From a virus: DNA of 64,000 nucleotides. Below are positions 1-64,000 of this stretch, one piece after another. The notes under the pieces were generated by a model. The model saw nothing but the letters and a program-made list of their open reading frames with translations, did no database searches and had not been told where the DNA came from. Position numbers and translations under genes: made by a program. Where the stretch lies: positions 64,001 through 128,000 of the IMG/VR virus record IMGVR_UViG_3300013102_000030; one strand, 5' to 3'. Numbering within the stretch: the first letter of the stretch is position 1; each line of letters opens with the position of its first letter.

Positions 1-1
1 C

Positions 2-2593
2 GTCTCCAATACTGAATCATCTTCCATCCAGTCCAGCACTCTGTTCAGCATTGCTCCCGGAGCAAGTGCTACCCTGAGCCTTTACGCTCGTGCCAGTGTT
101 GCAGGCAACTACCCTGTGTCCATCCGCTGTGAGGACGATACAGGCGCGTACAAGGGTGATGCGCAGTTCATTGCTGCCGTTACCACAACTGTACAGCGCT
201 TCTCTGGAACTGTCATCACCCCTGCGGGAACTACTCGTGCCAAGGTAACCATTACTACCCCAACCTCACTGACCAGTGGACACTGGTTTGAAGTTGACGG
301 TATCAAGTGTGAACTTGGTGACGTTGTCTCCGCTTGGTCTCCGCTGGCTGTTGAACTTCTTCCGGGTACCATCGTTGGTACCTTCCTGAGGGGTGATGCC
401 ATCGACGGTATGATCATCACTGGCTCTACCTTCCAGACTACCGCAACTGCAAACCGTGGAATCAAGTTCACATCCACTGAGCTTGCAGGATACGATAACA
501 GCGGAAACAAGAACTTCTCCTTGCTTTCCTCTGGTAGCCTGTCCCTCAAGGGTGATTTGACCTCTGGTTCCACCATCACGGGTGCCACTGTTACCGGTTC
601 GACCGTTCAGACGGAAGCAACAGCCTCACGAGGAATCAAGCTCACCACAACCGAGCTTGCAGGATACGACACGTCCGGTAACAAGAACTTCTCCCTGACA
701 ACAGGCGGAACTCTTACCATCAAGGGTGACATCACAGCAGGGTCCACCATCACAGGTGCAACCATCACGGGTGCCACGGTACAGACTGAAGTAACGGCTG
801 CACGCGGTATCAAGCTGACAAGCACTGAGTTTGCCGGATACGATACTGCTGGTGCTAAGAACTTCAGTCTGACTTCTGCTGGTGTTCTTTCCCTGAAGGG
901 TTCCATTGAATCCGGCTCCACCATCAAGGGTGCAACTCTTGCTGCTGGCGCTGGTGGAATCGAGACCAGCAGTTCGGTCAACCGTGGAGTGAAGCTCAAG
1001 GATACCGGTATCGTAGCTTACGACAGCAACGGTAACATGACGTTCAAGGTCGATGCTGCAACCGGTCTTGTTGAAGCTCCCGGAATCAAGGCAAACTCGA
1101 TCACGGGTGATATGATTGCCGCGAACACCATTACGGTTCAGGATCTCCTTGTTGGTGACTTCACCAACCTTGTTGATGATGCTGACCTCAACGGTGCTGG
1201 CTGGTATGACCGCTCCGGTGTTGGAACTGCTTCCAACATTGTAGTTACCTCAGGTCTTCCGGGTCCATCTTGGAAGCTTGATGGTGTCGGTACTGAGGTT
1301 TCTGTAGCAACCAAGTCCTACTTCTCTGTAGTTCCCGGTTCCGAGTACCGTATCTCAATCAAGGCACAGAACCAGCTTCTCCCGAGTGGTACTCCTGCTC
1401 TCTTCCGAATCTACTGGTTCACAGAGACTGGCGCTGCCGCGTCTGCTGCATACTCTGAGCTTTCCATCCCAACAGGATCATGGAACACCTACGCAGGAAA
1501 CGCTACTCCTCCTGCTGATGCCCGCCGTGGTGTTCCTACCCTCATCCATGGATCATCTGCCACAGGTGGCTCATGGTGGGCAGGTCTTCCTGCAATCCGT
1601 CGTAAGAACGGTGGAGACCTCATCGTTGACGGTGCGATTGACGGTACGGTCATCAGCGGTGCCACGATTCAGACTGAAAAGACTGCAAACCGTGGAATCA
1701 AGCTTACGACTACGGAGCTTTCCGGATACGATACCAGCGGTAACAAGAACTTCTCGCTGACCACAGCGGGTGCTCTGACAGTTCTGGGAACCATCAAGTC
1801 CGGTTCCACCATTGAAGGTGCTACGATTACAGGTACCACAGGTATCCAGACATCGACTGTTGCCAACCGTGGCGCAAAGATCACCAACACCGGAATCATC
1901 ACATACGACTCCAGCGGCAACATGACCTTCAAGGTTGATGGAACCACTGGTCTTGTGGAAGCTCCGGGCCTGAAGGCTAACAGCATCACTGGTGACATGA
2001 TTGCTACTGCAACTCTGACAGCCAAGAACCTGCTTGTCGGTGACTACGCGAACATTGCCACAATCAATGAGAACATTCCGGTCACCATCAGTTCCTACGG
2101 CCAGACAATGGTCTCCGCTGGATACAACAAGCTGGTAAACGATGCTGGTAACTACCTCATGTTCACAGATCAGCGTGGACCGGTTCCGTTCTCCATCAAC
2201 GATACACTCTACTTTGAGTTTGAGGCCAAGGCAACTGCTGCAACCACTGCTCAACTCGGTGTCTGGACATACGATGGAACAGTGAACGCTTCCACACTCG
2301 GAACTACTGTCAACATTGGCTCTGCCAGTGCCACAGTAACCGGTGAGGTCAAGGTTGTCAACTACCGTCCAAACGCTACACAGTTCGTTGTGGGCCTGAA
2401 CGGAGTCAACAACAAGGGTATCCAAGTCCGAAACGTCAAGGTTTACAAGAAGTCAGGTGGAAACCTGATTGTTGACGGCTCACTCAAGTCAACCACTTTG
2501 TCTCTGATACAATCGACGGTGGAATCATCAAGGCCGGATCTCTATCCGCTACCAAGATCGAATCCAAGTCCATCAAGGCTGACCAGCTTGTGA
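2..2593 (+). CDS. Tail fibre / minor tail protein, N-terminal part (5'-truncated at window edge; continues in the next ORF across a -1 frameshift)
   Basis: Frame is open from base 2. Gly/Thr/Ser-rich with tandem ~50-aa repeats (GATITGATVQTE..A.RGIKLT.TELAGYD..GNKNFSLT) and GxLIVDG modules typical of actinophage tail proteins. Confidence 0.75.
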   Translation, partial: VSNTESSSIQSSTLFSIAPGASATLSLYARASVAGNYPVSIRCEDDTGAYKGDAQFIAAVTTTVQRFSGTVITPAGTTRAKVTITTPTSLTSGHWFEVDGIKCELGDVVSAWSPLAVELLPGTIVGTFLRGDAIDGMIITGSTFQTTATANRGIKFTSTELAGYDNSGNKNFSLLSSGSLSLKGDLTSGSTITGATVTGSTVQTEATASRGIKLTTTELAGYDTSGNKNFSLTTGGTLTIKGDITAGSTITGATITGATVQTEVTAARGIKLTSTEFAGYDTAGAKNFSLTSAGVLSLKGSIESGSTIKGATLAAGAGGIETSSSVNRGVKLKDTGIVAYDSNGNMTFKVDAATGLVEAPGIKANSITGDMIAANTITVQDLLVGDFTNLVDDADLNGAGWYDRSGVGTASNIVVTSGLPGPSWKLDGVGTEVSVATKSYFSVVPGSEYRISIKAQNQLLPSGTPALFRIYWFTETGAAASAAYSELSIPTGSWNTYAGNATPPADARRGVPTLIHGSSATGGSWWAGLPAIRRKNGGDLIVDGAIDGTVISGATIQTEKTANRGIKLTTTELSGYDTSGNKNFSLTTAGALTVLGTIKSGSTIEGATITGTTGIQTSTVANRGAKITNTGIITYDSSGNMTFKVDGTTGLVEAPGLKANSITGDMIATATLTAKNLLVGDYANIATINENIPVTISSYGQTMVSAGYNKLVNDAGNYLMFTDQRGPVPFSINDTLYFEFEAKATAATTAQLGVWTYDGTVNASTLGTTVNIGSASATVTGEVKVVNYRPNATQFVVGLNGVNNKGIQVRNVKVYKKSGGNLIVDGSLKSTTLSLIQSTVESSRPDLYPLPRSNPSPSRLTSL

Positions 2594-4611
2594 TCTCATC
2601 CACGGACAACCTGATTGTTGAGTCTGCCTTTGAGCACCCAACAAATCCGGGAGCTTCGTGGGAACGTGATGCCAACAAGATCATTCAGGTTGGCGGCGGA
2701 CGTAACGGTGGAAACGCTCTGCGCTTCACTGGAACGGTATCCACTCTCACAAGCTACAACGTGAACAACAAGGTGATGGTTGACGATGACAACCGATTCC
2801 GTGTTTCTATGTGGGTCAAGACCAACGCAGCGTTCGGAAACGGTGCTATCCGTCTTGGTGTGAAGCCTTACAAGGGAACCGCTGCTCAGTCTGCTGTGAT
2901 CCTGTTCAGCAACTCAACGAACTCCGCAAGTGCAAACTACGTACCCGGAACCGATGTATGGACTCAGATCAGTGGCATCACCAGCGCCCTTCCTTCGGGA
3001 ACAACCGCTGTGGAATTCTACTTGAGTTCTGTTGCCCCGTCAACGACCGCTTACCTTGATGTTGCCTCTGTTGCTGTGACTCGTGCTGCTGACGGAAACC
3101 TCGTGGTTGATGGAGCTATTGACGGTAAGACTATCACAGGTGCTACTATCCAGACAGCTTCTCCTGCCCTCAGTGGCGCTCGCCTCGTCATGGACGGAAC
3201 GGGTCTTCGTGGTTGGGATGCATCCAACAAGCAATACCTAAGCGCAAGCTCAACGGGTCTTGCTGTTACCGGTAGCCTTGGAGCGACTGGTGATGGTGTG
3301 GACTACGCAATTTACGACAGCACCACTGGTCAATTCGGTTCACGTCCAGTGTATGTTGGAATTGGTGGCGCTGCTGGTGCAGTTGGTCTCGGTACCGGTG
3401 GTCAGACTTGGCCGTACCCGTCTCCGTATAAGACAGGTACACCTATTCCGGGCATCATCTTCAAGCCTACCACTGTAGACATGTATGACGTTGCCAGTAT
3501 GACGGCCCGTGACGGTGTGACCGTATCACTTCAGAGGGGTGTGACACAGGCTGACTTTGACGCGTGGGCAGCACAGACTGATGGTTCCGGCACTCTTGTA
3601 AATGCTCGCAAGACATACATGCCAACCATTATGACTCTGAACCAGAACGGTGTCAACTTCAGCAAGTACGTTGAGGCTCCTGAGTACCGTATCGGTGGAA
3701 CTTCCCTTTCCACAGCATCTGTGGTAACCTATACAGGTGGAGGATCTGTCAACAACCAGACCCTTACTACCTTGGCTTCATACACTCGTAGAGATGATGC
3801 ATCGACTGATACGTTCCTGTTCACCGTAGATGCAAATGGGTACGAGTTCGTTGCCCGTGATACTGGTGTATATGAAATCTTCGTTAACTTCGCCATTGGT
3901 GGACCAGCAACTGGTCGTTCATTCGTGGAAGTAGTCAATTCCTCTGACAGTTGGGGCGGCGCACGCGCCTTCTTCGGCTCGGGTGAAGACACGCAGTCGC
4001 TAGTGCAGGGCGGTTTCAAGATGACCGCTGGACAGAAGTTCAGTATTCGTGCATTCACTACTCTTGGTAGTGGATCAATCAACACTGGATATACTGTACG
4101 TATCACAAAGATGGCCGCTCCACTACCTGTCAAGCAGTGGGGAGAGGGTGACATTACTCAGACAGGTAACGTCACTGTTCAGGGTGAACTCCTTGTCAAG
4201 CCCAAGTTTGCACAATTCTACAACAACGGCTTCAATGTTGCCAGTGGTAGTGCATCGTGGGACTCCGGACCTGTTACAATGGATACAGCGAAGTGCAAGA
4301 ACAACGACTTCACGGTAGCCGGTCCATACGCTGGTTCCGTCAGCTTTACACAGACCGGTTGGTACAGCATCAGCCTGTTCATCATCCCGACAGGTGGTAA
4401 TCCGTTCGACTCTTGGGCACGACTCTTCTTGGGATCAACCGGAGAAAACCTCGTGCAGGACGGTAACCGACCACAGTCCGAGATCTACTTGTCCACCATA
4501 CCGATTTACATCACCGCTGGTGATTACGTACGATCAACAGTTGTATCCCCCGGTGGTATTACATGTAACAGCGTGTGGAAGATTGCCAAAATGCCTTGGT
4601 CCAACGCATAG
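2590..4611 (+). CDS. Tail fibre / receptor-binding protein, C-terminal part
   Basis: Same GNLVVDGAIDGKTITGATIQT module and beta-rich C-terminal domains. The frame reads as tail-like sequence from about 2491. Confidence 0.7.
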   Translation: MISSTDNLIVESAFEHPTNPGASWERDANKIIQVGGGRNGGNALRFTGTVSTLTSYNVNNKVMVDDDNRFRVSMWVKTNAAFGNGAIRLGVKPYKGTAAQSAVILFSNSTNSASANYVPGTDVWTQISGITSALPSGTTAVEFYLSSVAPSTTAYLDVASVAVTRAADGNLVVDGAIDGKTITGATIQTASPALSGARLVMDGTGLRGWDASNKQYLSASSTGLAVTGSLGATGDGVDYAIYDSTTGQFGSRPVYVGIGGAAGAVGLGTGGQTWPYPSPYKTGTPIPGIIFKPTTVDMYDVASMTARDGVTVSLQRGVTQADFDAWAAQTDGSGTLVNARKTYMPTIMTLNQNGVNFSKYVEAPEYRIGGTSLSTASVVTYTGGGSVNNQTLTTLASYTRRDDASTDTFLFTVDANGYEFVARDTGVYEIFVNFAIGGPATGRSFVEVVNSSDSWGGARAFFGSGEDTQSLVQGGFKMTAGQKFSIRAFTTLGSGSINTGYTVRITKMAAPLPVKQWGEGDITQTGNVTVQGELLVKPKFAQFYNNGFNVASGSASWDSGPVTMDTAKCKNNDFTVAGPYAGSVSFTQTGWYSISLFIIPTGGNPFDSWARLFLGSTGENLVQDGNRPQSEIYLSTIPIYITAGDYVRSTVVSPGGITCNSVWKIAKMPWSNA

Positions 4612-4624
4612 AAATGAGGAAAGG

Positions 4625-4777
4625 ATGCTAGCCATCTTGGAAAGAATCCGACAGGCCGTAGCCGCAAAACTGGCTCAGGCGAAAGCACTAATCGATACAT
4701 ACAAGCCCGTGGCTCCCGCTGAGGATGTTTCTCCGGAAACACCTTCAGACGGAGGGACACCAACCCAAGGAGTCTAA
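4625..4777 (+). CDS. Small hypothetical protein
   Basis: GAGGAAAGG RBS before the ATG; stop overlaps the next start (TAATG). Confidence 0.6.
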   Translation: MLAILERIRQAVAAKLAQAKALIDTYKPVAPAEDVSPETPSDGGTPTQGV

Positions 4778-4959
4778 TGGCTTCAGTCCAGATCCAGATC
4801 CAGCGAGACAACGGAACCAATATCAGTGCAAACGGCCAAGTGCCGGATGAACTGATCGCGGATACCGCAGCAATGCTGGGAGCTATGTTGTTCGACGCGG
4901 CTGCTGCACCAGTAGTCACAAGCACGTCAACTGAAGTAGTCACAACTACAAATCCTTAG
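4777..4959 (+). CDS. Small hypothetical protein
   Basis: AAGGAG RBS; coupled start. Confidence 0.65.
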   Translation: MASVQIQIQRDNGTNISANGQVPDELIADTAAMLGAMLFDAAAAPVVTSTSTEVVTTTNP

Positions 4960-4962
4960 CAC

Positions 4963-5000
4963 AGAAGGAGGCAGGCCGTCAATTCGGTCTGCCTCCTTTC
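4963..5000 (+). terminator. Intrinsic terminator ending the tail module
   Basis: GAAGGAGGCAGGCCG / CGGTCTGCCTCCTTTC inverted repeat. Confidence 0.7.
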
Positions 5001-5040
5001 GTGGTATAATTGGTACATTACATATGACGAAAGGACAGAA

Positions 5041-5262
5041 ATGTCAGAACTACCTCAGATCGATTCACTCAAGGTTGCCGAAAAGGATATCCAGAAGCTT
5101 GAGTCACTGCTAAAGCAGTCTCGCCGCAACGAATCCACCCTTGAAACCCTTGCAGAAGCTCTCCGTGATGAGCGTGATGAAGTACGCGAGAAGCTAGCAG
5201 AAGCAGAGCGTAAGCTCTCCGAGCCGGTACACGACATCACGTCGCTGCCTGATGGCAGATAA
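5041..5262 (+). CDS. Coiled-coil hypothetical protein
   Basis: GAAAGGA RBS; TGGTATAAT -10 element at 5002-5010; heptad-like sequence. Confidence 0.7.
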   Translation: MSELPQIDSLKVAEKDIQKLESLLKQSRRNESTLETLAEALRDERDEVREKLAEAERKLSEPVHDITSLPDGR

Positions 5263-5265
5263 GCC

Positions 5266-5778
5266 GTGGAGGCCGCTCCAAGCGAACAGGTACAAGAGAG
5301 GCCAAAGTTCGCCGTAAGAGATCTGGTCAGGACCCTTGAGTTCGATGGTATCAAACTTGCTGATAGCTCAAGCCGAGTCCCGCAGCGACCACGTTGGGTA
5401 GAGTTCGAACTTTACCGAACACCAATCAACACTTACGTACTTTCCCGTGTAGGCTACAGCCTTTACTATCACTCGCAAGAGTGCTACACTGTACAGCGTA
5501 ACAAGCTCAGTGCCGTAGATGGTCTGGAACTCAGTGGAGCGTACGTCGCATGTGATAAGTGCAACCCACAGCGAGCAGATATTGAAGGTGTATATCCTGA
5601 AACTCCTCGCTACCGAGCATGGCATTGCACCGAAGCCGTTGGTGTTGTCGCACTCCTCATGAAGGAAGACGACAACGGAACAGAGTATCTGACCAACGTT
5701 GCACGGAGGCTCCTCATGGAAGCTTCCAAACTGGACAAGAACATTGCCAGCGCGTTCCTCGTAGACCGCATCGGATAG
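5266..5778 (+). CDS. Hypothetical protein
   Basis: 170-aa ORF in the operon; contains a CxxC. Confidence 0.65.
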   Translation: MEAAPSEQVQERPKFAVRDLVRTLEFDGIKLADSSSRVPQRPRWVEFELYRTPINTYVLSRVGYSLYYHSQECYTVQRNKLSAVDGLELSGAYVACDKCNPQRADIEGVYPETPRYRAWHCTEAVGVVALLMKEDDNGTEYLTNVARRLLMEASKLDKNIASAFLVDRIG

Positions 5779-5828
5779 ACAAACGGTGTCCTTTCTGATA
5801 GAATGAGAATTCTGACGAAAGGACACCT

Positions 5829-6521
5829 TTGTTTATTCTAATCGATACCGACCTTGATAACCTCATCCCCTTCTACGACCATATCAATGAACTGGATGAT
5901 AAGCCAGTCTTTGGTCTGGAAGAGTTGGAACATTACGCTCCAAACGGGGATTTCCACATCGTTGACCTCCTACCAAAGGATCTTACACGGTGGCAACAGC
6001 TTCGTCTAGGTGCTCTCGGTGCGCGTGTCTTCTCAGATTCCTTCGACAAGGAGTCCCCCATCTACTCTGCGGCTATCCCTACCAAGGACAAGATCCGCAG
6101 GATTGAAGTGGATGGACGTAACGCTGAGAGTCGGGCTAGCTTTTTCAGCAACTATGGTGTAAACTACATAGGCCGTACACACCTTTCCCCACGGAACATC
6201 TTCGTGCTGGACAACAAGGGTAAGAACCCTCTCCACGATCCCGCGAAAGATCCTCTGCTGGATGCGCTGTACGCCTCCCTGCCTGAAGACTGGTGGGGTT
6301 CCTGTGGATTCATCTCCGCAGGCAACGTAATCAAGCTAGAAGCCTTCCTGAGGGACCACCCGGATACTATTCCGCTGGCATGGACCTCCGGAGGCAAAGC
6401 AAAACTGGACTTCTTTGGACTGGACTTTGTCCATGTCAGGGAGCCAAACAACACTCAAGAGTATGGCCGCGCTGTACGTGAGGCCGCAAACAGGCTGAGC
6501 TACAAGTTGAGCCTACAATAA
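5829..6521 (+). CDS. Hypothetical protein
   Basis: GAAAGGA RBS with a TTG start. Confidence 0.65.
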   Translation: MFILIDTDLDNLIPFYDHINELDDKPVFGLEELEHYAPNGDFHIVDLLPKDLTRWQQLRLGALGARVFSDSFDKESPIYSAAIPTKDKIRRIEVDGRNAESRASFFSNYGVNYIGRTHLSPRNIFVLDNKGKNPLHDPAKDPLLDALYASLPEDWWGSCGFISAGNVIKLEAFLRDHPDTIPLAWTSGGKAKLDFFGLDFVHVREPNNTQEYGRAVREAANRLSYKLSLQ

Positions 6522-6542
6522 CAATACAACACAAAGGAAAGA

Positions 6543-8342
6543 ATGCCACAACTACCCTCTGACATCGACCTCAGGCTTGTAAACTGTATCGATGATTTGT
6601 TTGATATGAAGCGGTGGCTGGGCGAACGTCGGGAGGTAATGGGTCTCGATACTGAAACTTCAGGTCTTGATCCTTACACTCCCGACGCTAAACTGCGCCT
6701 CATCCAGATTGGCGATCACAAGACCGGCTGGGCCATTCCGTGGGAAGGCTGGGGCGGTGCCGCCATCGAATGCTTGAACCTGTGGGAAGGGCCTATCACC
6801 CTTCACAACGCGTCCTTTGATGCCAAGTGGCTCAAGCAGCACGCAAACTGGGATATGCCGTGGGAACGAACCCATGATACTATGATCATGGCACAGATTG
6901 AGCGTCCGGGAGGCCGCAACGATCTGAAGCACCTGTCCACAACCTACATCGATCCGATGGCGGATGCTGGACAGAAGGATCTCAAGGATGCCATGAAGAC
7001 TCATGGCTGGGGATGGCACAACATTCCGGTTGACTATCAGTCATACTGGGTGTATTCTGCTCTTGACCCGATTCTTGCTGCCCACCTGTGGACGCACTTC
7101 CGTACCGATCTAAAGTTTCCTAAGACTTACGATATGGAAATGTCTGTCCGCCGTATCTGCACCAACATGGAAGCAAGCGGTATGCGGGTGGATCTGGACT
7201 ACTCCCAGATGAAGTTCGAACAACTGAAGCAGGAAGTAGAAGACTCCAAGAAGTGGGCACAGGAAAACTGGGGAATCTCCATTGGTTCCAACGTTCAGCT
7301 TGCAGACTTCTTCGAACACACCCTTGGTGCTGAGTTTGAGGTCTTTTCTGCTACATCTGGTAAGCCCTCCGTGGACAAGAACCAGTTGGCAATCTTTGAG
7401 ACCAGCGAGAATACCAACGTCGCTGCTGTAGCGAAGTTCATCCTTGATGTCCGCAACAAGGATAAGATGTCCAACAGCTACTTCAAGAACTTCATTGAAA
7501 TGGCTGTAGACGGAGTTGTCCACCCTTCCATCAAGACGATGGGTGCCCGTACCGGACGTATGTCTGTGACCTCTCCTGCCCTCCAGACCATCCCCAAGGA
7601 TGATAAGATGGGTGTTCGTGGTGCGTTCCTGCCACGTAATCCGGGTGAGATCCTGATCTCCTGTGACTACTCACAGGTTGAAATGCGCCTTCTGGCACAC
7701 TTCTCCGGTGACGCTGCTCTTCAAACTGCCTTCAAGGAAGCTGACGAGACTGGTGGTGACTTCTTCGTCTCCATCGGTCGGCAGATCTACAACGACCCTA
7801 ACTTCTCCAAGAAGGACAAGCGTCGTGGTCTGATGAAGAACGTCATGTACGGCGCTGCTTACGGCTCCGGCATCCAGAAGATGGCAGACGCAGCCGGTGT
7901 TCCGTTTGAACAGATGAAGGCCGTTTCGGACGACATCTTCAACACGTACCCCGGAATCAAGAACTTCATGGAGAAGACTGAAAAGCTCGGTAACATCCGT
8001 GAAGCAGAAGAGGGAGTCGGCTACATCGTAACCGGCACTGGTCGGCACATTCCTGCCGACAAGGGCAAGATGTACACCCTCACCAACTACACGCTTCAGG
8101 GTACCGCAGCGGAACTGATGAAGCAAGCAATTGTCCGTCTGGATGCTGCTGGTTACGGCCCGTACATGCAGATGGCTATCCACGACGAAATGATCTTCTC
8201 GATCCCTCCTCACATGCTGGAGAAGGCTCTTCCTGAGATTCAGGATCTGATGTCCTACTGCAACGGTGAGTTCGACGTGGACCTTCCGGCTGAACCTGAG
8301 GTCATCGGGTCCAAGAACTGGGGCGAGAAGTACGCTGAATAA
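6543..8342 (+). CDS. polA: Family A DNA polymerase (3'-5' exonuclease plus polymerase)
   Basis: ExoI DTETSG; HNASFD; TGRMS; motif A DYSQVEMR; motif B RRGLMKNVMYG; motif C IHDE. Confidence 0.95.
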   Translation: MPQLPSDIDLRLVNCIDDLFDMKRWLGERREVMGLDTETSGLDPYTPDAKLRLIQIGDHKTGWAIPWEGWGGAAIECLNLWEGPITLHNASFDAKWLKQHANWDMPWERTHDTMIMAQIERPGGRNDLKHLSTTYIDPMADAGQKDLKDAMKTHGWGWHNIPVDYQSYWVYSALDPILAAHLWTHFRTDLKFPKTYDMEMSVRRICTNMEASGMRVDLDYSQMKFEQLKQEVEDSKKWAQENWGISIGSNVQLADFFEHTLGAEFEVFSATSGKPSVDKNQLAIFETSENTNVAAVAKFILDVRNKDKMSNSYFKNFIEMAVDGVVHPSIKTMGARTGRMSVTSPALQTIPKDDKMGVRGAFLPRNPGEILISCDYSQVEMRLLAHFSGDAALQTAFKEADETGGDFFVSIGRQIYNDPNFSKKDKRRGLMKNVMYGAAYGSGIQKMADAAGVPFEQMKAVSDDIFNTYPGIKNFMEKTEKLGNIREAEEGVGYIVTGTGRHIPADKGKMYTLTNYTLQGTAAELMKQAIVRLDAAGYGPYMQMAIHDEMIFSIPPHMLEKALPEIQDLMSYCNGEFDVDLPAEPEVIGSKNWGEKYAE

Positions 8343-8352
8343 CTAGGAAAAC

Positions 8353-8808
8353 ATGTTCTGTAAATGTCAATGCCGTTATCTTCTCGCTATCGACCCCGGA
8401 TTGGCTACAGGCGTATGCCTGATCGATCTGGAAGATCCCGAGAATCCCAAGAAACTGTGGTCCTGTGAGTTGTCCATTACGGAGTTCTATGATACAATTT
8501 GGAACTCCATTGCGGACGGTGTCCATGTGGTGATTGAGGATTTCCGCATCACCACTGAAACGGGCAAGCTCACTGAAGCTCCATGGTCCTTGAACCTGAT
8601 TGGAGTTGTACAGTACGTCGCCTACCACAGGAAACGCACTGTCGATCTCCAGCTTCCATCACAGAAGCCCTTTGCGACTAACGACAGACTCAGAGCAGTA
8701 GATTTTTGGCATGTCGGAGGGGAAGGTCACGCAAATGACGCTCTCCGACATGCCATGATCTGGATCGTGAATCATAACAGGAAGTGGACAAAAAAGCTAC
8801 TACTGTGA
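8353..8808 (+). CDS. RuvC-like resolvase
   Basis: LAIDPGLATG, VVIE and HANDA motifs of the RNase H fold. Confidence 0.75.
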   Translation: MFCKCQCRYLLAIDPGLATGVCLIDLEDPENPKKLWSCELSITEFYDTIWNSIADGVHVVIEDFRITTETGKLTEAPWSLNLIGVVQYVAYHRKRTVDLQLPSQKPFATNDRLRAVDFWHVGGEGHANDALRHAMIWIVNHNRKWTKKLLL

Positions 8809-8841
8809 TACAATGTTGACTTAGTTGACGAATAGAGAATA

Positions 8842-10701
8842 ATGGCACTAACCGCTGAGATCAGTGCAACTGATCCCACTAAGATAAAGATAACATACGC
8901 TGACCGAAGACTCAACCAGTTGATGAATTCGATCCCGTCAGCGCACTTCAACAAAGATGAGACATGGGATTATGCGCTAACATGGCATACCTGCTTGGCT
9001 CTTCAAAGCACTCTCAAAGGCAAGCTTGAGATCGGCCCCAACCTTAGGTCTTGGGTAAACGAACTCTACACTAACACAATTCTTCCAGCTTACAACATGC
9101 GGTCGGAGATCACTCCGGCTGGATGGGAAGAAGTGATGCCTGACCTGAAGCTCTTCCCTCACCAGAAGGGAGACGTTGCGTTCCTGTCCAGAGTCTTGAG
9201 AGGATTCCTCTTCAACGGCATGGGATCAGGGAAGTCAATCTCTTCCATGTCGGCTATCCGGCAGATGTACGCAGATGGACATGATGTGTTTCCGCTGCTC
9301 ATTGCCTGCCCGAACTCTACAAAGTTCTCGTGGGCAAAGGAAATTGAGAAGGTATGGCCGGGACTTGAGATCCATGTGATCGATGGTACGGCTACTCAGC
9401 GCCGCAAGGCATTTGAGACACCGGCTCACGTGTACATCATCAACTGGGAATCCATCCGGTCCCACTCAAAGCTCAAGCCTTACGGTGGCGCTCCACCTTT
9501 GAAGCGCTGCACCGAGTGCAAGGGACTGGACAACAAGATCAAGCCTGCTTCCTGTGAAGCGCACGTCAAGGAACTGAATGAGATTGACTTCAAGTCAGTC
9601 ATTGGTGATGAGATCCACCGGATCAAGGACCCTGCTTCAAAGACTTCTCGTGCGTTCAAGGCAGCAACCGGTAACGCTCCAATCCGTATCGGCCTGTCTG
9701 GTACTCCGTTGGCATCGACACCGGAGGATTTGTATTCTCCGCTACACTGGATGTTCCCTGAGGCATTCCCGTCCAAGAACAAGTTCATTGAGCGTATGTG
9801 CATCACAGCAGACGCTGCATGGGGCGGCAGGATCGTAATCGGAATCCGTCCAGAGATGGAGCAGGAGTTCTTCAACGGTCTTGATCCCTTCAGCAGGCGT
9901 ATGCCTAAGGAAGTCATTCTTCCATTCCTTCCGCCGATTGTCCATCAACGCAGAGATGTTGAGATGGGTACCAAGCAGAAGAAGGCGTACGAGCAAATGC
10001 GGGACCAGATGATCGCGGAGGTTGAGGCTGGAGACGTTGTCTACACCACTTCCCCGCTGACCAAGATGACCCGTCTGCTTCAGTTTGCTTCTGCCTACGC
10101 AGAGGTAGAGTATCGAGACTGGTACAATCCAGCGCTCGGTGAAGTAGAGAAGGACAAGCCGTATGTCCGTCTGGCAGACCCTTCCGCGAAGCTTGATGCT
10201 TTCATGGAAGACTTGCCTGACTTTGGTGATGAGTCTCTTGTCATCTTTGCAGTCTCCTCCCAGCTTATCAACATGCTATCAGCACGGTTGACTAAAGCCA
10301 AGATCCCACACGGTCTTATTACGGGAGATCAGGATGCCAAGGAGCGAGAGATGCACATGACCAACTTCCAAGCTGGTCACACCAAGTACATCCTGTGCAC
10401 CATTGCAGCAGGCGGAACAGGTATCACCCTGACGGCTGGCAGCACTGCTGTCTTCCTTCAGCGCTCTTGGTCAATGATCGAGAACTTGCAGGCTGAGGCA
10501 CGTGTCCACCGTATCGGATCGGAGAAGTTCGATTCCATCCGGATTATGGACTACGTCACCAAGGACTCTGTTGAAGAGCTTGTCTTCAAGGCTGTTGAAG
10601 CCAAAACGGACCAACTGGAATTCATCCTCCGTGACAAGGAGATGATCCGCAAGTTCCTGAACCATGAACTATCACTAAAACCAGAACCGAAAGCAGCATG
10701 A
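8842..10701 (+). CDS. SNF2-family DEAH helicase
   Basis: MGSGKS, DEIH, LSGTP, QAEARVHRIG. Confidence 0.9.
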   Translation: MALTAEISATDPTKIKITYADRRLNQLMNSIPSAHFNKDETWDYALTWHTCLALQSTLKGKLEIGPNLRSWVNELYTNTILPAYNMRSEITPAGWEEVMPDLKLFPHQKGDVAFLSRVLRGFLFNGMGSGKSISSMSAIRQMYADGHDVFPLLIACPNSTKFSWAKEIEKVWPGLEIHVIDGTATQRRKAFETPAHVYIINWESIRSHSKLKPYGGAPPLKRCTECKGLDNKIKPASCEAHVKELNEIDFKSVIGDEIHRIKDPASKTSRAFKAATGNAPIRIGLSGTPLASTPEDLYSPLHWMFPEAFPSKNKFIERMCITADAAWGGRIVIGIRPEMEQEFFNGLDPFSRRMPKEVILPFLPPIVHQRRDVEMGTKQKKAYEQMRDQMIAEVEAGDVVYTTSPLTKMTRLLQFASAYAEVEYRDWYNPALGEVEKDKPYVRLADPSAKLDAFMEDLPDFGDESLVIFAVSSQLINMLSARLTKAKIPHGLITGDQDAKEREMHMTNFQAGHTKYILCTIAAGGTGITLTAGSTAVFLQRSWSMIENLQAEARVHRIGSEKFDSIRIMDYVTKDSVEELVFKAVEAKTDQLEFILRDKEMIRKFLNHELSLKPEPKAA

Positions 10702-11513
10702 CAGAACCTGTAGAAGAAAAAGTAACGACGGTCACCCCTGTGGATCTCTCCAACATCACACTTGAACCCGCTGAATTCCGCAGCGACGTGAAGGCTGTGC
10801 TGGTGGACTCCATGGGCGGTGAACACTCCATCACCCGCAGGGCACGTGTCAGTGTTCAGGGTGAAGGAAGCCTTGAATGGGATGAAGATGAGCAGATCGT
10901 CATCCCGAAGACCATTCTGGACGGTTCCGACATCGGACTGATCAAGTGGCTCTACCGTAACCAGCACGGCACTCCATTTGAAGGTCCGGAGTTTGAATGG
11001 TACTTTGAGGTACCTGTGTTTGTCTCCCGTCAGATCGTCAAGCACCGCCTCTCGTCCATCAATGAGGAATCCGGCAGGTATCGCACCATGCGCGGCCAGT
11101 TCTACGTTGTTCCGGACACTGGCGAACGTCCTCTGGTACAGGTCGGCAAGACCGGTAACTACGAGTTCGAACTTGGCCGTCCTGACCAGCTTGACGCTAC
11201 CCGTTGGGTGCAGAAGAGCACGGCTGAGGCCGCGTGGGAGAACTATCAGAAGCTCTCTGAGTACGGTATCGCCAAGGAAGTTGCTCGTATGCACCTTCCG
11301 GTCTCCCTGTACTCGTCCATGTTCTTCAAGGCCAACCTCCGGAGCATGCTCAACTTCCTGTCCCTCCGTAAGGACTGGGGCGAGGATGCAGTGCATCCCT
11401 CCAAGGCTCAGTACGAGATCGCTCTTCTGACCGATCAGATCGCTGAGGTCATCAAGAAGAAGTTCCCCACTGTGTGGGAGTGCTTCGTTGAGAGCGGCTA
11501 TCAGGCCGTTTGA
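10698..11513 (+). CDS. thyX: Flavin-dependent thymidylate synthase
   Basis: HGTPFE, RQIVKHRLSSINEESGRY, EVARMHLP, AQYEI. Confidence 0.95.
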   Translation: MTEPVEEKVTTVTPVDLSNITLEPAEFRSDVKAVLVDSMGGEHSITRRARVSVQGEGSLEWDEDEQIVIPKTILDGSDIGLIKWLYRNQHGTPFEGPEFEWYFEVPVFVSRQIVKHRLSSINEESGRYRTMRGQFYVVPDTGERPLVQVGKTGNYEFELGRPDQLDATRWVQKSTAEAAWENYQKLSEYGIAKEVARMHLPVSLYSSMFFKANLRSMLNFLSLRKDWGEDAVHPSKAQYEIALLTDQIAEVIKKKFPTVWECFVESGYQAV

Positions 11514-11536
11514 CTCTGACAAACAGATAGGCTAGA

Positions 11537-12508
11537 ATGGGATACAACACAGAGCCTTTCTTGGGGAAGAATCCGGAGTCGGTGTCCATCACCAACTCCG
11601 AGATTCAGACCTTCAAGGATTGCAAACGTAAATGGTGGCTGGGGAACTATCGCGCCCTGAAGCCAAAGAAAAAGACCGTCATGGGTCCGCTGTCGCTCGG
11701 TTCTCGCATTCACAATGCGCTGGAGCAGTTCTACACCACAGGTGAGAATCCAGTAGATGCCTATGAACGGTACCAGCGAGCAGATAACGAACTGTTCCTC
11801 CAGTCAAGGGATTCATCGTTCGAAGAGAACGTGAAGAAGTTCAACTCCGAAGCAGAACTTGGGCGACTTATGCTTGAGGGCTACATGGAGTGGCTGGCGG
11901 AAGAAAATCCAGATGCTGATCTGGAAGTTATCGGTGCTGAGAAGAAGCTCTCAATCCGCCTTCACGGCTTTGACGAGCGTGTAGAACTGATGGGTAAGAC
12001 TGACCTCAAGGTGAAGAGGCGGTCCAGTGGGGCACATGCTCTGCTTGACCACAAGAGCGCTCAGTCGTTCAACTCCTACTATGAGACCTCTCATATGTCG
12101 GAACAGTTGATGCTCTATGTTCTGCTTGAAAAGTCAGACAAGGTGAACGGTGATCCTAACGTTGACGGCGGTATTTACAACCTCCTCAAGAAGGTGAAAC
12201 GTTCAGGATCTGCTAAGCCTCCATTCTACGAACGTATGGATGTCCGGTTCAATGACAAGACTCTTGAGTCTTTCTGGATTAGGACTTTGGGAACGGTTCG
12301 TGATATAATGGAACTAAGAGATCGGCTTGACGCTGGCGAGGACCACAGGTTCTACGCATATCCAAGCCCTACCAAAGATTGCACATGGAAATGCCCATTC
12401 TTCCAAGTGTGTCCAATGTTTGATGATGGATCATCCGCTGAAGCAATGCTTGAAGAGATGTTTGAGCAAGTCGATCCAAACGCGCGTTATGAAGAAGAAG
12501 AAAACTAA
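11537..12508 (+). CDS. Cas4-like / PD-(D/E)XK exonuclease
   Basis: N-terminal Cys, GKTD...DHK, QLMLY, and C-terminal CTWKCPFFQVC Fe-S ligands. Confidence 0.85.
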   Translation: MGYNTEPFLGKNPESVSITNSEIQTFKDCKRKWWLGNYRALKPKKKTVMGPLSLGSRIHNALEQFYTTGENPVDAYERYQRADNELFLQSRDSSFEENVKKFNSEAELGRLMLEGYMEWLAEENPDADLEVIGAEKKLSIRLHGFDERVELMGKTDLKVKRRSSGAHALLDHKSAQSFNSYYETSHMSEQLMLYVLLEKSDKVNGDPNVDGGIYNLLKKVKRSGSAKPPFYERMDVRFNDKTLESFWIRTLGTVRDIMELRDRLDAGEDHRFYAYPSPTKDCTWKCPFFQVCPMFDDGSSAEAMLEEMFEQVDPNARYEEEEN

Positions 12509-12523
12509 AGAGAGCGGTATTCA

Positions 12524-13345
12524 ATGGCCGAAAGAGCCGTAAGCGCCCTCCTGCACGGACTAGCTGGTGCAGGCAAAACAAGACTAGGAACTTCAGCCCC
12601 CAAACCTCTACTCTTCATTGACGTAGAGAAGGCTGCAAGGTTCATCAAGGGCCGAAAGATCCGATGGAACCCCCTCACTGAGGTAGTACCTGTAAACGAT
12701 GGTACATGGGATATCTGCGTTGTCAACGTGGATGAGTACAACAAAGCCGCTAAGGCTTACGAAGTACTGAAGAGCAAGAATCACCCGTTCCGATCTGTAC
12801 TTGTTGACTCCGTGTCTGAACTTCAGTCCAAGGCTGTTGAAGACATCAAGGGCCGTCAGCAGTTCCAGACTCAGGACTGGGGAAAGCTTCTCTCCCGTCT
12901 GTCATTCTTCTGTCGAGACATGCGTGACTTGACTGAGGATGAGGGTAACACTATTGAAGCTGTGATCATGACCGCCATGTCCAAGGACTACGACGGTATT
13001 ATCAAGCCCTACCTTCAGGGACAGATCGCGGCACAGGTTGCCTACTGGTTCGATATCACCGGATATCTTTACGTCCAGCAGCTTCCTGATCCTGCCACAG
13101 GAGAACTCAAAGACGTTCGAATGCTCCTCATTGGTAACCACCCGAACTACGAGGCCAAGTGCCGAGTACCGGATCTGCCACCAGTGATTGAGAATCCGGA
13201 CATCTCCCGACTTCTCGATGAGATCTTTGGACCTGACGGCACCAACTTGCAGCAGGCAGTCGAAGCTCCGGCCCAGACAGCTATCGCTGCGCCTCCTCCA
13301 CAAGAGGTACCAGTTCCAGCAGGAATGCCGGAACCACCGAGCTAG
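12524..13345 (+). CDS. Sak4-like AAA ATPase / recombinase
   Basis: GLAGAGKT, VDSVSE, QDWG; sits between the exonuclease and SSB. Confidence 0.8.
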   Translation: MAERAVSALLHGLAGAGKTRLGTSAPKPLLFIDVEKAARFIKGRKIRWNPLTEVVPVNDGTWDICVVNVDEYNKAAKAYEVLKSKNHPFRSVLVDSVSELQSKAVEDIKGRQQFQTQDWGKLLSRLSFFCRDMRDLTEDEGNTIEAVIMTAMSKDYDGIIKPYLQGQIAAQVAYWFDITGYLYVQQLPDPATGELKDVRMLLIGNHPNYEAKCRVPDLPPVIENPDISRLLDEIFGPDGTNLQQAVEAPAQTAIAAPPPQEVPVPAGMPEPPS

Positions 13346-13409
13346 ATCATCTATCTCAAACCATACAACTAAATATCACTAACCACAAGAATAATTGACG
13401 ATAGGAAAT

Positions 13410-14063
13410 ATGCAAATGCCCGCACAGAACTGGAAAGACCTGATGGACAAGGCCAACGAAGGCGCAAAGGAATTTGCGATCCTTGACGAAGGCATGTACA
13501 ACTTTGTCGTGAAGGACCCCGCCAAGGTTGGCACCACCAGCAAGAACAACCTCAAGCTCACCATCAACCCGTCCGTTGAATCCGGCCCCCGTGCGAACGC
13601 TCGCGTTTGGCACGACTTCTCGGTCAGCGACAGCGCGTACGCCATGAAGAACTTCTTCTTCGGTGACCTTGCCACGCTGGGTCTTGGCCCGAGCTTCTTT
13701 GAGACCAACCCGTCTCCCGAGCAGATCGCTTCCGCTCTTCAGGGCAAGCGCTTCGTCGCTCAGGTCGTCCACAAGGTAGGTACTGACGGCAAGACCCGTC
13801 CGAACCTTGAGAACATCTCTCCGGCTGTGGGTGCTGCACCTACCGCAGGCGTTCCCGGTGGCCTTCCTCAGGCCACAGGAGTTCCGGCAGGTCTTCCTGT
13901 AGCACAGGCCGCTCCTGCGGTCGCTCAGGCGGCTCCTGTAGCCGCTACGGCCAGCCCGTGGGAGACTGCACCGGCTCCGGCAGCACCGGCTGCTCCTGCT
14001 GCCCCTCAGGTAGCACAGAGCGCCACCATCCCGCTTCCTCCGGGCCTGCCGTTCGGTAACTAA
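13410..14063 (+). CDS. Single-stranded DNA-binding protein (DUF669-like)
   Basis: OB-like N-terminus, low-complexity Pro/Ala tail ending LPF; follows the Sak4-like gene. Confidence 0.65.
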   Translation: MQMPAQNWKDLMDKANEGAKEFAILDEGMYNFVVKDPAKVGTTSKNNLKLTINPSVESGPRANARVWHDFSVSDSAYAMKNFFFGDLATLGLGPSFFETNPSPEQIASALQGKRFVAQVVHKVGTDGKTRPNLENISPAVGAAPTAGVPGGLPQATGVPAGLPVAQAAPAVAQAAPVAATASPWETAPAPAAPAAPAAPQVAQSATIPLPPGLPFGN

Positions 14064-14075
14064 CCCTTACTGAAT

Positions 14076-14120
14076 AAGTGTGTCCCTGTGACTTCGGTTG
14101 CAGGGACACACTTTTCCTTT
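14076..14120 (+). terminator. Intrinsic terminator
   Basis: AAGTGTGTCCCTGTGAC-TTCG-GTTGCAGGGACACACTT followed by T tract. Confidence 0.8.
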
Positions 14121-14151
14121 ACCCTGAAAAACCACTAAGAAAAGGTCAACC

Positions 14152-14574
14152 TTGACGAACACTTCCCCAGAACTCAGTGCCATCGAAGGCATCCGATTTC
14201 TGACTGAACTTTGCGGTTCCGATGCCCAGAAGAAGGGCTGGCACGAGGACCGTCCAGAAGATCCCACACTTCTGAAGATCTGGCAGGGCAACAAGCTCAT
14301 GCTGATGGTCTCCGAGCTTGTAGAAGCTCACGATGAGATCCGCACCGGCCACGCGGCCAACGAAACGTACCACCCTGACGCTCCTGCTCCCGGAACTATC
14401 ACGACAGCGGAAGTCAAGCTGTACAAGCCTGAAGGTGTCCCCTCCGAACTGGCTGACACGGTCATCCGAATCCTTGACTTCTGCTACACTGAGAAGATCG
14501 ACCTTGGGCAGATCATCGAAGAGAAGCTGGCCTACAACCGCACCCGAGCCTACAAGCACGGTAAGCAGTTCTAA
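14152..14574 (+). CDS. MazG-like NTP pyrophosphohydrolase
   Basis: LMVSELVEAHDE...SELADTVIRILD...KLAYNRTRAYKHGK. Confidence 0.8.
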   Translation: MTNTSPELSAIEGIRFLTELCGSDAQKKGWHEDRPEDPTLLKIWQGNKLMLMVSELVEAHDEIRTGHAANETYHPDAPAPGTITTAEVKLYKPEGVPSELADTVIRILDFCYTEKIDLGQIIEEKLAYNRTRAYKHGKQF

Positions 14575-14575
14575 C

Positions 14576-15013
14576 ATGCTAACCTTTGCAGATGACCACG
14601 AGGGCCTGAAGGCGAGACTTGCCTCAATCGGCTATGATGAAGACTCTGAGCTTGTCAAAGCCATCCTAGCCGTCCATATCACCTTGAGCAGCTACAAGCT
14701 GTCTCCGGAAGACCAGTCGGTAGCGTTGGAACTGCTCAGCAAGTCAGGACGTGCAGCGTTGAAGTCTGCACCGAGTTTCGATGAAAACTCATGGCGCGAT
14801 TTCGACTACGGAAACGTCAAGATTGGTGACTTTGTGCGAGTCAAAAAAGACGCATACGACTCCCCCACAGGAGTCAGACACAACGGATTGGTGGGGGTTC
14901 TGAAGTTCATGTCGAACAACCAGTGCTCCGTTGAGTACATCGGACTTGCGTCCGGAAACACCATGAAGCATCCCATGGGAAGACTTGAGTCTTTGAAAAG
15001 GAGTGTACAATAG
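14576..15013 (+). CDS. Hypothetical protein
   Basis: ATG immediately after the MazG stop. Confidence 0.6.
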   Translation: MLTFADDHEGLKARLASIGYDEDSELVKAILAVHITLSSYKLSPEDQSVALELLSKSGRAALKSAPSFDENSWRDFDYGNVKIGDFVRVKKDAYDSPTGVRHNGLVGVLKFMSNNQCSVEYIGLASGNTMKHPMGRLESLKRSVQ

Positions 15014-15044
15014 AAGACCATCGATTTATGAGGAGTATCCCAGC

Positions 15045-15296
15045 ATGACCATTACCGTCTTTTCCAAGCCTGCCTGCACTCAGTGCAACGCCACCTACCG
15101 CGCCCTTGACAAGAAGGGTCTCGTGTACAATGTCATCGACATTTCACAGGATGAGGCAGGTCTTGAGCGACTGAAGGCTCTTGGCTTCCAGCAGGCACCT
15201 GTTGTTGAAGCCGGAGACGATAGCTGGTCTGGCTTCCGTCCGGACAAGATCGAAGAGCTAGCGCTCGCGGCTGCACCGGCTGAACAGGCCGCATAA
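15045..15296 (+). CDS. nrdH: NrdH-redoxin
   Basis: CTQC, QAPVV, WSGFRPD. Confidence 0.95.
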   Translation: MTITVFSKPACTQCNATYRALDKKGLVYNVIDISQDEAGLERLKALGFQQAPVVEAGDDSWSGFRPDKIEELALAAAPAEQAA

Positions 15297-15703
15297 TGCT
15301 GCTGGTGTATTTCAGTTCTGTAACTGAGAACACCAGCCGATTCATAGAAAAACTTGACGTACCTGCTCTGAGAATCCCCCTGAAGGTCTCTGATGCTGCT
15401 GAATTCAGTGTCGATGAAGACTACATTCTCGTGACCCCGACATACGGGTCCGGAAGGGTTCCGGGGCAGGTCGTCAAGTTTTTGAATGTCGAGCACAATC
15501 GTGTAAGATGTAAAGGTGTGATCGGTTCCGGTAACAGGAACTTCTATGAGGATTTTGCTAAGGCTGGAGACATCATCTCTGCCAAGCTACAGGTGCCTCT
15601 CCTCTATCGATTCGAACTAGCAGGCACCCCTGAAGACATAACCAAGACTAAAGAAGGACTGAACGCGCTCTATGGCGAAAGTAACCGAAGAAAGCCCAAT
15701 TGA
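15296..15703 (+). CDS. nrdI: NrdI flavodoxin
   Basis: [25 protein letters not shown]. Confidence 0.95.
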
Positions 15704-17813
15704 ACTGAATGCGGCCCTCAACCTGTGGGGTCCGGACGGAAAGGTCCAGTTCGATAAAGACAAGGAAGCTGCCAAGCAGTTCTTCCTTCAGGAAGTAAAC
15801 CCGACCACTCAGCACTTCTATACACTAGAGGAAAAGTTGACGTTCCTCTACGACAACGGTTACTACGAGCGCGAAGTCTTTGAGCAGTACGACTTCAACG
15901 ACCTCAAGAGCCTGTACCAGCTTGTCTACAGCTACAAGCCGCGCTTTGAATCCTACTTCTCCGCATTCAAGTACGACAAGCAGTATGGCATGAAGTCCTT
16001 CAACGGCAAGACCCGTCTGGAGCGCTTTGAGGATCGTGTTGTCGCCAACGCAGCACTGCTTGGTCAGGGTGATGTCACCCTTGCCCGTAAGATCGCTGTA
16101 GAGATCGTCACAGGCCGTCTCCAGCCTGCCACTCCCACGTTCGGCAACGCTGGCAAGAAGCAGCGTGGAGAGTTCGTCTCCTGCTTCCTGCTCCGTCTGG
16201 AAGACAACATGGAGTCCATCGGACGTGCCATTGTCTCCTCACTCCAGCTTTCCAAGCGCGGTGGCGGTGTAGCCCTGCTGCTGACCAACCTGCGCGAGAT
16301 GGGTTCTCCCATCAAGCAGATCGAGAACCAGTCCTCGGGCATCATCCCTGTGATGAAGCTTCTGGAAGACAGCTTCTCCTACGCAAACCAGCTTGGCGCA
16401 CGACAGGGAGCCGGTGCTGTCTACCTGAACGCACACCACCCTGACATTCAGCGGTTCCTTGACACCAAGCGTGAGAACGCTGACGAGAAGATCCGAATCA
16501 AGACCCTCTCCCTTGGTGTCGTGGTTCCGGACATCACGTACGAACTTGCCAAGAACAACGAAGAGATGTATCTCTTCTCACCTTACGACGTACAGAAGGT
16601 CTACGGCAAGCCTTTCGCTGACATTTCTGTCACCGAGAAGTACCGTGAGATGGTTGCTGATTCCCGAATCAAGAAGAGCAAGTTCGAAGGTGGCGCTCGC
16701 GGCTTCCTTCAGCAGACTGCGGAACTCCTGTTCGAATCCGGCTACCCGTACATCCTCTTTGAAGACAACGCAAACCGGGCACACGCGAACGGTGAGCTTG
16801 GACGCATCAACATGTCCAACCTCTGCACCGAGATCCTTCAGGCGAACGCCCCAGCAGAGTTCTACGAGGATCTGTCTTACAAGACATGGGGCCGCGACAT
16901 CTCGTGTAACCTTGCATCCCTGAACATTGCGAAGACAATGGAGGGTGGCAACCTTGCTGAGACCGTCTCTACGGCCATCCGTGCCCTCTCTGCCGTCTCC
17001 GATCTGTCATCCATCAACTCTGTCCCCTCTGTCCGTGAGGGCAACCGTTCAAGCCGCGCAATCGGCCTTGGACAGATGAACCTGCATGGATTCTTCATCA
17101 AGCACGGTTGGAAGTATGGTAGCCCGGAATCTCTGGACTTCACCAACGCCTACTTCATGACTGTTGCGTACCACGCGTACAAGGCATCCATGGAGCTTGC
17201 CAAGGAGACCGGAAGCCCGTTTGACGGATTCGAAAAGTCCAAGTACGCTGATTTCCGGTACCTCAAGACCAAGTATGCTCCCAGTGAAGGGATGTCTTAC
17301 CCGAACGCTGAGACTGAAAAGCTCTTCGCGGATTACGGCATCTCTACACCTACTTGGGCTGACTGGACTCAGCTTGCTCATGAGATCGCTGAGCACGGTC
17401 TCTACAACGCATACCTTCAGGCGATTCCTCCGACCGGATCTATCTCCTACGTCAACTACAGCACGTCCAGCATCCACCCGGTTGCTCAGGCTGTTGAGAC
17501 CCGCAAGGAAGGTTCCACTGGCCGCGTCTACTTCCCGCAGCCGTACGTCACCAACGACAATTACAATGAGATTGAAGACGCATACTCGGTTGGCCCGAAC
17601 AAGACCATCGATGTCTACGCGGAAGCAACGAAGCACGTTGATCAGGGCCTGTCTCTGACACTGTTCTTCCCGGACACCGCAACGACTCGTGACATCAACA
17701 AGGCACAGATGTACGCATGGAAGAAGGGCATCAAGACGCTCTACTACAGCCGCGTCCGCCAGTCCGACCTTGCCGGAACTGAGCTAGAGGGCTGCGTTTC
17801 CTGCGCTCTCTAA
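15672..17813 (+). CDS. nrdE: Class Ib ribonucleotide reductase alpha subunit
   Basis: PATPTF, VSCFL, SNLCTE, PTGSIS, KTLYY, C-terminal CVSC. Confidence 0.97.
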
Positions 17814-17818
17814 TCTGA

Positions 17819-18841
<1,023 letters not shown>

Positions 18842-18909
18842 CTCTTGAATGCTAGGCATCCCGGAGATATACTTCCCACTGTAAGTGATATCACTGCAAG
18901 GGAGGAACT

Positions 18910-19272
18910 ATGTTTTGGGAAATACTGCTGATAGCTGTCGCCGCCTACGCTGTGGGAGGCATCCTCTGCATCACAACCCTTACAAGGGATGAGTATCGGA
19001 GGATGAGGCTGAAGAATCCGGATAAACCGGAGCCTCAGGTCCGCAGCGAAGCGGCAACTCAAGGATGGGGAAACTCCCTGTTTTGGCCGGTCTTTCTGAT
19101 GATGCACATCAGCGAGAGGGCCTTGGACAGAGATGCCAAGGTCGAAGAGATTGATCAACGCACCAAGCAGATCCTTGGTGAGCTTCGTGATCCTTTGGGA
19201 TGGGAGCACCAGTTTGATCAAGCAGCCCACGAAGCTGCCGTGAATAAATTCCTCTCCGGCGAAGGGAAATAA
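18910..19272 (+). CDS. Membrane protein
   Basis: N-terminal transmembrane segment; GGAGG RBS. Confidence 0.65.
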   Translation: MFWEILLIAVAAYAVGGILCITTLTRDEYRRMRLKNPDKPEPQVRSEAATQGWGNSLFWPVFLMMHISERALDRDAKVEEIDQRTKQILGELRDPLGWEHQFDQAAHEAAVNKFLSGEGK

Positions 19273-19275
19273 CGG

Positions 19276-19312
19276 AAAGTCCAACTACTTCGGTGGTTGG
19301 ACTTTTCGTTTC
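19276..19312 (+). terminator. Intrinsic terminator
   Basis: GAAAGTCCAACTAC / GTGGTTGGACTTTT hairpin. Confidence 0.7.
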
Positions 19313-19332
19313 TCTTCCTGTAGACTGAGGCT

Positions 19333-19755
19333 ATGAGAATCGGAATTGATATTGGAAACGTGATCATTGGAGGACAAGGTGTAGATACAACATTCTTTAC
19401 GGAAGACTACCTGAAGACTCCTGAGGTTGAGGGAGCGTGGCAGGCTCTGTCGCTTCTGCGTCACAAGCACGAGTTGCACGTAATCTCCAAGTGTGGCATA
19501 GTCGTAGAAGCTAAATCGCTGAAGTGGTTGGATGTCAACGGATTCTACTGGTCCCTGAAGGCCCACCGTATCCACTTCGTTCGTAAGCGCCATCTGAAAG
19601 CTCCGATGGCACAGGCTCTTGAGCTTGACATCTTCATCGATGACCGTCAGGACATCATTGACAGCATGCAGGGAATAGTTGAGCATCCGATCTTGTTCAT
19701 CTCATGGGACCAAACCATGGCTGAACTGGAGAAGATCTTTGCTACACAAGGGTGA
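19333..19755 (+). CDS. HAD-family (deoxy)nucleotidase-like protein
   Basis: IGIDIGNVI ... FIDDR HAD-like motifs. Confidence 0.6.
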   Translation: MRIGIDIGNVIIGGQGVDTTFFTEDYLKTPEVEGAWQALSLLRHKHELHVISKCGIVVEAKSLKWLDVNGFYWSLKAHRIHFVRKRHLKAPMAQALELDIFIDDRQDIIDSMQGIVEHPILFISWDQTMAELEKIFATQG

Positions 19756-19906
19756 CATCGTAAAGGTAGTCTGTGAAGACTACGAAAAGCTGGGGTTGAT
19801 TTCTGAAGACCCTGATGGTAGAATGGTTCGTGTCGGAAAGAACTGGTTCGACCTTGAGAACTGCGAAGTAACTGTTCTTCACAGTGAGGTTGACACGGAA
19901 AACTGA
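19739..19906 (+). CDS. Small hypothetical protein
   Basis: GGAG RBS with a TTG start; fills the gap. Confidence 0.45.
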   Translation: MLHKGDIVKVVCEDYEKLGLISEDPDGRMVRVGKNWFDLENCEVTVLHSEVDTEN

Positions 19907-19919
19907 CATGTGGTACAAT
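19890..19919 (+). promoter_or_regulatory. SigA-type promoter for the Y-RNA/tRNA cluster
   Basis: TTGACA-18-TACAAT with extended TG. Predicted +1 coincides with the 5' end of Y1. Confidence 0.75.
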
Positions 19920-19925
19920 GGATAT

Positions 19926-19992
19926 ACACGAAGCGCTTGGGAAGAGTTACTTCTTTGGGTGAAATCACACTCTTGCCGTCTTTTTCTCGTGT
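19926..19992 (+). ncRNA. Y-RNA-like element Y1 (minimal)
   Basis: ACACGA/TCGTGT stem, GAAGCG, AAGAGT/ACTCTT stem, TACTTC, 3' TTCTC. Confidence 0.7.
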
Positions 19993-19997
19993 CTCCT

Positions 19998-20070
19998 AGG
20001 TTCGTAGCTCAATTGGTAGAGCGTCGGTCTCCAAAACCGAAGGTTGCAGGTTCAAGTCCTGTCGGGCCTG
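19998..20070 (+). tRNA. tRNA-Trp(CCA)
   Basis: Cloverleaf; anticodon arm TCGGT-CTCCAAA-ACCGA. Confidence 0.95.
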
Positions 20071-20074
20071 CAAG

Positions 20075-20102
20075 TTGACAAACTATAAATGTATGGTACA
20101 AT
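20075..20102 (+). promoter_or_regulatory. SigA-type promoter
   Basis: TTGACA...TGGTACAAT. Confidence 0.65.
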
Positions 20103-20154
20103 TGTACTGTAAAGACATGAAGACTCGCCGTCTAACGGACTCTTCATGTTGTAG

Positions 20155-20404
<250 letters not shown>

Positions 20405-20411
20405 TCAAGTT

Positions 20412-20530
20412 TGAAAGAAGCGACGAAAACTGATACTTCGGAAACTATCAACTATTTATTGATTAGCGGTTCAATCCCGCAAACAGACCTTCCCGGTCTG
20501 ATAACCTCAGTTTTCACCTATTCTCTTTCA
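20412..20530 (+). ncRNA. Y-RNA-like element Y3 (T-arm cargo)
   Basis: TGAAAGA/TCTTTCA, GAAGCG, GAAAACTGA/TCAGTTTTC, TACTTC, T-arm GCGG-TTCAATC-CCGC. Confidence 0.75.
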
Positions 20531-20534
20531 TTAT

Positions 20535-20607
20535 GCAGAAGTAGCTCAATTGGTAGAGCGCCTTCCTTCCAAGTAGGATGTTGCGGGTTCGAGTCCCGTC
20601 TTCTGCT
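20535..20607 (+). tRNA. tRNA-Gly(TCC)
   Basis: Anticodon loop CTTCCAA; full cloverleaf. Confidence 0.92.
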
Positions 20608-20612
20608 CTAGT

Positions 20613-20684
20613 TACAGATGTGATGTTGTCGAGTTACTTCCAACTCTTATTCGAAACAACACTTGACACGCTCTGTTCTCTGTA
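20613..20684 (+). ncRNA. Y-RNA-like element Y4 (minimal; overlaps the Ro60 promoter)
   Basis: TACAGA/TCTGTA, GATGTG, TGTCGAGT/ACTTGACA, TACTTC, TTCTC. Confidence 0.65.
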
Positions 20685-20691
20685 CTAAGCT
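20663..20691 (+). promoter_or_regulatory. Putative promoter of the Ro60 gene
   Basis: TTGACA-17-TAAGCT upstream of a GAAAGG RBS. Confidence 0.55.
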
Positions 20692-20743
20692 TTACACTGT
20701 TATCAGGTTCTCCTGAATTGAAAATGACGAAAGGTATATAATC

Positions 20744-22366
20744 ATGTCCAAGTACAACACTTCTTCTGCGCGTTCTCGCGCTGGTGTCGGCCCGATCAAG
20801 TCCGCACCTTCCACCAATCTTCGCACCTTTGAAGGTGCAACCGGCTTCGCTCGTGATGCCAAGTCTGAACTCTTCCTTGCCGCTGTCTCTGATTTCGGTG
20901 GAGAGGCAACTTTCTACGAGTCTGCCAGCAACCGCGCTGATCGTCTCAAGGGTCTTGCCCATGAGGTCGCTGTTCAGGATGCCGACTGGCTGACGAACTT
21001 CACTCAGTGGCTCCGCAACGAAGCCAACATGCGTACCGTCTCCCTCACCACTGCCCTTGAAGGTGCCAAGGCACTCAACAAGGCCGGTATTCCGGGTGGA
21101 CGCAAGCTGGTCTCCAACGCGATCCGTCGTGCTGATGAGGCCGGTGAAGCTCTCGCTTACTGGATGGCAAACAATGGTCGTAAGATCCCGTCTGCTGTCA
21201 AGCGCGGTATCGCTGATGGTGCTGTGAAGTCCTTCAGCGAGTACTCCCTTGCCAAGTACGACACGGCTTCCCACGGCTTCCGCTTCGGTGACGTGATCGA
21301 ACTGACCCACCCGTCTCCTCGGGACGAGAAGCAGTCCGACCTGTTCAAGTTCGCGCTTGACCGTCGTCGTGACGCTGCCGCAGAGCCTTCTGAGAACCTG
21401 ACCATGCTCCAGAAGCGTAAGGAATTCCTCGCGCTTTCTGACGCTGAGAAGCGTGAACTGGTCAACTCCGGTAAGGCTCTCGATGTCCTGTCTCAGGCTG
21501 GCCTGACGTGGGAGGTTCTGTCCTCTGCGTACGGTAAGGGTGGTCTCGATGCCAAGGGCTGGGAAGCAATCATCCCTTCCATGGGTTACATGGCTCTGCT
21601 CCGCAACCTTCGTAACTTTGAAGAGAAGGGCGTTTCTGACGCTGTTCTGGATCAGGTAGCTGCACGGATCTCCGATCCTGCTGAAGTTGCCAAGTCCCGT
21701 CAGCTTCCGTTCCGCTTCCTCGCGGCCTATCAGGCGAACAAGGGTTCCCTCCGCTTCGGCTACCCTCTGGAGAAGGCCCTCAAGGCTTCTCTGGAGAACG
21801 TTCCGGCTCTGGATGGCGATACCCTGATCCTCGTGGACCGCTCCATCTCCATGTTCGGTACCCTCTCCAAGAGCACTCAGTTGAACTTCGCTGACTCTGC
21901 TGCTCTGTTTGGTTCCGCCCTTGCTCTGCGTGCAGAGAAGGCTACTCTTGTGGCCTTTGGCGATAACTCCAAGGAGATCTCCTTCAAGCGCAGCGATTCG
22001 GTTCTCAAGACCGTTGAGCGCTTTGAGCGCATGGGTGGTACGATGACCTATGACGCTCTGGTGAAGCACTTTGATCCGTCAAAGCACACCCGTGTTGTCC
22101 TCATCACCGATGAGCAGGCAACCGGTGCGTACTACCGATCCACGGCAAACCGTGGCTGGGGATACCAGACCGTTCAGGGAGACATCCTTGATGCCATTCC
22201 TTCCACCATCCCGGCATACACTTGGAACCTCGCGGGTTACAGGGCCGGTCACGGTGAGTCCAAGACGAACCGAACCTATCTGGGTGGTTTGTCCGATCAG
22301 GCTTTCAAGCTGATCCCGCTCCTTGAGCGTGGATACGACGCTGGCTGGCCTTGGGAAGTCAAGTGA
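20744..22366 (+). CDS. rsr: Ro60 / TROVE-domain RNA-binding protein (Rsr homologue) with C-terminal vWA domain
   Basis: TFYE, LRNEANMRT, YSLAKYD, HPSP, LTWE, MGYMALLRNLRN, SRQLPFRF, MIDAS DRSISM, ITDEQ. Confidence 0.93.
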   Translation: MSKYNTSSARSRAGVGPIKSAPSTNLRTFEGATGFARDAKSELFLAAVSDFGGEATFYESASNRADRLKGLAHEVAVQDADWLTNFTQWLRNEANMRTVSLTTALEGAKALNKAGIPGGRKLVSNAIRRADEAGEALAYWMANNGRKIPSAVKRGIADGAVKSFSEYSLAKYDTASHGFRFGDVIELTHPSPRDEKQSDLFKFALDRRRDAAAEPSENLTMLQKRKEFLALSDAEKRELVNSGKALDVLSQAGLTWEVLSSAYGKGGLDAKGWEAIIPSMGYMALLRNLRNFEEKGVSDAVLDQVAARISDPAEVAKSRQLPFRFLAAYQANKGSLRFGYPLEKALKASLENVPALDGDTLILVDRSISMFGTLSKSTQLNFADSAALFGSALALRAEKATLVAFGDNSKEISFKRSDSVLKTVERFERMGGTMTYDALVKHFDPSKHTRVVLITDEQATGAYYRSTANRGWGYQTVQGDILDAIPSTIPAYTWNLAGYRAGHGESKTNRTYLGGLSDQAFKLIPLLERGYDAGWPWEVK

Positions 22367-22435
22367 CTTTCCTCCTGCTCTTTCCGGTTGCTCTGGCTCT
22401 TTTGGGCTGGGGCAACCGGAAGGAGATGTGGTAAC

Positions 22436-22465
22436 TTGACCTCAGTCTGAGGACTGTGGTACAAT
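22436..22465 (+). promoter_or_regulatory. SigA-type promoter for Y5 and downstream RNAs
   Basis: TTGACC-18-TACAAT with extended TG; +1 falls at about the Y5 5' end. Confidence 0.7.
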
Positions 22466-22469
22466 AGAT

Positions 22470-22580
22470 TTACTGAAGCGCAGAGTAGAGTTACTTCATA
22501 TCATTCATGGTACGCCCTGTTGGAGGGTTTACGGGTTCAACTCCCGCGTAAAAATCTCTCTATTCGATTTTTCTCAGTGA
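22470..22580 (+). ncRNA. Y-RNA-like element Y5 (hairpin plus T-arm cargo)
   Basis: TACTGA/TCAGTG, GAAGCG, GAGTAGAG/CTCTATTC, TACTTC, CGGG-TTCAACT-CCCG. Confidence 0.75.
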
Positions 22581-22581
22581 T

Positions 22582-22655
22582 GCTTCCTTAGCTCAGTTGG
22601 CCAGAGCGGCGCTCTTGTAAAGCGTAGGTCGTCGGTTCGAATCCGACAGGAAGCT
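22582..22655 (+). tRNA. tRNA-Thr(TGT)
   Basis: GCGCT-CTTGTAA-AGCGT. Confidence 0.95.
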
Positions 22656-22658
22656 CTA

Positions 22659-22797
22659 GTCCAGAAGTGATAGATACCTGTTACTTCCTCTGTTAATGGA
22701 CGAGACCGTGGTTCGATTCCCGGATACCCCGCTTCATGGGGTATTAGTGTAATGGTTTAGCACTGTAAAATCACAGGGATCGCCTTTTTCTCTGGAC
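22659..22797 (+). ncRNA. YrlA-like Y RNA Y6 (circularly permuted tRNA domain)
   Basis: GTCCAGA/TCTGGAC stem, TACTTC, then T-arm, loop-closed acceptor stem ATACCCC/GGGGTAT, TA, D-arm GTGT-AATGGTTTA-GCAC. Confidence 0.85.
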
Positions 22798-22804
22798 AAA
22801 ATTT

Positions 22805-22951
22805 TGTGTGAAGTGTAAAGAAGAGTTACTTCTAACTCAAATCAGCGGGTCGCAGGTTCGAATCCTGTCACCTGACCGTTCGCGGTTGGGTGTAGCTCAG
22901 ATGGAAGAGCAGCCGACATCTAACAAGCCTCTTCTTGCTTGTTCTCACACG
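22805..22951 (+). ncRNA. YrlA-like Y RNA Y7 (circularly permuted tRNA domain)
   Basis: TGTGTGA/TCACACG stem, TACTTC, T-arm GCAGG-TTCGAAT-CCTGT, acceptor stem CACCTGACCG-TTCG-CGGTTGGGTG, D-arm GCTC-AGATGGAA-GAGC. Confidence 0.88.
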
Positions 22952-22955
22952 ATAT

Positions 22956-23030
22956 GGCGCTGTAGCTCAGTTTAGGCAGAGCGACTGATTGAAAATCAGT
23001 AGGTCGCGGGTTCGATCCCCGTTGGTGCCA
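22956..23030 (+). tRNA. tRNA-Phe(GAA)
   Basis: ACTGA-TTGAAAA-TCAGT. Confidence 0.95.
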
Positions 23031-23039
23031 CTCCCCCTT

Positions 23040-23111
23040 TGGGCTATAGGGTAAAGGCAACCCGGCGATCTTTGGAATCGTAGATTCTTGGTTCGAATCC
23101 AAGTAGCCCAG
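23040..23111 (+). tRNA. tRNA-Gln(TTG)
   Basis: GCGAT-CTTTGGA-ATCGT. Confidence 0.93.
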
Positions 23112-23155
23112 CTATGGTATAATATACTTGTTACGTAACACACTTAGGAGCTAAA

Positions 23156-23347
23156 ATGGCACTTCCAACCAACAAGATGTCTCAGGATGTCCTCTTCAAG
23201 ACTCAGGGCGCACGCGTCACTGAGGACTCAGAAAACGCACGTATCGCTATCCGCGACGACTCCCCTGCTGGTGACTCCACGGGCGAGTCCATTGCAACCG
23301 AAAACTCGGAAAACAAGCGTATTGGGACAGTAGTCTATCCTGCATAG
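23156..23347 (+). CDS. Small hypothetical protein
   Basis: TGGTATAAT promoter, AGGAG RBS, followed by a hairpin with T tract. Confidence 0.65.
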   Translation: MALPTNKMSQDVLFKTQGARVTEDSENARIAIRDDSPAGDSTGESIATENSENKRIGTVVYPA

Positions 23348-23403
23348 ATCTAATCGATGAAGGGGCGGACTGCTTGTACAAAGCGGTTCGCCCTTTTTCG
23401 TAG

Positions 23404-23475
23404 TCCGGTGTAGGGTAATGGCATCCCGACTGTCTCTGGAACAGTAGATTCTAGGTTCGAATCCTAGCACCGGAA
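23404..23475 (+). tRNA. tRNA-Gln(CTG)
   Basis: ACTGT-CTCTGGA-ACAGT. Confidence 0.93.
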
Positions 23476-23485
23476 CGCAAGACAA

Positions 23486-23559
23486 TCCCGCATAGCTCAG
23501 TTGGTTAGAGCGCCGTCCTGATAAGACGGAGGTCGTTGGTTCAAATCCAACTGTGGGAA
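23486..23559 (+). tRNA. tRNA-Ile(GAT)
   Basis: CCGTC-CTGATAA-GACGG. Confidence 0.95.
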
Positions 23560-23560
23560 C

Positions 23561-23725
23561 ATGGAACTACTAGGAACGTACGTCATCTGGGGACTTGTAC
23601 TAGCCTTGATTGTTGTGGCTGCTAAAGGTCTCGTAGGAAAAGCTGATCCGTCAGAGGATGACGGAATTGACTACGATTCAGACGGTGTGATACTGTTTGG
23701 ATTGAAACACCGCAAGAACAATTGA
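23561..23725 (+). CDS. Small membrane protein (54 aa)
   Basis: MELLGTYVIWGLVLALIVVAAK...; one transmembrane segment; no clear RBS. Confidence 0.45.
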   Translation: MELLGTYVIWGLVLALIVVAAKGLVGKADPSEDDGIDYDSDGVILFGLKHRKNN

Positions 23726-23746
23726 CACAACGACGAAAGGCATTAC

Positions 23747-24226
23747 ATGGAATTTCTCTGGTTTCTGGTACTGGTAGGACTGGCTGTCTGGCTGATCCTG
23801 AGGCACAAGAAGAAGGTAGCCGCACGGCGAGAAGCTGAGCGACGTGCAGAGCGTGAACGCGCTGAGGCCATCCGCAGGCAGATCGAATCGGTACAGCGGC
23901 AACAGCGAGAACGTGACGCTCGGGCAGCACACCCCGCAGGCCGACTCCTTGGAAACCGACTCCCGAAGTCCAGTACTCCCCGGAGCTACGGCTCCAGCAC
24001 CGGTCGAAGCTCTTCCAGCCGCAGCAGCAGTCGTAGCAGCTACGATGACTCCGGCACCAACCTTCTGACCGGTATCGCAATCGGATCGCTCTTCTCCGGA
24101 GGCAGCGACTCAGGTAGCCACCACACCAGCCACAGCAGCCACGACTCAGGATCTAGCTCCAGCAGCTACGATTCCGGCTCCAGCTACTCCGACTCCGGAT
24201 CTTCCTCCGGTGGAGGCTGGGAATAA
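23747..24226 (+). CDS. Membrane protein with Ser/Gly-rich tail
   Basis: GAAAGG RBS, N-terminal transmembrane segment, coiled coil, low-complexity C-terminus. Confidence 0.75.
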   Translation: MEFLWFLVLVGLAVWLILRHKKKVAARREAERRAERERAEAIRRQIESVQRQQRERDARAAHPAGRLLGNRLPKSSTPRSYGSSTGRSSSSRSSSRSSYDDSGTNLLTGIAIGSLFSGGSDSGSHHTSHSSHDSGSSSSSYDSGSSYSDSGSSSGGGWE

Positions 24227-24253
24227 GTTTTACGCTCTCCTCCGGGAGAGTTT

Positions 24254-24327
24254 GCCCCCATGGCAGTAGCGGATATCTCGCCGGACTTTCACTCCGGAGA
24301 TCGCGGGTTCGAATCCCGCTGGGGGTA
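24254..24327 (+). tRNA. tRNA-Glu(TTC)
   Basis: CCGGA-CTTTCAC-TCCGG. Confidence 0.9.
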
Positions 24328-24460
24328 CTGGATGTAGCTCAAGGTAGAGTACTTGGCGTTGTGACGGTTGCAAACGGAGCGCGCCCATGTCATGGTTGAT
24401 CGCCTGATGTGTCGGTTTGTAGCCGAAGTGGATAGCGGTATCGTAGTCCGCTCATCCTTC
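24328..24460 (+). ncRNA. tRNA-like RNA with a ~60-nt insertion in the anticodon arm
   Basis: GGATG/CATCC acceptor, TA, D-arm GCTC-AAGGTA-GAGT, CTTGGC/GCCGAAG stem, T-like arm AGCGG-TATCGTAGT-CCGCT. Confidence 0.6.
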
Positions 24461-24465
24461 CGTTT

Positions 24466-24538
24466 GGCCCTGTAGAGTAGCGGATAACTCATTTCTCTCT
24501 CACAGAAAAGATCACGGGTTCGAATCCCGTCAGGGTCA
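24466..24538 (+). tRNA. tRNA-Glu(CTC)
   Basis: TTTCT-CTCTCAC-AGAAA. Confidence 0.92.
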
Positions 24539-24591
24539 CGAGGCATCTATGCCTGTAGTATGGACTAACCCTTCAGAGGCAAAAATAGTAT

Positions 24592-24675
24592 GGAGATGTG
24601 GCAGAGCGGCCTAATGCGCTAGTCTTGAAAACTAGTGGGTGTAATGCCCCAAGGGTTCAAATCCCTTCGTCTCCG
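24592..24675 (+). tRNA. tRNA-Ser(TGA)
   Basis: CTAGT-CTTGAAA-ACTAG; long variable arm. Confidence 0.93.
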
Positions 24676-24742
24676 CGTGTTTGGTTCCGTCCGTTACGGG
24701 ACTAGGATGACAACCTGATCTGTGAAAAGACAAACAGTCTCT

Positions 24743-24826
24743 GGAGAGGCCAGTCTGGTTTCGGAAGCCTGTTTGGAACACAGGTATGGGTTCACGCCCT
24801 CGTGGGTTCAACTCCCATCCTCTCCG
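24743..24826 (+). tRNA. tRNA-Ser(GGA), degenerate D-arm
   Basis: CCTGT-TTGGAAC-ACAGG; long variable arm; D-stem poorly paired. Confidence 0.8.
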
Positions 24827-24887
24827 CTTTGGGCGGCCTATCATACACTATAATAGAAGTTGTACCAATTTCTATCTTAGGTGTTAC

Positions 24888-25586
24888 ATGGCTGAGAAAA
24901 CTTTCAACTGGATTCCGCTATTCGATGAACGATCCAAGGACTACCCACTACGAGCAGCCATCAAGGAACGCCCCACAAGGCGAACCAAGAAGTGGCGAAA
25001 CGGAGTGATCCTTGATCAGGGACGTGAAGGTGCTTGTGTAGGCTTTGGATGGACCGCTGAGGCCCTTTCAACGCCTGTGGCAGTGGATCTCAAGCGAGTC
25101 AAGGCTGATGTCCCAGATGACCCTACTGCGTTCGCACAGCACATCTACCACCGAGCTAAAGAGCTTGACGAGTATGATGGTGTGGACTATGATGGAACTT
25201 CAGTCCTTGCCGGAGCGAAAGCTATGCGTGAGGCTGGCCTCATCAAGGAGTTCCGCTGGTGCTTTGGCATTGAAGATGTCATCGATGCTCTTCTCACCAA
25301 GGGTCCGGTCATTCTCGGGATCTACTGGTACGAGAGCATGTACGATGCTCCAGAAGGCATTGTCTCCGTCTCCGGGGAGATTGTTGGTGGACACTGCATT
25401 GCTGCTGTAGGATTCAAGCTGGCAAAGGATTCACCAACAGGTGAAGACACCATCATCCTTCAGAACTCATGGGGATACAACTGGGGCACGTTCGGTCTTG
25501 CTGAGATCCGTGTCTCTGAGCTAGCCACTCTCCTGAAGAACTCTGGAGAAGCTTGCGTTGTAACAAAGCGCAGCTACGGTCGCTAG
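24888..25586 (+). CDS. Papain-like (C1) cysteine peptidase
   Basis: DQGREGACVGF, GGHCI, QNSWGYNWG. Confidence 0.85.
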   Translation: MAEKTFNWIPLFDERSKDYPLRAAIKERPTRRTKKWRNGVILDQGREGACVGFGWTAEALSTPVAVDLKRVKADVPDDPTAFAQHIYHRAKELDEYDGVDYDGTSVLAGAKAMREAGLIKEFRWCFGIEDVIDALLTKGPVILGIYWYESMYDAPEGIVSVSGEIVGGHCIAAVGFKLAKDSPTGEDTIILQNSWGYNWGTFGLAEIRVSELATLLKNSGEACVVTKRSYGR

Positions 25587-25625
25587 TGGTATAATGAAAC
25601 AGTTCGGGATCTGTAAAATCCCTCT

Positions 25626-25698
25626 GGGAGATTAGCTCAGTTGGTAGAGCGCCACTTTTACACAGTGGATGTCATCGGTTCGAATCCGGTATCTCCTA
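25626..25698 (+). tRNA. tRNA-Val(TAC)
   Basis: CCACT-TTTACAC-AGTGG. Confidence 0.95.
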
Positions 25699-25699
25699 C

Positions 25700-25782
25700 G
25701 CTTCCGTGGCGGAATGGCAGACGTGCCGACCTCAAGACTCGGTGTCCTTCGTGGCGTGTGGGTTCGAATCCCACCGGGAGTA
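25700..25782 (+). tRNA. tRNA-Leu(CAA)
   Basis: Anticodon loop CTCAAGA; variable arm. Confidence 0.9.
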
Positions 25783-25829
25783 CTCAAATACAAAGATAAA
25801 GACAATACAAGAACAACGGAAAAGGAACA

Positions 25830-27176
25830 TTGACTACTCACACGCGCACTGTTCTCAAGGAACGTCAACTTCATGGTAAGACATGGGAGGGGCAGAAGAC
25901 TTGGGAGAGTTTGAAACAGACCGTTCTTGTGGAGGGTCCGGACACTGTCTCCATCTACGAGAACACCCTCACAGAAGGTATCTCAGTCAATGGTAAGCCA
26001 TGGAAACGGTGGTCACTGGAATCAGCAGTGTACTTCTCCATGCGCGGCACCTATGAAGGCAAGCCTGTTCTGAAGGTCTTCCGAAAGAAGAAGTACCGTG
26101 CTCCCGGAGCAGCACGTCTAACTACCAGCCTTCGTGATGTCACTAAGACCTCTGGATTCACTGCTGGATACGTCCAGAACGTTCCGGAGGTACGAGAGGC
26201 AGTTCTGAAGCTTGTAGCAGCGAAAACGTCAAAAGACATTGAAGATGTCAAGAAATCGATCCCTACTGATGGCAGATCTCCTCATCCTCTTTTCGGAATG
26301 GCATTTCCGCTCTTCGCTCATTGGGACGACGCTGTTGCCACTGTAGGAATCCCGCACATGCGGTCATCCAACATCAATGACTTCACTCAGAAGCTGTTTG
26401 GCAAGACCCGTTACCGAAAGGACTTGGTCAAGGCTGTAGCCAACTGCCCAGACCCTGACCTCCTGAAGAACGCCTACGAACTCCGTGGACTGGTCCCGAT
26501 TGACTGGATCATCCGTTACCTCCGGGAATCAGCAGAGCAGCATCAGCCAAAGCGGAATCGGGGGATTACCTATCATACTCCTATGAAGATCCACAATCTT
26601 CGTGAAGGGTTCAAGAAGATGACTCCTGCTCAGCGGAAGTCTCTCTTCCCGGCCCTACTTGACATGAAGGCTCACACCCGTTACGTCGTGGAAGACACCA
26701 TGCGATCCATCGACAAGCTTCCGGAAGAGACTGTCCACACCGTGAAGATGAAGGCTTCAGAACTGCGCCGCGTTCACGATGAACTGGCTGCTGAAGTACG
26801 GAAGCTTCGTGAAGCCAACCTGACCATTCCCGTCAGTGACCTTGCCAAGAAGATCAAGGAAGCCACCTTTGACGGGATCTCGGTTGTCCCTGCATCCAAC
26901 ACTCACGAGGTCATCGGATGGGGCAGAGACATGAACCACTGCATTGCCAGCTACAACCGGCATGCTGTCTCCAAAGAGCGGACCCTTGTCGGAATCTACA
27001 AGGACGGCAACCTTATCGGTAATGCGAGTTTCCGTGCGGACAACACCTGTGAGCAGGCATTCGGAAAGAACAACCAGCGCATGCCTGAAGAGGTTCTGGA
27101 GTCCCTGAAGGATGGCCTGAAGGGCGTTGTCAACTTCAAGGGAGCTTGGGGTGTAGACAAGAACTCCTACTTCTGA
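25830..27176 (+). CDS. PcfJ-like domain protein
   Basis: C-terminal VHDEL...WGRDMNHCIASY...QAFGKNN. Confidence 0.7.
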   Translation: MTTHTRTVLKERQLHGKTWEGQKTWESLKQTVLVEGPDTVSIYENTLTEGISVNGKPWKRWSLESAVYFSMRGTYEGKPVLKVFRKKKYRAPGAARLTTSLRDVTKTSGFTAGYVQNVPEVREAVLKLVAAKTSKDIEDVKKSIPTDGRSPHPLFGMAFPLFAHWDDAVATVGIPHMRSSNINDFTQKLFGKTRYRKDLVKAVANCPDPDLLKNAYELRGLVPIDWIIRYLRESAEQHQPKRNRGITYHTPMKIHNLREGFKKMTPAQRKSLFPALLDMKAHTRYVVEDTMRSIDKLPEETVHTVKMKASELRRVHDELAAEVRKLREANLTIPVSDLAKKIKEATFDGISVVPASNTHEVIGWGRDMNHCIASYNRHAVSKERTLVGIYKDGNLIGNASFRADNTCEQAFGKNNQRMPEEVLESLKDGLKGVVNFKGAWGVDKNSYF

Positions 27177-27315
27177 TATAATTGTTACAACACGACGGCA
27201 ATTCGGCCTCTGATAAAGAGGGGATTGCAGGATGCCCTGTTCGCCCGAGCAGTAGGACCGTTCTCTTGGCTAAGGTAACCAGTAGGCCACTGGGGAAGTA
27301 AGCAATCGGGCATCT

Positions 27316-27388
27316 GCCTCAATAGCTCAGTGGATAGAGCACTTGCCTACGGAGCAAGGTGTCGGGAGTTCGAATCTCTCTTGGGGTA
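27316..27388 (+). tRNA. tRNA-Arg(ACG)
   Basis: CTTGC-CTACGGA-GCAAG. Confidence 0.93.
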
Positions 27389-27450
27389 CTGGATGTTTGG
27401 AAGGAACCGGAAAGCTGGGTTGATCGGTGTGACGGGAGCCAAACATCTCT

Positions 27451-27535
27451 GGAAGTGTGCCAGAGCGGTCTAATGGGCATCACTGCTAATGATGAGCGTG
27501 TAACAGCGCCGCAGGTTCGAATCCTGTCACTTCCG
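27451..27535 (+). tRNA. tRNA-Ser(GCT)
   Basis: CATCA-CTGCTAA-TGATG; variable arm. Confidence 0.93.
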
Positions 27536-27536
27536 C

Positions 27537-27914
27537 GTGAATACTACAAACAAGAAACTGCTTGAGGAAGAGCTTGAACTCCTCAAGAACGCAAAAGATC
27601 GAACACTCAGGTCATGCCTCATGGCAGGTATCCTCCACATTCCTGAAGGACTGACGTTCTGGAACTCAGACACAGATGAAGATCCAAGGAATGCTTTCGT
27701 GGAAGAGCTTTCGGATGCTCTAGTTGAGCAGACGAAGGGGGACATCGATAGCATAGCCACTTACGCTCCGATCATCATTCAGGGTCCGGTGGAGTTGCTA
27801 CGAGAAGTCCGACTTCAGAAGTTCGGTGACTCCCACTTTCTGGAAGTCCTACAGGATCGAATCGATGTCATTGAAAGCCGACTTGCGTTGATCGAAGAGG
27901 CCGTGGTACAATAG
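27537..27914 (+). CDS. Hypothetical protein
   Basis: 125-aa ORF between tRNA genes. Confidence 0.6.
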   Translation: MNTTNKKLLEEELELLKNAKDRTLRSCLMAGILHIPEGLTFWNSDTDEDPRNAFVEELSDALVEQTKGDIDSIATYAPIIIQGPVELLREVRLQKFGDSHFLEVLQDRIDVIESRLALIEEAVVQ

Positions 27915-27926
27915 ATACACACGTTC

Positions 27927-28012
27927 GGGCGTGTGGCGGAATGGTAGACGCGCTAGCTTGAGGTGCTAGTGGGCTGAAAATGCCCGTGTGGGTTCGACTC
28001 CCATCATGCCCA
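27927..28012 (+). tRNA. tRNA-Leu(GAG)
   Basis: CTAGC-TTGAGGT-GCTAG. Confidence 0.93.
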
Positions 28013-28128
28013 CGACTTTTTGGTTTCTTACGTCTGGCAAAGGAACTAGGGTGGCAACCTGACTGGTCTAGAACAGTCTAATTGCTGGGTTTAGCTCACC
28101 CGTGATGTGCACGTCCAAAGAAGCTGCT

Positions 28129-28210
28129 GGGTGCGTGGCGGAATGGCAGACGCGCAGGGTTTAGGTTCCTGTGTCTTTATGGCGTGTGAGTTCAAGTCTC
28201 ACCGTGCCCA
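28129..28210 (+). tRNA. tRNA-Leu(TAG)
   Basis: CAGGG-TTTAGGT-TCCTG. Confidence 0.93.
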
Positions 28211-28384
28211 CGATAGCGGATGGCACCGCTACCCCTACCTCAGGGTGAAGAGGGGTCTCAGTTGGTGGACCTAAAAGGGCTAACAGGGTTCAGTCGGAGA
28301 ACGCTATGACGTGAGTCAGGTAGATCGACAGGTGGCGACTCCCTAAAGTAGTCACGGTGATGGATGCCAGTCCTAGTCCGTTAC

Positions 28385-28458
28385 GCCTCCATAGCTCAGC
28401 AGGATAGAGCAGCGGCCTTCTAATCCGCAGGTCGTTGGTTCGAATCCAACTGGGGGCA
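28385..28458 (+). tRNA. tRNA-Arg(TCT)
   Basis: Anticodon loop CTTCTAA. Confidence 0.93.
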
Positions 28459-28562
28459 CTGAACGGTCAAGGAGTCGGTAAGATTGCGTTGCCACAGTTT
28501 CACCTGTAGACTCTTTGCAGGGTGATATCGTCGTCGCAAAGGCACGTAACACCGTTCAACAT

Positions 28563-28634
28563 GGATCTGTAGCTCAGAGGCAGAGCACCGCACTCTTAAT
28601 GCGGGGGTCGAGATTTCGAAATTCTCCGGGTCTA
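28563..28634 (+). tRNA. tRNA-Lys(CTT)
   Basis: CCGCA-CTCTTAA-TGCGG. Confidence 0.9.
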
Positions 28635-28654
28635 CTCAACAACTGAATATCAAT

Positions 28655-28738
28655 GGGGTCGTGCGCTGAGCGGACGAAGGCACCTGACTGTAAATCAGGC
28701 ACAAAGACACATCGTAGGTTCGAATCCTACCGGCCCCA
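28655..28738 (+). tRNA. tRNA-Tyr(GTA)
   Basis: CCTGA-CTGTAAA-TCAGG. Confidence 0.9.
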
Positions 28739-28745
28739 CTCTCTC

Positions 28746-28819
28746 GCCTCTATAGCTCAGGTCGGCAGAGCAGCGTACTTTTAATACGCGGGTCCTCGGT
28801 TCAAATCCGAGTGGGGGCA
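28746..28819 (+). tRNA. tRNA-Lys(TTT)
   Basis: GCGTA-CTTTTAA-TACGC. Confidence 0.93.
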
Positions 28820-28874
28820 CTACGGTACTAAGCATACTGTATAATTGGGTGTATCCAACAACCAAGGATACACT

Positions 28875-29108
28875 ATGAAGAAATTCTTTGCCAAAATCCG
28901 AGACCTACTTCACGATCCAAAATTCACCACTGAGTTTCACAAATGGGCAACCATCGTTTGGATACTCCTGATCATCCCGTCCGTCCTCTTCTGGAGTCAG
29001 ACAATCATGTGGGTTGTTCTGATGTCAGTTTGGGCTAATATCGCTGGTCACTGGTCAGCGTACCAAGCCTCTCGTGCTGAACTCAAGCAGGACGAACACA
29101 ACAAGTAA
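28875..29108 (+). CDS. Small two-TM membrane protein
   Basis: AAGGA RBS; two hydrophobic segments. Confidence 0.7.
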   Translation: MKKFFAKIRDLLHDPKFTTEFHKWATIVWILLIIPSVLFWSQTIMWVVLMSVWANIAGHWSAYQASRAELKQDEHNK

Positions 29109-29199
29109 GTAAGTCAATTTGTCACTCAAGCAGTCGGGTGATATAATTGACTCAAGTCAACCTCCGGTTCGCTGGAGGTTTTGTTGTTTGGAGAACAAA

Positions 29200-29388
29200 A
29201 TGCCACAGTCACGCGAAGACAGGATCTACCTCGCCTACAAAGCCTGCAAGAAACAGTGGGCTAAGGAAGAGGTTGGGCAACTGCACGCGCATGCTGTGGT
29301 TGAGGTAGGACGCAGATTCTCCCTCTCCCCAATCAAGGTTCAACAAATCGTCAACGAACGTCGGGACGAGAACCGAAAGAACAAGTAG
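29200..29388 (+). CDS. Small hypothetical protein
   Basis: GGAG RBS. Confidence 0.6.
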   Translation: MPQSREDRIYLAYKACKKQWAKEEVGQLHAHAVVEVGRRFSLSPIKVQQIVNERRDENRKNK

Positions 29389-29538
29389 CAAGCACAGCGG
29401 ACAAGGCTTTGGCACGTGATCCGGGAAACGGTAGCAGGAGACCTCACGGTCGTTTTGACTACGCCGCAACTGGAAACAAAGTGGTGGGATGCGCGTGGCT
29501 GACCAGCTTGCTACTTTTGCTATACCCTAAAGGAAATA

Positions 29539-29940
29539 ATGAACACTGTAGAATATCGGTACAAAGCAGCAATAGATCGCTGGGTGGATGGGGACACCGT
29601 TGATCTATACGTGGATCTAGGATTCCACACTTACATCAAAACCAGATTCCGTCTCTACGGTATCGACACTCCGGAGCGCGGTCAACTCCTGTGGGCAGAA
29701 GCCACAGCAGCCGCAAAGCATATGGCTCCTGAGGGAACAGACGTTGTGATCGATGTCTTCAAGGATGCTGACAAGTACGGACGATGGCTGGTGAACATCA
29801 AACTCGATGAACAGACCGTCAACGATGCTCTGGTGGCCGCAGGACTGGCCCGAGAGTATGACGGAGGAACAAAGACATGGGCAGCACTTCTCCGCTCTGG
29901 TGAGGCTGCTGAATACATAGGAGAGCCTATCAATGCCTAA
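29539..29940 (+). CDS. Thermonuclease (SNase-like)
   Basis: VDGDT, RLYGIDTPE, DKYGRWL. Confidence 0.9.
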   Translation: MNTVEYRYKAAIDRWVDGDTVDLYVDLGFHTYIKTRFRLYGIDTPERGQLLWAEATAAAKHMAPEGTDVVIDVFKDADKYGRWLVNIKLDEQTVNDALVAAGLAREYDGGTKTWAALLRSGEAAEYIGEPINA

Positions 29941-30379
29941 TGACTACTCAAAGTCTGTAGGAATCATGTTCCCGTCCTCATGGCCTGAGGATAAGGACGA
30001 CGCACACTGTACTCTCATCTATCTGGGAGACATGGACGCGCTAACCTGTACCCGTGAGGATCTGGAGATCGTAGTCAAGCGCCTTGACACACGTGCTCCG
30101 GAAGAAGTCATCGTTACTGGAGTGGACCTGTTTGGGCCGGAGAAGAACGTTCTGGTTGCAACACTGGACCCGATCAAGCTCCAGCCGATCCGTGATTCCT
30201 TTGAGCGTACGCTTGCCAAGATCAACGTCTTCAACGGAAGCCAGTACACGGATTACAATCCGCACGTGACCATCACCGAAGAGTTCGGTGGAACTATGGA
30301 AAATGCCATCGAAGACACGAAGCTTCCGCGCACTGTTTTCCTTGGAAAGCCGCGTCTGTGGTGGGGAAACGAGCATTGA
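29933..30379 (+). CDS. 2H phosphoesterase (Acb1 / T4 57B-like)
   Basis: Two HxT motifs (AHCTLIYLG and YNPHVTI); 148 aa. Confidence 0.8.
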   Translation: MPNDYSKSVGIMFPSSWPEDKDDAHCTLIYLGDMDALTCTREDLEIVVKRLDTRAPEEVIVTGVDLFGPEKNVLVATLDPIKLQPIRDSFERTLAKINVFNGSQYTDYNPHVTITEEFGGTMENAIEDTKLPRTVFLGKPRLWWGNEH

Positions 30380-30458
30380 GCTTGACTTTCTGATCATCTC
30401 GTGATAGTGCCATTCTGCTATACTGTATCTATTGACATACAGTATATGGAGAACTACA

Positions 30459-32108
30459 ATGGCACTTTCATGGCCTGTTGACGCACCAGTCACGCAGCAG
30501 TTTGGTAGCAACCCAAACTCCATCCAGCCAAACGGGCACACGGGTGTTGACTTTGGCGTACCTGAAGGAACTGCTATCTACGCAGCAGACTCGGGTAACA
30601 TCGAATTTGAGGGATGGGCTTCCACCCTTAGCTCAGCAAACCCGTGGTGGATCGCTCCTGCCTACGCTGGTATTCTTGTCATCATCAACCACAATGACGG
30701 ATTCATGTCCGTCTACGGCCACCTTAGCAGCACTACAGTAGACAACGGACAGTTTGTCGAAAAGGGCCAGCTAATCGGATACTCAGGAACCACAGGTCTG
30801 TCAACCGGGCCTCACCTTCACTTTGAGATCTTCCAGTGGCCTCTTCAGCCATACAACGGCTACTACGGTCGTGTCAATCCAAACCTATACGTCGGCGGAT
30901 TTGCTGGCGCTCCTGAGGTTGCTGGAAACCAGCGCGTCGTTGGAGAGTATGGCGTAAAGGAACGCACGGCAGCAAGCACAGCTTCTGCTGAAGGCCGAAC
31001 CTTTGCTCACGGAGATGTCCTTACGTTCAAGGGCTTTGTCCGTGGCGAGAACGTCAACGGCAGTGACATCTGGTTCGTTGGAGGATACTCCGGAACATTC
31101 TTCCATTCCTCCGCGTTTGATGACAACGGAACCCATGACCTACAGGATCTCACTCCTGCCCCTGCTCCGGTCACTATTGGTGTGACTCAGCGCAAGGTAG
31201 GATCTGCTGTCATCCGCTACCGTAAGGATGCGAACACCAGCGCAGAGATCATTCAGGAGTTCCAGCCCGGAGATGTCCTAAACTTCTCTGCATTCAAGCG
31301 TGGGCAGGATATCAGTGGAAACAACGTCTGGTTCAAGGGTGCAATCTCCGGAGGTTATGCTTGGTCCGGTGGTTTCGAAGACCAGTCTACAACAGGTCTG
31401 CCTGAGGAAGCAACATCTGCTCCTGCTCCTGCTCCGACTCCAACGCCTGCTCCTGCTCCAGAGCCTGAGAAGTACTCCTTTGTCAAAGACTTTGACTTTG
31501 TTGAGTACATCCCAGCACAGGGAGACAAGTTCCAGTACGGAAACTTCCCGGAGAAGCCCGAGAAGGTAGTCATTCACCAGTTCGGTACAGTCGGAATCGA
31601 CACGATCAACAGTACGATCAACACCTTCACGAATCCGACAGCCCGTCAGGCATCCGCACACTTCGTTGTGTCAGGCAAGCGTATTGTTCAGATGGTCTCC
31701 CTGAAGGATCGTGCTTATCACGCAGGTAAGGGCGGCAATAACTGGGTAGGCATCGAGACCGATCCGGCACAGGATGCTGATACCACTGCGTCCACCAAGA
31801 GACTGCTTGCAGCCCTCAAGGAAAAGTACGGTTACGAGCTTGTCAAGATCCTGCACAAGGATGTTCCGGAAGCAACCACGAACTGTGGAGCTTCCATCAC
31901 ACTGTCCAAGTACAATCTGGATACTCCGGTCATCATCGTACCGGCCCCAACTCCGGACCCTACACCAGCGGACATTCCATCCACTCCGGTTGTTACTCCG
32001 GACCCAACACCTACGCCTATTCCAACCCCGGAAAAAGCGGTAGATGAGGAAGCCGTCATTGACGCATTCCTCGCTTTCCTCAAGAAGGAATACTTCCTAA
32101 AGAAGTAA
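30459..32108 (+). CDS. Endolysin: M23 peptidase, two SH3-like repeats, amidase-2
   Basis: HTGVD, YGHL, TGPHLHFE; VIHQ, SAHFVV, AYHAG, GIE, HKD...TNC. Confidence 0.9.
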   Translation: MALSWPVDAPVTQQFGSNPNSIQPNGHTGVDFGVPEGTAIYAADSGNIEFEGWASTLSSANPWWIAPAYAGILVIINHNDGFMSVYGHLSSTTVDNGQFVEKGQLIGYSGTTGLSTGPHLHFEIFQWPLQPYNGYYGRVNPNLYVGGFAGAPEVAGNQRVVGEYGVKERTAASTASAEGRTFAHGDVLTFKGFVRGENVNGSDIWFVGGYSGTFFHSSAFDDNGTHDLQDLTPAPAPVTIGVTQRKVGSAVIRYRKDANTSAEIIQEFQPGDVLNFSAFKRGQDISGNNVWFKGAISGGYAWSGGFEDQSTTGLPEEATSAPAPAPTPTPAPAPEPEKYSFVKDFDFVEYIPAQGDKFQYGNFPEKPEKVVIHQFGTVGIDTINSTINTFTNPTARQASAHFVVSGKRIVQMVSLKDRAYHAGKGGNNWVGIETDPAQDADTTASTKRLLAALKEKYGYELVKILHKDVPEATTNCGASITLSKYNLDTPVIIVPAPTPDPTPADIPSTPVVTPDPTPTPIPTPEKAVDEEAVIDAFLAFLKKEYFLKK

Positions 32109-32235
32109 CTCGTACCACGAAGAGGCAGGGACGATTTGTGTCCCTGCCTTTTCTGGTATAAACTGTTCATTGTCATTGCCGCTCCCCTACCAGAAAGAAA
32201 AAGGCAGCCTAGAATCCCCACGACCCATTGGACTT

Positions 32236-32895
32236 ATGAATACTCAAACAAAACTCACTGCAATTGCCTCTACTATCCTGCTCTCCGTGTGCTTGGCAGG
32301 CCCCGCAAAAGCCACAACCGAGACTGACCGAACAATCCCTCCGCTTGAAGCAGTAGACGTACCAATCTCTGCGCCCACCACATCAGCACTGACCTACGAC
32401 AAGCCAACTGTCACCACCAGTGCTGCTCCTGTTGTTCAGGAAGTCGCACCCGCAGCAGCGGTACAGAGCGCTCCAGCAGCCAAGACTGCTCCAGTAGCTC
32501 CCGCCCCTGTTCAGACCGCTCCTGTGGCCCCTAAGGCTGCTCCAGCGCCTGCTACACCGGCACCCGCAGCACCGGCAGTTCCAGCTTCCAGCAGGGGCGC
32601 TCTCCTGCTTGCATCTGCGTACTCCCAGATCGGAATCACACAGGACTGCACCGCCATGGTTGAGCACGCTCTCGCGTCCATCGGAATTATCTCCGGTGAT
32701 CTCGCCCCAGCCCAGTTCTTCCGCTTTGGCCCTGTAGTCGGGTCTCCAGAACCGGGAGACATCCTCATCTCTGCTGGTCACGTAGGAATCTACGCTGGCA
32801 ATGGACAGATGATCTCCGGTGGATTCAACGGAAGCCAGACGGTTCTACACCCCGTCAGTTACGTTGGTGCTTACTCTGCTGTACGAGTTGCGTAA
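32236..32895 (+). CDS. Secreted NlpC/P60 peptidoglycan hydrolase
   Basis: Signal peptide, Pro/Ala linker, QDCTAMV, PGD, GHVGIYAGNG. Confidence 0.85.
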   Translation: MNTQTKLTAIASTILLSVCLAGPAKATTETDRTIPPLEAVDVPISAPTTSALTYDKPTVTTSAAPVVQEVAPAAAVQSAPAAKTAPVAPAPVQTAPVAPKAAPAPATPAPAAPAVPASSRGALLLASAYSQIGITQDCTAMVEHALASIGIISGDLAPAQFFRFGPVVGSPEPGDILISAGHVGIYAGNGQMISGGFNGSQTVLHPVSYVGAYSAVRVA

Positions 32896-32925
32896 AGTCT
32901 CTCCATAGACTATAATTGAATGGAT

Positions 32926-32996
32926 GCCTCAGGTCTCTGGCGAAGCGCGGTTCTCTCATAAGGAACTGGTAGGTGGTTCGATCCCACCCTGAGGTA
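32926..32996 (+). tRNA. tRNA(CAT) Met/Ile2, truncated D-arm
   Basis: GCCTCAG/CTGAGGT, GTTCT-CTCATAA-GGAAC, T-arm; D region only about 16 nt. Confidence 0.75.
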
Positions 32997-33022
32997 CGTA
33001 ATACTCAATGACAAAGGTATAA

Positions 33023-33742
33023 ATGACAACTCCCTTCTACGAACTGCCCCTGCTCTCCCTTGACACGGAAACGACAGGTGTTGACGTGTTCACGGATCGC
33101 GTGGTAACATGTAACATCACATATGACTACCCTGACGGTCGAGATCCCTTCATTGCTGACTGGATCATCAATCCGGGAGTTCCGATCCCGCAAGGTGCAT
33201 CGGATGTGCATGGCATCACAGACGAAATCGCTCAGAGAGATGGCGGTGACCCGTTCACGGTGCTCACCAACGTAGCACAACATCTCAAGTACTGGGGCGA
33301 TCTTGGACTTCCTTACGTTATTTACAACGCTAGTTTTGACACTACTATCCTTATGGCTGAATTTGACCGTTATGGCATTCCTCAGCCTACTGGGTGGAAT
33401 TGTGTTATTGACCCTTTGGTACTGGATAAAGGGGTAGAACCATATCGAAAGGGAAGCCGAAAGCTGATTGACACAGCGCGGCACTATGGCATAGAATTGT
33501 CGGAAGAAGACGCGCACAGCGCAAACTTTGACTCCATGGCTTCTGTCAAGATCTCACGAGCCATCGGGCGAAAGTATGAGATCGACTCCCCACTGGATGA
33601 GGTCCACGCGCAGCAAGTCATCTGGAAGGCAAAGCAGGCCAAGGGTCTACAGGACTACTTCCGGAAATCCAAGAATGATGACACCATCGTCATCAACGGA
33701 GAATGGCCGTTCCAGACAAGAGAGTTGACACCAACTTTCTAA
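33023..33742 (+). CDS. DnaQ-like DEDDh exonuclease
   Basis: DTETTG, YNASFD, AHSANFD. Confidence 0.9.
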   Translation: MTTPFYELPLLSLDTETTGVDVFTDRVVTCNITYDYPDGRDPFIADWIINPGVPIPQGASDVHGITDEIAQRDGGDPFTVLTNVAQHLKYWGDLGLPYVIYNASFDTTILMAEFDRYGIPQPTGWNCVIDPLVLDKGVEPYRKGSRKLIDTARHYGIELSEEDAHSANFDSMASVKISRAIGRKYEIDSPLDEVHAQQVIWKAKQAKGLQDYFRKSKNDDTIVINGEWPFQTRELTPTF

Positions 33743-33761
33743 GTATGGTACAATAGAGTCT

Positions 33762-33842
33762 TATGGAGTAGAGAAGTTCGGTATCTCGCTGGTTTCATAA
33801 GCCAGAGGACGCATTCAAGTGGTTCAAATCCCGCCTCCGTCT
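33762..33842 (+). tRNA. Initiator-like tRNA-Met(CAT), atypical
   Basis: 1:72 mismatch, GAGA/TCTC D-stem, TTCATAA loop; extended variable region. Confidence 0.65.
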
Positions 33843-33882
33843 CTAGTAGTACGTCACCGCCTTTGACGATAAAAAGGCACCG

Positions 33883-33954
33883 ACCCGTGTAGCTCAAAGG
33901 CAGAGCGGCGCACTGTTAATGCGTAGGTTATAGGTTCGAATCCTATCATGGGTG
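33883..33954 (+). tRNA. tRNA-Asn(GTT)
   Basis: GCGCA-CTGTTAA-TGCGT. Confidence 0.93.
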
Positions 33955-34087
33955 CAAACGCATCACTTCCCTGCTTAGGCTGGTGAGTGGTCGGGAGTAG
34001 GTCTTGTATTGCTACGGCCAACCTACTCTAATTATGGTGCAGATTCACGTCCCTCTGTCCGAGCAATCGGTTAGGCACTGCATCGAT

Positions 34088-34160
34088 GGGGACTTAGCTC
34101 AGTTGGTAGAGCGGTTGCTTTGCAAGCAGCATGTCAGGAGTTCGATTCTCCTAGTCTCCA
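34088..34160 (+). tRNA. tRNA-Ala(TGC)
   Basis: GTTGC-TTTGCAA-GCAGC; G3:U70 present. Confidence 0.95.
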
Positions 34161-34274
34161 CGCAATCTAATGCCGCGAGGCCGTTAAACATCCCAACAGT
34201 GTTGTGAACCAGCCACACGTCCGCCTGACGTAAAAGGCCCCTAAGCTTTGTCCCTACAATACAATGGAGTATTC

Positions 34275-34403
34275 ATGCCAGATAACGACCCCGATTACAA
34301 AACAATCGTGGAAAAGGCGCTTCACGAACTTCAACTAATGAAGGATCGAAGCTGCATCGATTATGGCAGACTCCGATGGATTCTAGAGGGACGACCAGTT
34401 TGA
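34275..34403 (+). CDS. Small hypothetical protein (42 aa)
   Basis: GGAG RBS; MPDNDPDYKTIVEKALHEL... Confidence 0.5.
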   Translation: MPDNDPDYKTIVEKALHELQLMKDRSCIDYGRLRWILEGRPV

Positions 34404-34475
34404 GCGGTTAGAGGCGCGGCTGCACTCTAATCCCCTTTGTGCGAGTGCCGGAACGCACGCTCAACTTCCGGCTTT

Positions 34476-34548
34476 CCCCTCATAATATAGCGGCCTAATA
34501 TGCTCGCCTGTCTAGTGAGTTACACGGGTTCAAATCCCGTTGAGGGGA
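34476..34548 (+). tRNA. tRNA-Asp(GTC)
   Basis: CTCGC-CTGTCTA-GTGAG. Confidence 0.88.
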
Positions 34549-34585
34549 CTTTTTCATGCCCAAAACAAATCAAAGTAAAGGAAAT

Positions 34586-35557
34586 ATGGAACGCCAGCTT
34601 GTCACACTTGAAACTATCTCAGAAATCAACCCCATTCCTGATGCAGACGCTATCGAAGTCGCCAAGGTTCGCGGGTGGAATGTTGTCACTAAGAAGGGCG
34701 AGTTTCAGCCCGGAGACGAAGTCCTCTACTTTGAGATCGATTCTTTCCTTCCCATTTCCGACCCTCGGTTCGCTTTCCTTGAACCACGTGGTGTCCGAGT
34801 ACAGGATGGAGTTACGGGACACGTTCTCAAAACTGTACGCCTTAGAGGCCAGTACTCTCAAGGACTTATCAAACCAGTATCTGAATTTCCTGAGGGACTT
34901 CCGGATATCGTCAAGTTTGACCCTCCCCTTCCCGCAGGTCTTGAAGGTGCAGTAGAAGGCCAGTTCCTCTACCAGTTCGCTCCCAAGACGGATGCAGAGC
35001 GTATTCAGAACCTTGGACGAGTCCTCAATGAGATCCATGAGCACGAGTGGACTGCCACTGAGAAGATCGACGGAACATCTACCACAATCGTCAACGATGG
35101 CGGAACCATCCGGATCTGCTCCCGTAACTGGGAGATCAGCCGCCCCAGCGCACGGTTCGATCTTGCCGACAAGCTGAACCTTGCGGAGATCCTTCCTGTG
35201 GATCACGCGATTCAGGGTGAGTACTTTGGTGAGAACATCCAAGGTAACCCTCTCGGGATCAAGGGCACGGACTTCAAGGCGTTCAACCTCTACCGGAAGA
35301 CCGATAATGGCCCTGTAGCTGTTCCGTTCAATGAGTGGGGCGAAGAGCTTAGCGCTCTACAGGTCCCTGTGCTTCCTCTGACGCTCCCGCAGGCCATCCA
35401 TGAGATTGTGGATCAGGCTGATGGTTTGAAGTCTGTAATCAACCCACAGCGCCTTGCAGAAGGTATTGTGTGGCAGGGACCGAAGGGCTTCCCGTTCTTG
35501 GGTAACCGTCCCGGATTCAAGGCCATCTCCAACAAGTACCTTGCCAAGCAGAAGTAG
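34586..35557 (+). CDS. RNA ligase, DRB0094/Rnl2-like, with N-terminal OB-type domain
   Basis: IPDADAIE, LRGQYSQG, TEKIDGTS, QGE, EGIV, FKAIS. Confidence 0.9.
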   Translation: MERQLVTLETISEINPIPDADAIEVAKVRGWNVVTKKGEFQPGDEVLYFEIDSFLPISDPRFAFLEPRGVRVQDGVTGHVLKTVRLRGQYSQGLIKPVSEFPEGLPDIVKFDPPLPAGLEGAVEGQFLYQFAPKTDAERIQNLGRVLNEIHEHEWTATEKIDGTSTTIVNDGGTIRICSRNWEISRPSARFDLADKLNLAEILPVDHAIQGEYFGENIQGNPLGIKGTDFKAFNLYRKTDNGPVAVPFNEWGEELSALQVPVLPLTLPQAIHEIVDQADGLKSVINPQRLAEGIVWQGPKGFPFLGNRPGFKAISNKYLAKQK

Positions 35558-35576
35558 AGCATGATACAATAGTATC

Positions 35577-35650
35577 GGTGGCTGTAGCTCAGTTGGTAGA
35601 GCGCTTGCTTGTGGCGCAAGATGTCGCGGGTTCGAATCCCGTCAGTCACC
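35577..35650 (+). tRNA. tRNA-His(GTG)
   Basis: G-1, CTTGC-TTGTGGC-GCAAG, C73. Confidence 0.95.
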
Positions 35651-35722
35651 CTCAGATTGCGAAAATAGTCTAGACCTGATACAATGGTCTAGACTATTTT
35701 TGTTCCCCGACGAAAGACAATA

Positions 35723-36742
35723 ATGACAGAAAAAATCCTCCTGACCGGTGCTGGTGGAGCAATTGGCGTTCATATGCTAGCCCACCTGATGCACAACACG
35801 GACGCTACTGTAATCGCAACCGGAAGCTTCCGTAACAAGGGGTACTACGACCGCATTACCCGAGTCTGTAGGAATCATCCGGACTGGAAAGATCGTATTG
35901 AGATTCTAGTTCACGACCTTACAGTCCCGTTCTCCACCCGTCAAGTGGAATCCCTTCAGGGCGTTGACCACATCATCAACCTTGCTTCCCTCTCGGATGT
36001 CTACGATTCCATCGAGAATCCGGTACCGTTTGTCCGCAACAACGTTGATCTTGTCCTGAATATGCTGGAACTTGCGCGTCAGATCAAGCCAAAGACTTTC
36101 ATTCAGTTCTCAACCGATGAAGTCTACGGCCCCTGTGACGTAAACTCCAACGGACACAAGGAATGGGACACCATCCTGCCGTCCAACCCGTACGCAGCCT
36201 CCAAGGCAGCGCAGGAAGCCATTGCCATCTCCTACTGGAGAAGCTATGGAGTCCCTGTCATTCTCACAAACACTATGAACAATTTCGGTGAGATGCAGGG
36301 AGTTTCCAAGTTTACTGCTATGATTCAGAAGAAGCTTCAGGAAGGCGAGAAGGTAACAGTTCACGCAGCTTCTGACGGACAGATCGGCACCCGCTACTAC
36401 TTGCACTCCCGCAACGCGTCGGATGCTGTTCTGCACATCCTGAAAAACCTACCGGCAACGCTCCACCAGCCGGGAGAAATCGACCGTCCAGACCGCTACA
36501 ATGTGGTTGGAGACAAGCAGGTTTCAAACCTTGACCTCGCTCAGACCATTGCGGATCTGATGGGCAAGGAACTGGATCACGAGCTTGTAGACTTCCACTC
36601 TGAGCAGCCCGGACACGATTTGCACTACGGACTCGATGGTGCTAAGCTCAAGGCGACAGGATGGGAATCTCCCTACTCCTTTGAAGACTCCCTCAAGAAC
36701 ACCATTGAGTGGCAAGTCCGCAATCCCGAGTGGATGAAGTAA
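35723..36742 (+). CDS. NAD-dependent sugar 4,6-dehydratase (RmlB-like)
   Basis: TGAGGAIG, STDEVYG, YAASK, PGHDLHY. Confidence 0.88.
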   Translation: MTEKILLTGAGGAIGVHMLAHLMHNTDATVIATGSFRNKGYYDRITRVCRNHPDWKDRIEILVHDLTVPFSTRQVESLQGVDHIINLASLSDVYDSIENPVPFVRNNVDLVLNMLELARQIKPKTFIQFSTDEVYGPCDVNSNGHKEWDTILPSNPYAASKAAQEAIAISYWRSYGVPVILTNTMNNFGEMQGVSKFTAMIQKKLQEGEKVTVHAASDGQIGTRYYLHSRNASDAVLHILKNLPATLHQPGEIDRPDRYNVVGDKQVSNLDLAQTIADLMGKELDHELVDFHSEQPGHDLHYGLDGAKLKATGWESPYSFEDSLKNTIEWQVRNPEWMK

Positions 36743-36814
36743 TCTGATCGAGCGGTCCCAGCACCCTTCTGTGCTGGGGCCGCGCCCTCTAACAAACTAA
36801 AGGAAAAAGTACAT

Positions 36815-38986
36815 TTGAAGATCGAAGTAAAAGAAGCTACAGTTCTCTCCAACGTTCCACAGGGAAACGTCACCGCAATGTCTATCTCGGTGGACGGCAT
36901 GGAACACATCATGTCCCTTCTGACCAACCTGTACAAGGACCCTGAACTCGCTGTCATCCGTGAGTACTACACAAACGCACTGGATGCTCACGTAGCAGCC
37001 GGAGTCACCGACAAGCACGTTCTGGTCACCCTCCCGTCTTGGGACTCCCCCACATACGTTGTACAGGACTTTGGCATCGGTATGTCTGAAGAAGACATCA
37101 AGAACATCTACGCACAGTACGGTGCCTCCACCAAACGCAACACCAACGATCAGGTTGGCGCTTTCGGTCTTGGATGCAAGTCCGCCCTCACCATTGCCAC
37201 TCAGTTCACCATCGTATCCGTCAAGGATGGCTGGAAGACCACCGCCCTGATTTCCAAGACGGAAACTGGTGTCAACACCATCAACATCATCAGCCGCATT
37301 GATACGTCTGAAGGTAACGGAACCACTGTCAAGATCCCTGTTCCGGATGACTACAGCTTCAACCGGAAGGCTGAGAAGTTCTTCCCGTTCTCTGCTCCGG
37401 GACTGGTCAAGGTCAACGGCAATGAACCGAAGTACGTTCTGGAAGGTCTGACAAAGGTCACCGACCCCAACGATCCAACCCGTGAAGTCTTCCTTCAGCC
37501 TGACACCTACGGAACCTCTTACCTTATCATGGGTAACGTTGGATATGCCCTGTCCGATGATGAAATCAAGTCCTCCCTTGCACGTCTGAAGCGTGAGCAC
37601 AGCCGACTCTTTCTCAACATGCCCAAGTACTTCCCAGTACCCATCGGATCTGTTGACCTTACTCCGTCCCGTGAAGGTCTGCGGTTCACTGAGAAGACCG
37701 AAGACCTTGTTGACGAACTGATCACCTTCATGCTTGACGATCTCGCCCGTATCGCACAGGAAGAGATTGACAACTCCACTAACCTAACCGAATTCTGGAA
37801 GGCTCAGGAGAAGTGGGGAAACCTGCTTGAGAAAGACAAGATGAACGTCTGGAAGGGCGAGCACGTTCCGGCATGGATCGATCTGGACAACGAAATGCGG
37901 ATCATTGAACGATCTGACTACTACGGCTCCAGCCACCAGACCACCAAGCGGTTCAACCTCAAGCGGGATTCCGAACGTATCCTTGTCACCGGCTTCTCTG
38001 CCGACCAGTACAAGCGCGTCAACTCCTACCTGACCCCCTACATGAAGGCTGTGGATCTGGACTCCGCTGTCTTCGTGATCACCGACGACACGGAACTGTT
38101 TACCAACAAGTGGATTCCATTCCTTGAAAAGGTGACAGTCGTCTCCGGTGATGATATCATTGCCAAGGGCAAGGAACAGCGCAAGAAGGATCGAGCGTCA
38201 GCTTCGTCCTCCGCAGGTCCGGTCACTCGTGAGAAGACCAAGTACCCTGTTGTCTTCCTTGACGATGAGAAGATCCGCTGGGTTCCCTCTGATGAGATCC
38301 CTGATGATACTCCGTACTTGATGCGTACCCACGTTTGGCAGAACAGTCATCTTGACAACTTCGTGAAGAACCTGTACTATTTTGATCTGAACACCGATAA
38401 GGATCTCAGCGCGGATCGAGTCAAGGCTTTTGAAGCCCTGACGAAATCTCGCACGATTATCCTGATGGGTGGCGGTCGATCAGAAACCACGCTGCTGTCT
38501 CGCGTTCCAACGACTTATCCTCTCGCGGATGATGCCAAGGCCGCAGCAGTTGATGTAAAGGCTCTGATCACTCCGGAAGTTCTGGCCCACTACTCTGTGA
38601 CCAAGAGTTCTTGGCAGCAGTTCCTTGACCGTGCTGGTCTCCGCAACAAGATCGACCGGATCAAGGACAAGAAAATCAAGGCAGTCATCATCCCTGAAGA
38701 AGCCACTCGTAAGGCTTACGACAAGGCAAAGGCTACCATCGATACACTCTCTTGGGCCATGATCAAGGGTGTTGAAATCCCGTCCATGGAACTCAACGAC
38801 ACCAAGGATTCCACCTTGGAACTGACCAAGAAGTACCCTCTGGTCGATGCCATCACCACATGGCAACTGAACGACAAGAGCCGTAACCATCTCATCACGT
38901 ACCTCAATGCTGTACACGATGAGACGGAAGCCGCGCTCGCGTCAAAGGTTCTACCGCCCATCCCGGCTGTACCTGCATCTGTCTGA
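36815..38986 (+). CDS. rIIA: RIIA-like protein (GHKL ATPase)
   Basis: IREYYTNALDA, DFGIGMS, GAFGLGCKS, LTPSREGL. Confidence 0.85.
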   Translation: MKIEVKEATVLSNVPQGNVTAMSISVDGMEHIMSLLTNLYKDPELAVIREYYTNALDAHVAAGVTDKHVLVTLPSWDSPTYVVQDFGIGMSEEDIKNIYAQYGASTKRNTNDQVGAFGLGCKSALTIATQFTIVSVKDGWKTTALISKTETGVNTINIISRIDTSEGNGTTVKIPVPDDYSFNRKAEKFFPFSAPGLVKVNGNEPKYVLEGLTKVTDPNDPTREVFLQPDTYGTSYLIMGNVGYALSDDEIKSSLARLKREHSRLFLNMPKYFPVPIGSVDLTPSREGLRFTEKTEDLVDELITFMLDDLARIAQEEIDNSTNLTEFWKAQEKWGNLLEKDKMNVWKGEHVPAWIDLDNEMRIIERSDYYGSSHQTTKRFNLKRDSERILVTGFSADQYKRVNSYLTPYMKAVDLDSAVFVITDDTELFTNKWIPFLEKVTVVSGDDIIAKGKEQRKKDRASASSSAGPVTREKTKYPVVFLDDEKIRWVPSDEIPDDTPYLMRTHVWQNSHLDNFVKNLYYFDLNTDKDLSADRVKAFEALTKSRTIILMGGGRSETTLLSRVPTTYPLADDAKAAAVDVKALITPEVLAHYSVTKSSWQQFLDRAGLRNKIDRIKDKKIKAVIIPEEATRKAYDKAKATIDTLSWAMIKGVEIPSMELNDTKDSTLELTKKYPLVDAITTWQLNDKSRNHLITYLNAVHDETEAALASKVLPPIPAVPASV

Positions 38987-39014
38987 ATTACAAACAACTG
39001 AAAGGCAATACTAG

Positions 39015-39971
39015 ATGACATTGTTTTCCCTCTCCGAAGACCGCAAGGGCAAGACTCTTACGATCTTCTTTGACAACGGAGACTGTGAGCCGATCCCGGA
39101 ATCTCACGTCAACTTCAAGAAGATCCTTGGAATGTGGCTTGAAGGTGGCAAGATCGATGACACCGAAGTCCGAGAACTGACAAAGATCATGGAGACGGTT
39201 GCCAAGAAGCTTGCCGTCCTGTCCGAGCGTATCACTGTGGACTCCGATGGAGTGTACTTTGATGGTGATCCGCTCAACGGTGAAGTCTCCGAACTGATCA
39301 AGAACGCGTACCTGAACGACGAAGAGCTTCAGGTTGGCTCTCTGGTCAACTTCATTGAGAAGGCTATGACCAACCCGTCCCTGAAGTCGCTGGATGATCT
39401 CTACCGCTGGATCAAGAACGGTGACTTGGTCATCGATCCTGACGGTGATATCCTTGCCTACAAGGGCACCGTCCTGAACTCCAAGGGCATCCCTGAGTCG
39501 GTCCACTCCGGTACGGCATTCGTCAACGGTGAGAAGATCACCGGCAAGATCCCGAACGTCGCTGGAACCACCATCACCATGCCGCGCTCCAATGTCAACG
39601 ACAACGAAGCCATTGCATGCTCCACAGGTCTGCACGCTGGTACGTACCGCTACGCCTCCAGCTTCGCTCAGCACTTGATTCAGGTCAAGATCAACCCTCG
39701 TGACGTTGTGTCTGTCCCGAAGGATGCCCGTGACCAGAAGATGCGTGTCTCCCGGTACATCGTACTGGACAAGATCACCGAGCGCGTCAAGACGACCTTT
39801 GCCAAGGCTCCTGTAGCCGTCAAGGAGATCTCCGAGACCAAGAGTGAGATCAAGACCGAGAAGCCTGCTGTACCCGCAGCAGAACGCATTGGAGCCGTCC
39901 GTGACTCCAAGGGCCGCTTCATCAAGGGAGCCAAGGTTCCCCGTGACGAGAAGGGACGGTTCATCCGATGA
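39015..39971 (+). CDS. rIIB: RIIB-like protein
   Basis: NPS, DGDILAYK, MPR, CSTGLH, KINPRDVVSVP; C-terminal RDxKGRF repeats. Confidence 0.88.
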   Translation: MTLFSLSEDRKGKTLTIFFDNGDCEPIPESHVNFKKILGMWLEGGKIDDTEVRELTKIMETVAKKLAVLSERITVDSDGVYFDGDPLNGEVSELIKNAYLNDEELQVGSLVNFIEKAMTNPSLKSLDDLYRWIKNGDLVIDPDGDILAYKGTVLNSKGIPESVHSGTAFVNGEKITGKIPNVAGTTITMPRSNVNDNEAIACSTGLHAGTYRYASSFAQHLIQVKINPRDVVSVPKDARDQKMRVSRYIVLDKITERVKTTFAKAPVAVKEISETKSEIKTEKPAVPAAERIGAVRDSKGRFIKGAKVPRDEKGRFIR

Positions 39972-40189
39972 GCCAGAATACAGAAACCTCTAGCAAGAGT
40001 GGCATCGGCTTTGTCGGCCTGCTGACTCTGCTCTTCATCGGCCTCAAGCTGGCCGGTATCGGTGTGGTTGCAACATGGTCTTGGTGGTGGGTTCTTTCCC
40101 CAATCTGGATCACATTCTCCCTTGTGTTTGTGATTGCACTTGTTGCATTCATCATCTTGGGCATTGCGTTCCTCATCAAAAATAAGTAG
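39968..40189 (+). CDS. Membrane protein
   Basis: LKLAG...WSWWWVLSPIW; two transmembrane segments. Confidence 0.75.
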   Translation: MSQNTETSSKSGIGFVGLLTLLFIGLKLAGIGVVATWSWWWVLSPIWITFSLVFVIALVAFIILGIAFLIKNK

Positions 40190-40227
40190 TACAATAGGTT
40201 TACCGCTCCTCGGGGCGGTATTCCTTT

Positions 40228-40301
40228 GCCCTTGTAGCTCAGCAGGATAGAGCGTCCCTCTCCTAAAGGGAAGGCCACCAGTTCGAATCTGGTCAAGGGC
40301 A
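40228..40301 (+). tRNA. tRNA-Arg(CCT)
   Basis: TCCCT-CTCCTAA-AGGGA. Confidence 0.93.
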
Positions 40302-40362
40302 CGTGACAAAACAATTTGAAGATGATATAATGGTTTCATCAACAAGTTATGTCCGTTGAAAT

Positions 40363-40434
40363 GCTTCCTTAGCTCAGTGGTAGAGCGCATTCTTGGTAAG
40401 AATGAGGTCGCGGGATCGATTCCCGCAGGAAGCT
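40363..40434 (+). tRNA. tRNA-Thr(GGT)
   Basis: CATTC-TTGGTAA-GAATG; T-loop ATCGATT. Confidence 0.9.
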
Positions 40435-40441
40435 CTATGTT

Positions 40442-40554
40442 TCTGCGTCCCCCATGATGTTTTAGGCCGAGTGGGTACGTTGATAGACCTGAGTCCCCAT
40501 TTAGCGTCAACGCGCAAGGGCGAGGGTCCGTGGGTTCGAATCCCACACGCAGAG
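40442..40554 (+). ncRNA. tRNA-like RNA with expanded D and anticodon arms
   Basis: TCTGCGT/ACGCAGA acceptor plus canonical T-arm GTGGG-TTCGAAT-CCCAC; non-canonical interior. Confidence 0.6.
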
Positions 40555-40564
40555 ACATTGACCT

Positions 40565-40639
40565 GCGGGTATGGTCGAAAGGCAAGGCGGCTGACTGCAA
40601 ATCAGCAGAGTCCCGGTTCGATTCCGGGTTCCCGCTCCA
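40565..40639 (+). tRNA. tRNA-Cys(GCA)
   Basis: GCTGA-CTGCAAA-TCAGC; encoded CCA. Confidence 0.9.
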
Positions 40640-40663
40640 CTACGATTTTTGAAAGGACTGAAT

Positions 40664-41178
40664 ATGACAATCGCTACACTGCCAGTAAGGGTGCTCAATG
40701 CATCCTACGAAGACCTAGGACCGACTACGCTAGATCGTGCCATGGCGCTTGTCGAAGTTCAGGGCCGAGCAGAAATCATCATGGTTGACGAAACCAAGAC
40801 CATCCGAACAATGGGCGGACGAGAGTTCTTCCTGCCGAAGATGATTCGACTTCTCACATGAAAAAGGTTGATGTATATTGGGCACCGAAGACATGGTCCC
40901 GAGAAGGAGTAATCAAGCGAGACGGAGGTATCTGCGGATACTGTCTCAGCAGGAACGGTGACACTGTTGACCACATCCTAGCAAAGGATCTCGGTGGTAA
41001 GGGCGAATGGTTGAACACCATGGCCTGCTGCCTCAAATGCAACGGAGCCAAGTCCAACATGACTCTGGAAGCATGGGGAAAGCCCATCCTCCATGACATG
41101 AGCAAGGAGAGGGCTATCCCGAAGCAAATGTACTACCGGAGTGAATTCTCCAGACGCAAGCGTAAGAAGAACCACTAG
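40664..41178 (+). pseudogene. HNH endonuclease split into two ORFs (40664-40861 and 40858-41178)
   Basis: VLNASY...PKMIRL in ORF1; RDGGICGYC, TVDH, CLKCNGAK in ORF2. Confidence 0.7.
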
Positions 41179-41229
41179 ATTGTCCCGGTTACCCAGTAGC
41201 CGGGACTTTCTGTTGCCCAAAAGGTGATT

Positions 41230-41451
41230 ATGATAGACTATCTAAAATGGCTGTTCAATAGGAAATGCCAACACGAGAGAATCCGCTGCATTCACGGAGA
41301 CGAAATCATTCAGGCTGGATACAAGAGGGCGACATGCCTTGACTGCCCGAAGCTCTTTGATTCCCTGCCGGAGTATTGCTCCTTCACTCTGGAGAAGCAT
41401 CCGTCCTTTGTTGTCCCTGTGACACACACAATGGACCCTCACCACAAATAA
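41230..41451 (+). CDS. Small Cys/His-rich hypothetical protein
   Basis: AAGG RBS; CQH, CIHGDE, CLDC. Confidence 0.6.
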   Translation: MIDYLKWLFNRKCQHERIRCIHGDEIIQAGYKRATCLDCPKLFDSLPEYCSFTLEKHPSFVVPVTHTMDPHHK

Positions 41452-41484
41452 GAAGACCCCCTCCGAAGAGGGGGTCTTTCTTTT
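41451..41484. terminator. Bidirectional terminator between convergent genes
   Basis: AGAAGACCCCCT-CCGAAG-AGGGGGTCTTTCTTTT. Confidence 0.75.
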
Positions 41485-42904
41485 ACAATACTGTAAAGCT
41501 TTGGAGATCAAAGCCAATCTCAGAATCAATGACGAATGCCATCAATCCGGGATCGGAGTCAGATCCTGTCTTGTTGGCCCACCAGTCGGAGCCGTTGTCC
41601 AGCGTTGGAGTGGCGATCCAGTACTTCTGCTTACCAGTCTTGCGGGACCGGCCTGAAGGCTTTAGTCCTAGTGTATGGTAGTGAGCGGTGATCAGGATGT
41701 CTGATTCGGCAATCGGAGAGTTTCCGTGAACCTGCTTGGCCCACCAGTTCTCCATCTGCGCCAGCGAGGAGTCTTCACCGTGCACAAGGCCGATGCCAAG
41801 GCCCTGAACGTCGATATTGAGGCTCTTTTCCCAGTCTCCGGGGAATCGGAAGTCTACGTGCCCGTAAGCCTCTGGAGCGAGCTTGTACGCCTTCTGGATC
41901 TGCTTCAGGAGGAAGAGGCCCCAGTCGTCTGACGGACGGCCTAGAATGTCCTTGCCCTTTCGCCATGCTCCGTGATTGGAGGGAACTCCGGCTACGGTAA
42001 CCTTGTCGTGTGTACCGGCCAGCAGCGTGATAAACTCCTGCTCAAGCGTTCCCGCAAGGTCAAGCTGCTGCATGATGCTGAGGTCATTGGTGAATCCCTG
42101 CTGAGCGGTGTTTTCGAAGCTCTCAACAACGTCTCCACCATCAAGGAAGACCGCTTCAGAGCATCCTTGTTCTTCAATGTACTTGGCAAGCTTTTCCTTC
42201 TTCTCCATGACTCGCTCAATCAGAGCCTTGGAATCTCCACGGGAGCCGACCTTACCGGCCTGAAGATCCGAGAACGGAACAATTAGTGTACGGTTTGGGT
42301 TCTTGATCTTCTCAAGGGGACGGAGACCGTTGATGTTGATGGAGCGGTCACGGACTCCAATGGTGGAAGCGTAGGTTTTGACTTCTGCAAAGAGTGTAGT
42401 AAGGTCGAAGGTGTCAGGAGATTTCTTGCGGATGTTGAACTTGTAGTAGGAGAGCCAATCTCCACCGTACTGCTGCCACTGACGGACCTGTACAGTTTCA
42501 TTGAGAACTTCAAAGACTTCAGGATCGATCTTGAAGAAGCGCAGGATGTCGGAGAAGTCCTTCATATCCGGCTTGTTCTGAGCGGGGGAGACGATCTCAC
42601 CCTCATCACCAACAAGAGTGGCTTGAGGTTCCCATCCCTTAGGGGGTTTGACGACTCCCAGCAAAGGTGCTACGGTAGTTGTAGGAGTTCGGGGGATGCC
42701 AACAGGACTTGGAGCACAGTGCTTCCGGAAGTGGTTGGATACAGCGTCTGCCGAGATCTTCTCGTGGTTGTCTGTGATGTACTTGGCGAGAACGGTGTAA
42801 GGGGTTGCATCTTCTTCACGCCATGAATGAACAGCTTGAGACATGTCATGAGGCAGGTTGCACGTCACACACTGCTCTTCATATTTCGTAATGGGGTTTG
42901 TCAT
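41483..42904 (-). CDS. Calcineurin-like metallophosphoesterase with N-terminal Cys/His domain
   Basis: SDLQ, GDVVE, SNHG, VHG, AHYH; N-terminal CVTC...HFRKHC. Confidence 0.8.
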   Translation of the reverse strand: MTNPITKYEEQCVTCNLPHDMSQAVHSWREEDATPYTVLAKYITDNHEKISADAVSNHFRKHCAPSPVGIPRTPTTTVAPLLGVVKPPKGWEPQATLVGDEGEIVSPAQNKPDMKDFSDILRFFKIDPEVFEVLNETVQVRQWQQYGGDWLSYYKFNIRKKSPDTFDLTTLFAEVKTYASTIGVRDRSININGLRPLEKIKNPNRTLIVPFSDLQAGKVGSRGDSKALIERVMEKKEKLAKYIEEQGCSEAVFLDGGDVVESFENTAQQGFTNDLSIMQQLDLAGTLEQEFITLLAGTHDKVTVAGVPSNHGAWRKGKDILGRPSDDWGLFLLKQIQKAYKLAPEAYGHVDFRFPGDWEKSLNIDVQGLGIGLVHGEDSSLAQMENWWAKQVHGNSPIAESDILITAHYHTLGLKPSGRSRKTGKQKYWIATPTLDNGSDWWANKTGSDSDPGLMAFVIDSEIGFDLQSFTVL

Positions 42905-42967
42905 ACGGACCATTCTATCATATAGTACGGTTTTGCGTAAATCGGAGCGATATGATAAACTGTCGTC

Positions 42968-43360
42968 ATGACAATCACAACCCCTAAGCCAGAACGCGTC
43001 GAAATTCTCAACGAAGCCGCAGGTCTCATCGTAGGCCAGCGACAGGAGGACTACGGTACTCCCGAAGAGAACTTCCAGCGGATGGCTGATTACGCAAACA
43101 TTCACTTCAAGAAGAACCTTGAGAACAACATCCCCATCTCAGCGCGTCAGACCGCTGAGTACATGATCCTCCTCAAGATGGCCCGTACCATCAACAGCCC
43201 GACCCGCGACTCTTACGTGGACATCGGAGGCTACGCAGGCATTGCCGGTGAACTCGCCAAGAATGAAAAGACTGCAAAGCTCATCGTGGACGGCTCAATC
43301 CAGTTCATCCCCAACTCTGTCGCCAACACCGGCATCACTTCCGTGAAGGTTCAGGGCTAA
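42968..43360 (+). CDS. DUF6378-like protein
   Basis: RQEDYGTPEENF...LKMAR...DSYVDIGGYA. Confidence 0.75.
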   Translation: MTITTPKPERVEILNEAAGLIVGQRQEDYGTPEENFQRMADYANIHFKKNLENNIPISARQTAEYMILLKMARTINSPTRDSYVDIGGYAGIAGELAKNEKTAKLIVDGSIQFIPNSVANTGITSVKVQG

Positions 43361-43551
43361 TGCTGGGAAACTACCAGAAGTACGAAGTAAACGTCAAGTT
43401 CATCTACGAAGGTGAAGTCTTTCCCGGAGATCCGGATGATGTTTACCAGCTTGCAGAGCAGGAAAAATCCTTCATCCGTGGAGAACTGGACGCGCTGTTT
43501 GAAACAGCAGAGGTCAAGAGTCTCACCGTAACCCCTGTTATAGGAGAGTAA
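43360..43551 (+). CDS. Small hypothetical protein
   Basis: TAATG coupling at both ends. Confidence 0.65.
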   Translation: MLGNYQKYEVNVKFIYEGEVFPGDPDDVYQLAEQEKSFIRGELDALFETAEVKSLTVTPVIGE

Positions 43552-44609
43552 TGAAAGTACTTGGACTAGCCGCTGACAATGGGGGTTGCGGCTTTTATCG
43601 TCTCCGTGCTCCCGCTGAGGCAGCACTTGCCCTCGGTGTTGATATCACGATTGCAGACGGTATCGATGCAAAAGCCACCAAGTTTCCTGACGGCACGGTT
43701 CAAGTAGATGAACTCCACACGGACGCTGACCTTATCATAGTTCAGCGTCCGTTGGACAACTCAATGACCGCCATTATTGAACAGGCCAAGAAGCAAGGCA
43801 TTGCTACGATGGTGGAGCTTGATGACGACTTCTCCACCGTTCATACTCGAAACGTAGCGCATTCTTCCATCACTGGCAAGGCCACTCTTGGTAACCAGTG
43901 GGTAGAGAAAGCTGCTGCCACAGCGGATCACGTATCCATCTCCACTCCACAGCTTGCCAAGTACGCCCGTCATGGCCGATACTCAATCCTCAGGAACTGT
44001 GTCCCTGAGTCCATCTTTGATGTAGTCAACGTCAAGTCGGAAGGACAGAAGTGGCCCCGTATTGGCTGGTCAGGCACTGTCCAGACTCACCCGTTCGATC
44101 TTCAGGAGACCAAGGGACGAGTAGCTGACGTACTGGCCGAGAATGGTCTTCCATTCAACGTAATCGGTGACGGGCAACAGGTGGCAACGGCCCTCAGGCT
44201 CAAGCCTGATCATCCGGTCTATGCTACGGGATGGGTTCCAATCGAGCAGTACTACATGCATCTGTACTCTTTTGTTGACATCGGAATCGTTCCGTTGGAG
44301 ATCTCTCCCTTCAATCAGGCCAAGTCGGCTCTGAAGGGTCTTGAGTACGCTGCCCTTGGAATTCCGTTCGTAGCTTCTCCTACCCGCGAGTATGAGCGGC
44401 TGGCAGCTTACGGAATCGGTAAGATTGCACGCAATCCGGCTGAGTGGAAGAAGCACCTTCAGAGGATGATTGATCGTCCTGCTGAAACCGAAAGAATCGG
44501 CAAAGAGTCTCGTGATAGAATTAGAGCAGAACACACCTACCGTGTGAACGCTCCCCAGTGGATTGAAGCTTGGGAGAAAGCTATACACTATCGAAAGACC
44601 CAGCCATGA
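43551..44609 (+). CDS. GT-B glycosyltransferase
   Basis: GCGFYR, ELDDD, IGWSG, FNQAKSALKGLEYAALGIP. Confidence 0.85.
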   Translation: MKVLGLAADNGGCGFYRLRAPAEAALALGVDITIADGIDAKATKFPDGTVQVDELHTDADLIIVQRPLDNSMTAIIEQAKKQGIATMVELDDDFSTVHTRNVAHSSITGKATLGNQWVEKAAATADHVSISTPQLAKYARHGRYSILRNCVPESIFDVVNVKSEGQKWPRIGWSGTVQTHPFDLQETKGRVADVLAENGLPFNVIGDGQQVATALRLKPDHPVYATGWVPIEQYYMHLYSFVDIGIVPLEISPFNQAKSALKGLEYAALGIPFVASPTREYERLAAYGIGKIARNPAEWKKHLQRMIDRPAETERIGKESRDRIRAEHTYRVNAPQWIEAWEKAIHYRKTQP

Positions 44610-44854
44610 ATAAACCGCAACTAATCGCTGAGATCAACAAGCTTCCAGACAACGTTGAGTTTCTAGTCTCCAAAGATGCTGAGGGCAACGCCTTCTCACC
44701 ACTTGAAGCCTTCTCCCTTGAGTATGTGGATGAACTCGATTATGACTCCGGCATCATAGAAAACGTTTTCACGGAAGAGGATCTGCGGGAGGACTCAGAG
44801 GACGGCGAGATCCCTGACAACTTCAGGCTTGTAGCGGTCGCTTGGCGTAGGTAG
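44606..44854 (+). CDS. Small acidic hypothetical protein
   Basis: ATGA overlap; SKDAEGNAFSPL. Confidence 0.65.
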   Translation: MNKPQLIAEINKLPDNVEFLVSKDAEGNAFSPLEAFSLEYVDELDYDSGIIENVFTEEDLREDSEDGEIPDNFRLVAVAWRR

Positions 44855-44885
44855 TACCGGGCATCCAAAAGTTTTTCTCATAGTG

Positions 44886-44914
44886 TTGACAAGGTGAATT
44901 TCCTAAGACTATAG
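44886..44914 (+). promoter_or_regulatory. SigA-type promoter for the DUF932 gene
   Basis: TTGACA...TATAGT. Confidence 0.6.
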
Positions 44915-44964
44915 TAGAGGCATAAGCAAAAGAGCACACCACTACATAGCAAAGGAGATTCACC

Positions 44965-45975
44965 ATGGCACATGATCTGGATTTTGACGAACAGGGTAAC
45001 GCCCGTTTCTTCTCCGGAGAAGGAAAGACCCCTTGGCACAACGTTGGCAAGGTCATCTCGGGAGAGGCAACCGCTGAGGAAGCCCTGAAGCTCGCTGGAC
45101 TCGACTGGACGGTCAACCTCCGTCCCACGTACCACGAGATCCCGTCCAAGTACGACGACGAAGGCAACGTAGAGGAATGGAAGCTCGTCAAGATTCCAGA
45201 CCGCTTCTCCGCTGTCCGTGACATCGACAACAAGAGCCTCGGAATCGTTGGCAAGGGCTATCACGTCTACAACAACGTGGAGTCGTTCGCCTTCCTGAAC
45301 AACCTGACGGACACCGGTTCCGGAGACGCTGTCTTCTCGACCGCTGGTGCCCTGAACGGTGGCAAGTCGGTCTTCATGACCATGAGGATCGGTGACCGGT
45401 TCATGGTCGGTGATCAGGATGCTCACGATCTGTACATCATGGCAACCAACAGCCACGATGCCAAGCAGTCCTTCATCGTCTCCATCACTCAGATCCGGGC
45501 AGTCTGCCGGAACACGGTTACTCTCGGACTGGCAGCAGCCAAGACCAAGTGGAGCCTGCGGCATAAGATGTCGCTGGAAGGACGCGTACAGGATGCACGA
45601 GACATCCTGAAGATGTCCTTCAACTACGAGAAGGAGTTCCAGAAGCTCGTCTCTGAGATGATCGACATTGAGGTCAACAAGCAGAAGTTCTACGAGATCA
45701 TTGATGAATGCCTGCCTGAGTCTCCGCAGCAGCACACCAAGGACCTTGACGCGATCATGAACGTCTGGGAGAACGAAGAGACCTGCCGGATGGGCGGCGG
45801 TGACAAGGCCAACGGCTGGAGGGCCTTCAACGCAGTTACCTTCTGGACCGACAACGTCAAGGACTACCGCACCCCGGAGTCCAAGTTCAACTCCATCATC
45901 GGAGCCGGTGTCGGAACCGGTCTGGCTGAGAAGCTTCGCCCCGCAGTCCAGAAGCGGATCATGGCTCTGGCCTAA
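44965..45975 (+). CDS. DUF932 / LGT_TIGR03299-family protein
   Basis: PWH, AGLDWTV, TAGALNGG, NSHD, RAVCRNT, WRAFNAVT. Confidence 0.85.
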   Translation: MAHDLDFDEQGNARFFSGEGKTPWHNVGKVISGEATAEEALKLAGLDWTVNLRPTYHEIPSKYDDEGNVEEWKLVKIPDRFSAVRDIDNKSLGIVGKGYHVYNNVESFAFLNNLTDTGSGDAVFSTAGALNGGKSVFMTMRIGDRFMVGDQDAHDLYIMATNSHDAKQSFIVSITQIRAVCRNTVTLGLAAAKTKWSLRHKMSLEGRVQDARDILKMSFNYEKEFQKLVSEMIDIEVNKQKFYEIIDECLPESPQQHTKDLDAIMNVWENEETCRMGGGDKANGWRAFNAVTFWTDNVKDYRTPESKFNSIIGAGVGTGLAEKLRPAVQKRIMALA

Positions 45976-46051
45976 GAGTTGCGGAAATAACTAAACACTG
46001 GTAGGATGGGTCTAGAAATAGATCCATCCTACTACTGTATAAGGACCCATA

Positions 46052-47173
46052 TTGCCTTGGAGCGCTGACGAGAACCGCGAGTGGATTCTCTCCCAGATTT
46101 TACCTTCTGACCACATTCTTGACGTAGGAGCCGGAGCCGGTATCTGGGCTGACCTTCTACGCGGAAAGGGAGTCAGCAAGCGCAACATCCACGCAGTGGA
46201 GATCTTTGAGCCGTACATCTCCCGGTTCGGTCTGGAAGAGAAGTACAGCAAGATCTACCTAGGCGACTTCCAGACGCTGGGAATCCGTACCGATTACTAC
46301 AACGTACTCATCATGGGTGACGTTCTGGAGCACTTCAAGATGGAAGATGCCCTGAAAGTCTGGGAGAAGGCTCGACAGATCGTCGGCCCTCAGGGCATTG
46401 TCCTGCTATCAACCCCCATCATCGACTTCCCGCAGGGTGAGGAAGAGGGGAACATCCACGAAGCACACCTGTCAGCGTTCGACATGGAAGCGCTCAAGGG
46501 CCTCTCAGGAGTCTACGGACACGCTGAGGGTACAATCATCGGCTCTATCGCTGCAAAGGGCGCAGATACGCCTGTAGCGCAGGATCTGAGTGTCCTGATC
46601 ACCACCATCCCGACCCGGTCTGAACTCATGGTGGAGGCTCATCGGAGTGTAATCCAGCAGTCCCTTCTTCCCAAAGAGATCATTGTTCAGGAGGACACCG
46701 AAAGACTAGGAGCGCCCGGCAACCGTGATGCCGGTATCGACAAGGTCAAGACGAAATACGTCGCGCTGCTGGATGACGATGACTACTTCTACCCGGACCA
46801 CTTGGAAACACTATACCAAACTGCGCTTGACACAGATGCAGACATTGTGTATTCTTGGTTCGACGTTGACGGTGGAGAAGACCCCTTCCCGGAGAACTTT
46901 GGAAAGCCTTGGAACCCCAAGAAACCTGTCCAGACGACCGTAACTGTTCTTGCCAAGACCGATGTCATCCGCAAAGCCGGTGGATACACCAACAAATTCG
47001 ATCTGAACATGGATGCTCTGGGTGAAATTGCCCAAGGGAGCACTGCTGGAGAAGATTACCGAATGGTTTTCAATGCCAATTCTCAGGGTGCCAAGATCGT
47101 CCATGTGCCCAAAAAGACATGGGCCTACAGGCATCACGATTCCAACACGTCAGGACACTCTGACCGCTGGTAA
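46052..47173 (+). CDS. SAM-dependent methyltransferase fused to a GT-A (GT2) glycosyltransferase
   Basis: LDVGAGAG, DVLEH; ITTIP, LLDDDD, GEDY. Confidence 0.85.
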   Translation: MPWSADENREWILSQILPSDHILDVGAGAGIWADLLRGKGVSKRNIHAVEIFEPYISRFGLEEKYSKIYLGDFQTLGIRTDYYNVLIMGDVLEHFKMEDALKVWEKARQIVGPQGIVLLSTPIIDFPQGEEEGNIHEAHLSAFDMEALKGLSGVYGHAEGTIIGSIAAKGADTPVAQDLSVLITTIPTRSELMVEAHRSVIQQSLLPKEIIVQEDTERLGAPGNRDAGIDKVKTKYVALLDDDDYFYPDHLETLYQTALDTDADIVYSWFDVDGGEDPFPENFGKPWNPKKPVQTTVTVLAKTDVIRKAGGYTNKFDLNMDALGEIAQGSTAGEDYRMVFNANSQGAKIVHVPKKTWAYRHHDSNTSGHSDRW

Positions 47174-47247
47174 GATAAGTATGCTGACTGGATAAATCCA
47201 CATGGTACACTGGTTGGGGAGGCTCCATCACCAACTGGAGAATAATC

Positions 47248-47541
47248 ATGACCAAACCAGACTACGCTCTAGAGTACGTCTTTCGACGTAGCCAGTTCAA
47301 CCGTACCATGTGGATTCTTGTCGCTATCTGGGTGGCACTGCGCCTTTGCCGTGCCCTCATTATCCTCACTGTGGGACTCACATGGCTTGCGTCTATCCCT
47401 GCCATGATCATCTTCTGGGGATCAGGTCTCATCTGTGGACTGATCCTTGCCACATACTATGTATACCGCCGCTCCGTGCGTATTGATTCAATCGAGCGCG
47501 AGAGGAGTAACATAGCCAAGCTAAAAGAAAAGGTAAAATGA
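47248..47541 (+). CDS. Membrane protein
   Basis: GGAG RBS; hydrophobic segments. Confidence 0.65.
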   Translation: MTKPDYALEYVFRRSQFNRTMWILVAIWVALRLCRALIILTVGLTWLASIPAMIIFWGSGLICGLILATYYVYRRSVRIDSIERERSNIAKLKEKVK

Positions 47542-48722
47542 CCGAAACGTACATCTTTGACCTCATCAATGGTGCAGAGCTTTTCAAGATGCAGCAGGAA
47601 GGCCGCATCAACCGACAGGTTCACCCTAAGCTTCCGATCTCCATCTTCAACTACACAGCCGCAGCACAGTTCAAGAACATCTGGACTGACGCTGAGCGGA
47701 TCTGCCGTGGCTTGATCATTGAGGACGGAACCGGTAAGGTGATTGCCCGTGGACCGTCCAAGTTCATGAACTATGGTGACCCCAAGGCTGCTGAAGTCTC
47801 TCTGGAGGACGAGGTCTGGGTTACCCGGAAGGAAGACGGCTCCCTAGGCATCGGCTGGGAGTACAATGGTGAGTTTGGTGTTGCTACCCGTGGTTCCTTT
47901 GACTCTCCTCAGGCACGACACGCTACGGCCAAGCTGACTGAGGAAGAAAAGCAGGACATCCTGAGTGAGCGCACCAAGGGCCGAACCGCCATCTGGGAGA
48001 TTGTCTACCCTGACAACCGAATTGTCCTAGACTATGGTGATAGGGATGAACTGATCAAGATCGGTGGAGTCCGCAACGATTCCGGCCTCATCTCTTTGCG
48101 CCCTTTCAAGCTCTTCATGTCCATCCGCAAGGGTGGAAATCCCGTGATGACCTTCAAGGAAGCCCTTGAGCTTCCAATTCCGGATGACCAAGAGGGTTAT
48201 GTCATTGACATCCTGAAGGACGGATGGATTCAAGGCCACGTCAAGCTCAAGGGTGAAGCCTACAAGCTTCTTCACGGCCTGCTGACCAACACCAACGCTC
48301 GCCGGATCTGAATGCAGCTTGCGTGGAGGGCATGCAAGGATCTTCTGCCCAACGATCCCAAAGTGATTGCGTTCCGACTCGGAAACGACCCTCGGGACTT
48401 TGAGCGGATTGACACTACCAAGACCATTGAGGAGACCTTCCTTGAGAAGGTTCCCGATGAGTTCTACGGATGGGTGACCAAGCAAATTGACAGCATTGAA
48501 GACAATGTGTACAGTCTTACAGGTCAGGCAAAAGTCCTGATTGACAAGATTGCTGATGTCTCGGACAAGCGTGAGCGCTGGGAAATGGCCAAGGATCACC
48601 CGCTCTGCACTGAGATTCTGAGGGCTAAGAACTCTGAAGACCTCTCCGGATGCACCGTCTTGGCTTGGAAACTGTCCCGTCCGGGTGACGAGACTCCCTT
48701 CAAATCAAAGGAAGAAGACTAA
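47538..48722 (+). CDS. RNA ligase 1 (T4 Rnl1-like), interrupted by an in-frame TGA at 48309-48311
   Basis: CRGLI, KFMN, KEDGSLG, ATRGSF, NRIVLDY, EGYV, KLK. The frame continues directly after the TGA. Confidence 0.85.
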
Positions 48723-48723
48723 C

Positions 48724-49218
48724 TTGAAGAAACTGATCATTGCCGGTATTGCCGTCGCAGCGCTCGCGCTCACTGGATGTGGGGCCTCCGGCAGTCGCGG
48801 CTTTGAGAGTGACGATTACGACTACGGCGGATACTCCAGCAATGGAGGATGGACCGACTCTGATTGGGACATGGACCGAACAACGGTCTATAACAACAAC
48901 ACGTACTGCCAAGGCGGAACGTACATGCCTCTGGCAAACAACCAGTACTCGTGCAACCGGAACGGAGTCGTCACGGCTCCTCTGGTCCGTCCCAAGCAGA
49001 TCATACCTCCCAAGTCCCAGCAGAAGGCTCCTGCCGACGTTCTGAAGCGAGTGGAGCAGCAGAAGGCTGAACGCCTGAAGCAGCGTCAGGAAGCTGCAAA
49101 GAAAGCTGAGCAGCAGAAGCAGCAACAACAATCACAGAAGAATGCCCCAGCGCAGAAGGCACCGGCTCCCGCCAAGCCTCCTGCTCCTGCAAAGGCTCCT
49201 CCTGCCAAATCCAAGTAG
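48724..49218 (+). CDS. Lipoprotein
   Basis: MKKLIIAGIAVAALALTGC lipobox. Confidence 0.75.
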   Translation: MKKLIIAGIAVAALALTGCGASGSRGFESDDYDYGGYSSNGGWTDSDWDMDRTTVYNNNTYCQGGTYMPLANNQYSCNRNGVVTAPLVRPKQIIPPKSQQKAPADVLKRVEQQKAERLKQRQEAAKKAEQQKQQQQSQKNAPAQKAPAPAKPPAPAKAPPAKSK

Positions 49219-49227
49219 AAAGAGAAA

Positions 49228-50178
49228 ATGCTAAACCCTAACCAAGAACTTCTGATCCTGCGCGGTTTGCAGGGTTCAGGTAAGACCACCTTCGCCCACC
49301 AGTGGGTAGCTGAAGATCCGGACTGGCGCTTCCGTGTCAACCGGGATGACCTCCGCAAGCAGGGCTACAACATGCTGTGGGGCCTGTCAAACCACATGGA
49401 GGGAACAATCTCCCTCATGGAGGAAGCCTGCGCCAAGGCAGCGCTCGCGGCTGGTTTGTCTGTCGTCATCGACGCAACGAACCTCAAGGCCCGTACCGTG
49501 AAGGAATGGTACGCAGTAGCTGAAAAGGCCGGAGTTCCCGTCCGTGTCCATGACATCGACACTCCTCTTGACATATGCATCGAGAGGGACAAGAATAGGG
49601 AGAAGAAGGTTGGCGAAGATGTCATCCGACGCTACAACGACCGGTTCTTCCAGAAGGGGAAGCTGCCACCGGTTCCCGAGAATGTCAAGAAGGAAGGAGT
49701 TTCTGTGCAAGGCCGAGCTTACGTACCGAATCCTGACCTTCCAAAGGCTATCTGGGTTGACGTTGACGGCACGCTGGCTGAGAGGGTCCATCCCGGAGCC
49801 AACCAGCCTGTCCGTGGACCGTTTGACGAAGACCGAGTGATGGAAGACGCACCGATCCCACACATCGTGGAACTGGTCCGAATCCTTCACGCTGCCGGAT
49901 TCAAGATCGTCATCATGTCCGGACGTACAGATGGATGCAAGGCTCTTACGGAACAGTGGCTCATCGAGCACGCTATCCCGTACGACGACATCTTCATGCG
50001 CCGTACCGTAGAAGATAAGAACCGCAAGGACAACATTGTCAAGCACGACCTCTTCTGGGCGAACGTTGCCCCGAAGTACAATGTGGTCTACGCACTGGAT
50101 GACCGTCAGCAGGTTGTTGACTTCACCCGTGATGTCCTGAAGATCCCTGTGTTGCAGGTAGCTCCCGGACTGTTCTGA
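49228..50178 (+). CDS. pseT: Polynucleotide 5'-kinase / 3'-phosphatase
   Basis: GLQGSGKT, NRDDLR, DATN; HAD motifs DVDGT, SGR, DDR. Confidence 0.93.
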   Translation: MLNPNQELLILRGLQGSGKTTFAHQWVAEDPDWRFRVNRDDLRKQGYNMLWGLSNHMEGTISLMEEACAKAALAAGLSVVIDATNLKARTVKEWYAVAEKAGVPVRVHDIDTPLDICIERDKNREKKVGEDVIRRYNDRFFQKGKLPPVPENVKKEGVSVQGRAYVPNPDLPKAIWVDVDGTLAERVHPGANQPVRGPFDEDRVMEDAPIPHIVELVRILHAAGFKIVIMSGRTDGCKALTEQWLIEHAIPYDDIFMRRTVEDKNRKDNIVKHDLFWANVAPKYNVVYALDDRQQVVDFTRDVLKIPVLQVAPGLF

Positions 50179-50246
50179 TTCGACACAAAGCAGGTTGAGA
50201 GGTATGATTATCTCTCAACCTGCTTTTCTATCATCTAAGGAGAAAT

Positions 50247-50567
50247 ATGACCACCGAAGTCATTGAGAAGGAACAAGAAGAGGCCACCGAAGTCTCCGAC
50301 GAACTCAAGGTCATCGAGCTTGAGGCCAACAGCAAGAAGTTTGAATTCGATACCCGCCATCGTTGTGACCACAGCGGTGTTGAAGGTACCAGCACGTCCT
50401 GCGGTGCACAGGCATATATCCGTGCCACGCTGAAGAACGGTGACACCCTCATCTTCTGCTCCCACCATGCCAACGAAGTAGAGGCCGCTCTGAAGCCGCT
50501 CTGCTCCGAATGGTACTCAGAGACCAGCCGCCTTGTCCATGACCGCAAGAAGGGATCAGAGAACTGA
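50247..50567 (+). CDS. Small Zn-finger-like hypothetical protein
   Basis: RCD...CGAQAY...FCSHH. Confidence 0.7.
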   Translation: MTTEVIEKEQEEATEVSDELKVIELEANSKKFEFDTRHRCDHSGVEGTSTSCGAQAYIRATLKNGDTLIFCSHHANEVEAALKPLCSEWYSETSRLVHDRKKGSEN

Positions 50568-50653
50568 CCACGATACTATATCCCGGACCATCCGCTCCAA
50601 CGTACTTTCCTCACGTAGAGGGTCGCACCTTTGAAGAGGAACTGCTGAAAGGC

Positions 50654-51391
50654 TTGATTACTCCACCTGATATCAAGATCTACCTTGTAGGTGGAGCCGT
50701 ACGTGAGATCACCCGTGGATTCCCTGAGAAGGTCAAGGACTGGGATTTTGCTGTGGAGGCTCCGAGCTACGAAGGTATGAAGCAGTGGCTGGATCACAAG
50801 GGCTTTGAGATCTTCGTTGAGACTCCGCAGTACTTCACCATCCGCGCCCGAGCGCCCAAGGGACTCTTCAAGTTCGCTGGAATCGACATGTCACACAAGA
50901 CGTTCGACTTCACGCTCTGCCGCACTGAAGGTGAGTACTCAGACGGACGACGGCCTGATGAAGTCAAGCCCGGAACCCTGCTGGAAGATCTCTCGCGCCG
51001 TGACTTCACGATGAACGCAATGGCGCTGGATTCCCGTGGGACGGTCATAGATCCGTTTGGTGGTCAACAGGACATCAAGGATAAACTGATTCGTCTGGTA
51101 GGTGGTACAGACCGCCTGAAGGAGGACTCCTTGAGGATGCTCCGTGCCATCCGCTTTGCTGTCCAGCTTGACTTTGAGATGGATAATGATGTCTACGCCT
51201 TCCTCTTCAAGGAAGATAATGCAGAACTTCTGAAGAACGTTGACGAAAATCGAATCCGTGATGAACTCACCAAGTGCTTCAAGATCGACACGCTGGAAAC
51301 CCTGTGGATGCTCCAGAGCTTCCCTGCTATTGCGGACAGATGCTTCAGAGGAGACATCTGGCTCATGCCCACCGTCAAGGGAGCTAAGTGA
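50654..51391 (+). CDS. cca: tRNA nucleotidyltransferase (class II CCA-adding family)
   Basis: VGGAVR, DWD, RRDFTMNAMA, DPFGG, EDSLRMLRAIRF. The start may lie further upstream. Confidence 0.88.
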   Translation: MITPPDIKIYLVGGAVREITRGFPEKVKDWDFAVEAPSYEGMKQWLDHKGFEIFVETPQYFTIRARAPKGLFKFAGIDMSHKTFDFTLCRTEGEYSDGRRPDEVKPGTLLEDLSRRDFTMNAMALDSRGTVIDPFGGQQDIKDKLIRLVGGTDRLKEDSLRMLRAIRFAVQLDFEMDNDVYAFLFKEDNAELLKNVDENRIRDELTKCFKIDTLETLWMLQSFPAIADRCFRGDIWLMPTVKGAK

Positions 51392-51534
51392 CACCAGACC
51401 AAGAGCAAGAAAAACAAATCAACTACACTCAATTTCGACTTGACGAACTGAAGGTACGTCGTGATAAGATCGATGAAGAGATTGCCTACGAGCAGCGAGT
51501 GCTAGACAAGCTGCTCGGAGGAGTGGTAGAATAG
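51388..51534 (+). CDS. Small coiled-coil protein
   Basis: GTGA overlap; GGGAG RBS. Confidence 0.5.
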   Translation: MTPDQEQEKQINYTQFRLDELKVRRDKIDEEIAYEQRVLDKLLGGVVE

Positions 51535-51580
51535 TGTAGTAAGTCCTCACCAGAGGAAACTACCACAGTAAGTGACAAAC

Positions 51581-52852
51581 ATGGCAACAACCGTAGTTCT
51601 GGACACATCCGTTCTCCTCTCCGCAGGAAGGACGGCACTGTATTCCTTTGGTGAAAACAACGTAGTCCTCCCCCTCGTAGTTGTAAGTGAGCTTGAGAAA
51701 AAGCGCAATGACCCGGATCTTGGTCTCGCGTCTCGCTCCGTTCTACGGGAGCTTGATATCCTCCGGTCACAGGGGGATTTGGCTAATGGAGTCTCCCTAG
51801 GGGAGGACTACGGCACACTTCGTGTTGAAATCAACAACACTCACAATGTACCACTCGCGGTTCAGAACCGTAAGACTAACGATGCCGAGATCATCACAGT
51901 AGCACACAACCTTGGACGATTCCAAACGGTTGTGCTGATCTCCAAGGATATTCCGATGAAGATCCTTGCCGACATCGTTGGTGTCGAGACAGCAGACTTT
52001 GTTCCGGCCAATATCTCCGGAGACTTCATCGATAAGACTGAGACCTACTGGGTAACGGCGGAAGAGATCAACCAGATTCACGAACACGGAACTGTCCGTC
52101 TGACTCTGGATGTGCCCCGCAACGTTGGTGTCATCCTTCGCTCCGAAGAGAATCCCAAGAATACAGCCCTTGCCATTGCAGGACCGGAGTTCAAGTTCAA
52201 CAAGGTTCAGTCCTTCAACGTTTCCGGACTTGAGTCCCGTTCCGCTGAGCAGGCTATCGCCATTGACTACCTGATGGATGATTCTGTCAAGATCGTCTCC
52301 CTTGGTGGCCGTGCCGGTACTGGTAAGACTACTCTAGCACTCGCTGCCGCCATTGAGCAACTACAACAGTACAAGAAGATCACGGTCTTCCGCTCCATGC
52401 ACGCTGTAGGTGGAGAAGAGCTTGGATTCCTCCCCGGATCTGAGGCTGAGAAGATGGACCCTTGGACTGCTGCAATCTACGATAGTCTAAACTCATTCCT
52501 CACACCGGCCCAGATCAATGCTCTGAAGACCAAGCAGGCCATTGAGGTTCTCCCGCTGACACACATCCGTGGACGTACGCTGAACAACTTCATCATCATT
52601 GATGAGGCCCAGAACCTTGAGCGTGCCACCATCCTCACAGCCCTCTCCCGTATGGGTAAGAACGCAAAGGCTGTCATGTCGTGGGATGTCTCCCAGCGAG
52701 ACAACTTCCGCGTAGGCCGACACGATGGTGTCTATGAGGTCACCAGCCGCCTACTGGGTGAAAAGCTGTTCGCCCATACGTCCCTCCAGAAATCAGAGCG
52801 CTCACCGGCAGCAGAGCTTGTTTCCCGCAAGCTGGATGATTTCGACATCTAA
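51581..52852 (+). CDS. phoH: PIN-PhoH (PhoH2) protein
   Basis: PIN motifs LDTSVL, ELE, ND, SKD; PhoH motifs GRAGTGKT, LGFLPG, RGRT, DEAQN. Confidence 0.92.
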   Translation: MATTVVLDTSVLLSAGRTALYSFGENNVVLPLVVVSELEKKRNDPDLGLASRSVLRELDILRSQGDLANGVSLGEDYGTLRVEINNTHNVPLAVQNRKTNDAEIITVAHNLGRFQTVVLISKDIPMKILADIVGVETADFVPANISGDFIDKTETYWVTAEEINQIHEHGTVRLTLDVPRNVGVILRSEENPKNTALAIAGPEFKFNKVQSFNVSGLESRSAEQAIAIDYLMDDSVKIVSLGGRAGTGKTTLALAAAIEQLQQYKKITVFRSMHAVGGEELGFLPGSEAEKMDPWTAAIYDSLNSFLTPAQINALKTKQAIEVLPLTHIRGRTLNNFIIIDEAQNLERATILTALSRMGKNAKAVMSWDVSQRDNFRVGRHDGVYEVTSRLLGEKLFAHTSLQKSERSPAAELVSRKLDDFDI

Positions 52853-52960
52853 CCACTACCACAGAGAAGCCATCGAGTCAAACTCGGTGGCTTTTTCTGT
52901 ACCCGTATGGTAGAATAGGATGGACTAACTTTATGCTTCTTTACTCTTTAGGAATAGCCC

Positions 52961-53770
52961 GTGGCGCTACCAACAAACATTAGCTATGGCACAGTAGTAG
53001 GACAGTTCTTGGCCGCGATTCAAGACGGGCCTGACCCTGACAAGCTCCCAGAAGGTATCCCTATGAAGGGTACCGTCACTTTTGTGGCTTCTCCTGTCTA
53101 CGTTCTAGACTACACCGCCAACCCCAACCCTGTCACGATCCTCAAGACACCTATCACATGCTCTCTGGACTCAGAGGGCTATCTGTGTGCACCTTACTCA
53201 GCGTCTGACTCTCCTCTGTCTCGTGGAGTTCCGCTGATTGCTACGGACGATCCTGACATCCTGCCTATCGGCTGGACATGGAGTGTCATCTATAACCTCA
53301 CGGACCCGTACGGCAACCGAGCCAACCTGCCAACACAGAACATTGCTGTTCCATCCGGAGTCACTACTGACCTTACCACAGCAATGAACATTGCTGCTGC
53401 CAACGGCTCCATCATCACCAAGGGTGCCACCGGAGATCCCGGAGACCTTGTCGGAGTCACCAACGGAGGATCATGGGGAAGCTCCGTCACGCTTTCCGCG
53501 TACCCTCAGACCTACATCTCCACCCTGTCTGCCTCTGTCACGTCCCTGACGCTGCCTACAGAGGTCTATCCGAATGAGTCTGGAACAATCACCCTCGTAC
53601 TCACTCAGGACGCTACAGGAGGCCGTACAATCACGTGGCCTGCTTCCGTCAAGTGGCCTGAGGGAATTGCTCAGCAGCCAGCAGCGGCTGCAAATTCAAT
53701 TTCGGTGATTCATCTTCTTTGGACAGGAACAACATGGCTGGGAATGCTAGGAGGTAAGAGCTTTGCGTAG
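52961..53770 (+). CDS. Putative virion (minor tail / decoration) protein
   Basis: LDSEGYL, GWTWSV domain; LTQDATGGRTITWP motif. Confidence 0.6.
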   Translation: MALPTNISYGTVVGQFLAAIQDGPDPDKLPEGIPMKGTVTFVASPVYVLDYTANPNPVTILKTPITCSLDSEGYLCAPYSASDSPLSRGVPLIATDDPDILPIGWTWSVIYNLTDPYGNRANLPTQNIAVPSGVTTDLTTAMNIAAANGSIITKGATGDPGDLVGVTNGGSWGSSVTLSAYPQTYISTLSASVTSLTLPTEVYPNESGTITLVLTQDATGGRTITWPASVKWPEGIAQQPAAAANSISVIHLLWTGTTWLGMLGGKSFA

Positions 53771-56700
53771 AGACAACTTTGACAGCGGAAGTCAACCAGT
53801 CCGCAACCTTGCCTACATCCCAAGCTTTGAAGTTGCCAGCGGAACAGTCAACACCCGAACTAACCTGTACAAAGATCCTCACTGTGAGGGTGTCAGTGGG
53901 TCAGTAACTGTCCGTACAAACCTCTGCACAAACCCCGGACCACAGGCTGTAGGCGGAACCACAACAACCATCCGCACCAATCTAAGCACTAACTCACGTG
54001 GTGTCAGTGCCTTGCCCGACTACAACGGTGCTAGTTATCAGACCATCACTACAGTAACAGGGATAACAGGGCATCCGGAAGGCATCACGACTGCCAACCG
54101 AGTAAGCTACAATGCAGGGGCAACCAATCCGGGAGTAGCTCTGCTCAATCCTGCTCAAGCAAACACTAAGTACACGATTAGTGCATGGGTATACCACGAG
54201 ACCGTACCTCCAGCAGGAGGTCAAGCCTTCGCCATGGCAGGACTCACCAGCAGTACACCAACAACACCTGTAGCAGGGGTTTGGCAACGTTTGTCATGGA
54301 CCTACACTACCACAGCATCACCTAGTTACTTTGGTTTCCGTGTAGCATCTCCTACAGGATCAGGAAGCTTCCTCATCACCGGAATTCTCATTGAGAGGTC
54401 CGGATTTCTTGGTGACTTCTTTGACGGTGCAGGAGCCAGTAGAACCAATCTCGCCAATGATCCCCGCGCTCTAACCATTACTGGCACTACGGGAGTAGGA
54501 TGGCGCAATAGTCGTTGGTTCGGTGGGAACGGTACCACTGTCGGTACTCATACTAATATCACCGGTATGCAGGATGGACCTACACCGCAACTAACCACCT
54601 ATATCCGTAAGCAGTGGACTGGGGACAACCTCAGCACCAGTAACGGTGACACCGGATTTGAGTTGTCCACAGGCTTCAACACTACAGCAGGCGTAGCTTA
54701 TGCCGGAGGATGGAGTGTCCAAGCCGGTGTCACATACTCTCTTTCAGCATGGCTGCGCCCCACCAGTGATAAAGGTAATGCTGGATTTGATATGACGTGG
54801 AGAGATAGTGCAGGATACTATATCACACGAAGTACCTTCTCCACGTATACGCTTCCCGCGAACGTCTGGACCCGTGTCACTGCCACAGTAACCGCACCCT
54901 CAGGAGCGATCACAGCAGGTCTCGTATTGGACGTAGATGGCGGTTCGTTGTGGAAGTCAGGGGAATCTCTCGACGGCACTGGTCTCATCATTGAGCGCAC
55001 AGACACTCCCAGCACTATCTTTTATGAAGGAACTGGTGACTTCAGCTACTCATGGACAGGAACAGCCAACAATTCGGCCAGTATCCAGACCGCCGCAGGT
55101 ACTCCAGCTATCGGTGGAGCTAACAACGGAATAACGTACAGAAGTGGTATCTCAGGGAACTACTTTGCCCGAACTTTCTTCACCAGCGATCAGATCATGG
55201 ACAGTGGTCCGAGCCTTCAGGGTACAGCCCCCGGACTAACAGCCAGCAAGACCTATACCTTGTCTGTAGATGTATGGGTAGATCGAGACCGCACCTATAG
55301 ACTAAGCGTACAAGGGAACGGTACCACCAACACTAGCACCAGCTTTACGCAGACCGCAGGAACCACCGTCCGCAGAATCATCACATTCCAGACGAATGTG
55401 TCGGCTACAGGACCATCAAACGTTGCACTGTACGTGCTCCGTAGTGATGTGCTGCCCGGATATATTGATGTATCTAAAATCCTCATCGAAGAGGCCCCCC
55501 AAGCTCTTCCATATTTTGATGGTAGCAATCCTGTCCGTAATCTTGCGGCAGGCACTAACCCTTCTGCACTAAGTGGTATTACAATGACCTCTGGGGTCTC
55601 CTACAAAGGAGATACATGGAGGCGAGCCAGTGTTGCCGCAGGAAACAGTGGTTGGATTGTTAGACAATACGTCAATCTTTTCGACCTGATTCCGGGGCAA
55701 ACCTACACCGCAGCAGTCACCGTTGCCAATGACAGTACCGCTGATAGTGTAAGCATTGCGCTGGATTGGTGCGACACAGCAGCAACTACTGTTACACTTG
55801 CCCCCGGTGAGGTACGTCGCCTCAGGGTCACTAACAGTAAGGCATCCTACAGCAACGTATACCGGTTTGCCGACCTACAGGTAAACCAGAATACCGCAGG
55901 TAGCCGCAGTGTACTTTTCAAGGATTTCACTGTAGAGTTTGGTGCTACACCCGGCTATCAAGGCGCAGCAGATTACACTACCGCGTGGACTGGTGTAGTC
56001 AACGGCTCCACTAGTACGATGACGGCTCCGCTTCCCGGAGGGTGGTCTAAATCTGGCAACACTGTCGTCATCCCGACCACTGAGGGAATCAGCGGTAAAG
56101 GTATCAAAATCATCAAGAATGGAGGGTACGGATTCGTTGGAACCACTCTCAGCGGTCTAGCTGTAAGCACTGCCTACACATGGTCAGCGGATATTTTGAC
56201 GAGTCAGACCACTGTCAACACTGTGGACCGAAGCAGTCTCGTCGGCGGGTATAGCCCGAGTGACAGAACTGTCGTGTCCGATCTCGTGACCAGAATTCAA
56301 AGGACCTTTACCACTGGACCGAGTGAGACTACCAGAACCATCAGTATCGCTGGATGGGAGAATGCTACCGTGCCGGATGGCAGCATCCTTATCATCGACA
56401 ACATACAAGTAGAAGCTAACGGGCAGGCTACTCCCTTCTTCTCGGGAGACACACCAGCAGCTAATGAGTTCACCTACGCATGGACCGGAACTCAGCACGC
56501 CAGCACCAGCACCGAGACAGCACCGGGAGCCAGTGGATACACTGGATCATACAGCAACCGTATCGCATGGCAGTCTACCCAGTGGAGCGCCAGTGGTACC
56601 AAGAGCCTTGCAGTTGCCGGTGGTGCCCCATCACAGGACAGCTTCAGCCAGTTCGGACAGCCGTATCCATTCCCAGCGGACTTCGCCGGGAAGACTTACA

Positions 56701-57611
56701 CTATACTTGCCCGACTCCGTACTGAGGAAGCTTTCCCCGTAGGGGCAGACGGTCGAGCATGGGGCGTTCATATAGCCGTCAACACCACTGGGGCGCAGGT
56801 ATTTTTTAGCCTCCGTCCAAACAACTATAACACTCTTCCGGCAGGGGTCTATGAGGTCCGTCAAACTATCACCATGCCTGCCAATGCCACAAACATCTCT
56901 TTCATGAGATTCTATAACGGCAGTCCAAACCGGACAACCGTATGGTGGGACAACTTCATGGTGGTGGAAGGACGCTACGATGGAGGATATATCAACCCCG
57001 ACCAAAACCCCCTTGCCAAATGGGACGGTGCGGCGAACGTTAGCACAAGTGTAGGATATCCTCCTACCCTTCTTGAACTTGCCGGAAAACCTAGCCTTGA
57101 GTTGGTAGGGGAAGGCATCTCTCCTACGACTACAGTTGACGGTTTTGTTGCCAGAACGCTCTATGCTGTATACGAGGTAACAGATATCAACCAAGGTAGC
57201 TGGCAGGTTCCGATTATCTATGGAGTAGCAAGCAGTGAAGGATACACCCTTCAGTCCAACTCAGCAGGAACTATCCAGATGGTACCACGAGCAGACTTTG
57301 CTACTGGTGGCGGAAATACCAATGCCACCACTGGATTCAATACAAGGACTTCGGGCAGAGTCCATGTTATGGCTTTTGCCTTCAATGATGGCTTGACGAG
57401 CATGCTTGGAATGGGAAACGGAGCTACTGATGTACAAAGAACATTGGTACCCGGAACTGTTGGGTGGACTAAGCATAAGCTTGAAATCCGCCCCGCAGCC
57501 CAAGGTATGCGTGGTGTGTACGCGTCTGTGTATATGGGGGAGCATTCCCGAGCTACCCGATTGGCTATTAGCCGATATCTCGGAAATAAATATGGAGCAA
57601 ATGTCGCCTAG
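53763..57611 (+). CDS. Large virion protein with repeated carbohydrate-binding-like beta-sandwich modules
   Basis: Repeats of RTNLxxxP ... YFDG ... WTGTAxxSxS; Thr/Gly/Ser-rich. Confidence 0.65.
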   Translation: MRRDNFDSGSQPVRNLAYIPSFEVASGTVNTRTNLYKDPHCEGVSGSVTVRTNLCTNPGPQAVGGTTTTIRTNLSTNSRGVSALPDYNGASYQTITTVTGITGHPEGITTANRVSYNAGATNPGVALLNPAQANTKYTISAWVYHETVPPAGGQAFAMAGLTSSTPTTPVAGVWQRLSWTYTTTASPSYFGFRVASPTGSGSFLITGILIERSGFLGDFFDGAGASRTNLANDPRALTITGTTGVGWRNSRWFGGNGTTVGTHTNITGMQDGPTPQLTTYIRKQWTGDNLSTSNGDTGFELSTGFNTTAGVAYAGGWSVQAGVTYSLSAWLRPTSDKGNAGFDMTWRDSAGYYITRSTFSTYTLPANVWTRVTATVTAPSGAITAGLVLDVDGGSLWKSGESLDGTGLIIERTDTPSTIFYEGTGDFSYSWTGTANNSASIQTAAGTPAIGGANNGITYRSGISGNYFARTFFTSDQIMDSGPSLQGTAPGLTASKTYTLSVDVWVDRDRTYRLSVQGNGTTNTSTSFTQTAGTTVRRIITFQTNVSATGPSNVALYVLRSDVLPGYIDVSKILIEEAPQALPYFDGSNPVRNLAAGTNPSALSGITMTSGVSYKGDTWRRASVAAGNSGWIVRQYVNLFDLIPGQTYTAAVTVANDSTADSVSIALDWCDTAATTVTLAPGEVRRLRVTNSKASYSNVYRFADLQVNQNTAGSRSVLFKDFTVEFGATPGYQGAADYTTAWTGVVNGSTSTMTAPLPGGWSKSGNTVVIPTTEGISGKGIKIIKNGGYGFVGTTLSGLAVSTAYTWSADILTSQTTVNTVDRSSLVGGYSPSDRTVVSDLVTRIQRTFTTGPSETTRTISIAGWENATVPDGSILIIDNIQVEANGQATPFFSGDTPAANEFTYAWTGTQHASTSTETAPGASGYTGSYSNRIAWQSTQWSASGTKSLAVAGGAPSQDSFSQFGQPYPFPADFAGKTYTILARLRTEEAFPVGADGRAWGVHIAVNTTGAQVFFSLRPNNYNTLPAGVYEVRQTITMPANATNISFMRFYNGSPNRTTVWWDNFMVVEGRYDGGYINPDQNPLAKWDGAANVSTSVGYPPTLLELAGKPSLELVGEGISPTTTVDGFVARTLYAVYEVTDINQGSWQVPIIYGVASSEGYTLQSNSAGTIQMVPRADFATGGGNTNATTGFNTRTSGRVHVMAFAFNDGLTSMLGMGNGATDVQRTLVPGTVGWTKHKLEIRPAAQGMRGVYASVYMGEHSRATRLAISRYLGNKYGANVA

Positions 57612-57686
57612 GGGTTGACACGTTGTCTTTCTGTAGAGTATCGTAATTCTTATCAGGAACACCGATACTCTACAGAAGGGCACATC

Positions 57687-58544
57687 ATGAAAAAGATCGC
57701 AAGCACCGCAACCGCTGTACTCCTCGCCTCCTCGGGGCTTCTCTTCGTAGGGCAGGCCGCGAACGCCATGCCCTGTGACCTCCCCGGAGCAGGATGTACG
57801 GGTGACAGCAACACCGGCTATCCCGGAGGAGTCGCACCGACTCCCGATCCGGGGAAAGGACATGATCCTGTGACATTCTGCCACAACGGAATGCTGAAGA
57901 CAACTGACGACGACGGAGAACTCCATGGTCACAAGACCAAAAAGGGAGAGCACGTCAACGATGTCTTCCGCGAAGACCTTGGACGTGAGGTAACAGAAGC
58001 TGACTGTGCCGTCGTCACGGAACCGGTGAAGCCCCCTCAGCCTGCACCGGAGTTCCCGGAAGGCAACGTGGACATCACCTACCAGTGTGACGCGGTTCCC
58101 ATGACCCGAACCGATCACATCACCTACAAGCGGATCGACTACGTCTACGACGCTCCCAGCAATTCGTGGGTGAAGGGTCCGGAGCAGGTCACGGACGGGG
58201 TCTACGTCTTCCCGCTGACTGACGAGCAGGCGCAAACGTACTGCGGAGTTGCCGTCACCCCTCCCGTACAGGAGACTCCTCCGGCTGTGACTCCTGACGC
58301 TCCGGCTCCCGAACAGGCTGCACCGGAGGCTCCGGTAGCTCCTGCTGTCGTCCCTGCCGCTGAGCCTGCACCGCTGGCAAATCTCGGTGGACAGGTCCCT
58401 GCAAGCAACGTGGAGCAGGCAGCACAGACGCAGGCACCCGCCGAACTTGCCTACACGGGCTTCAACTGGGGAATGTTCGGAGCCGCGATCCTCTCGCTGC
58501 TTGGCGGATTCGGACTCATGCGGCTGAAGCGGAAGCTCGCATAA
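57687..58544 (+). CDS. Secreted, sortase-anchored (LAxTG) surface protein
   Basis: Signal peptide, Pro/Ala stalk, ELAYTG, transmembrane segment, RLKRK tail; own TTGACA promoter and terminator. Confidence 0.75.
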   Translation: MKKIASTATAVLLASSGLLFVGQAANAMPCDLPGAGCTGDSNTGYPGGVAPTPDPGKGHDPVTFCHNGMLKTTDDDGELHGHKTKKGEHVNDVFREDLGREVTEADCAVVTEPVKPPQPAPEFPEGNVDITYQCDAVPMTRTDHITYKRIDYVYDAPSNSWVKGPEQVTDGVYVFPLTDEQAQTYCGVAVTPPVQETPPAVTPDAPAPEQAAPEAPVAPAVVPAAEPAPLANLGGQVPASNVEQAAQTQAPAELAYTGFNWGMFGAAILSLLGGFGLMRLKRKLA

Positions 58545-58551
58545 CTTCCAC

Positions 58552-58589
58552 AAGGTAGACCCTCTCCTTCGGGAGAGGGTTTACTTTTT
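58552..58589 (+). terminator. Intrinsic terminator
   Basis: GGTAGACCCTCTCC-TTCG-GGAGAGGGTTTACTTTTT. Confidence 0.8.
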
Positions 58590-58606
58590 GCCCTGAAACT
58601 GCTAAG

Positions 58607-59272
58607 ATGTACCGAATGACCCAAAAAATCATTCTTGAAGCCGTCACTGGCTCAAAAGCCTACGGGCTGAATCACGCACAATCCGACACCGACAAGATGG
58701 GCATCTTCGTTGCCCCTACTGTACACGTAGCTGGCCTTGGATGGGCCTCAAAGCACGAGTCATGGTCCAATGCTGGACCGGAGGGTGATGACTACACCTT
58801 GCACGAGGTTGGCAAGTATCTCAAGCTTGTGCTAAAGTCGAACCCTACCCTTGTGGAACTGCTCTTCATCGACCAGTACGAGACTCTGACTGATGAAGGC
58901 AGAGCCATGATTGACCTTCGTGGGAAAGTCCTGTATACTAAGGGCATCCGCGAAGCCTACTATGGATACGCTAAGGCTCAGTACGAGCGTGTAATGAGGG
59001 AATACCCTCTCCATAAGCCCAAGATGGCACGACACTGTGTACGGATCGCCATTCAGGGGCATGAGCTTCTGACCACAGGGACCACGAACGTAAAGGTTCT
59101 TGACCCTCAATACCTGTTTGATCTGAATGACATGGGCCAAACAGATCTGTTCAACACTATGGCTAAGCATGTGCAATCCATTGATGATGCAAAATCTGTC
59201 CTTCGGGACGAACCAGACCGCAAGTCAGTTGCCGCGTTTCTGGAAGATATACGACGACAAAATCTAGGCTAA
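58607..59272 (+). CDS. Nucleotidyltransferase (Pol-beta superfamily, YcgL-like)
   Basis: GSKAYGL...SDTD, SNPTLVELL. Confidence 0.85.
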   Translation: MYRMTQKIILEAVTGSKAYGLNHAQSDTDKMGIFVAPTVHVAGLGWASKHESWSNAGPEGDDYTLHEVGKYLKLVLKSNPTLVELLFIDQYETLTDEGRAMIDLRGKVLYTKGIREAYYGYAKAQYERVMREYPLHKPKMARHCVRIAIQGHELLTTGTTNVKVLDPQYLFDLNDMGQTDLFNTMAKHVQSIDDAKSVLRDEPDRKSVAAFLEDIRRQNLG

Positions 59273-59283
59273 GAAAGAAGGAA

Positions 59284-60666
59284 ATGAAGGGACTTGAACG
59301 CCTCAAGGGCACTCTGAAGGAGGATGGTGAATCCCGCAAGGAAGCCACATTCCTCTCACGGGATGTGCTTGAACTCGCTATGCTTGCAGCAACCGCAAGC
59401 AAGAACCCCAAGCTCGCCAAGGCGGTCACCATTGGCTCTGCTGCCATTACGGTAGGCACTCTCGCCAAGGATATCTGGAAGTTCTACAGGAAGTCCACAG
59501 CGGACGAAACCTACACCATCAAGATCATGGAAGATGACGGGATCTTTGAGGTTGTAGAAGACTGGTTCATGGAAGCTCTCCCTGAAGAGAAGCAGCGCTC
59601 CGTGTACGCACACTCAACTGTGCAGCGCCATGATCCTCATAGCCGTATGGCTGCTAGACTGGCGGCAGAGGAGGACCCTGAGAAGAAGGACAAGGTCAAG
59701 ATCAACTACTCCTTTGACGGGACAATCGTACAGCAGCTTGACATTGCAGGACAGAAGGTCTCCATCTGGATCTCAGTTCCCGAGCAGTCGGCCAAGAGTA
59801 CCGGCAGTGGAAAGAGCCTGCTCCAGCGCTCCATCAACATCATCTGCCCCACGGTGGAAGCCAAGAGGGCTATTCAGGAAGAACTGGACAAGCAGTCCCA
59901 GTTCCTTTCCAAGTCCCAGCCGCGCATGTTTGTCTCCAGCAAGTGGGGCAACTTCAACAAGCGCTCCCACATCCAGACGCGCTCCGTGGAATCGGTCATC
60001 CTCAAGGAAGGACAGATGGAGCGTATCCTTGGTTACCTGAACAGCTTCCTTGAAAACAAGGATGCCTATCTGAAGGCTGACCTTCCCTACCGCACGGGCA
60101 TCCTGCTCTACGGTGAACCGGGAAGTGGCAAGTCGTCAACCGCGCTGGCAATCGCCAACGAACTGCGGATGAACGTCTTCATCATCTCCCTGACCTCACT
60201 GGACAGCGACGATGCTCTGAATGAGTGCTTCTCATCCATCCCTCCGAACTCGATCATCATCCTTGAGGATATCGATATCGCTCACTCGGTCAAGGACCGT
60301 GATGAGGATGACGGTGTCACCATGACCGGCATGCTGAACGTGCTGGACGGCTTCCAGTCCCCTCCGGGAGTCATCACCATCATGACCACCAACCGCCTTG
60401 ACGTACTGGATGAGGCAATCATCCGTCCGGGCCGCGTGGATCTTCAGGAGGAACTGAACTGTCTGGATACCCACCAGCTTTCCCGAATGTGTGAGTACTT
60501 CACCGGATCGGTTCCCGAGAACCTTCCGGAGATCACCCCTGCCGATGGTATCACGTCGGCTGAGATTGTGGGTGTTGTGCGGAAGCATCTTCCCAACTTT
60601 GAGAACGCTGGTGAGGACATTGTAACTTTTGTAAGTGACAAGCTCTTGACACCAGCCGCAGCATAG
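59284..60666 (+). CDS. BCS1-like AAA+ ATPase
   Basis: GEPGSGKS, ILEDID, LNVLDG, TTN, RPGRVD. Confidence 0.88.
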   Translation: MKGLERLKGTLKEDGESRKEATFLSRDVLELAMLAATASKNPKLAKAVTIGSAAITVGTLAKDIWKFYRKSTADETYTIKIMEDDGIFEVVEDWFMEALPEEKQRSVYAHSTVQRHDPHSRMAARLAAEEDPEKKDKVKINYSFDGTIVQQLDIAGQKVSIWISVPEQSAKSTGSGKSLLQRSINIICPTVEAKRAIQEELDKQSQFLSKSQPRMFVSSKWGNFNKRSHIQTRSVESVILKEGQMERILGYLNSFLENKDAYLKADLPYRTGILLYGEPGSGKSSTALAIANELRMNVFIISLTSLDSDDALNECFSSIPPNSIIILEDIDIAHSVKDRDEDDGVTMTGMLNVLDGFQSPPGVITIMTTNRLDVLDEAIIRPGRVDLQEELNCLDTHQLSRMCEYFTGSVPENLPEITPADGITSAEIVGVVRKHLPNFENAGEDIVTFVSDKLLTPAAA

Positions 60667-60739
60667 AGTAGGCTACCGCTTTACATAAAAGCTGTCATAG
60701 TGTAGAATGGAAGACATAAGTTTCTATCGAAGGACACTA

Positions 60740-61024
60740 ATGTCTTCTACTGCTGACGCAACCCCCACATATAACTGGCTGGTCCACTACCAGTTTTCCT
60801 TCCCCAAGTCAGACCTCCGTCCAGAGGATCAGCGCTGGGGTACGGGCACCATTCCCATCCAAACGGATAAGGTTCCTGAAACTAAGGAAGAGTTCAAAGA
60901 AATTGCCAGAACCATCGGCAAAGAAGGTGGCTACGAGCGCGTAGCAATCACCAAGCTAGATGTAACCGATCACTTCGTTGAAGATAAGGCAGAGATCCTA
61001 GAAGGACTCATTGTCAATGACTAA
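60740..61024 (+). CDS. Hypothetical protein
   Basis: GAAGGA RBS. Confidence 0.65.
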   Translation: MSSTADATPTYNWLVHYQFSFPKSDLRPEDQRWGTGTIPIQTDKVPETKEEFKEIARTIGKEGGYERVAITKLDVTDHFVEDKAEILEGLIVND

Positions 61025-61445
61025 CGAAAATTGGATCAAAGACGCGCCTTGTGCCCGACCTGTAAAGACGGATGACTCTGAAGAGCCTCGTATGATCGAG
61101 TTCTACAGTAGTGACCCGGAAGAGCAGAATCGGGCCAAGGCCGTCTGTGTTACATGCCCCTTCCGTCGTGAATGCCTTCAGTACGCGTACGATGGCAAAG
61201 AACGTTTCGGAGTCTGGGGAGGCGTAGGAGGGGAAGAGCTACGCAAGAATCAGGCCATCAATGCTCTTGGAGAAGCACACGTCTCCAAGCTGGGAAAGAT
61301 CCGCTGTGCTTTCTGCGGTCCTCGTACTACGGACCAGCTAGAGGTAGTGGAGCGAAAGCGTACCCGAACGCACGTCATGTGCTCAGAGTGCGGCCTTTCG
61401 TGGACCGTCCGCAAGGCGATCAATAAGAAGGAAACCAACTGGTAG
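61017..61445 (+). CDS. whiB: WhiB-family regulator with C-terminal Zn ribbon
   Basis: C..CVTCPFRRECL..FGVWGG; then CAFC...CSEC. Confidence 0.88.
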   Translation: MTNENWIKDAPCARPVKTDDSEEPRMIEFYSSDPEEQNRAKAVCVTCPFRRECLQYAYDGKERFGVWGGVGGEELRKNQAINALGEAHVSKLGKIRCAFCGPRTTDQLEVVERKRTRTHVMCSECGLSWTVRKAINKKETNW

Positions 61446-61508
61446 ATTGACACTGACGCGTCCTACCAGTACAATGTACACGCAAATTACAAGATAAAAA
61501 GGTAGGAC

Positions 61509-63605
61509 ATGGCTACTCAGTGGTCTGATATTTTCGCGCCCGTAATGGGACAAGGCCGAGAGATCCGTCAAGGGCAAGCTATGCTTGGTCAGGCGATCAT
61601 CGACGCAATAGAGAACAAGACGAGCCTTCTGGCTCAAGCATCAACAGGTACCGGTAAATCCTTCGCCACTCTCATCCCGATCATCGATGCCATTCAAAAG
61701 GCACATGCCAAGGGACAAATCTACCGTGGAATTGTATCCACTGAGACGCTGACCCTTCAGGATCAGTTGGTGAAGAAGGATCTTCCATTCCTTTCAACAC
61801 TATACAAAGACTTTAGCTTCCGCAAGCTTATGGGCCGTACCAATTACCTGTGCCTTGAGGTTGCCGACAACGCCTCTGTTGGTGACATCGTCATGAACAA
61901 GATGGTCGAAAAGCTGAAGATGCGTGCCTCCAATCTTGGGAACGGAGAGCGTGCAGACGTAGAGCGGGTTTTGGGCCGCGAGATCACCAACGACCAGTGG
62001 TCCAAGATCGCTTCCTCCTCCACCTTCTGCCCGGACAACCAGTGCAGCGGTAAGGTGTGCTTCTCCACCAAGGCACGAGCAGAAGCAATGAGTGCTGACC
62101 TTGTCGTCGTCAACCATGCCATCCTTGCTACCGACCTTGAGATGAAGGCCGGAGACCCGCTGGCAGATGGTATGCTGGGAATCTTCAACGTCCTTGCAGT
62201 CGATGAGGGGCACCAACTGGAGCCTGTCCTTGTGTCCCAGTGGACCAAGGAACTGACGGAGCGCGAGCTTGAAACCATGGCCGGTTCCGTCACTGATGGC
62301 GTTGAGACTGCCAAGTCAGCGGTATCCAACGCACAGATCTCCTACACTGCCAACACCGCCATGGACGCTGTCCGTGATACACTCGCCAACATCAAGAAGT
62401 TCTTCTTCCTGCTGGATGAAGCACAGGGTGGAGAATGGCAGGACTCCTCCACAGCACTCTCCCTGAAGTACCCTGTAGGCATGCCTTCCGGTCCTGTCGC
62501 GTTCGCCATGAATGAGTTTGAGACCGAGAACCCTGTCCGCCTTGCTCAGGCTGAGAAGCAGCTTGAAGAGGTCATCAAGTACCTTGAGCCTGCCCTTCAG
62601 ACGGCACGCGAGAACAAGATCAAGGGTGTCCGCAAGATCAGCAAGGGCCTCCGTGCCTCCAAAGACCTGCTGGACACGGTCAGGATCATGTCTAAGGCTC
62701 TGGAAACTGACGATGGGATCATTTCCCAGTACGGCACATACGGTGCGTTGGTGGATGGCTGGGTCCGTAAGAAGGACGGCACTCCGGGAATGACGATCCG
62801 TCTGGTTCCGCTGGATGTCTCCGCACGTGCCAAGGCTCTGTGGGGCAAGGAGGGTGGACAAACCAACATTCTGCTCTCTGCCACCCTGACTGACCTGACG
62901 GACGGCTCCTTCCGGTACGCCCGTGAGTGTGTCGCCTTCCCGCCATCGGCTGAGATCAACGTGGACACTCCATTCTCGCTCCAGACGCAGCAGCTTGTCT
63001 ACATCACTCCTGCCACCGGTACTCAGGTGGAAGGTGCGCGGTACGACTTCCAAGAGCTTCTTCAACTGATCAATGCTTCCCGTGGCAGTGCTCTCGTGCT
63101 CTTTACATCCCGTAAGGAACTGGACTATGCTGCTGAACAGATCCTTCGCCTGAAGGCGCTGGGACACTTCCCGTATGAGGTCTTCGTACAGGAGAAGGAT
63201 TCCAACAAGGATAAGCTGATGAAGGGCTTCAAGGCCGATACGCACTCCGTGCTGCTGGCAACCAAGTCCTTCTTCGTCGGCATTGACGTTCCGGGTGAGT
63301 CCCTGTCCCTCGTGGTCATGGTCAAGTTCCCGCTGCCGCGCTTCTCTGCGGAGTGCCGCCAGCAGATTACCCACTGGAAGTCAAGAGGCTTCCACCGCTG
63401 GTATGAGCGTGAGGCTCTGACCATCTTCCAGCAGGCATCCGGCAGGCTCATCCGCTCCTCAGGTTGTAAAGGAGTCGTTGCCCTGCTAGACTTTAGAGCC
63501 ATGGACACCACTTCCAACGTCTACAAGACAATGAAGCTGGGTGTTGACAGTCTCGGATCTCCGGTCACTCAGAACATTGGAGCCGTCCAGCAATTTGTAG
63601 CGTAA
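61509..63605 (+). CDS. dinG: DinG/YoaA-like helicase
   Basis: RQGQ, ASTGTGKS, GRTNYLC, VNHA, DEGH, SATL, GIDVPG, QASGRLIR. Confidence 0.92.
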   Translation: MATQWSDIFAPVMGQGREIRQGQAMLGQAIIDAIENKTSLLAQASTGTGKSFATLIPIIDAIQKAHAKGQIYRGIVSTETLTLQDQLVKKDLPFLSTLYKDFSFRKLMGRTNYLCLEVADNASVGDIVMNKMVEKLKMRASNLGNGERADVERVLGREITNDQWSKIASSSTFCPDNQCSGKVCFSTKARAEAMSADLVVVNHAILATDLEMKAGDPLADGMLGIFNVLAVDEGHQLEPVLVSQWTKELTERELETMAGSVTDGVETAKSAVSNAQISYTANTAMDAVRDTLANIKKFFFLLDEAQGGEWQDSSTALSLKYPVGMPSGPVAFAMNEFETENPVRLAQAEKQLEEVIKYLEPALQTARENKIKGVRKISKGLRASKDLLDTVRIMSKALETDDGIISQYGTYGALVDGWVRKKDGTPGMTIRLVPLDVSARAKALWGKEGGQTNILLSATLTDLTDGSFRYARECVAFPPSAEINVDTPFSLQTQQLVYITPATGTQVEGARYDFQELLQLINASRGSALVLFTSRKELDYAAEQILRLKALGHFPYEVFVQEKDSNKDKLMKGFKADTHSVLLATKSFFVGIDVPGESLSLVVMVKFPLPRFSAECRQQITHWKSRGFHRWYEREALTIFQQASGRLIRSSGCKGVVALLDFRAMDTTSNVYKTMKLGVDSLGSPVTQNIGAVQQFVA

Positions 63606-63619
63606 AGGAAAAAGTCTAA

Positions 63620-64000
63620 GTGCGAGTACAACTCTCCGATGTTCACGGAGATATCAAGATCGATGCCTCACAGGCGGTGAGCTTCCTCAAGGCATGGTTC
63701 AATCCGGATGACGTGATCTCCCTCGTGGGACGGGCATCCGAAAAGAAGGGCAAGCTGGATACCCTCTCCCAGTTCGTACCCGTCAAGGATCTTTACTCCC
63801 TCACGAATGAGGATCTGGACTCACTGGTTTTCTCTGACGGTGAGAAGTGGAACCTCTATTTCGGTGCTGCTCCCGTCAAGGAAGCTGTCTCCCTGTTCCG
63901 TCGTGGAACTGAGGACAACATAGCACGGTTGGTAGGGGTTTGGGCTGATATCGATGTGAAGGAGGGCGGGTTCAATTCTCAGGATGAGATCCTGCTCTTC
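63620..64000 (+). CDS. Probable primase / replication protein (3'-truncated)
   Basis: Open to the window end; NLYF...RRG...VWADID motif of RepB'/AEP-like primases. Confidence 0.55.
   Translation, partial: MRVQLSDVHGDIKIDASQAVSFLKAWFNPDDVISLVGRASEKKGKLDTLSQFVPVKDLYSLTNEDLDSLVFSDGEKWNLYFGAAPVKEAVSLFRRGTEDNIARLVGVWADIDVKEGGFNSQDEILLF

What the first reader, a model, noticed from the sequence alone, without database searches (positions are those of the whole stretch)
22659..22951. Two tandem circularly permuted tRNA domains (YrlA-like); Y6 keeps an Asn anticodon-loop sequence
Seen: the order is T-arm, acceptor stem closed by a loop, TA, D-arm, i.e. a tRNA opened at the anticodon and sealed at its ends. 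Y7's acceptor stem is capped by TTCG. In Y6 the bases before the variable region read CTGTTAA-TGGAC, and CTGTTAA is identical to the anticodon loop of the tRNA-Asn at 33883. Y7 keeps a GCCGA/TCAGC anticodon-stem remnant. Known: this permuted order defines YrlA. Inference: these are unchargeable tRNA-elbow mimics, probably derived from different tRNAs, and could be decoys for anticodon nucleases or modification enzymes.
Basis: partly seen in the sequence, partly recalled or inferred. Interest (0 to 1): 0.8.

Follow-up and report, generated by a model that had tools for sequence, protein, structure and literature searches.

The report
Two phage Y RNAs mimicking tRNA
Two small RNA genes just after a phage's Ro60 gene fold like tRNAs with sealed ends, mounted on a stem of the kind Ro60 binds; this class of RNA (YrlA-type Y RNA) is already known in bacteria and phages, so the find is real but largely ordinary.

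Summary
At 22659-22797 (Y6) and 22805-22951 (Y7), + strand, each element carries a T arm, a hairpin-closed acceptor stem, UA and a D arm, on a two-part stem. They lie 292 nt after a TROVE/vWA Ro60 gene. Rfam YrlA matches Y7 below its cut-off: 31.7 bits against 69. Un-permuted Y7 is called a tRNA by ARAGORN. Y6 is called only at a lowered threshold. The same architecture occurs on the Ro strand in 33 of 41 related viral loci and 54 of 67 actinomycete Ro loci, never on the other strand. Stems co-vary. The architecture is already published as "circularly permuted tRNA" for YrlA, including 22 phages (Chen 2014; Wang 2018 preprint). The Asn reading is not supported as stated. Y6's tRNA pieces are not closest to the phage's tRNA-Asn. 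The heptamer is instead the commonest loop of a family-wide hairpin that looks like an anticodon arm, just before the T arm: 15 of 48 bacterial hairpins and 4 of 26 viral ones. In Y6 that hairpin is degenerate. Verdict: new members of a known kind. The earlier notes of this scan that I used concern this same genome.

The parts
20744..22366 (+). Ro60 homologue (540 aa), the presumed protein partner
   Evidence: Pfam TROVE E 9e-17 and VWA_2. 69.5% identical to the 'Ro-like RNA binding protein' of Arthrobacter phage Atuin.
22436..22465 (+). Promoter-like site ahead of Y5, tRNA-Thr, Y6, Y7, tRNA-Phe
   Evidence: TTGACC-18-TACAAT, 10 of 12 matches with TG. A consensus match only.
22659..22797 (+). 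Y6, whole element
   Evidence: Parts:
- terminal 7-bp stem 22659-22665 / 22791-22797
- GAAGUG 22664-22669
- second stem 22673-22680 / 22774-22781
- UUACUUC 22681-22687
- tRNA-like module 22702-22764
RNAalifold on 4 orthologs returns both stems, the T arm and the acceptor stem. Own model R1 scores it 47.9 bits.
22690..22701 (+). Y6 remnant of the family's hairpin before the T arm (loop CUGUUAA)
   Evidence: Only 3 of 5 flanking pairs in Y6. The same position holds a 4-6 bp / 7-nt-loop hairpin in 26 of 50 viral and 48 of 71 bacterial elements.
22706..22763 (+). Y6 T arm, sealed 7-bp acceptor stem, UA, D arm
   Evidence: Relatives in two other metagenome runs carry A22726G together with T22742C, turning an A-U pair into G-C in the acceptor stem.
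22805..22951 (+). Y7, whole element
   Evidence: Parts:
- terminal stem 22805-22811 / 22945-22951
- GAAGUG 22810-22815
- second stem 22818-22825 / 22929-22936
- UUACUUC 22826-22832
Rfam YrlA covers 22818-22939 at 31.7 bits, E 6.8e-5. R1 scores it 59.0 bits.
22842..22916 (+). Y7 tRNA-like module: 3' anticodon-stem strand, 5-nt variable loop, T arm, 10-bp UUCG-capped acceptor stem, UA, D arm, A, 5' anticodon-stem strand
   Evidence: When un-permuted in a script, ARAGORN calls it a tRNA at default settings.

Best explanation
Y6 and Y7 are two YrlA-type Y RNAs of a large actinophage, a relative of Arthrobacter phage Atuin.

Shown here:
- Each has a stem formed by its own 5' and 3' ends. The stem carries the motifs shared by all seven Y-like elements around the Ro60 gene: ..GA / AGYG, a second stem, UUACUUC, and a U-rich 3' side ending UC.
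- On that stem sits a tRNA-like module in the order variable loop, T arm, sealed acceptor stem, UA, D arm.
- The conserved tRNA elbow nucleotides are kept.

Inferred:
- They are transcribed with the neighbouring tRNAs from the promoter-like site at 22436-22465.
- They are freed when the flanking tRNAs are processed. Y6 starts 3 nt after tRNA-Thr's discriminator and Y7 ends 4 nt before tRNA-Phe.
- The stem binds the phage Ro60.
- The tRNA-like module folds into the tRNA L-shape. It serves as the effector end that brings a host tRNA- or RNA-binding factor to Ro60, most likely PNPase and/or elbow-recognising enzymes.
- The effect is to retune host RNA decay, quality control or repair during infection.

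Y6 may in addition be cut by RNase P, because of its exact 7-bp acceptor stem. Y7 probably is not.
For: Partner and position:
- The Ro60 gene ends 292 nt upstream on the same strand.

Matches to known models:
- Rfam YrlA matches Y7 end to end, model positions 1-114, at E 6.8e-5 locally and 4.2e-6 for the genome.
- ARAGORN calls un-permuted Y7 a tRNA.

Spread of the architecture:
- It is present on the Ro strand in 33 of 41 IMG/VR loci with a Ro relative, and in Atuin.
- It is present in 54 of 67 actinomycete Ro loci.
- There are 0 hits on the opposite strand in both sets.

Covariation:
- In 49 elements, 14 of 16 pairs show changes on both sides. The covariation score is 0.822 against 0.226 in shuffles, reached by 0 of 500.
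- Y6 orthologs chosen by synteny (Atuin, L010, L011) keep both scaffold stems, the T arm and the acceptor stem. 7 of 28 pairs changed on both sides.
- Metagenome relatives carry a compensatory A-U to G-C change in Y6's acceptor stem.

Literature:
- YrlA lies next to Ro60 in 254 bacteria and 22 phages. It is modified by TruB and DusA, and M. smegmatis YrlA is cut by RNase P (Chen 2014, sections read).
- The crystal structure shows the L-shape (Wang 2018 preprint).
- Thermus phage phiLo Ro60 binds two phage Y-like RNAs and host PNPase and attenuates it (PMC12135203, passages).
Against: - There are no expression data; no RNA run is listed.
- Neither element reaches Rfam's YrlA cut-off, and Y6 is not hit at all.
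- Chen's 5' motif GNCGAAN0-1G, read strictly, is absent from both.
- Y6's T stem has a bulged U, and positions 15/48 are A/A rather than a standard Levitt pair.
- Y6's R1 score of 47.9 bits is no higher than the best junction of two adjacent tRNA genes, 46.8 bits. Its case therefore rests on the acceptor pairing, the scaffold and the orthologs.
- The set used was picked by a filter that demands pairing, so its 97.8% paired is circular.
- Ro binding, the effector and any role in infection are all by analogy.
Confidence: 0.75

Rival explanations
1. Decoys or sponges: the tRNA-like modules soak up host anticodon nucleases or tRNA-modifying enzymes. Ro60 would only stabilise them.
For: - The phage carries 30 tRNAs, an RNA ligase (34556-35557) and an RNase T-like exonuclease. 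That fits pressure on the tRNA pool.
- Across the family, a hairpin resembling an anticodon arm sits just before the T arm. 16 of 26 viral and 37 of 48 bacterial loops fit YU-NNN-R-N.
- YrlA is a substrate of tRNA enzymes (Chen 2014).
Against: - Y7 has no anticodon loop. The 7 nt after its stem vary among close relatives.
- Y6's hairpin keeps only 3 of 5 pairs.
- The same RNAs occur in bacterial chromosomes beside Ro60, where a phage counter-defence role does not apply.
- No nuclease target is known.
Confidence: 0.12
2. Inert leftovers of tandem tRNA duplication or recombination within the tRNA array.
For: - They sit inside a dense tRNA array.
- The model R1 also scores junctions of adjacent tRNA genes up to 46.8 bits.
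- Y6 has a bulged T stem and a decayed hairpin.
- A dimeric-tRNA origin is the published model (Wang 2018 preprint Discussion).
Against: - Orthologs in Atuin, L010 and L011 keep the structure with compensatory changes.
- Close relatives show a compensatory change in Y6's acceptor stem.
- The Ro-type scaffold is shared with five other elements.
- Hits lie on the Ro strand only, across 33 of 41 viral and 54 of 67 bacterial loci.
Confidence: 0.05
3. Genuine permuted tRNA genes that are cut, ligated and opened to give working tRNAs, as in the red alga Cyanidioschyzon.
For: - ARAGORN reads un-permuted Y7 as a tRNA.
- The phage encodes an RNA ligase.
- Wang 2018 raises the possibility for some YrlA RNAs.
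Against: - Y7's would-be loop has A where U33 should be, and it varies in relatives.
- Its acceptor stem has no free discriminator.
- Y6 is not recognised at default settings.
- No RtcB is found in the genome.
- Wang 2018 notes that no bacterial equivalent of the splicing endonuclease is reported.
Confidence: 0.03

Closest known systems
YrlA of Salmonella Typhimurium (Rfam RF02553; crystal structure 6CU1 as cited in the Wang 2018 preprint)
   Same: - Encoded beside Ro60.
- Order T arm, closed acceptor stem, UA, D arm.
- An anticodon-stem-like helix leads into the Ro-binding stem (as in Y7).
- A YUAY motif lies before the variable region.
   Different: - Y6 and Y7 lie downstream of Ro60 and inside a tRNA array.
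- Y7 scores 31.7 bits against the cut-off of 69, and Y6 is not hit.
- The 5' motif is GAAGUG rather than the strict GNCGAAN0-1G.
- The Salmonella acceptor stem has 6 bp, against 7 in Y6 and 10 in Y7.
YrlA of Mycobacterium smegmatis and of mycobacteriophages (Chen 2014)
   Same: - Actinobacterial and actinophage setting.
- More than one Y RNA per locus.
[quoted passage not shown]
   Different: I could not compare sequences. The alignment is a figure and the phage list is in closed supplements. Whether Arthrobacter-type phages were among the 22 phages is unknown to me.
Yrl1/Yrl2 of Thermus phage phiLo (PMC12135203)
   Same: Phage-encoded Y-like RNAs beside a phage Ro60. They are shown there to bind Ro60 and host PNPase (passages).
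   Different: In the passages I saw they are described as stem-bulge-stem RNAs with a CGAA motif. No tRNA-like module is mentioned, and they lie upstream of the gene.
Permuted tRNA genes of Cyanidioschyzon merolae and two-piece tmRNA
   Same: The 3' half of a tRNA-like fold precedes the 5' half. The acceptor stem is initially closed by a loop (as summarised in Wang 2018).
   Different: Those are processed into working tRNA or tmRNA with free CCA ends. Nothing here suggests that for Y7, and there is only the 7-bp stem for Y6.

Membership tests
YrlA-type Y RNA, sensu Chen et al. 2014 | Encoded within 4 kb of a Ro60/TROVE gene, on the same strand | tested here: met
   Ro60 is at 20744-22366 (+). 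Y6 starts at 22659 and Y7 ends at 22951, both on the + strand.
YrlA-type Y RNA, sensu Chen et al. 2014 | T-like and D-like stem-loops with tRNA's conserved nucleotides, in the order T, acceptor-like stem-loop, D | tested here: met
   R1 gives 59.0 bits (Y7) and 47.9 bits (Y6).
YrlA-type Y RNA, sensu Chen et al. 2014 | Conserved YUAY before the variable (V) region | tested here: met
   UUAC, within UUACUUC, is present in both. It is found in 29 of 50 viral elements and 41 of 71 bacterial elements.
YrlA-type Y RNA, sensu Chen et al. 2014 | 5' motif GNCGAAN0-1G (presumed Ro60 contact) | tested here: inconclusive
   - The strict pattern is absent from Y6 and Y7. Both keep GAAG, 4 of the 6 fixed letters.
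- The strict pattern is also found in only 1 of 50 viral and 2 of 71 actinomycete elements.
- So it does not describe this branch as I read it. The paper's alignment figure could not be seen.
YrlA-type Y RNA, sensu Chen et al. 2014 | Bound by Ro60; carries pseudouridine 55 and dihydrouridine | not testable with these tools
   Needs immunoprecipitation and modification mapping.
Rfam RF02553 (YrlA) as curated | Score at or above the gathering cut-off of 69 bits | tested here: not met
   Y7 scores 31.7 bits and Y6 has no hit at E up to 10. 0 of 20 related loci (19 actinomycete loci and L015) reach it either, so the cut-off excludes this whole branch.
tRNA (RF00005 / ARAGORN) | Recognised as a tRNA gene in the genomic order | tested here: not met
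   No call within 22657-22955. Recognition comes only after un-permuting in a script: Y7 at default settings, Y6 only with a lowered threshold.

The most novel reading that the evidence does not exclude
The hairpin just 5' of the T arm in actinobacterial and actinophage YrlA RNAs is a conserved, working mimic of an anticodon arm.

- It has a 4-6 bp stem and a 7-nt loop.
- The loop is most often the Asn-type CUGUUAA, then the Ser-type CUGCUAA. Pro-, Arg-, Lys- and Met-like loops also occur.
- Paralogous Y RNAs with different loops would present different 'anticodons' to a loop-reading partner, either a nuclease or a modification enzyme.
- Y6's heptamer would be a decaying copy.

The geometry also fits the published dimeric-tRNA origin, with the hairpin as the first tRNA's anticodon arm.

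I did not find this stated in the main text of Chen 2014 or the Wang 2018 preprint: all 'anticodon' passages were seen. I also did not find it among the papers located. The supplements are closed.
Probability: 0.15. Interest if true: 0.6.

Novelty: new member of a known kind. Interest (0 to 1): 0.3.

Why it matters
It adds an Arthrobacter-type actinophage lineage to the phages that carry Ro60 with tRNA-mimicking Y RNAs. Here the Y RNAs are embedded in a 30-tRNA array next to an RNA ligase.

Atuin is a cultured relative with the same locus. It would allow direct tests of what a phage Ro60-Y RNA particle does.

The family-wide hairpin resembling an anticodon arm is a concrete lead on the origin of these RNAs and on their still unknown effector. 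It is also a source of false tRNA calls.

Tried and rejected
Dead ends and rejected ideas:
- Rfam at gathering cut-off finds no YrlA in the window, nor in 20 related loci.
- megablast of 22300-23000 against phages finds only the tRNA-Thr.
- An origin in a particular tRNA is unresolved. Y6 pieces are nearest to Cys, Leu, Gln, Val and Tyr, with tRNA-Asn not in the top 5. Y7 is nearest to tRNA-Pro(tgg), 56 of 73 against a median of 49. These margins are too small to name a parent.
- A tRNA-Arg reading of Y7 is rejected. ARAGORN calls it 'Arg tct', but the loop has A at position 33 and varies in close relatives.
- I tested an alternative fold in which the hairpin's 3' strand pairs with the 5 nt after the D arm. 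Support is weak: mean 3.32 against 3.07 pairs with swapped partners, reached in 8 of 1000.
- The single-sequence minimum-energy folds pair GAAGUG.. with ..UUACUUC or mis-pair the module. I set them aside in favour of the fold shared by orthologs.
- The second RNAalifold run included one range that I cut short at its 3' end (L001 up to 5183). I use only its T, acceptor and D pairs.
- RtcB is absent from the 174-kb record.
- No RNA holder is listed among the sequencing runs. This is no evidence on expression.
- Two reviews were not held.
- Supplements of Chen 2014 (phage list, alignments) are closed and may bear on novelty.

Rows dropped:
- From the 56 distinct elements I dropped three exact duplicates (L023, L025, L042).
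- By eye, I dropped three hits without the upstream motif (L043 4425, L046 692, L046 840).
- I dropped L011 4505 (long acceptor insert) before the alignment.
- Copies of the window itself (L002-L008) were never counted as relatives.

Full report
SETTING

The window is bases 64001-128000 of a 174-kb IMG/VR virus record. ARAGORN finds 30 tRNA genes in it, all on the + strand.

The ORF at 20744-22366 (+) is a Ro60 homologue. Pfam gives TROVE at E 9e-17, plus VWA_2. tblastn finds relatives in 78 phage records. The closest is the 'Ro-like RNA binding protein' of Arthrobacter phage Atuin, at 69.5% identity over the full length. Atuin has the same gene order: tRNA-Trp, Pro, Gly, Ro, tRNA-Thr, an unannotated gap, tRNA-Phe.

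THE OBSERVATION

Reading the sequence confirms every stated feature.

Y6 spans 22659-22797:
- T arm 22706-22723, whose 5' strand has one bulged U.
- Acceptor 3' strand 22724-22730, seven loop bases, and acceptor 5' strand 22738-22744. That is 7 pairs, with a possible G.U beyond them.
- UA, then D arm 22747-22763.

Y7 spans 22805-22951:
- T arm 22852-22868.
- A continuous 10-bp acceptor helix capped by UUCG (22879-22882).
- UA, then D arm 22895-22910.
- Two strands, 22842-22846 and 22912-22916, that form 4 of 5 anticodon-stem pairs.

The heptamer CTGTTAA at 22690-22696 equals the anticodon loop of tRNA-Asn. The two copies are the only ones in the window; 4.5 are expected by chance. No tRNA call overlaps the region.

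THE SCAFFOLD

Both elements close with a 7-bp stem made of their own ends. Next come GAAGUG, an 8-bp second stem and UUACUUC. The 3' side is U-rich and ends in UC. I checked their ends, using the coordinates of note e1-5731966.

A promoter-like site lies at 22436-22465. Y6 begins 3 nt after the discriminator of tRNA-Thr. Y7 ends 4 nt before tRNA-Phe. Seven nt separate Y6 from Y7. That these RNAs are co-transcribed with the tRNAs and released by tRNA processing is my inference.

TESTS OF tRNA LIKENESS

- Rfam's YrlA model aligns Y7 from model position 1 to 114 at 31.7 bits. That is E 6.8e-5 for the 701-nt search and 4.2e-6 for the genome, and it is below the cut-off of 69 bits.
- Y6 is not hit.
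- I un-permuted both in a script and ran ARAGORN.
  - Y7, joined at its anticodon-stem strands with the next 7 nt as a loop, is called a tRNA at default settings.
  - The full circular permutation of Y7 is called an intron-bearing tRNA.
Its full permutation is not called.

RELATIVES

A scan of my own looked for a T arm, a sealed 7-bp acceptor stem, T(A/G) and a D arm.
- It gave 101 raw hits, all on the Ro strand, none on the other strand, and none in 5 shuffles.
- It hit 33 of the 41 IMG/VR loci that encode a Ro relative (L009-L049), as well as Atuin and the window.
- In the distant relatives the elements lie just upstream of Ro.
- Tandem copies are common there.

The same scan on 67 actinomycete chromosomal Ro loci hit 54 loci. 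It found 71 elements, all upstream of Ro on its strand, and 0 on the other strand.

On an alignment of 49 elements, 14 of the 16 T, acceptor and D pairs show changes on both sides. The covariation score is 0.822, against 0.226 in shuffles (0 of 500) and at most 0.188 when partners are slid. The 97.8% pairing is by construction, because the set was filtered for pairing.

Evidence free of that filter comes from orthologs chosen by position between tRNA-Thr and tRNA-Phe. RNAalifold on the four Y6 orthologs returns the terminal stem, the second stem, the T arm and the acceptor stem. 7 of 28 pairs changed on both sides.

Contigs of two other metagenome runs, about 90% alike, carry A22726G together with T22742C. 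These two positions pair in Y6's acceptor stem.

A covariance model built from the 49 elements scores Y7 at 59.0 bits and Y6 at 47.9 bits. It also scores junctions of adjacent tRNA genes up to 46.8 bits. Score alone therefore does not establish Y6.

THE 'Asn' HEPTAMER

Y6's tRNA-like pieces are not especially like the phage's tRNA-Asn. It is not among the five nearest of the 30 tRNAs, even when the heptamer is included. The Asn anticodon stem also differs from the bases that flank the heptamer in Y6.

Instead, the heptamer sits where many family members have a hairpin.

| Measure | Viral elements | Bacterial elements |
|---|---|---|
| Stem of at least 4 bp with a 7-nt loop, ending 3-7 nt before the T stem | 26 of 50 (200 shuffles: mean 6.6, maximum 11) | 48 of 71 |
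| Loops fitting the anticodon-loop pattern YU-NNN-R-N | 16 of 26 (shuffles: mean 0.39, maximum 3) | 37 of 48 |
| Loop CUGUUAA | 4 | 15 |
| Loop CUGCUAA | 6 | 6 |

In Y6 only 3 of the 5 flanking pairs remain. The heptamer is therefore best read as a decayed copy of a family motif. It corresponds to the 'V' stem-loop of Chen 2014, which follows YUAY.

ARAGORN mistakes such hairpins plus the T arm for tRNA genes in L013, L015 and L016 (compared).

The geometry matches an anticodon arm attached on its 3' side: a 5-bp stem, a 7-nt loop, and 4-5 nt to the T stem. That fits the dimeric-tRNA origin model quoted in the Wang 2018 preprint.

Y7 belongs to a second type in which the anticodon stem survives as two separate strands. 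That stem has 5 of 5 pairs in 13 of the 50 viral elements and 4 of 5 pairs in 15, Y7 among them.

WHAT IS KNOWN

- Chen et al. 2014 (PMC4201824; abstract and sections 5, 6, 8, 10 and 18 read) report 355 putative YrlA RNAs beside Ro60 in 254 bacteria and 22 phages.
  - They report several per locus where present.
  - The RNAs have T, acceptor-like, D and V elements.
  - They are modified by TruB and DusA.
  - The M. smegmatis RNA, which has a 7-bp acceptor stem, is cut by RNase P and gains CCA.
- The Wang et al. 2018 preprint (10.1101/312249; passages and Discussion read) shows the L-shaped fold.
  - It notes Y RNAs next to tRNA genes.
- A 2025 paper on Thermus phage phiLo (PMC12135203; passages) shows a phage Ro60 binding two phage Y-like RNAs and host PNPase.
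- A jumbo-phage survey (PMC7824862; one passage) mentions TROVE proteins with a tRNA-like partner as an RNA-repair platform.

The kind is therefore known, including in phages.

MECHANISM AND VERDICT

I commit to the following. Y6 and Y7 are Ro60-binding Y RNAs whose tRNA-like end recruits a host factor to the phage Ro60 particle. PNPase is the best documented candidate.

The module structure, the conservation and the Ro linkage are shown. Transcription, Ro binding, the fold and the effector are inferred by analogy.

The context fits a role in RNA turnover or repair: an RNA ligase at 34556-35557 and an RNase T-like exonuclease at 33023-33742 lie within the tRNA island, and there is no RtcB.

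The decoy idea stays possible but unsupported for these two copies.

Membership:
- The architectural features of YrlA are met.
- The strict 5' motif is not found, but it is also missing from nearly all actinomycete elements.
- Rfam's cut-off is missed by this whole branch.

I file the pair as new members of a known kind, in a divergent actinobacterial and actinophage branch. Interest is modest. The family-wide hairpin resembling an anticodon arm is the one lead that may be new.

Noticed in passing
L001 (phage Atuin) about 5051-5190: Atuin has a third tRNA-like Y RNA between the orthologs of Y6 and Y7, absent from the window. L010 and L011 have this type in place of a Y7 ortholog. In Atuin's Y7 ortholog (about 5199-5331) the D arm is replaced by a 5-bp hairpin with a 10-nt loop.
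   Followed up: partly
window 22470-22580 (Y5); L010 4240-4372; L011 4245-4375: The Y5 orthologs in L010 and L011 carry a full T arm, closed acceptor stem and D arm. The window's Y5 keeps only a T-arm-like hairpin, which looks like loss of cargo.
   Followed up: partly
L015 2328-2399; L013 1909-1981; L016 2149-2224: ARAGORN calls tRNA-Asn(gtt), tRNA-Ser(gct) and tRNA-Pro(tgg) here. Each call overlaps a Y RNA whose hairpin loop and T arm are read as anticodon arm and T arm. These are likely false tRNA annotations in Ro60 loci.
   Followed up: partly
window 34556-35557 and 33023-33742: An RNA ligase (PHA02142 OB fold plus RNA_ligase) and an RNase T-like exonuclease lie inside the tRNA island. 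No RtcB is found in the record.
   Followed up: partly
window 22378-22425: A 22-bp perfect hairpin lies right after the Ro60 stop codon and before the promoter-like site. Rfam's microRNA hits there are spurious.
   Followed up: no
window 32926-32996: A sub-threshold tRNA-model match (26.5 bits against the cut-off of 29) that ARAGORN does not call.
   Followed up: no
L013 and L052; L036: The IMG/VR contig of L013 has the same length and range as a Peterkaempfera griseoplana genome contig, so it may be a prophage or a misfiled record. L036's contig has the length of Streptomyces phage BRock, 112523 bases. Its Y RNAs upstream of the 'RNA-binding protein' gene are not among the annotated features listed.
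   Followed up: no
window 22705 and 22752: In relatives, A22705G and A22752G occur together in the same contigs. These are positions 48 and 15 of the tRNA numbering, so a purine-purine pair changes in step (A/A to G/G) instead of the usual Levitt pair.
   Followed up: no
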